From positions 835,291-899,290 of the forward strand of contig NMRA01000080.1 of the NCBI GenBank assembly GCA_002633005.1: 64,000 nucleotides of DNA, in the 5' to 3' direction. Each line of letters opens with the position of its first letter. Within the stretch, counting starts at the first letter, position 1. Under the pieces are notes generated by a model. The model did not search any database, was not told where the DNA came from, and was given only the letters and a program-made list of their open reading frames with translations. The DNA is from Phoronis australis. Lineage: Eukaryota > Animalia > Phoronida. Of this stretch, positions 1-64,000 are shown piece by piece. Both the position numbers and the translations under genes were made by a program.

Positions 1-234
1 GTTAAAACTGCAGGGATTGGACTGCGCCTTTGTGCCATCAGCGCATAAAAAAATAAAAAGACGCATGTTGCAGCAGTGCGCCCCCCCTGGTGCATCTTTT
101 AAAACGCATTACTCTTCCAAAAACACAAGATTCTAGTCAACTTACCGCCAGTCGTGTTAAACATGATGGAGTTTCTGTTTCATATGTTACCACTTTAATT
201 ATACTAAATCTGCTGGCCACAAGTTTTTGAAAAA

Positions 235-627
235 AGGCACACTTTTTATCATCAGGTGTAACCAGAGGGCACAGCTTCAAACCTGGTCAGAAATATTCTT
301 GAGAGTGTAATTTTGGCTAGTGTAAAGACCACTGCGTGGTTTTGTAAATTCTAGACTTTGCTATAGGCACACTTTTTATCATCAGGTGTACCCAAAGGGC
401 ACAGCTTCAAACCTGGTCAGAAATATCCTTGAGAGTGTATAGGCTTTTGGCTAGTGTAAAGACCACTGCGTGGTTTTGTAAATTCTAGACTTTGCTAAAG
501 GCACACTTTTTATCATCAGGTGTACTCAAAGGGCACAGCTTCAAACCTGGTCAGAAATATTCTTGAGAGTGTAATTTTGGCTAGTGCAAAGACCAGTGCG
601 TGGTTTTGTAAATTCTAGACTTTGCTA
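235..627. repeat. Tandem repeat, ~130-134 bp unit x3
   Basis: Unit AGGCACACTTTTTATCATCAGGTGTA...GTAAATTCTAGACTTTGCTA starts near 235, 365 and 499, with near-identical copies. Confidence 0.9.
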
Positions 628-3377
628 TCGATTTGGTAACCATGGTGCATTAAGTTATTATTAAGGTGCAAGATTTACCCCTTATCAAAATGTCGTGTCA
701 TTTAAAATTTGGGACAGGTGTCCTTGGATATTTCTTATGCAACGAAAGTCACCGTTTCACTCTATGTATCATCTCATCCCAGTTGTGTCCCGGTTGGAGG
801 TGGGAGATAAGTAGTCACACTGTCAGGCCATGCAACTCTACCCGATATGTTGTGTGCAGTACAACTTCAAATATGTTGAACAGTTTTACGAATTATTGCA
901 TACTTCCATAGATGAAGAGAGGTTACTGGTATGGAGAACTTGATCCCTTATGTTTTTTGCAGATTTTGTCAACAATTGTGCCTCCTGGTGGCAATTTAAG
1001 ATATCATTTTGTTCCATTCACTTGTGTGTAATCGGGGAGGTTTTGGTAATGCTTTGTGGAATTGTTAATTAAAATGCACGTGGCAAGTGTACCCCAGCTA
1101 TAACCCACATGCAAGATGGTCTTTGACTATATGTGATGAAGAAACACTGGGACTGTTGTTAAGAAACGGGCTTCAGTGCTCAAAGCAAGCAGGTCTGTCT
1201 GATTGGCACTGTCCATTATTTAGTTCATTCTTAGACTCTAGCATTTTTGTCTGGTTTCAATTCACAGATAGCATATTATTGTGAGCTTGCAATATATTGG
1301 GAGGGTGGGATTCCATCTCCCGTAGCTATATTGGATTTCAATTATGAATGTGACATGGGGTCCTTTCACTGTCGGCATATTCACCATTTGTGCTTGCCAG
1401 TGTTCTATTTGAGCGTGTTATTGGGACAATTGATTTTATGGGTCCAAAGTTCAGTCCTGAGGCACGCGCAAGTGTAGCCTCGCAGCCTCCAGCGCACAGT
1501 CAGCTTCTGGCAAACTGAAAATACAGTTCGTGACTGTATTGACTTAGTATGTGGACAGAGAAGACTAGCCTGATAGGGTGTCGCATTAATGCTGCGCATC
1601 ATTTACTACCAAGTAATGCCAGTGCAGTGTAAACAGACAGCGGGAGTATACATGTGATGCTGTAACCCATGACAACACGGAATAATTGTTGTAATAAGGG
1701 ACCAATCTGTGCCTTGCTACGGTACTTGACGCCAGTTCTTTGACCAATCACGAGCAAGCAATGATCGAAGCAATTCTAGTCTCTGGGTAGGTACTAGTTT
1801 AACAGTTATCAAGTCTCTTCCCGATGACCTTCAGTAATGAGAAAAAGGAGCTTTTATCCCGGACTACTTTACTGCAGTTGGATGTATAATGCTCAAGTTT
1901 AAATTGTTGTGAAATCACAGTAATTTTGAGCTCATTTCGACTTCTGTCCCACATTTGAGTTCAAAGGATTCCAAACCCGGTTTTGGCCTATTAACAAATA
2001 CTCTGAAACAGTATAATGCTCTGTAATCATTGACGACCAGTTAGGATGAAAATTTGAAAAGTCCTTTCAAAGTCTGTTCAACGGGCAAGGTTTTAGCGTA
2101 TTACAGGGCAACTGTCAGAAAATACCATCCACCAAGGACCATGAATTCAAATCTGTGACCGAGGGAGTATGGATTTTTAGTTGATTCCTACCTTTAACTT
2201 GGAAGATTAACGCCATTGATGCATTAGCATGTGACAGCATTGATTTTAATCATCAAAATGGAGTTTAATATCCTTTTAAAAGTCACACGCCACATATTTC
2301 AGTCCTGTTGAAGACGTTGCGAGTGTGAGTAAATATTAAGTCAAACTTACGATCACTTCTGTGGAACGGAAGATTTGCCTAAAAATTGACTGAAGTTAAC
2401 GACTTGTCTTAGCCAAGTCAGTTTTCTTGTTATGGGCCCCATGACTTCCTGGTTGTGATAGCTTTCTTTTGGCATCTGTCCAAAATTGTGCAGCTTATTG
2501 TGATTTGCGTCAGTTAACTCACTGCCTTCACTGACCATGTACAGTGAACTTAAAAACCTATAACATGCCACAATGCCAAGGTCCTGTACTTGTGCATCAG
2601 TTGTAGATTATCAGATTTAGATTTGTGACCCACTTCGCCTAATTACCTTTGTATGTCATGGACAGCCAATGTTGATTGTGATTGTTAAATATTTGATGAC
2701 TCAGAATTACTGTTTTCTAGTGATATTAAATGCATCAGCTTGTTATGTTTTGCATTAAACAAAAATAAAATGTGCAATTTTTATTTTACGATTTTCTTAT
2801 GTTCCCAAACTGTATCGTAGAGTTACACAAATCGCAACAATTGCATTTTGTAGTTTTAAAAAAGGTAGACAATATTTGTTCCTGTGGACGACTGGTAAAG
2901 TTTCGAAGAAAACCATTCTAATTTTCAAATAATGGCTAGACAAAAAAGAATAGTTGATACTCAGACTCGTTTTGAAACCTATGCTCATTACATAAAAAAA
3001 CTTCTCAAGGCAACAAAGTACACCAATTCCAATGTTCCCATTGGAAAGAACTCCTTTAAAATCATTTGTTCTTTTTGAGTACACTTCACTGAGATGTCAA
3101 CTGACGAAACAACCAACCCTTTTTAATGCAACTTCAACACTGCAATCCTGTGAAAGGAAATAACTAGAAATGTAAACCAAATGATTCCAGCTTACATTAA
3201 CAACATTTCTCTTTGCTAACATATAGTCTATCTGAATGATTTCGAAGAAGCCACAAAGTTAGAGATCAGAATATTTTTTAACAATGTAGGTCTACGTTAC
3301 AAGTTTCGACTCTATTGAACAGTGCCGATGTTAACATGCATGCTCAGTGCCAGAATGACACCAGCTAGTGCTGCCCC

Positions 3378-6300
3378 CTAGGCCTTATCCTCAATCAGTT
3401 TGAAGACAACGCCCTCTGCAGGCCCCAGCACTAACTTGTCCAAGTTAAGTTTCGCCTTTAGCTTGAAGTCGTCGTGTTTAAAGTTGGCCGACGTAGCTAC
3501 CACCTCGCCAACCTTGGTCACATTGTCTGGGTCGGCTGTCCGACACTCGACGAGAGCGGCTGACTTGCCGAAGTTGAGGACGACCAGATAGCCCGGGAAG
3601 CCTTCGGCCTTGCGAACGAAAGAAACGATGCCGCTGTGGACGACATTCCAGATGAGCTCACCCCAAAGCAAGGATTCGTTGGTACGCAAGAAGCTCAACT
3701 CTTCAAACACTTCCAGATTACTTTTGCCAGCACCAGCACTGAACTGAGCCTGCAAGGGAAAGAATACATAGACATCAAGTTGAAAGTTTTATTCTTGTTT
3801 CGTTTAGTTAGTAGATTTGACAACACCAAAAGCTGTCATCATAGTTAAATGAGAAAGCTATCAAAAGCAGTCCGCTGAGCTTAGCATGTTGAGTCATCCC
3901 ACAAATAAAACCACACTCTTGATTATGAATACCTATTCCAAAGATTACACCTGAATAAAACCCAACTTCTACTTCTCAGAATACTAAATGGGTTATTTCC
4001 AAAATGAATACATTAAATATACTAAATAAGTTTATTCCTAAGTACTCGTGTACTAAATTTATTTACATAATCGTATTTAACTTTCAGTAGTAAAATTTGT
4101 TAAGACCAACATTGGAATAAATCACAAAACGTTAAAAACATTGATCATGTTTCAATTTGACCAAAACTATCCATTCTGGTTAATAGAAAAATTGTGCTTC
4201 AGTGCTCATTCAATCTCAGTGCTTTACAACTTCACAACAGTCATGTACGATCCACGCAAAATTACAAGTTTGACTAATTTCGGAACACCATGTCTCAGAA
4301 ATGGTGGACCGCAGATTCACAAGAAACTTCCAGATACCATGCCTTGTGCACTGTACTCCAAAACTATTTAGAAAACACAACAATTAATTCTCCTTATTTG
4401 GAAAATATTTGATTGGGAATTGAACATGTGCCATAGGTTTACTGTCAAACACCTTTTACAAAGTTTTTAATTCAAAAGAAGCAAAGAGTCTCTTTACCAT
4501 AGCAAACTATCTGAACACAAACTATGAACAGAGAATACATCACAGATCTCGAGAGCAAAACCCTGTCAAGTTGAGGAACCAAGTAATTGACCAATTGAAA
4601 GCTCCGCCCTCTTGCAAAATGTCAACAAAAAACAATAAGTATTACCCAGCAACGTGTCGTTTGTCGGGTAAGATGGTGGCTTGGAAACGAAGGTGAGTCA
4701 AGAATGCTGGGTTTTGATTGGTCAGTTCAGTCACTCAAATCCTGGCGATAGGTCAATTGCCCCACGGTTGCACACAAAGGCTTTTATTTAAACACCCGGC
4801 CATACAACGGGCCAATTAACACACATCAAGAGTTTCAGCGCTATACCTTCACACTGTTGAGCTTGTAGTCGGCGGGTACAGGCAGCCAGGGGGTAGCGTT
4901 GGTGAATCCCGCGAACGGGGAGCCATCCCACTGCATAGGCGTACGGTAGTTATCCCGCGAGAACATGTTGTACTCGGTCTGTAGGACAAATTATATGAAG
5001 TTTGCAATTATGCAACACCAATGACGCAAGCTAGTGCTCCTAGTAGAAGGTACAGAAAGATTAAGAATTTAGCTTCCATGAATTTCCAAGACGGAATAGT
5101 CATTTTCCACAAGTTATTCTTGCTACAAAAAGAGGGGCGGAAATGAATTTTGCTACTTTAAGGTATGAAATCGCCAGATCAACCAGTAGATACCTATCAA
5201 CATGGTCTACACCATTTTGAAGATATCAGATGGCACCACCAGGATGTCAAAATCGAGTTTCTGAAAAGGTGCACATTGCCGGAAAAGCAGCTTGAAGGAA
5301 TAGGTTTACGAAAAAGCGCCAAGGGTGTTCTATCAGGAACCCCAGGTATGTACAAGAATGTAGGCGCCCTGCTGTTTCCAGCACCTGAAATTTCTTAACA
5401 AAAAATCCAGCAAATTGTACTTCAACCTGTCCAACATTAATGTTGTATAGCAGACATAGCACTACACCAGGTACAATTAAGATCACTTGTACCATGGCAG
5501 TCTGCCTTTGACAAAACATTACTGTCCATAAGGGACATTTAGAGCCAAATACAAACCAATGGGTACTTCATGTCACCCAATGTCTAGAAGCCATTTAAAA
5601 TTATCACATAAAGAAAACACCAAACACCCATGCCGTCTCACCTCGTTCCAGTTGTCTCCAACGTCCATTTTGTTGGCAAATGACACGTCGCCATCAACCA
5701 TGCCGATCTCGTTACCATAGTAGACGACGGCAGTGCCTGGTAGGAGGAGCTGAAGCATGTTAGCTATGTTGACTTTCTCGCGGCCGAGGCGGGAGGCAGG
5801 GCGACGCGAATTCGAGTCACTTAGCTAGAGAGAGGATTAGAATTCCATGACATCACCCATGAACAGAAAGCTTAAACCATTTTCAATGGATTTGAGTCAT
5901 AGTAACAACATTCAATTCACATTTTCACTCAGGCTGAGAAAATACGAGCAATGCAGAGCGTTATCATAAGCCCACCGCTGTTCTTCGACAGAATGGCGCC
6001 ATCCGTGAGCATTTTCGCTCTTTCGCAAGTATGAGAGAAACGAAATGAAGATCATCAATAGTGCTGCGTGTTCAACGAATTTTGCATCTCACAAAATGTG
6101 CTACCCAAGCATAGTAAGTGCAGGCAGAGATATACAGACAGCAGTCCATCATATCTCATTTACAACTACACTCATACTTTGAGAAATAAATATCTCAATG
6201 AAAACAAAACAGCAGTGTATTTGTAACAAAGACCCGAAATCTCGTTCACCAAGCGCAACCTACCATCCAGGTTGACCACTTATCATGCGGCGCGACACGG

Positions 6301-9300
6301 TCAATCTCCTCATTCACCAAAGCCTGAATCTTGTGACAGCTAGTGCCTGCAGTCAGACCAAACAGGTTTTTGTTGAGAGCCAGGTTTGCTCCCTTGGTGT
6401 CGTTGCCAGTCAAGTACTTGATAGTCACCAAAGAACCACCAGCGTCTACCAACAGGGACCTATAAAACAATCAGGCACACAACTTCATAATACTGACGCA
6501 AACTGTAAACTAATCATGACCTGACATTTGTGAGACAGCATGCCACTCAAAGTCACTATAAACAAAAGGCAAATCCAACTGGAAAGAGGAAAAGGGCAAC
6601 TTGTGGCTGGTAGGATCGGTTTTGCAAGTGTCCTACATTTCACACCAGTGTTATTAATTACAGCTTTTAGCTTATTCATTTATTTATTATTGTGACATTT
6701 AAAATGAGGGTAGCTTTTAGCTTATGGAACACATGCAAAGAATAATAAATACCTGGACAAAGAATCATTGGCTTTGTTTTAAGTTTCCATAAATAGAAGC
6801 TAAGAATACACTTAAAATATTAAGATTTTGGTAAATCTAAGGAAAATGAAAAAACAGCGGGAATGTCATAGCAATGGAAATTTGTGGAATTTGCCACTAC
6901 CTTTGTCTCTCAGTTTTAGCAGTCATGTTGTCCAACAGCTCCTGCCAGTGGTAGACCAGAGGAAAGTTCTCAGGCTGGTCGACTGTTAAGGTGTGCTGGA
7001 GAGAGTCGTAGTCTCCCTGCAAATCCATGAAGAGAATCAGTGCCACGACTTTTGCAAGTCTACCAAGTCTAAAACAAGTCCAACTTACCACGCTCCTCAC
7101 ATCAACACAGATTTGCAGACTCAGCTCCCCAGAGACAGAAAAACTTAAGGTGTTGTTGACCTAATTTTCAAAGAAACGGTGGCATCGTGATACTCTGAGC
7201 CAAGTCAGACGACTTAACGGCTATTGATATCAGTTCACAGAGCACTGAGTTTTTCAAAACCTCAACTGTCAACTTTGCAACTGTTCATGCAAAAGTAAAC
7301 CATTATTGGTACCAGAGTGACAAATGTAAAATAGGGATCAGTACAGCAGTCGTGTACAAAGATGGGCATGCTCAAAACAGATATGAGGAAATGCCTATGT
7401 CCTATGCTGCACTTAACACTGTTCTTCAGTGACTGCGGTGAATTGTTTAACAGCTGCACAGTTCTGTATCAAGTTCTTCCCAAACTAGGAAATATTCTAC
7501 TAAACTCCTTAGCATTGTGAGGCCACAAAATCTGTTTTGACCCAATTTCCAGTCCACGACAGGTTGACTTGACACAGATGCAAAACTATTTTTTTCATTC
7601 ACTGGCATTTTGAGACACTGAACATACCTATCTGCATGAATTGTTTGAATGTACCATCGCACAACATTGGAAATTTAACAGTATGACGGCTGCAAAGAAC
7701 ATACAATCCACCGACCAGTGCCCTCTAAGTGTAGACTTACCGCTGTACCATTACCGGCAGGCTCGTTGCGTAGATCCTTGTCTTCAAACAAATACTGGGC
7801 GTTCTGCACCACAAAACCGTCTACTCCCAGATCTAACCAGTGCTGAAGAATTTCCTGGAACAAGTAACGAAAAAATTAACTAGTGTTTCAAGAATGGAAA
7901 ATGACTTAATTGACAGCCGAGCATTTTTATCAACACTGTGCTGGTGCCAAATGTGAAAACCATAAAAATTCTCCAATTTAAGACAGTCTTTAGAATTTGG
8001 GACACGGAAACATAGAGAAAATTGAATTTTTTGATTATGTAATTTGGTACAAGTGCAATTTTGGCATTCGTCATATCTCTAAAATTTCGAATGACCTGTT
8101 TCCAATCTAAAGAGTGGGTAATTTTGCAGCCTTTTGGCGATTCTTGAATTTGGGACAGCCAATATTATTGTTGCTCATGTGAATTAACAAAATTGCAAAA
8201 TTACGAAATCAATACCCGATGCACAACTTTTGCACAAATTTCACCGTGTTTGAATTTTTGCTCAAGAAGAATTATCTACCATACCGTGAGTTCATCCAGA
8301 ACTTTGGGGTTTCTCAGGTTCAACTCCGGCAGGTTCTCCTGAGTCTGGTGCAGGTAATACTGTTCTCGAAGACCATGCATCGTCCACGCTGGCTTGTTGT
8401 ACGTACTCACCTGAAAAAGGATTGCAATACTATTAGGCAACTCATTCCGAGATGACAGGAACACTTCCCATATTGCACACCTACATACACAACGTGATTT
8501 ACTTCGTATTTCACAGTTGTAAAACCCAACCATGAGCTCAGTTGTCTTCAATGCTTAGTCACTACTTTGGTGACAGCTATAACCGTAACAAGGAATATTG
8601 TTGGGAGAGGAATGAACACCCTGAGATAGCAACAAAATCGCACTGCTTATGACGACGATAATAATAACAACAATAATAATCATAATAATAATAGTAATAG
8701 TAATAACCATAGTAATAATAGTAATACTCACAATGTTATACTCAGTACTATTATTGTTCTAATTGGAAGGCTCAATCATTCACTTGATTTTATGAATTCA
8801 TTACCAATTGATGATTCAGTCATCAAGAATGATGAATCATACCACCTGGAGACTGACAACATTCTTTGGCGACATGCTGTGCAACATGACTCATCAGTCA
8901 TCAGGCACAACACAGAGCAGGCAGCCAGACACTTACCCAGTTGTTAGGCGGGGAGCTACCATTGACACCTATGGCTCCGTCGGCCCAGACGTAGAAATCG
9001 GCGTATGGCCCGCTGGAACTCTTGCTACTCTCCGCGAACCACTTGTGGGTTTTACTGGTGTGATTAGGGATAAAGTCCAGCAACAGCTTCATACCTACAA
9101 TATTACATGTAAACAGGGCTTGACGGTTATAACTGGTGAGACCTGTCAACTGTTACACTCTTCACGGTTTTATAAAAAAATAAATGCAGACGGTCTTGTA
9201 CACCTTGTACCAGACATGCGCAGGCAGTTCAGGTGGGCCCATCGCACTGTTCACCTGGAACCATTTTTATGTTGAATTGCTGTTTAGTTAAAACTGAGCT

Positions 9301-11515
9301 GAGGAGCTAGAGACCCGATTCAAGGGTCCAGCAATGTACCCCACTGGGACTCGAACTTACGACCCTGAGTAAAGGAAGCAACAATTATCCCGCTAGGCCA
9401 CACTTCTACCTCTCACTGTCAAGATTATTCTCTGGGAAGTTACAGGGTTAGAAATTACTTTTAAATTTAAAATACACAAGATAAAAGGTTCAAAACAAGT
9501 AGTTACAAGGTTTTTTGTGTTGAGGTCATGTTGGACCCTAGAAAATTTTTCAAATTTGAAACATTGCATCTCAGAAATGGCCGATTGGATTACGATGAAA
9601 TTTTCCTTCACTCACACTCACCACTCACAGAATGAGGCTTAGTACAGATGTAAAATGAAAACGGAAATGAGAAACCGCATTCCTACGGTAAAAATTCTCA
9701 CCGCAATTTTCGCAGGAATCAGTCACAAATTCCCATTAAAAAGATCCAGGCAAGTTCCATAATGTCTGGCCTTAGTGGTTTAAGATGTTTTTTGAGCTGT
9801 CCAATACATTGGACTTCACATTTTTTAACATAGCATTTTCCGAGCAATTACTTCATAAGCCAACATTATCAAGTATTATATTATCGTACTTACATCCGGC
9901 CAGATTATCTCACATGCAGTAATTTTTGACAAAACAACACGACATTATCTTGTAACAACAGGCGTCAAAAGAAACGCCAAGCAATCATCTTGATAACTGT
10001 CAAAGGCGAAGGCAACCTTTTTTCACGTCATTTTTAGCAAAAATAAGGTTCGTTGATTATTCCAGACATATTTTTCAGTTAATTACAGCTTTTTGTAATT
10101 TAAAAAATTACTCATCTGCTACTCCAGAAGTGACGTTTTGGGAGGCAAGAATTTCGCGCCAATTTCTTTTCATATAGACAGACTATGACAGCTGCAGTCA
10201 ATCATCGCTCTACCTCGGTTGTGATAAGTTCGGTCGTCGTTTGCTTTGTTTACGAGTCAGTCAACAAGCCACGTTGTTCCTGCGTGCCGGTGTGTATTCA
10301 TTATCGGACAGAGGAACAACTGTCCCACTTGCCCGAGTGTCCTGTGACACACTCCCACTGGATGGTTACCTGAGCACACAAACTGCTTACATCCCGCCTG
10401 TCACCTTCTAAATAGCTCCACCAATACTTTAGACAAGTCCACAGTAAACTTATCATTGTTTGGCTCACCGATGTGTTCATTGGACGACCAGGCCTTTATC
10501 TAGGATTTCGAAAATAGGGTGTCCAAAATGGGGTTCCCAATATTCCAGGGCGTCCATGATTCCGACGCGTAACCCCCCACCTCCAGTAATCCCCACAAAC
10601 ACACAGATTTTTTTACAAAAAATGCATAGACCAAGCAGCTTTTACATCTAAGTTTACAAAACAGCCTTCTGTAGTGAGCATTTTTACTAAAAAATAAATG
10701 TAGGCCAAGACTTTTACAATGCTATCAACCAAGTGCAAGCATGGCAACATTGTATGTACTTTGTATACATTGTATATTTCTTCCTACTTTGAAAAAATAG
10801 CCCCCACTGTGAGCCTTCAGAGGCTTCCTAGTCCTTGCCAGGGTGTCCAAATTAGTGCTAGGATGTCCATTTGGATGCCCAGGACGTACGCTGTATAAAG
10901 GCCTGTGGACGATGAACTCTCCTCTTCACTCGGTGTCTAACTGGGCCTGTATTCACTCCCACTACTCAACATCACAGCTGGGCTGCTTAGAGGCTCTGAG
11001 TACATCCCAGTACGCAGCAACAATGTGGCATGTTGACTAACTCGAAAACAAAAGCAAACACCATGGAACTTATCACAACCGAGATAGAACAATGACTGCC
11101 TCCGCAACTCTCACAGTTAGACTGTGAAAAGAAATTCGCGCAAAATTCCTGCTTCCCAAAACGTCACTTCTGGAGTAGAGGACGAATTATTAATGAAATT
11201 GCAAAAAGCTGTAATTAAGTGAAAAATATGTCAGGGATAATCAATGAACCTTATTTCCGCTAAAAATGACCTGAAAAAAGGTTGCCTTCCGCTTTAAGTC
11301 TTTGCCCAGTTTTTTTTTTTGAGCGGACTTGCAAAATATCATTTTCCATCACAGGCATTTTTAGGTAAGCCAACTCAAAGATGAGAAGTTCTCGCCACCT
11401 GGTGACTGGGGGTTCACAGTTTGTAAACATGTCCCTCCAGAGTAACAGCGTTTCAGAGAAACTAGTCGACCTCACGCACCAAATGCCCATTTTTCAATTT
11501 TACCACTTACCCTTT
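3378..11515 (-). CDS. SLC3A1: SLC3 heavy-chain/rBAT-like GH13 (maltase-fold) protein, copy 1, 5'-truncated at N gap
   Basis: GT-AG exons, phase-consistent: 11515-11511 (last 5 nt only, then N), 9094-8937, 8410-8285, 7854-7741, 7016-6901, 6459-6264, 5824-5642, 4978-4847, 3749-3378 (TAG). Motifs LDFIPNHTS, PPNNW, YYLHQ..PELNLRNP, WLDLGVDGF, LPGTAVVYYGNEIGM, SRDNYRTPMQW. The symbol means 'like'; orthology is not established. Confidence 0.88.
8655..8730. repeat. Degenerate (AAT/AGT)n microsatellite
   Basis: ataataataacaacaataataat...; the homologous tract in the other arm is ~16020-16690, split by a MITE. Confidence 0.8.
9340..9405 (-). mobile_element. Degenerate tRNA-derived SINE head (homolog on + at ~15354-15420)
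   Basis: Reverse complement has A-box-like TGGCCTAGCGG and B-box-like GTTCGAGTCC. No intact cloverleaf seen. Confidence 0.5.
10004..11293. mobile_element. Non-autonomous TIR element with ~165 bp TIRs, Kolobok-like (TTAA target)
   Basis: 10004-10172 is the reverse complement of ~11125-11293 (GAAGGCAACC...GGTTGCCTTC). Flanks are TCAA/TTAA, termini are AG..CT, and the element is absent from the paralogous intron. Confidence 0.75.
10489..10905. mobile_element. hAT-like MITE nested in the previous element
   Basis: TIR CAGGCCTTTAT...ATAAAGGCCTG with an 8-bp TSD TGGACGAC (10481-88) / TGGACGAT (10906-13). Confidence 0.8.
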
Positions 11516-11722
11516 NTATAGTGTTTCTCATAGACATTGACCTCCATCTCTAGCTGGCTGAGCCATCTCAAAAAGGTTAAATTAAAATTAGTCAGTCTAG
11601 AAACGGGATGTAGTCACTTTTCGCATTTCCAAGTGATGGTGGTCAATGTCTAGTGTTTCCATAAAACAATTTTAGAAAAATCAGAACCTGGTGGTGTTGA
11701 GACAAGAGTTTCTTATGAAACT

Positions 11723-12678
11723 AGGCAATGACCATCGCCTCTGTTGGCCCGACCAGAGGCGATGCAGCTCCTACAGGGGCTCCGTACGCCGGAAGCTTTT
11801 TGGCGAATTATGCCTCGCACTGGCTAAAGCATGAAAGTCACATTGTTATAAATACCTTTTGCGTATAGAGGGACACCTTAGGAGGTTTGGCGGTGTGTTT
11901 AATTCCTTGCAACTGAAACAAATACTTCTGTTATCGAACTTTTTGTTCGAGCAGTCACTCGTTCAGTTCCCAAAATTGTGAACTCACCATTTTTATACTG
12001 CGCACACTCCAATTTTTATCATGCTCGCTAGGTGATGTGACTTCATGACCTCAATCTTTAAATAGGCCAAAGGTGAGCTATTGCGGTCTTGTCAGTCAAA
12101 TGTTCGTTTCCAAAATGCCACCACTACTTGTCTTTAATTGGCGTTACTTGAAACTGATTGTATTTCAATGAACTATTGGTTGTATTTGATAAAAATAAAT
12201 GCTGTTGATATGACATTTAATAGTCTTTGTGCACATATTTGACATTTTAATGTTTAACAACACGGCAAATTCACGGCTGGTTCCTGGCAGCACGTACGCA
12301 AAGGGCGGGGACTGACTTCAGCTTTCAAAGTTCGCCAGTAGGACCGCAACTTCTGACCTTCGGCCTGGTTAAAAGAATGAGGTCATATCTCTTGGTGTGC
12401 GCCGAGTGAAAATGTTGAGTTCACGATTTTGGGAACTGAAATAGGGACTGCTCGAAGAAAAAGCTTGATAACGGGAGTATTTGTTCGAGTTGGAAAGAAT
12501 TAAACACATCGACAACCTCATAAGGTGCTCCTCTATGCGCAAAAGGTATTTATAACAACGTGACTTTGATGCTTTAGTCGGTGCGAGGCATAATTCGCCG
12601 AAAAGCTTCCAGCGTATGGAGCGCCTATAGGAGCTGCATCGCCTCTGGTCGGGCCAACAGAGGCGATAGTTATTGCCT
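11723..12678. mobile_element. Foldback/MITE-like element with ~290 bp inverted repeats
   Basis: 11723-12012 is the reverse complement of ~12391-12678. Each arm has an internal hairpin ATCGCCTCTG..CAGAGGCGAT, and 32-bp direct repeats flank the element. Confidence 0.8.
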
Positions 12679-13169
12679 GGTGGTGTTAAGACAAGAGTTT
12701 CTGATGAAACGAGACATCCTTTTCATTACCCAGACGGCGTGAGTAATAATGACTGGAAGACGCCACATTATGGTTAGGCTATGTCTGAAAGAAAGTCTTC
12801 CTAATAACAGTCTCTTCAAATCTGTCATGAAATCATGTGTGATTTACGGTTGCTGAAGATCCATGGTCATTTCGTGATTGGACACAAACTTGCCGTCTTA
12901 AACTGGGGTGACAGTTGGGGGATTGCTCTGACCAATGTAACACAAGTCAAATACAGAATGTTTCATTATCATGGTGCAAGAGGTTTTACCAAAAACAATT
13001 TAGAGATGTAAGAGACGAGTATTTATTACCGTCTGTTGCCCATGATTTTTGATAAATAACTTCATTGGAAGAATGATTATTCACAAAACTTTTTAATGGA
13101 TCATGTGACCTCCTAGGTATCTACAATGTTCCATTCAATTTCAAACCCATTCGAATTACTATGTTCCAG

Positions 13170-16100
13170 GCATATTGGAAAGGCTGAGTTATTTCTCCAA
13201 GATCGGCGTCAAGGCTTTGTGGATCAGTTCCATCTACGAGTCGCCTCTGTTGGATGGGGGCCAAGATGTCAGTGACCACAAAGCAATCAATCCGTTGTTT
13301 GGTACATTGAAGGACTTCAAGAAATTGGTCAAGGAAATGAAGAAAAAGGGTAAGTGATAAAATTGAAAAATGGGCATTTAGCGTGTGAGGTCTCCCTGTT
13401 TCTCTGAAACGATGTTACTCTGGAGTGACGTGGTTACCAACCGCGAACTCCCAGTCACCAGGTGGCGAGAAAGCCTTATCTTTGGGTTGGCTCACCTACA
13501 AATGCCATACAACATGTGATGCAGGAAATCGACATTTCGCAACTCCACTCAAAAATACCTTGGCAAATAGTTAGGGCTGTTCCAGCAAAATCTGTGTGGG
13601 AGGGGGGGAAGGCAACTGAAATAAAAAATTATGGGTGGTTGCGTTTGATTTAAATTCGAAATGGCTGGTGGTCGTACTTCAAAAAAATAAAAATTTACAG
13701 GTCGTTGTTGTTTCATTGGGCCATAAATGTTTGATGGTGGGTAATTTTAGTAAATTTTATAAACAATCCGTACAGAATCAAAAATTGAAACAAAAATGCA
13801 ACTTGCAAAAAGCTCCGACTTTTTCGCTCCCTCCATCTCCTCATCGGCATGCAAATAACACCATTTAACCACAGGTGCTCGAATTTCTCGATGGCTAATA
13901 ACCATATATAAGAAAAATATGTTTTCTTAGTAATGAATGATGTTAGAGGTGATGGATGAACAGATAAACTCAAGCGCCTGTGCAGTCAACCACAAGAACA
14001 AAAAAAAAATTACGGATGGTTGCATTTCATTATAAAAAATTACGGGTGGTAGGCTGAAGAAATAAATGAAAAATATGGGTGGTGGGTGCGAAAAAAGGTG
14101 CCTTCCCCCCCTCCCATACAGATTTTACTGGAACAGCCCTTAACGGTTATCAAGGTAATTGCTTGGAATTCCTTTTGACACCCGTTGTTACAAGATAATG
14201 TCGTGTTGTTTTGTCAAAAATTACTGCATGTGAGATAATCTGGCCGGATGTAAGTACGATAATACTTGATAGTGTTGTCTTAGGAAGTAAATGCTGGGAA
14301 AATGCTATCTTAAAAAATATGAAGTCCAATGTATTGGGCAGCTCAAAAACATCTTAAAACCCCTAAGGCCAGACGTGATGGAACTTGTCTGTATCTTTTA
14401 CTGGGGATTTGTGACTTATTGCTGCGAAAATTGCAAAAATGAGAATTTTTGTCATAGGAACATGTGCTCGCATTCCTGTTTTCATTTCATATCTCTACTA
14501 AGCCTTATTCAGTGAATGGTGGATGTGAGTTAATCAACGTGTAACTGTTATTAGAAACCAATATGTGCATATTATGATATTACAGAGTCTTGTCCTAACT
14601 GACTTGACTGTTGTGGAAACCTGGCGTTTCTGTGTTTCACATGGTTTCTGTGTTTCACGCAGGCAGCTGCTGTTTGCTATGATACCGGTAGTCCATATTG
14701 AAGTGGTAGAGCAGCCTTCAGCTATTATTAGGCAGCCTCAGCTATTATTGGACTGCCAGCAGATGTGCCAGCAATTTAACTGCTGTAATGCCATACTGGG
14801 CATAAATCCACTTCCATGTAAATGAATCTTTTGCTGCTCTGAGTGCCTCACTGACACTGAACGCCAACATTAATAATGTCTAAACATGTCAGTTCACATT
14901 TAATACTTTGTAGCAAAACGCCCAGTGTTCAAAATTTGAGATACAACATAAAAGTTGCCCGTGCCATATTTTCAGAACCAAAATTTCAGTGTCAATTTCG
15001 TTGTCCTTGCTCAGCATTCAAATTTAGCACAAACTAAGGGGCTCCTCGTACGAATTTTGCCTGTCTTGTTGTTTTTGAAACTAAAGGTTACGTGGGACTT
15101 CATCAACTGGTCCCTGTGTAGCCAGATATCTAGATAATTGTAGAAATTAATCTGTAAAAGTATGTACTTTCTGAAAGCAGAAAACATTTGGACTTTCAAA
15201 TTTGGAAAATTTCCTAGGGTCCAACATAACCTCAACACAAAAATGCTTTAACTATTTATTTTGAACCTTTTATCTTGTGGATTTTAAATTTCTTAATGAG
15301 CAATTTCTAAACCTGTAACTTCCCAGAGAATAATCTGCACCGTGAGAGGAGGCAGTGTGGTCTAGTGGAACAATTGTCGCTTCCTTTGTGCAAGGTCGTG
15401 GGTTCAAGTCCCACTGGGGCACACTCCTAGACCTTTGAATCAGGTCTCCAGCTCCTCAGTTTGGTTTTTACTGTATATTAATAAAGCATAAAAATCGTTC
15501 CAGATGATCAGTGGTATGGGCTCACCTGAGCGGCCTGCACACGTCTGGCACAACATGTACCAGACCGCCTACAATTATTTTTTATAAATAATAACAGTGA
15601 AGAGTGTAACAGTTGACAGGCGTCACCAGTTACAACCGTCAAGCCCTGTTTACCTGTAATATTGTAGGTATGAAGCTGTTGCTGGACTTTATCCCTAATC
15701 ACACCAGTAAAACCCACAAGTGGTTCATGCAGAGTAGCAAGAGTTCCAGCGGGCCATATGCCGATTTCTACGTCTGGGCAGACGGAGCCAGCGGTGCCAA
15801 TGGTAGCTCCCCGCCTAACAACTGGGTAAGTGTCCGGCTTCCTGCTCTGTGTTGTGCCTGATGACTGATAAGTCATGTTGCACAGCGTCTCGCCAAAGAA
15901 CGTTGTCAGTCTCCAGGTGGTATGATTCATCAATGTTGACGACTGAATCATCAATTGGTAATGAATTCATAAAGTCAAGTGAATGATAGAGCCTTCCAAT
16001 TAGGACAATAATGGTACTGATAATAATAATAATAATTACCATTGTGAGCATTACTACTACTATTATTACTATTGTTATTACTATTACTTTTACTCAGGGC

Positions 16101-19100
16101 TTGGAATTTTCCGCGGAAACGCGAATTTCCGCTTTTTTCAAATGTTCTTTCTGCGTATTTTATTATATTTCCGCGTAAAAAAAATCGGATTTGATATAAA
16201 ATTTCCGTGGCAAATGTCTTTCTTACCGCCACGTTGCCGACGACTTTCACCTCGAAAAGCGGAAGTTGCTCTTTATGTTTCGGAGGAACGTAAATTGTCA
16301 ACATTGCCGGGGCATCTGGGATAGCATGGTGGATTTCCTCAATGGCGGCATGGCAGCTCGTGTGATTGTAAACCGCGGTGACAAATACTACGACTCTGAA
16401 GCCAAAAAATGTTTGGAGGTGGTAGTGGCAAACGAGCTAAGACAGACGCACGCTTCCGGAGGTGGTACCGTTTTTTTTTTAGTCCTCTCGATTTTGGTCG
16501 GCAAAAGGTCCACACCGACTTTTTCAAGGCTGGCTCCGCATGTTTCGGGCCGCAAAAATTTCCGCGTTTTTCGCCATTAGTCATTCCAAGCCCTGTTTAC
16601 TATAATTACTATTATTACTACTATTATTACTACGATTATTATTAGTAGTATTACTATGAATATTACTGTTACTATTGTTATTATTATTATCATTGTCATA
16701 AGTAGTGCAAGTTTGTTACGATCTGGGAGAGTTCATTTCTGTCCCAACAATATTCCTTGTTACCATTAAAGGTGTCACCTGTGTAGTGACTAAGCATTGA
16801 ATACAACTGAGCTCATGGTTGGGTTTTAAAGTTATGTAACAAAAAGTACATCACATTGTGTGTGAAGGTGTGCAATATGGGAAGTGTACCTGTCATCTCA
16901 AGAATGAGTTACCTAATAGTATTGCAATCCTTTTCAGGTGAGCACCTACAGCAAGCCGGCGTGGACGATGTATGGTCTTCGAAAACAGTATTACCTGCAC
17001 CAGACTCAGGAGAACCTGCCGGAGTTGAACCTGAGGAACCCCAAAGTTCTAGATGAACTCACGGTATGGTAGATAGTTCTCCTTGAGCAAAAATTCAAAT
17101 ACAGTGCAAGTTGTGAGTTATGTTTCCACGTCATAATTTAAAATTTGCAGTTTTTGTTGATAGGAATGTTCTGGATTCACAGCAACACTCGAATCTCGCT
17201 GTATTTACCCACAACGCCATAAACATTCTTCAGGAACATTTGCTGCCTCGTTTTGGAACCATTGGAGTTTCACATGTTATTTGTTGTTGTTTGATACTTT
17301 ACAAAATTTTCTCGGTTGAATTATTCTATTCGTCTTTCCAATGCCAACGAAGTATTACTGCTGTGCTGTGGGCTGGAACTCCGACGTTAGAAAGTTTAAT
17401 AAACTGGACAAATACCCATGATTGCGTGATGTAAAATTGTTCACCTACCAGACATCAACGAGGTAATCGAAAATGTGCCTGATTTCCAAAACGTGGTCAC
17501 ACGCTTTCTTATCTCTGGAACAAAGGAAAGTTATCGTGCCGTGTAATTTGAGACAGTCCTGTTCATATAAGGAACAATAATATTGGCTATCCCAAATTAA
17601 AGAATCGCAGCAGATTAAATTACCCACTCTGTTTATTGAAAGCACATGGTCCAAGATATTGTGAACACCAAAATCATTGTCTCAAGTTACATAATCAAAA
17701 AATTCAACTTTCCTGTAGTTTCTGTGTGCCAAATTCTTGAGACTGTTGAAATTGGAGAGTTTTTACCGTATTCACATTTGGCACCAGAACAGTATTAAAA
17801 AAATACTAGGTCACGAATTTAGTCATTTTTTGTTATTAAGGTTATCTCCAACCTTATTTAGTGGCCTCCATTCTAACTCGTATATCAAAAAAACTAAGCT
17901 GTGTCAACTAGTAAAAGTATATATTTTCAGAAAGAAAAAAGATCATGCAATATACAAATATTTTGTATTAAATACCATTATTATTATTACATTAACACCT
18001 TTTTAAGTCAAAATTTCATTTTTTTTAAGAAAGGTACATTCATAGTACAGTAACCCCTCCATCGATTTCAATGAAACCTTTTCAAAAACGCTGTTAGGAA
18101 TTTTCGATTAGTCCTTTCGTTTGGTTTCTATTAGTCCTTTCGTTTGGTTTCTATGACAAAACAAATCGCAAAACATAAGGAATTTTTGTAAAACATAGAA
18201 GTCGTTTTTGCATTTGTTACATTACGACAGAACTAGGCCTTTTTATCGAAAATTCTAACAGTGCTTTTGAGATCCGCGTATTCCATCCAACCATTTTCGA
18301 GAACTTGTGTTCCTAAGTTCAAATAAAGTCGATTTGCCAAAGCTGAGAAAAAGCCGATTAAACTGGGACGAATGAAAATCTCAAAGTCTTTGATTAATTA
18401 TTTGGTGAAAACTTGTAAATACAACCTATACAGGCCTTAATTACGTTAGCTATTTCAACATTCTCTCTCAATGTCAACTGAATTTGCACTTCATAATTAA
18501 CTTAATTATCATTAAAATGGGGTTGACCAAATGCGACCTACTTAAAAGTATGTCACAGTTCATTGTTATGAACATAGTCTTTACACATCACGTGCAGGGA
18601 GACTGATACGAAACCAACTAAGAAATGGATAACAAAAATTGAGTCAGTGGTTAAAGCGTGTCGTTAGCATGAGAATTTGGGTGAGGATTTATCTCTTTCA
18701 CAACTTGTTGTGTTCATTACCACAGAGGCGTGAGGCGACTCATACCATTCGTTCTCAATGGTTGTATGCATGTATACGCACAATTCCCTCACGACCAAAA
18801 GTAGTCTTTGTTTCCCCTGGCACCGTTCTAGCATAAGTTCACCTCTTTGACTATTATTGCGACTTGGTGAATGAAAGGACGGAGGGTACATACAAAGCTG
18901 CTCTGTACCTGGCTTGAGATTCGATCTGAGTGACCGCCCTGTAACCTTTGATCTCGGATAAGTAGTAAACAAACATCCACGCGGTTGTCCGGTTCCAAGA
19001 TGGTTCTGCTAAATCTTTTTTCTATCTACACTGTATATATTTTGTGTTTGAAGTTTCGGAGAATGAAGGTAAGGTATTTTGCTAGGCACGTGAAATATTG

Positions 19101-22100
19101 TAAAAATGACCAATTTTTATGCGCCCACATATTAATAGGTGGACGCATTATGCCGTTATCTCCGTCCGTCCGTCTGGTGTCCGGCGTCCGCTTCTCTATC
19201 TCTAAACCACTTTGGCATATGTTCATGAAATTTGGCACATATGTTCCATTCATGAATGGGACGCCATGAGCGACCTTTCGGACGGATCCGACTACCGGTA
19301 TGCCCCTAGTGGCAATTTTATTTTTTTACGCTTACCTTTGTATCTTCAAGTCCTGAACGGATTTTCATGAAATTTGGTATGTAGGCACTTATTAGTGAGA
19401 TGACGCTATCCTCCTGTTTTCGGATGGATTCGACGTAGTTTGCGCCACCTAGTGGCCATTTTTACTGTTTTCGAGTCTGTTTTTTTGCGTCCACCCCTCT
19501 ATCAAGCAAACCGCTCAAAGGATGATTGTGAAAATTGGCATGTTTGTGCTTACTATAAAGAGGATGGTTGACGATGATTTTCCGACGATTTCGAGTACTG
19601 TGGCGCCTCCTAGTAGCTGTTTTTTTTTGCACCTATGGCTATATCTCCTAAATCGTTCGCAGGATCTTTACGAAATTTAGTAAGTATATTTATATGATGT
19701 TAATAAGGGACGACGACGACTTTTGGACAGATTCGACTACCAGTATGCCCCCTAGTGGCAATTTTATTTTTTTACGTTTACCTTTGTATCTTCAAAAGTC
19801 CTTAACGGATTTTTATGAAATGTAATATGTAGGCACCTATTAGTGAGGTGACGCTATCCTCTCGTTTTCGGATGGATTCGACGTAGTTTGTGCCACCTAG
19901 TGGCCATTTTTACTGTTTTCGATGTTGACTACGTATGACGACAACTTTCGGACAGATCTGACTACTGCTGTGCCCCCTAGTGGCAATTTAGGTTTTTTAC
20001 GTTTAACTCGGTGTGTTCAAAGGTCTTCAACAGATTTTCATAAAATTTTAAATATAGGCATCTTGTGGGTTATATTGTGAATGAATAAAACCCGATGTGG
20101 TTCGAAGAGTAAAGCACTTCTGTTCGGTATGATGTATTTAAAAGCTACTGGTGAGATAGTGTAAGGATATAACATATAACATGCAAGTGAACCTATTCGA
20201 CCAATCAGAATGTGCACCAAATATAAAACTAACCAATGGGGAAGATTAGCTTGGGCTGGGATGATTTGTAAATATATGTCAAGAGGTAGCAATTAATAAC
20301 TTGAAACTGAACATGTACAGTAAACACCCAAGCTAAACATATGTCAAGAGGCAACAATTAATAACTTTAAACTAAACATACAGTAAACACCTAAGCTAAT
20401 TAACCCCTGAAAACCTGTCATAAACACATGCCAATACATCTGTTAGTGTGATGACGCTATCTCCCTCTTTTTAGATGGAATCGAGGTATTTTGCACCACC
20501 TAGTGGCCATTTTTGCTGTTTTCAAATTTCGTTTTTGGTGCCCACCCCTGTATCAACCAAATCATTTGAAAATTGGCATATATGTTCTCAGTGTGAAGAC
20601 GACCTTTGATGATGATGACTGACTACTGTTGCGCCTCCTAGTGGTAGTTTTGTTTTGAGCTCGTAGTTGTATCTCCTAAACCCACTGCAGGATCTTTACC
20701 AAATTTAGTAAGTGTATTTATATGAAGATAACAACAGATGATGACTTTCAGGCGGATCCAACGGACACTGTGCCCACTGGTGGCAATTTCATTTCATTTT
20801 ATTTTGTTTTCCTTTGTTTCTCTGAAGTTTCTTGACAGATTTTTATGAAATATGGCATTTTCCTGTTTTTGGATGGTTTGTATGTTTTTGCGCCATCTAG
20901 GCCATTTGTATGATACATTTGCACATCATTTGCAATGCATTCGTGGGCGCATTTCAACGTTCCGCGTTGCTCTTGTTGTGAATAAGGGTTGAGATATCCT
21001 TAAAACACTTGTGAATGTTACTTTTTGCAGGAGATTCTTCAACACTGGTTAGATCTGGGAGTGGACGGTTTTGTGGTGCAGAACGCCCAGTATTTGTTTG
21101 AAGACAAGGATCTACGCAACGAGCCTGCCGGTGATGGTACAGCGGTAAGTACACTTAGAGGGCACTGGTCAGTTGATTTTATGTTCTTTGCAGCCGTCAT
21201 ACTGTTAAATTTCCACTGTTGTGCGATGGTACATTCAAACAATTCATGCAGATATGTTCAGTGTCTCAAAATGCCAGTTAATGAAGGTAATAGTGTTTCA
21301 TCTCTGTCAAATCTGCCTGTCTTGCATGCCAGAATTGGAAATTGGGTAGAGTCAGAACTGACTTTTTGCACTCACAACACCAAGTAGTTTATATAATATT
21401 TCCTAGTGTGGGAAGAACTTGACAGAATTGTGCAGGTGTTAAACAATTCACCGCAGTCACATAAGAACAATGTTAAGTGCACCACTGGCAACTAAGAGTC
21501 AGAACTGACTTTTTGCACTCACAACACCAAGAAGTTTATAGAATAATTCCTAGTGTGGGAAGAACTTGACAGAACTGTGCAGGTGTTAAACAATTCACCG
21601 CAGTCACATAAGAACAATGTTAAGTGCAGCACTGGCAACTAAGTACATAGACATTTCCTCATATCTGTTTTGAGCACGCCCATCCTTGTACACTTCTGTT
21701 GTACTAATTCCTATTTTACATTTGTCACTCTGGTACCAATAATGTTTTAGTTTCGCATGAACAGTTACAAAGCTGACAATTGAGGTTTTGAAAAACTCAG
21801 TGCTCTGTGAGGCGAGATCAATTGCCGCTCACTCGTCTGACTCAGGGTGCCACCATGACATTCTGTTTCTTTGAAAATTACACCTTACGTTTTTCTGTCT
21901 CTTCAATTGGGGGGAGGCCGAGTTTGCGAATCTGAGTTGATGTGGAGAGTTTGGTAAGTTGAACTTGTTTTAGATCAAGTTGGTCTGTTCAGTAACTGTC
22001 GTGGCACTGATTCTCTTCATGGATTTGCAGGGAGACTACGACTCTCTCCAGCACACCTTAACAGTCGACCAGCCTGAGAACTTTCCTCTGGTCTACCAGT

Positions 22101-25100
22101 GGCAGGAGCTGTTGGACAACATGACTGCTAAAACTGAGAGACAAAGGTAGTGGCAAATTCCGCAAATTATCCGTTGCTATGACATTCCTTCTGTTTTTCA
22201 TCTTAGTGTGACCCTTAATCTTAATATTTTAAGTGTATTCTTTGCTTCCATTTAAGGAAACTTGAAGCAAAGCCAGATAGTTTTATCAATTAATGCTTCT
22301 TTTTCCCAATTTCATTTATTATTCTTTGCATACGGTCCATAAACTAAGAGTTGGAATTGATAAAAGAAATTGAGAAGCTGCAACACAGGCCAGAAATATA
22401 GATTACTCGCANCACAAACAAGAAGTTAACACAGAGTATGGTGTCTCAATCCTCATTGGATAGAAAACTGGGAATACCCTAGATATATTTAAACTTAAAC
22501 CAATAAATTGCTGCCTTCTATCCCTCCTGAAGGCGTGATCCGCCTGTGAGATACATTCTTAGAGAATGCCTCCAGACGGCATCAGGCCCTGAGTGAAAAT
22601 AAACAGTCACGCCATAAGGCGGGACCAGGGAGGAATGAGTTAAGGAAACTTGAAGCAAAGCCAGATAGTTTTATCAATTAATGCTTCTTTTTCCCAATTT
22701 CATTTATTATTCTTTGCATACGGTCCATAAACTAAGAGTTGGAATTGATAAAAGAAATTGAGAAGCTGCAACACAGGCCAGAAATATAGATTACTCGCAA
22801 AACCGACACCACTAGCCTCTTTCCATTTGGTTTTGTCTTTTTGTTTATAGTGAAGTGATTCATCAGGCATGTTTAAAAATGCTCGACTTAAAGTCGCATA
22901 CTGCCTCAGAAGTGTACAGTCATGATTAATTTACAGTTAGGGTCAATATTGTGAGAGTGTGTACCTGACTGTTTTACAGATCCCTGTTGGTGGATGCTGG
23001 TGGGTCCTTGATGACTATCAAGTACCTGACTGGCAATGACACGAAAGGAGCGAATCTGGCTCTCAACAAAAACCTGTTTGGTTTGACCAATGGCACTGGC
23101 TGTCACAAGATTCGGGCTTTGGTGAATGAGGAGATAGACCGTGTCGCGCCTCATGATAAGTGGTCAACCTGGATGGTAGGTGGCGCTTGGTGTACGAGAT
23201 TGCTGGGTCTTGTTTACGAATGCACTGCTGTTTTGTTTTTCAATGAGATATTTATTTCTCAAAGCATGAATGCAGTTGTAAATAGCATATGAAGAGCTGC
23301 TGCATATGCATCTCTACTTGTACGTACTGTGCTTGGGTATCACGTTTTCTTAGATGCAAAATCCGTTGAACGCACAGCACTATAATAGTGTATAGTTGAT
23401 GACCTTCATTTCTTTCCTTGAATACTTCCAAAACAACGATTGAGATCCCGGGGGGCAATGGTACAACATTTGACCATGAGACATAAATAAGTGAAATCAC
23501 ACATGGTATTTGAAACAATCGTCTTTAATTCTCAAGTAAACGAAAAATAATGCCATAATACTACCACTAAGCAGTAGGTTCCAGTGATCCCAGTGGCTCA
23601 TACTATGGTAACAGGATAGTCGCACGAACAAGCGTATTGTGTGGCGAGACCCTGTTTGTCGCTTGTTCAAAACTGGGTTTTCAAATGCGATTAAAAGGGA
23701 CTTAAAGATTTTTAGTAGCTTGATGTGCTGAAGAGATGACGACAGGTTTCCCATCCATGTTTTTCTAGCGAAAATGCTCACGGATGGCACCATTCGGTAG
23801 ATGCACAGCGATGGGCGTGTTTTAATGCTCTTTGTTGCTCGTGTTTTCTCAACCTGAGTGAAAATGTGAATTAAATGTTGACTATGACTTGAGTCCATTG
23901 AAAAGTGATTGAAGCTTTCTGTTCATGGGTGATGTCATAGAATTCTAATCCTCTCTCTAGCTAAGTGACTCGAATTCGCCTCGCCCTGCCTCCCGCCTCG
24001 GCCGCGAGAAAGTCAACATAGCTAACATGCTGCAGCTCCTCCTACCAGGCACTGCCGTCGTCTACTACGGTAACGAGATCGGCATGGTTGATGGAAACTT
24101 GAACAAGGTGAGACGGCTTGGTTGATTTATATTTTCTTTATGTGGTAATTTTAGATAGCTTCTAGACATTGACTGACACCTAGTACGTGTTGGTTTGTAT
24201 TTGGCTCTAAATGTCCCTTATGGACAGTAATGTTTTGTCAAAGGCAGACTGCCGTGGTACAACTGATCTTAATTGTACCTGGTGTAGTGCTATGACTGCT
24301 ATACAGCATTAATGTTGGACAGGTTGAAGTACAATTTTCTGGATTTTTTGTTAAGAAATTTCAGGAGCTGGAAACAGCAGGGCGCCCACATTCTTGTACG
24401 TACCTGGGGTTCCTGATAAAACACCCTTGGTGCTTTTTCGTAAACTATTCCTTCAAGCTGCTTTTCTGGGAATGTGCACCTTTTCAGAAACTCGATTTTG
24501 ATGTCCTGTTGGCCTAATGATACCTTCAAAATGGTGGTATAGACCATGTTGATGGGTATCCACTTGTTGATATGGCAATTTCATACCTTCTTAAATTTGC
24601 AAAATTCATTTTCGTCCCTCTTTTTGTAGCAAGAATAACTTGTGGAAAATGAATATTTTTTCTCGAAAACTCATGGAAAATAAATTCTTTATGTTAGCGT
24701 GTACCGTCTATTAGAAGCACTGGCTTTTGTTATTGGTGTCCTTACAAAGTTCATATAATTTGTCCTACAGATCGAGAATAACTACCGTACGCCTATGCAG
24801 TGGGATGGCTCCCCCTTCGCGGGATTCTCCAATGCTACCCCCTGGCTGCCTGTACCCGCCGACTACAAGCTCAACAGTGTGAAGGTATAGCGTTGAAACT
24901 CTTGATGTGTATTAATTGGCCCTTTGTGTGGCCCGGTGTTTAAATAAAAGCCTTTTTGTGCAACCGTGGGGCAATTGACCTATCGCCAGGATTTTGAGTG
25001 ACGACTGAACTGACCAATCAAAACCCAGCACTTTTGAGACACCTTCGTTTCCAAGCCACCATCTTACCCGACAAACGACACGTTGCTGGGTAATACTTAC

Positions 25101-27620
25101 TGTTTGTTTGTCGCCATTTTGCAAGAGGACGGAGCTTACGATTGGTCAATTACTTGGTTCCTCAACTTGACATGGTTTTGCTCTCAAGATCTGTGCTGTA
25201 TTCTCTGTTCATAGTTTGTGTTCAGATAGATCACTATAGTAAAGAGACTCTTTGCTTCTTTTCAATTAAGAACTTTGTAAAAGGTGTTTGACAGTAAACC
25301 TATGGCACATGTTCAATTACAGATCAAATGTTTTCCAAATAAGGAGAATTAAATGTTGCATTTTCTAAATATTTTTAATTTCTGGTGGTACGCCAACAAA
25401 ATGACTGCCACGGCTGAACGGCATCGAACACCTCTAGTTATAAATTTCCAGTAGCAATTGAAATACGTACTGGATCTGTTGTGTTGGTGTCACTCTACTT
25501 GTGAACATCTTTATGTGTTCTAAACTGGTGAAAATAAAAGAACGAGTGTCTATGTTGAGGAAGAAAATCAAGAGCCACAAATCTGCTCTTTGTCTTCTGT
25601 AAGACGTGCACGCTTTTAAACAGGGGTTGGAATTTTCCGCGGAAACGCGGATTTCCGCTTTTTTCAAATGTGCTTTCCGCTTTTTTTATAATATTTCCGC
25701 GTAAAAAAATCGGATTTGATATAAAATTTCCGCGGCAAATTCCTTTCTTACCGCGGCGTTGCAGACGACGTTCACCTCGAAAAGCGAAAGTTGCTCTTTA
25801 TGTTTCGGAGGAACGTAAATTGTCAACATTGCCGGGGCATCTGGGACAGCGTGGTGGAAGATTTTCAATGGCGTCTCGTGTTATTGTTAAGCGCGGCGAT
25901 AAATACTACCGCTCTGCAGCCAAAAATGTGTGGGTTGGGAGTGGACGGGCGAGCTGAAAGAACGCAGATGCATGCTACTGATGGTGGTAACGTTTTTTTT
26001 TTTAGTCCACCCGTCTTTTGTCGGGGAAAGGTTCACATCGACCCACCCGTCTTTTGTCGGGGAAAGGTTCACATCGACCATTTCAAGGCTGGTTATCGGG
26101 AGATTTGGGCCGTAAAAGTTTCAAAGTTTCCGTGTTTTTTGTCATTGGTCATTCCAAGCCCTGTTGAAAGTCATTTAGGACCTTATTGCCAAGTCTCTGT
26201 ATTGAGCCAAATATCTACAAACTATAGATAACAACTCTATGAAAATATTTATTTGAAAATAAAGACTTGATTTTTGACTTAATATCAGTCTGGCATTAGT
26301 CGGGTTACTTGACTATGTCTTTTAGCAAACAAATGCAAAAATTGAGGTACATTCATAGGAAGGCAGAGGTATCAGTAATGTGATCAGATTTCGTTTTGTT
26401 GTAAATTCTAAAAATGAAATCTCAAAGACACTGTTGCAGTGTTCTAAATATAACATGACCAACTTTCATTTGACATAAAGGCTCAAAATGAAGTCTTAGA
26501 AATGCTGTTGCAGTTTTGTAAATTAATAATTTCATTTTCCATTTATGCAGTTTTTGAGTTTCTTCGTAAAAGTCCTACTTTTTGATAGCCCCTCATACAA
26601 AAGTGGAATATTTTAAAAACAACTCCAAACAATTTTGGATTACAATGCATAAGGCATGGTATCTGAAAGTTTCTTGTGAATCTGCGGTCAGCCATTTTGG
26701 GACATGATGTTCCGAAATTAGTCAAATTTGTAATTTTGCTTGGATCGTACGTGACTGTTGTGAAGTTGTAAACCACTGAGATTGAATGACCACTGAAGCA
26801 CAAATTTTCTAATGACCAGAAAGGATATTTTTGGTCAAATCAGAACATGATCATGGTAATTTTCGTTATTTGAACATTTTGTGATTTTGTCCAACGTTGG
26901 TCTTAACAAATTTTACTACCGAAAATTAAGTACATTGTAAGTAACTTAAGTACAGTACGAGTATTTAGGAATACACTTATTTAGTATATTAATGTATTCA
27001 TTTTGGAAATGACCCATTTAATATTCTGAGAAGTTTGATTTTATTCAGGTGTAATCTGTTGAATAGGTATTGATAATCAAGAGTGTGACTTTATTTGTGG
27101 GATGACTCGACATGCTAAGTTGAGCAGACTCGGCTTTGATAGCTTTCTCATTTAACTGTGATGACCACCTTTGGTCTCATCAAATCTAACTAAACGAAAC
27201 TAAAAAAAAAAAATTCAACTTGGTGTCTATGTATTCTTTGCTTTACAGGCTCAGTTCAGTGCTGGTGCTGGCAAAAGTAATCTGGAAGTGTTCGAAGAGT
27301 TGAGCTTTTTGCGTACTAACGAATCCTTGCTTTGGGGTGAGCTCATCTGGAATGTCGTCCAAAACGGCATCGTCTCTTTCGTTCGCAAGGCCGAAGGCTT
27401 CCCGGGCTATCTGGTCGTCCTCAACTTCGGCAAGTCAGCCGCTCTCGTCGAGTGTCGGACAGCCGACCCAGACAATGTGACCAAGGTTGGCGAGGTGGTA
27501 GCTACGTCGGCCAACTTTAAACATGACGACTTCAAGCTAAAGGCGAAACTTAACTTGGACAAGTTGGTGCTGGGGCCTGCAGAGGGAGTTGTCTTCAAAC
27601 TGATTGAGGACAAGGCCTAG
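13170..27620 (+). CDS. SLC3A1: SLC3 heavy-chain/rBAT-like GH13 protein, copy 2 (N-terminal exons not in window)
   Basis: GT-AG exons: 13170-13349 (GILERLSYFSKIGVKALWISSIYESPLLDGGQDVSDH..FGTLKDF), 15668-15825, 16938-17063, 21031-21144, 22031-22146, 22980-23175, 23961-24107, 24771-24884, 27249-27620 (TAG). The frame stays open across all exons. The symbol means 'like'. Confidence 0.9.
13574..14139. mobile_element. PIF/Harbinger-like MITE
   Basis: ~41 bp TIR GGGCTGTTCCAGCAAAATCTGTGTGGGAGGGGGGGAAGGCA / TGCCTTCCCCCCCTCCCATACAGATTTTACTGGAACAGCCC, with TTA on both sides. Confidence 0.8.
16095..16595 (+). mobile_element. MITE with CAG termini (hAT-like), copy 1
   Basis: TIR CAGGGCTTGGAAT...ATTCCAAGCCCTG. 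Absent in the paralogous arm, with a second copy at 25621. TSD unclear. Confidence 0.8.
19114..20977 (+). mobile_element. Helentron-associated (HINE/DINE-like) non-autonomous element with internal ~140-150 bp tandem array
   Basis: 5' T-run, subTIR ATGCGCCCAC (19119), short IR GTGGACGCAT (19139) and (GTCC)n. 3' subTIR GTGGGCGCAT (20943), hairpin CAACG..CGTTG and CTCTTGTT. Absent from the paralogous intron. Confidence 0.72.
21348..21642. repeat. Tandem duplication, ~147 bp x2
   Basis: AGAGTCAGAACTGACTTTTTGCACTCACAACACCAAG at ~21348 and ~21495; single copy in the paralogous intron. Confidence 0.85.
25621..26163 (+). mobile_element. MITE with CAG termini (hAT-like), copy 2
   Basis: Same family as 16095-16595 (CAGGGGTTGGAATTTTCCGCGG...ATTCCAAGCCCTG). 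Has an internal 36-bp tandem duplication near 26007-26079 and lies within a larger arm-specific insertion. Confidence 0.8.
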
Positions 27621-30600
27621 GGGGGCAGCACTAGCTGGTGTCATTCTGGCACTGAGCATGCATGTTAACATCAACACTGTGCAATAGAGTCGAAACTTGT
27701 AAAACATTGTGAAAGAATACTGTTGCAACTTTGTGGCTTCTTAGAAATCATTCAGATGGATTATATGTTAGCTAAGAGAAATTTTGTTAAATATAATTTG
27801 GAATCATTTTTTAGTTATTTTCTTTTAGCATGATTGCAGTGTTGAAGTTACGTTAAAAAGGATTGTGTTGTCCGTTAACATCGGTGAAGTGTACTCAAAT
27901 AAAGCAATTTTAAAGGAGTTCTTTTCAATGGGAACATTTGAATTGGTGCACTTTAATTTGGCCTGTTGGTGGCATGCTCTTTTCACACCGGAGATTTGTT
28001 CTTGATAATTGTTGCCTTGGGAAGTTTTTTGTGTAATGAGCACAGGTTTCAAAACGAGTCTGGGTATCAACTACTCTTTTTAGTGTAACAATTATCTGAA
28101 AATTAGTCGGAATTTTTTTTTCTTCGAAAAATTACCAGTTGACAACAAGAAGAAATATTGTCTACCTTCTTTTAAAACTAAAAAATCCATTTCCTACGAT
28201 TTGTGTAGCTCTACAATACAACTTGTGAACATAAATCAATATGAAAATCGCACATTTTATTTTTTTTTTATTTCTGTTTTTGTTGATAAAGGAAGTTATT
28301 ACATCCGAAAATTTCAAATTTCAGTTGATCCATTCTTGTTTTATTTACCGATTTATATTCTTCATTTCATGAAACAATAGTATCCTTGGGAGGATCTGGA
28401 TCGCCTTATTTAGTTTCAGATATATTTTCTACGTATTTTATTTGTTCAATACGAAACATAACAAGCAGATACAGCATTTCTGAGTCCTCAAATATTTAAG
28501 AATCACAATCAACATTGGCCATCAATGACATACAAAGATAATTAGGCGAAGTGGGTCACAAATCTAAATTTGATCTACAACTGACGCACAAGTACAGGAC
28601 CTTGGCATTGTGGCATGCTATAGGTTTTTAAGTTCACTGTACATGGTCAGTGAAGGCAGTGAGTTAACGGACGCAAATCGCAATAAGCTGCACAATTTTG
28701 GACAGATGCCATAAAGTTATCACAACCAGGAAGTCGGGGGCCCATTCCACGAAAACTGACTTGACTAAGACAAATCTGTGCCAAGAAAGTGATTATAAGT
28801 TTGACTTGATATTTGTTGGCTAACTAGTTTCAAAATTTGGAAGTTGAGCAAATCTTATGACTCGTCAAAATCAACTTAAGCCGGTTTCTTGGAACTAGCA
28901 CTTGCAATGCCTCCTCAGGACTGAAATACGTCGCGTGTGACATTTAAAAGACACCAAACTCTGTTTTGATGATTTCAATCAATCCGGTCACCTGTTAATG
29001 CATCATTGGCGTTAATCTTCCAAGTTAAAGGTAGGAATCAACTAAAAATTCATCGACTGAAAACTCGTACTCCCTACGTCACAGATTTGAATTTTTGGTC
29101 CTTGGTGAGTGGTATTTTCTTACAGTTGCCGTGAAAGTCAATAACAGCGTAAGTCACGTTTGCCTGTTTAACAGACATTGAAAGGAGTTTTCAAATTTTC
29201 TTCCAAACTATGGAGGGTTGTCGAGAGTTGCAGAGCATTATTTTGTTTCAGAGAACTGGGGAAAGTCGTTACCGGGTTTGGTATCCCTTTAACTCAAATG
29301 TGGGACAGGAGGCGACATGAGCTCAAAATTATTGTGATTTCAAAACAATTTAAACTTGCACATTATGTATCGAACTGCAATAGTCGGGGATAAAAGCTCC
29401 TTGTGCTCATTAATTTTATTCACCGTAGAGCAACTGAAAGAACTTCAATAATTGTTAGACTAGTATCTACTCAGAGACTAGAATTGGTTCGATATTTTCT
29501 GGCTCGTGATTATTTATAGAACTGGCGTCAAGTAATTCTTAACAAAGATGGCTGGCCTTGCCAACAAGTCACAGGTTGGTTCCTTTTTTCAGTTGGTTTT
29601 TAGGACCTACTTTTAATTCCATGTTGTCGTTTGGGTAATGGTGACACATTTTTAATCTCGCTTCCATATACTGTACTGGGCTGAACTTTGCACGTGTGTG
29701 ACTCGTTGTCCCGATAACACGCCCCAATAAAACACTGGGAAATACAAACGGTGAATATGCCGGCAGTGAAAGGACCCAATGTTCCATTCAAAATTTGAGG
29801 TCCGATAGCTATGGGAGATGGAATTCCACCCACCCTCCCAACACACTGCAAGCTCACGATAATATGTTATCTATGAATTGAAACGTGTAGCAACAAATCG
29901 TTTATGAATCAACCGATTTTCTGCCGGATCCACATCAACTGAAAGCGATTTTTTACGAAACCGACTAAGGAGGGTCCCACCATCGGCGGAGTGATATTTG
30001 TCCAAACCGTAACCTGAAAACTGAATCGGTGACGCTCTTCTCACAGGTAGGGGCTTTCAAACCAAGTCAAACTAAGGCCACGAAAAAGTGCTAGATGTTG
30101 ACGGCGTTGACAAAATCGTTAAAATAGCATAGATACGTCTATGCATGAAAATTCGCTAGAAATGATGCGAGTAATCCTACTAAAAAATAATGATTTTTTT
30201 TAATGAAAAGCATGGTCACGTGATTCTAATACAATTGTCTAAGCATTATTTTCGAGCACTAGTTTCCGTGACGGGATCCGGGAGAGGAGGTACGGGTTTC
30301 CTTCCAAAGCAAAGACAAAAACACTGACCATATCCGGTCAGATTATCTACGCAAGCGGTATTTTCAGAGGACATTATCTTGTAATAATTAATGCAAGGAC
30401 AACAGACCATTTCTTGTTTTGATGAGGAATCTTCATTTTTTCTCTTGCCATTCTCTTGTCTCTACCGAACTATTATTGGTGAAATGTCTGTTAGTAGGCC
30501 AAAGCTGGGTTTGGTAACCTTTCAAACCACGCCCCCAGTAAAAAGAATACTTCCTCAAACTGACCCAGCCAGTGTATCACAAAAGGTTCCCGCCAGTATT

Positions 30601-31826
30601 AAAATACAACAAGCGGGGGATTGAAAGTAAATTGTATTCTCCAGAACAATAGGTGTCACTCTATTAGCAGGCTGAACACCTCAGAATGAAACACAGGAGG
30701 GTCTTCTGGCACAACACACATGGACTGAAGCATGTCGAGTTTATATATTGCATAATTAGACTGGTGCCACTGAACAAGTGTATGTTGAAAGCTGACTAAT
30801 CTAGTTAACCTTAGTAGTTGGAGTTTGGAAAAAGCAAGCTGGCACACCGAAGAACAGTGATATCACAAATAAATAAATAAAAATACCTATAATTCTCAAT
30901 TTAAGGAACATCTGTGAGGATTTTTAACAAGAAACTAAATTCATTAGACTGGGCTTTCCTAATCTCATTACTAACGGCAATTGTCATGCAAGGATATGAG
31001 CAAAGATCTAGAATTCTTAATTGTAACATGCACGGGATACAGTGCCTGGAAGTGCTTTGTACATAAAGAATGAATTACAATCTCAGCATTACCTTCAAGG
31101 TATACTCTCAGACTTCAGGTATTTATGTTGTGAGATGCATCCTACTCACAAACTCACAATCTTGTTACCTATGCTGGCCAATCACAAACAATTTTTAGTC
31201 TGGTCTGCACTCCACCTATTGGCCACATCACGTAACCTAATGAACATGTTTGCCAATATGGGACTAGATGCTGACATCACTACCAAACAAAGGATATTGG
31301 GCCGATCCCAGAATTCTCTACACATAACAAATAAGACAGGCAAATGTCCAACAGCCAATTACAAGCCACTGGAAAACACTGAAGAGTATCTCGGAGCGTC
31401 AAACTAAGTTGGTTGTCTGGGAATGATGTCATGGGATGATTCAATAACATTTTATTTGAAGATGTTCCTAGTCAGCTCCTGCCATGCCCTTAAGTGGTCA
31501 GTATTTCAGAAGTACACCCCCCTACACAATAATTTTTCAGCGTTTAACTTCTGGAGTTTGCCTTTAATGAGGATAAAACGCTCTCAGTGATTCTTGCGAG
31601 GATTCCATTTTGCTCAGCCCCACTGTCTGCACACGGCTCATCACAATTTTGAAAAAATGTCAGTGAACACAGGTAAGGATCACTGATGCAGAGTTTAAAA
31701 GCATACCAAATGTACACTTAAAGTAATGAAGTAATGAACTACATTTCAATACAATGTGATTGACTTTGTTAAAAAAATCCTAGCGAGTATCATCTAAACA
31801 TGATACTCTGTAAGCACAATAATTCA

Positions 31827-54172
<22,346 letters not shown>

Positions 54173-57100
54173 GTTAAAGATGTTACCCTCTTAACCAAGA
54201 GCTTTTTGTTTTTCACATCAGCGATGGAAATTTGGTGGAAGGCTGGGTCTTGCAGAAATGAAAATCGATTTCTGTCATTAGTCACCGGCTACAGTTTCAC
54301 GATGTTGAAAAAGAAAATAATCAAATATGCAAAAATAGTTTAATTATCACAATAAATATTTCATTATATAAATGACATACGAGGCTTACTACGAATCGAT
54401 TTAGATTATAAAACAATATGTTTGAAATAAGATATTATTATTTGCCTGTGTAAAAACTAGGAAGTGGAAATGCTCAGTTAAAATATTACATTCGATAAAA
54501 TTTTTTTTGCAGTTGACAACATTTTGTTAAATCATCGTAGATATACGCTTAAAACGAGAACTGACAAATTCAAAGGAAAATATGTTCACGAAAACAGTGA
54601 ATTTCAATCGTTTTTTAAAATGTTGTTAGTTGATGACACTTTCTCGCAAGACGTCGCTTTGCAACGCTGTACAATGAGCTAACCAATGAGCTATAGTTGT
54701 ATCGGCTGCACTGACGAGTTGGGCGGGAGTTCAGTTGGCACGTTCAGTAACGCTAAGACTCACGCAGTGGAGGATTTAGAGGGGGCCAAAGGGGCCATGC
54801 CTCCCTCAAATTCTCCCACACTCTGTTTAGCAGTTCGGGGGTGCGAATGTCTGACGAGCAAAATCCAGCTAATACTCTCGCCGTGGGCGGCCCCCAATGA
54901 CTGAGTAGTCCGAAACTCCTGGGTCCCGGCCCCCTGCCACGCTTGGACCTAGCTAAAATCTATTCAATTGAAGTCAAGTGTTCTTATTGAAGATACTAGA
55001 ATCGGCAATATCTCACGGAATCTCGTGATGTCTTGCTTTTTAGCGAGGTCCTAGCGCTACTGAACGGGATTGGCAGGACTAGGTTAGGCCCCTATGGTCG
55101 GAGACGAGATGGCAATGAACGAGAAGTTGACTGATCTTTTTTTGAAATTTGGAACTAAAGGAAAAATGCTTTGGCATTTATAAAAATTTAAAATCTCAAA
55201 CCGTACTTTTTGATGAAGTTGGCGACCGTGACATCAGTTTCCATTGCCGGCAGGGACTCACTTGACTCTGATTCTGCTTGATGTTCTATAGTTTAAAAAA
55301 GCAACACAGTTAACAGGTACTATAAGGCTGAGCGCCTCACTTGTATTTTGAAAATCACTTCATTCATGCTCAAACATTTAACAGTGTTCATTAATTATTG
55401 ATGTGCATTGCTGTTGGCGTATTGCCGGGTAGGCTAGGCCTACGTGCAAACTTTACTCCGTCGCTTGTGCCTCCGGGGCCACACTGAACTGCTGTACCAG
55501 CAGGGCCATGATATTGTTGACGGCCCTGGTTAAACACACCGGGAGTATTTTAATTTGAAGCTTTCACTGGGAATGCGATCACCGGGATGTCCTCGATTCT
55601 CGCCCTCATAAGTGGTTTGTCGGCGTGAACCGTGCATCAGTAACTGTCAGTACTTAATCCCGGCACGATGGCGGTGACTTTTTATGTGATTTTCGTACGG
55701 AAGTTGACTTTTTATGGAATTTCTCTGCGGAATGAGGGTGACTTTTTAAATTTTTCTACCGAATCACATTTTTTTCTATAGGTCTCTTCGAAGGTACAGA
55801 TCATGGTTAATTTACAGAAGACACTAGAAAAATATCGACTCTCAGATATCCAAAGAAATGCTATGGTCTTAAAGTCCAATACAGGCATTCCTAATGCTTG
55901 CATGTTTAGTATTCCTAGACAATACAATATTTTGCCTAAACTTAGGGAAATTGCGCAGTTGGATCTTCATTTTCTTTCTTCCACACTTTTAAAGAGGGCA
56001 AACTTGTAGTTGGACATTCAGAAAATGTGTCTCAGAGCTTTTGGCGTTGTGTCGGAAAGCACAAGCCTCTCTCGACCTCGTTGGAAATACGGCCAAATAG
56101 GTGTACAAATAGCGTGAGCTCAGGTATCATCAGGAAATGACTTAGCACGGAAACAGGTGATTATTCAAGGTACACATGAGTCCTGAGACTAAATAACAAC
56201 ATGTGAAAGGAGTGAAATAAGAAATCACAGGTTTCCTGACAACTGAATCGTGTAGTAAATCTAATGTGACTGTCTCTCAATCTGCTCAGGCATAGCCTAG
56301 GACATAGTAAATATAGGTGTCAACCATTTTTGTTCTAACCGTAGCAAACCATGACGAAAACAGTCAAAATATTGTCAAGTGTCAAAATGCATTGCATGTA
56401 CCAAGTTACCTATTTGAGGCTCTTACATCTATCATTATACTGAACTCATTTGGCCCTGTCGAGCAAGGCTGGTGAAATGAGATTATTTCGACAAAAGAGA
56501 TTGCCCGGAAAAGCCGTAAATATTCATTTACGTGTGTAGTAAAAACCAAAGCGAAGGTCTGAAGACTTTGAACATCGGCAAAAAGCGTATTAATTACCGA
56601 AAATACATAGCCTTGGCAATACGCCGTAGCATTACAGAAACGCATTATTACGCAAATATGTTATTCCCGTATTGATTGACATTTATGTAGTAATGAAGAG
56701 TCAAAGACAAAGAATTTTCAACGAATATAGACGCCATTTGTGTATTGAGCACTGCAAAGTTGAATTATACCAAGGGCCTAGACATTTTAGCAGTTTAAAA
56801 ATGAAGCACAGACTATTTATAAACTTTTTCTTCCAATACAATGTTCAAATTCTTCCCTTAGTACATGTAATGTATATGTGCGCCTGCGCTCAAGGAAATC
56901 GACTCGCTGCTGCATGAAATCGGTTAATGCCCAAAACTTTTAAGGCTGACATGAATAATTCATCAGATTTTTAATGAAATTTCATGAATTGTGGACTATC
57001 TAAATGAGATTACAGTGCTTAAAATCACCAAGCTAAATACAAGGTGGGACAGCACAGGTTAGAATCATTCAAAAATACGCATGCTCCTCTGTTTCCTGGA

Positions 57101-58243
57101 TAGAAACTATTTGACCAAATTTATGAAATTTCATCAAAGAAATCAAATTATAGAAAGCGCAGCCATGGGGGACAGCAGTAATCAAATCATCAAAAAATTC
57201 GTGTGACGTCGGCCATTGTCATAACCATAGAAATGTATTTGCAAAAATTAATGAAGACCCTCGATGAGGTTCACGAGCTACAAATGCCGACTGTCCGTTT
57301 TCAAGGGTTGTAAAATACGAGTTGGTGTGTCCTTTCCATTGCCTGTTGCTTGAAAATAATAAAAAGCCCACATTTTTAATTTTTCATTTCCTTAGTCACA
57401 CAGAAAACTGTTAAGGAAATATTGTCTGAAATCATCAGCATCTCGCAAACTGGACTCCGAAGCACCTCAGAAATGGCTTAACATTAAAATAGGCATAATT
57501 TAACGCATTTTGTCGCTCCAATTGAGGTTAAAGGTAGCTGCAAAGATTGTCATACGCCGCGACGAAGGGAAATATGTCCGTGTAAAATTTATAACTTTTC
57601 GAATCATAATTTGTCGCATCTCGGACTGGATGCCGCCATAGCCAACGAGGACCGGAGAATCTTCAGTCGGCTAGCCAGGCTGTGTTTTCATGACTATGAG
57701 TTGGAGCGCGATGCATTTTTCTTTACAAAAAGGACAGGGCCCTCAATCCCTCAATTTTGGGGCCAAATATCGGCCCTATTCCCCTCTCAAAAATATTGAA
57801 AATCCCCTTTGTGATTGAAAATTTCTCTCCAACGATTCAAATCACCTGTGACCACAGAGGTGACAATTTGAAAAATTACAAAATCATAGGCAGATTGAGG
57901 GGGGGGNNNNNNNGACAGATTTCCTGAGCAGAAGGTATACATCCTCGGCGACCGCAACTTCCGGGCCGCCTGCATGCATACAATCGCGCTTTGCCCGCTT
58001 CTGCAAGGATGTCGGGCCTCCCCTTATGGTATCCTAGATCAGCCACTGAAAATGCTACTTGAGACAGAGCTATGAGAGCTTACAACAGGGCGGGGTGCTA
58101 TTGATGGTGATCGGCAGGTCAGTAGATTTTTCACTGACCCGTCACTCGGTGAAACGTTCCCCTCTCAGAAGGCCGCACAGGCACCTTTCCCCTCACCGGA
58201 ATGTGAACGAGACCTCTGAAGAAACATGATAACTATGCTTGTT

Positions 58244-58404
58244 CCAGGGGGGATCCAGGACTTTGAGTTGGGGGGGCAAGGCAGAGTATTAGCCAGGATT
58301 TTGCCCGTCAGAAATTCGCGCTCCTGAACTGCCAAATGGAATTTGGGAGAATTTCAGGGGGGCCTGGGGCATAGCCCCTTGGCTCCCCTATAAATCCGCC
58401 ACTG
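58244..58404. mobile_element. Short degenerate MITE (CAGTGGCGGAT-type end)
   Basis: CAGGGGGGATCC...ATCCGCCACTG. Related ends at ~54765 (CAGTGGAGGATTTAGAGGGGGCCAA) and ~58035-58048. Confidence 0.45.
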
Positions 58405-59518
58405 TGTTCTGTCCAGTTAACTGAAATTGAGCTCTAAAACGAGGTTATGCTTTGGACGAAAGAATTAGGTGTTTGTAATTTTAAAATTCAACTTGGTCGA
58501 GATTGATATTTGTACATGAAATAAACGTAATTATTAAAACCAAGAAAGCAGAATTGATGGTCATATATTTTTTTTTTCTGTTGTGATCCTAGTTTTTATC
58601 GTAATCAAAATATATATTTAATAATATCAAGTATTATTTCAGATCAATGACAAATCAACTGTTAGTCCCGGTAGTGCCTACCTCACCAGGAATTAGGCTA
58701 TGCTTGAAGCTAATAGGCCTACTCTTGATCAGCAAATTAAACCAGATGAGACTAATTGCACATGACAGCAAAATGCTATGAGCCACCACTGTCGAATATA
58801 CCTTCAACTCGTCAATAATACGACCAGATGACCTGGTTCGTGTAGAAAGCATTTTTATCAAGAATTTATTAGAAGAAACGTAACACTGCATGCGTTCACT
58901 TATTACCTAATCCGTAACACTACGATCGCCGCAATTAGGTCATGTTTACTTTTCATGGTTTCGAACCTAGTTTTCCGGAAAAAAGCCTATATCCTTTCGC
59001 CAGACAACTCTTTGGTGCATTGACTTGTTCTTTAATTGTATTTTTCTACGTCTCTGTGGTTAATTATTGACATTTTTTAAGATTTAATATTCAGGTTGGA
59101 CTCCAATTAAGACCGGCCATTTAACTTAGCTTTGTTTATCGCAGTGAGCTTCGCTTTGGATTTTAATGTCCGCCGCGTGAATAGAGTCTATACAGCTATA
59201 CGTGTGCTGTGTTAATGACCGAGGCACACAGAAGCGATCTGACAGGTAAATGAAGCTCAAAGTGAATTCATAAGTCATCACTGAATGGTCTCCCCCACCC
59301 TCCGTCTCCCTGAGACCTTTTGTGTTGGTTTAGCTCCATCGAGCTCATCGAAATGAACCTGTTCGTTTGGTACGCATGCTGGGAACCTAAGTCCATATTT
59401 GGTTTGCGCTCAGCGGGACTTCACAGCACATAACTATATGGTGGGAGTGGCCTAACTGTGTTTGTCAGCACTGCCCATTGATTGCATCTAATAGAACATA
59501 GAGTGCGCCAAGTCTCTT

Positions 59519-59547
59519 GTCACGTGACTTTTGAATTTCCCGCCAAT
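59519..59547. promoter_or_regulatory. Compact promoter-like motif cluster (E-box palindrome, CHR-like, E2F-like, CCAAT)
   Basis: GTCACGTGAC-TTTTGAA-TTTCCCGCC-AAT in 29 bp. Motif match only. Confidence 0.4.
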
Positions 59548-62500
59548 GATATTCAACTGAATGTAGCTATTCGAACCTGAGAACTACTGCTATTGAGACA
59601 AGAGAGACGTGCGATTATTAATATATACGAAACGTTATTACTACTACAACGAGAACTATTATATATTGTGTGGAGTACCAGAACAAGTGAGAATCTGTCT
59701 CTCAAAGAGACCATATCATCTCCTGTGGATCCATCACCATGTAAGTACTCTGCTTTTATAACATGTGTTAAGTCCACGCTATTTTTTTGAAAACTACTAT
59801 CCGGCAAACACTACAAAAATCACAACGTTGCTCAGGTCGTACCTTCTTGGAAAGGGTCGTTTGGGATGTGACTCTCAACAACTGTTCATTTGGATGAGCA
59901 AAAAAATTGGACATGGATTGACAAAGATGAGCAACGAGTTCAATTAAGTGAGAGTTTTGAAATGTGTAGTTGCATGAGGATTCTTTGTACGTTTGTGATA
60001 AATTTATTTGTCTTTATATTTTTCATACCATTATTAACTCGTTCGGCAACACTTCAAAATGGGATGAGCCAATTAATGTTTTTAAACCCCGAACGCTCCG
60101 CAATTCAACATTGACAGCTAAAAGTTGGAGTTAGTATCAAGAAGCAACGTTGTTAGTTATAGCTGTGTAGTTGAAACGATAGACTCTCTTTCAAACTATT
60201 AACGGTAGTAGGTTACATTTTTTATTTCAGTTTCTTTCAGTAAGTATCTTAGATTAACCAACAGCCGTCAAAGAACGTGCAAAAATATCCTCATGTACTT
60301 TCATTCTATTTAAGCATAATGTTATTACTCTGTTAATTAACCTTAAAAGGTTATGTTGCCTTTATGAAGGATGAAGGACCTTTTGTGAAATTTGGCGTAT
60401 TTTACTTATCTGAAATGTACTATCAATCTCTAGCAATCGGCTTTTATAAAAAGATATTAAAGGCACTCCAGGTCAGACCAGACCGCCCAACAAAGTGCTT
60501 CATCACAGGCGAATCGTGAACCAATACAATGCTTTTCAAGTGTTTGGGTGTTTTTGCCGCCATAATGGAAACCATCGTGGAAATTTATTGAAAATCATGT
60601 CTAGAATACTAATTGCCTTTGTTATCGCTGGAGAGATTCAGCATCCTAGATCGAGCTTTAAACAGTCTTATAATGACCCAAGTGTAAGCAACACATGACG
60701 ATTGTTGAACCCCGTTCGTGCTAAAATAAGAATTTAGTGCTCTCAAGTCCAAAATATATTAAACATTAAGCAAAATGCAAAAAATGACGTCCTGTTCAAA
60801 CTTTTTGTAGAGGAAACGATTAAAACAAGAATTAATTCAACGACGTCAAGTCACTGATAACAGATTTCCATTATGATTTTCAATTCGGCGAAAAGGTCAC
60901 ACATGGCAAAATCGTGAATGGACAAAAATGTTTAAATACATCATCTCACGACCATAAGTTATCATTTTTAGTTATAGTCTGTTAATCGTTGTCTGCCATT
61001 TGTAATCGTATGACTGAGATGCTTTCCGGTGGTAAAATCTCTACAACCGTATGCCGTGGACATCATTTACTTTCACTGAAACATGATCAGCAACCATTAC
61101 CATCTCCAAATGCCGTTTTTGGAACCAATTCTTGTTTTCATTGTTCCCTCTGCCTATAATTTTGAACACTTTCAGCCTGTGCTCTATGACATATACCGGT
61201 AATTCAGTTGTTAAGTTCATGGCTAAGCGCACAGTAATTCGCCTAGGTAAAGAGCATAAACTGCTGATAAAAAGTAGCACACTCAAATGTTTAATAATCA
61301 TTGAGCCTACTTGAATTTCTCTGAATCTTGCATCACCCCAATGATATCCCCAGGGCCCCCGCTAGTTAGCGAAAGTGAGAATTTCACAGCCCTGCCTCAA
61401 TGCTTGGTCTCCGATCCTGCCGGCCAGAAAAATACGATTTTCATGATAAAGAAAGCCGGGCACAGAGATCATCTAACATGAAGTCATTACTGATTTTCTA
61501 CTCACTGTACTAGAATTCTTTCCAGAAGTCCGGCTATCGTTTTATTTGTACCTATATAAGCTTTCGTACAAATTAGGTAAAGCTAGTTCAGGAGCGCTAG
61601 GACCTCAATAGCGCTGGTTCCCTGGAAGTCCGCTAGGGGGAAGACGACACTCACGTCATTTGTAAATACAATGTTTACACCAGCGGTTCTGACTGGCTCA
61701 GTGGTCGAATCGTCAAAAGGTAGCGCTTCATATGTAAACAAACGGGCATTGCTGGCGGAGGAAGTACTTATGTGAAATGATACAGTTAGTGGCCTGTTGT
61801 ACGAACAATTCAGGGCGATATGTTCGAGAAATGCGAATCGGAAAGTTAAGGTTGTAACTATGCATTTTTGTAGCCTGTTGGCATTACAGCCTGAGTGTGC
61901 ATTTCGGCAATCGCGATGTCAAGCTCATAACGAACTTCCCACATGTCCCACTCTGACTCAGATAACTCACTGTACTCGGTCTTTCTGAATGAAGTTATGT
62001 ATGATACTGCAGAGAGAAACCTTGGTTCGCAAGGATGTTGACAAGGTTAAAAATCGTTCACAGTTCGTCATTATTTTTTATTTGTTTCAAAACTAACCAA
62101 TGATGAGTAAAGTAACTGTGGACTTGTGGTTAATTGACCATTTTTGTTTTTTTCTTAGGTTTGGATCTTTCTGACCATGGCCGCCTGGCATCAACCACCA
62201 GCCGATCTACTGCATGTATTGATGAACTTCGTTGCATCTACGCTTGCCGTCATCGACTAGTCGCATGTCAATTACATCAAGGAGTAGCACATTCCTGCAT
62301 AATTCAGGATGAACTGAAGTTATGGGAGATGAGTTCTTTTATGTCTACAGTGCTTCATACTCAGATGGGTTCGTAGGCAAGTTCGGTCGATTGCCAACCG
62401 CCCAAATTTACAAATCTTCGCATTTAAATGCTCACACTTTACCTGATGCCCAAATTCAATTGTAACAATTCCTTGAGAGTTTCCTAAAATTGTCAGTGTC

Positions 62501-62789
62501 TAAGTGTCGGTGCCAGTTTGCCAAAAAAATTAGTTCTCAAAACAAACGCATTTTGTTCACCTTTAGGTAACTCGTATTGCCATGTAAATTTTGCAGTTCA
62601 CAACCGTGAAACACCCGAAGTAGTTTGGCAGATGAACAGAGAATTCATGGTCATAACCGCTAATTCTGTCATCACGTCGGGGAATTCCAGGTCGTTCTGG
62701 TTGATCACTGTGGTGTGTACTGTGCCGTCCGCATGTCAGCTGTCCATGTACCAGCGAATGTCCATACATCGAAGATTGCTGTCTAATCT

Positions 62790-64000
62790 CTGAATATCGA
62801 CTGTCCGTGCGTTGGTGCCTTGGATCGACTGTTCGCATATCAGCCATCCACTTCCCGAGGAATGTCCACACATTGAAGTTCACCATCTACTGTCTGCATA
62901 TCGAACATTCACGTATCAATGGAACATCCAAACATCGAGGATTGGCATCTTCTGTTCACAAACTGATTGTTCACGCATCAATGTCTGCTATCAGCCGTTC
63001 GCATATCGATTATCCACTCATTGAGTAGCATTCCCACATTAAGGATTGTCATCTGCCGTTTGCGTGTCAACCATCCACACATAGAGGAACATCCACATAT
63101 CCAGGATTGCCATCGACTGTTCGCATATCGGCTACCCACACATTGCAGAACTTCCATACATTCGAGGATTGCCCTCTACTGTCTCTGTGTCGACCATCCA
63201 CATATCGAGAAATGTCCATGTATTGAGGATAGCCATCTTCTGTACACATGTTAGCCATCCACATGTCGATAGGTGTCCACTCATCGAGGATGACCTTCTA
63301 CTGTCTACAAACCACCTGTTCATGCAACGATGTCTGCCCTCGGTTGTCAGCATTTCGATCTTCTTCACATCAAGGAATGTTCACACATCTAGGATCTTCA
63401 ACTCCCATCCTCCTGCTGATCATGTTTCCACTGATGCACGCCCTTGATCATATGCATATTGACTGTCCTCCCACCGGGACAGTCAATATGCATATGGTCA
63501 ATAGACTGTACGTATAATGACTGTCCCGGTGGGGGGACAGTCAATATACGTACGGTGGATGGCAGGCATCAGTGGACACATGATCGGTAGGTTAATGGTA
63601 GTTGAGGGTTCTAGCTGTGTGAATGTTCCATGATGTGTGGAAGGTTGTTATGCAGATGGCCGATGGTAGATGTTGTTGTGTGAACAGTTGGTTTGTAGCC
63701 AGTAGATGGTGAACCTTGACGAGTGGATGTTTATCGGTGTGAGGGTAGTTGACATTTGTACAGAGGATGGCGATCCTCGATGCATGGACATTTCTCGGTA
63801 TGGGGAAGGTTGACATATAGATAGTGGACGTCAATCCTTGAATGAATGGATGTTCCACGATATGTGGGCTGTCGGTATGCAAACAGTTGATTGGTAATCT
63901 TGGATATGGGATGTTCCACTATGTGTCTATGGTTGGCATGCGAACAGCAGATGACAGTTCTTGATGCGAGGATGTTTCTTGGTGTTTGGAAGATCGACAT
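62790..64000 (+). ncRNA. Candidate long hairpin RNA / foldback locus (right arm truncated by window end)
   Basis: 63003-63437 pairs with 63566-64000 at roughly 75% identity with almost no indels. Arms are built from degenerate ~33/65-nt subrepeats (CCATCCACAT..GAGGA). Mismatches favour G-U on the + strand, and the centre has two hairpins. The inverted repeat is certain; the RNA function is inferred. Confidence 0.55.

Follow-up and report, generated by a model that had tools for sequence, protein, structure and literature searches.

Why do the two arms of a long inverted repeat, at the right-hand end of our window (the whole stretch of 64,000 nt of DNA analysed here), differ so often by changes that leave a G·U pair and so seldom by changes that leave an A·C pair when the + strand is folded upon itself? 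A preliminary description, made from the letters alone, had taken the arms for a dsRNA stem under selection, labelled the locus a candidate endo-siRNA hairpin of the Drosophila type, and supposed that it might silence the repeat family from which its subrepeats came. Here, we find that the data speak best for selection on the duplex formed by the + strand, although such selection is not proven.

The features of the locus are collected in Table 1. Its stem is as the preliminary description had outlined it, with two corrections: the stem reaches inwards as far as the four-nucleotide loop, and the array of subrepeats begins to the left of the point from which that description started. The right arm leaves the window, and in at least one genomic copy it is prolonged past 64000, as the loose end of a contig behind 63994 corresponds to the reverse complement of 62979-63008 in 24 of 30 letters (compared by eye). 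We would expect the partner of the left extension at approximately 64001-64410; if the right arm mirrors the start of the left one, it would end near 64280-64410 and the stem would measure about 800-900 bp.

Table 1. Features of the inverted repeat and of its surroundings (positions in the window)
Feature	Position	Strand	Basis and remarks
Left arm with partner in the window	63003..63499	+	alignment columns n=498
Right arm, cut off by the window end	63504..64000	+	alignment
Terminal loop, 4 nt, symmetry centre	63500..63503	+	repeat search, fold
Inner left segment, strongest bias	63163..63408	+	partner 63595-63840; 37 G·U : 2 A·C, indels 0
Inner right segment	63595..63840	+	partner 63163-63408
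Left extension of the family	62586..63002	+	subrepeats from ~62724; multi-copy; transcribed on the hairpin's strand
Array of degenerate ~61-nt units and 43-nt partial units	62724..63424	+	spacings 61, 104, 166
Small hairpin (ear 1), stem ~26 bp	63444..63501	+	local fold -41.1 kcal/mol; alternative to rod tip
Small hairpin (ear 2), inverted copy of ear 1	63502..63559	+	repeat search, fold
Upstream transcribed segment, lower copy number	62130..62281	+	RNA on the hairpin's strand; degenerate unit 62213-62274 (E 0.0043)

The units of the array are about 60% alike to one another, whereas units that are partners across the axis are 70-80% alike, which suggests that the array predates the inversion. 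A profile of the unit matched the + strand at 62724-63424 and the - strand at 63579-64000, with a weak copy at 62213-62274, and a non-repetitive segment sits inside the array. Since the period is 61 nt, which is not divisible by 3, a coding reading of the open frame in the left arm is disfavoured; Pfam found nothing in eight ORFs, including this frame of 120 aa, and two protein word searches were likewise empty. Among structured RNAs, Rfam gave seven matches with E up to 1 over 54000-64000, none of them at the gathering score and no ribozyme, the best being MIR5284 on the central palindrome (46.4 of 93 bits). No tRNA was called by ARAGORN. The two ears at 63444-63559 are near-perfect hairpins of pre-miRNA size that mirror each other, with weak, sub-threshold Rfam miRNA matches; in Capitella, according to the available text of PMC8915122, many miRNA hairpins are bulge-free and have tight loops. 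The predicted energy of the tip is -132.6 kcal/mol for the rod and -126.8 kcal/mol for the form branched with both ears, i.e., the branched form lies 5.8 above the rod.

The pairing of the arms was assessed by aligning 62600-63501 globally, under neutral scoring, with the reverse complement of 63502-64000; this gave 498 paired columns from 63003 inward. The whole visible stem holds 379 Watson-Crick pairs, 64 G·U pairs, 16 A·C pairs, 39 transversion mismatches and two 1-nt gaps, and the ratio of 64:16 departs strongly from equality (binomial p 5.9e-8). Its inner 246 columns, free of gaps, consist of 186 Watson-Crick pairs, 37 G·U (15%), 2 A·C and 21 transversion mismatches; the 37:2 without indels that had been counted by hand was therefore reproduced by a computed alignment, with a binomial p of 2.8e-9. 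The outer split of 18:9 (left of 63163) also came out as counted before and is not significant alone (p 0.12), and neither is the innermost part beyond 63408, which the hand count had omitted (9:5, p 0.42). The bias is uneven along the stem: the inner segment differs from the rest (p 0.0016), and an equally extreme window of 246 pairs arose in 1 of 300 permutations.

As controls we took the 22 other inverted alignments of at least 60 nt in the window, among which overlaps are possible. Together they give 302 G·U : 344 A·C, and both the inner segment (Fisher p 4e-10) and the whole stem (p 1e-8) differ from them. The main control is an inverted duplication of about 30 kb (1254-29884, centre near 12200) that contains two head-to-head SLC3A1/maltase-like (GH13) gene copies and whose arms are mostly 77-91% identical. 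The preliminary description had used a foldback at 11723 as its near-even control; this foldback (at about 11720) is the centre of the gene duplication and gives 15:8 over 288 nt (p 0.21). In a head-to-head duplication any transcription-linked strand bias cancels, so an explanation by such a bias escapes testing by this control.

Folding of both strands, for which a much more stable + strand had been expected, bore out that expectation: the + strand forms one rod of -679.5 kcal/mol, compared with -526.4 kcal/mol for the - strand. For the inner part the gap in duplex energy amounts to -41 kcal per 100 bp, and seven controls range from -13 to +13. Windows of 21 nt with at most one open pair number 158 of 477 on the + strand and 12 of 477 on the - strand, and uninterrupted helices on the + strand are up to 30 bp long.

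The consensus of the units allowed us to polarise the changes at the 51 of 64 G·U sites that lie within the unit alignment. The left arm shows 10 A>G and 14 C>T changes and the right arm 10 of each, with seven sites left unpolarised. Contigs of other family copies agree with this polarisation at eight G·U sites among the 21 best-supported family differences listed within the stem (the window copy having changed by C>T at five and by A>G at three); all but one of these eight fall in the inner segment, and A·C sites of the same kind among those listed number none inside it and three outside. At three of the 21 listed differences (63306, 63342 and 63381) the window has a Watson-Crick pair, and the family letter would give A·C with the window's partner, a pattern that fits compensation or the repair of A·C pairs. 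Among the polarised sites, 11 C>T changes stand before G, which looked like a strong CpG contrast; counted by columns without polarity, the contrast did not reach significance (12:7, p 0.36; controls 65:65; inner segment 6:1), and we place no weight on it.

Transversion mismatches are not rare in the stem (21 of 246 inner columns vs 506 of about 9550 control columns) and so escape the purging seen for A·C, and the total ratio of transitions to transversions does not differ from that of the controls (p 0.18). The inner ratio of A·C to transversions, 2:21, is compatible with the 1:4 expected at mutation-selection balance (p 0.29) but not with the 344:506 of young neutral repeats (p 0.002). The abundance of transversions fits a stem near mutation-selection balance, and a directional mutation bias as well.

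Such a bias, strand-specific deamination, had already been named in the preliminary description as the alternative to selection. Here it would take the form of neutral decay in which the non-template strand (the + strand), exposed in transcription, gains C>T and A>G changes that mimic the preservation of wobble pairs. We regard this as improbable, the present data having weakened it. Given transcription of the + strand it predicts the direction correctly, both mutation types occur in both arms, the unchanged transition:transversion ratio agrees with it, and the coding strand of the genes in the window does carry a T-over-A skew (T/A 1.15 in the + copy and 0.87 in the - copy). This gene skew, however, implies a weak bias, and the probability of at least 37 out of 39 is 0.001 at a bias of 3:1 and 0.03 at 5:1. 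Biases of 3:1 to 5:1 suit the count over the whole stem (p 0.18-0.83) but not its unevenness along the stem, as a strand-wide bias would be even.

A mutation bias does not predict a deficit of indels either, and such a deficit is present. The stem has 2 gap openings per 119 mismatches, in comparison to 133 per 1152 in the inverted controls, from which 13.7 would be expected (Fisher p 5.6e-4); direct-repeat controls have 37 per 345. Indels in the stem are about seven times rarer than in the controls.

The hairpin is not a single locus, a fact that the preliminary description had missed. In DNA run X1 the summed contig depth over 62586-64000 is 410-2086 (median 1448), and the two flank haplotypes have about 23 each; the sum is not a copy number and is inflated by the overlap of contigs. 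One contig of 213 nt has a depth of 368, i.e., about 8 diploid equivalents, and we read these data as ten or more copies of the family. Of the six longest hairpin contigs listed, five deviate from the window sequence by about 8-12% and the sixth by 4%. The DNA depth rises near 62510-62640, and part of the upstream flank is likewise above single-copy depth. No second copy of the hairpin was found within the 64-kb window. Motif searches of metagenome, viral and prokaryote collections found no ortholog in another species: a 16-nt motif of the centre gave at least 120 loci in the approximately one third of the metagenome collection covered, none related to the hairpin beyond the motif by BLAST (longest alignment 46 nt), and a degenerate 21-nt motif of the unit gave no viral contigs and three prokaryote contigs, all at chance level by profile and BLAST.

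Transcription was assessed in three of four RNA runs, chosen by species label and belonging to one study; of four DNA runs one (X1) was used, the RNA and the DNA coming from different samples. At 90% likeness the RNA covers the hairpin thinly (depth up to 13), with the first mate nearly always on the - strand; at 82% likeness 426, 376 and 254 reads were placed on 61750-64000. The first mate lies on the - strand in 98, 98 and 90% of the depth over 62586-64000, which in most stranded libraries implies RNA of the + strand; the strandedness of these libraries is given as 'unspecified', and no splice joint gave an independent strand call. The RNA depth of the hairpin peaks at 63574-63801 (51-73 reads in run X5, 37-52 in run X6), and the one-strand coverage of the three runs shows no pile-up of read starts or ends and no splice joint. 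Where the window differs from the family, the RNA carries mostly the family letters (in X5, 22 of 22 at 63252 and 14 of 14 at 63264), so the reads may stem from other copies or alleles. The transcript which the preliminary description had predicted exists at the level of the family, 90-98% one-sided, with its strand read from a library of unspecified type.

Reads also exit the upstream segment 62130-62281 into unit-like sequence, and the element may thus extend further in other copies. A loose end before 62156 was considered as a splice to an upstream exon and rejected: a motif search found no exon, and the loose end resembles 62102-62118 (13 of 17 letters, by eye), i.e., a shorter paralog.

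Over the whole 2251-nt stretch, places with A>G on the + strand number 149, 156 and 146 in the three RNA runs, where the other three transitions average 44-47, the DNA and RNA animals being unmatched. The genomic copies in the DNA run are even across the four transitions (45, 48, 45 and 40), with 45 A>G vs a mean of 44 for the others. The excess of A>G over T>C is significant in each RNA run (Fisher p about 1e-4), and it supports the + strand origin of the RNA independently of the orientation of the mates. At site 63212, the minus-mate RNA reads show G in 18 of 18, 15 of 15 and 15 of 16 cases; the DNA contigs, at a depth of 1691, never show it. Behind 62918, eight X6 reads share a loose end in which, by eye, G replaces 8 of 11 A, a sign that pairing may reach into the left extension. 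ADAR requires double-stranded RNA. The excess of A>G in the RNA, taken together with this requirement, indicates that the duplex forms in cells. Thus, A-to-I editing, proposed earlier as a test of the stem, appears as an A>G count about three times that of the DNA run (at the family level and in unmatched samples), and the results point to a family that is transcribed from the + strand and whose real duplex is edited by ADAR.

Editing raises an explanation of its own, namely that reverse transcription of edited RNA brought the edits into the genome, where they became fixed and left the G·U pairs as fossil edits. We consider it highly improbable, and as a sole cause it is largely refuted. The RNA is indeed heavily edited, sites with G in the window and A in the family (63254, 63273, 63342) are partly read as G in RNA, and the 5' neighbour is A or T at 12 of 20 genomic A>G sites vs 55 of 167 unchanged A (p 0.025). 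However, 24 of the 44 polarised G·U sites are C>T and only 20 are A>G, family contigs confirm the C at 63040, 63252, 63264, 63323 and 63344, and the genomic copies show no A>G excess. Depletion of 5' G is a common signature of ADAR in the available text of PMC5625713, and at the genomic A>G sites it is lacking (6 of 20 vs 57 of 167, p 0.81).

Editing alone implies no function, since transcripts of palindromic transposons are commonly edited and function is not needed for it (PMC5625713, available text). The family might be a foldback DNA transposon that is non-autonomous and carries long modular inverted repeats, and whose transcripts fold and are edited as a by-product; its G·U bias would come from fold-linked mutation or repair, or from selection on the single-stranded hairpin of the element, and not from a benefit to the host. 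We judge this unlikely, though less so than the explanations above. The length of the inverted arms and their division into tandem repeats on the outside and a non-repetitive domain on the inside agree with the anatomy described in the available text of PMC4079207, and the most edited Xenopus repeat is, in the corresponding text of PMC5625713, a palindromic Harbinger family. The multi-copy state, with about 8 diploid equivalents for the 213-nt contig, agrees with a transposon too, and the + strand is the better DNA hairpin as well (-314.0 vs -277.8). Passive read-through of dispersed copies, in contrast, predicts RNA of both orientations, and the reads are 90-98% one-sided. The middle domain of such elements is absent, as the loop has 4 nt, and the arms have diverged by 24%, more than most of the longest copies differ from the window (about 8-12%). 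An arm divergence of 24% is unusual where a transposase must recognise the arms. We know of no repair process that gives 37:2 together with a suppression of indels. The foldback reading is compatible with a selected hairpin family, whose origin may well have been such a transposon.

The host bears on what could become of the duplex. Of the 134 relatives of the SLC3A1-like gene, 20 were looked up; 11 clusters were named, 10 of them with an organism: Owenia, Helobdella, Lingula (2), Tubulanus, Crassostrea, Haliotis, Argonauta and Ruditapes, plus a transcript labelled Ancora sagittata. The latter we take to be a gut parasite of polychaetes, and its transcript may be host contamination. Owenia has the best summed score over all exons, and the identities of the relatives are about 40-50%; a search of the Atlas gave solely bacterial amylase C-terminal domains. 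Judging by these relatives, the host is likely a trochozoan, perhaps an annelid. The available texts report that DICER2 is undetected in Trochozoa and siAGO missing from annelids, molluscs and brachiopods (PMC11114477), that endo-siRNAs are not clearly present in Capitella, where dicing is distributive at most (PMC8915122), and that molluscs are similar, with the fate of long dsRNA in molluscs unresolved (PMC12479628); together they describe annelids and molluscs as having no dedicated endo-siRNA pathway.

For this reason the Drosophila-type endo-siRNA label given to the locus is doubtful, and as it was worded we find it unsupported. In a canonical hpRNA of that type, Dicer-2 would processively dice the stem into phased endo-siRNAs of about 21 nt, which a dedicated siRNA Argonaute would use to silence a related repeat or gene. 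In keeping with it are the transcription of a long inverted repeat, its presence in several copies as in hp-CG4068 and hp70 (PMC10317233, available text), and the unbroken + strand helices of up to 30 bp. Nevertheless, we think it improbable: the named relatives of the window gene are annelid, brachiopod, nemertean and mollusc proteins, the species tested in that clade lack endo-siRNA signatures in the available texts (PMC11114477; PMC8915122; PMC12479628), and heavy editing inhibits the dicing of rncs-1 (PMC3409262, likewise). Within the window, the arms show no homology to a target transcript beyond matches of 15-17 nt. As to the selected dsRNA stem itself, the + strand duplex exists and appears selected, judging from the stranded reads, the A>G excess in RNA, the G·U bias and the suppression of indels; for the supposed silencing role, no target was found in this search.

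The account towards which we lean, as somewhat more probable than its negation, is that of long hairpin RNA genes which form a family of many copies and whose duplex is selected; they would work like rncs-1 or as hairpin RNA without Dicer-2, and possibly derive from a foldback element. A short tandem array of units of about 61 nt would have acquired an inverted copy of itself on the other side of a small palindrome, and the resulting unit would then have been copied to ten or more loci. The three patterns in the arms suggest how the family may be maintained: changes that leave G·U would be tolerated, A·C pairs would be purged or mended by a second transition, and indels would be purged, so that the duplex stays in register. 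The duplex of at least 500 bp could then act as a dedicated substrate of dsRNA-binding enzymes, as does C. elegans rncs-1. Heavy editing of the duplex by ADAR is supported by the RNA data and would be part of this action, and a Dicer of the miRNA type might cut the duplex sparsely into few guide RNAs; only sparse cutting by such an enzyme would be expected because the host clade is reported to be without Dicer-2.

Among known systems, the closest in its working is rncs-1, a dedicated long non-coding stem-loop with A-to-I editing; its stem of about 300 bp yields some small RNAs, and its dicing is inhibited by editing (available texts of PMC3409262 and PMC4408787). Here too the stem is long and the RNA of the folded strand shows clustered A>G, the RNA and DNA coming from different animals. 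The present stem differs in its length of at least 500 bp, its tandem subrepeats, its many copies and a host that is likely a trochozoan and not a nematode, and we claim likeness by working, not homology. With the Drosophila hairpins hp-CG4068 and hp70 it shares transcription of long inverted repeats, which are often in several copies and have arms sometimes derived from transposons (PMC10317233, available text). A transcribed, highly structured inverted repeat is present at the family level, but membership of that class cannot be claimed since the class is defined by Dcr-2-dependent siRNAs of about 21 nt, often with a complementary target (same source), and unlike the fly, the clade of the present host is reported without DICER2.

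Foldback transposons of the Tetris, FB and Galileo type resemble the family in being non-coding and multi-copy and in their long modular arms, which consist of tandem repeats in the outer domain and unique sequence in the inner one (PMC4079207, available text); the missing middle domain, the one-strand wobble bias of the 24% diverged arms and the one-strand transcription set the family apart. The Xenopus Harbinger palindromes are likewise a self-folding multi-copy repeat and a strong ADAR substrate, but the present hairpin is much longer, and its genomic arms bear a signature of maintained pairing of which the available text of PMC5625713 reports none. Finally, in engineered plant G:U hpRNA transgenes the G·U substitutions disrupt the DNA inverted repeat and spare the RNA duplex (PMC9263138, available text); those are artificial and carry C>T on one arm only. 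By analogy, G·U pairs here might be favoured by escape from DNA-level silencing or from the instability of palindromes.

Long edited hairpins, hpRNAs and foldbacks are each known already. In literature covered at the level of titles and beginnings of abstracts, including few subscription papers, no selected and edited long hairpin family in a trochozoan was described; what seems new, in that it did not appear in our searches, is the occurrence, in a lineage from which the siRNA arm is reported missing, of a hairpin that has many copies, is transcribed from one strand and bears a signature of selection. A bolder and more tentative idea, with the chances rather against it, is that a trochozoan keeps an amplified host gene family yielding an in-register, selected RNA duplex of 500-900 bp despite the loss of Dicer-2 and siAGO in its clade. 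If so, long endogenous dsRNA would function outside the canonical siRNA pathway, either in a hairpin-RNA pathway run by the miRNA Dicer and an Argonaute, or through the tuning of ADAR and of dsRNA sensing by an edited duplex; the family might then be a domesticated foldback transposon. The family offers concrete loci at which to ask whether long dsRNA goes to the miRNA Dicer, enters piRNA biogenesis, or stays intact and edited, and the asymmetry of G·U and A·C combined with the indel deficit makes a simple screen for such loci from the genome only. Should the family be no more than a foldback transposon whose transcripts are edited as a by-product, what remains of interest is the unexplained polarity of 37:2.

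Some further features of the window were observed. A very high-copy repeat at 58000-59200 (DNA contig depth 17,500-94,000) is transcribed on both strands, and a short high-copy repeat at 62039-62076 (DNA depth 3,800-5,900 in its bins) has both-strand reads with consistent loose ends. At 39132-41544 there is a direct duplication (spacing about 1.42 kb, 91-100% identity, a single N at 40290), which might reflect either recent tandem copying or an error of the assembly. A small degenerate palindrome at 38523-38819 leans the opposite way to the hairpin, towards the - strand (6 G·U : 14 A·C on +, p 0.12). Several exon-like ORFs of a - strand gene lie at 45440-52490, for which one Pfam scan and one homologue search returned nothing. 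A motif resembling a Pol III A box at 61694-61704 (+) is probably due to chance, as a B box was not found and no tRNA was called there.
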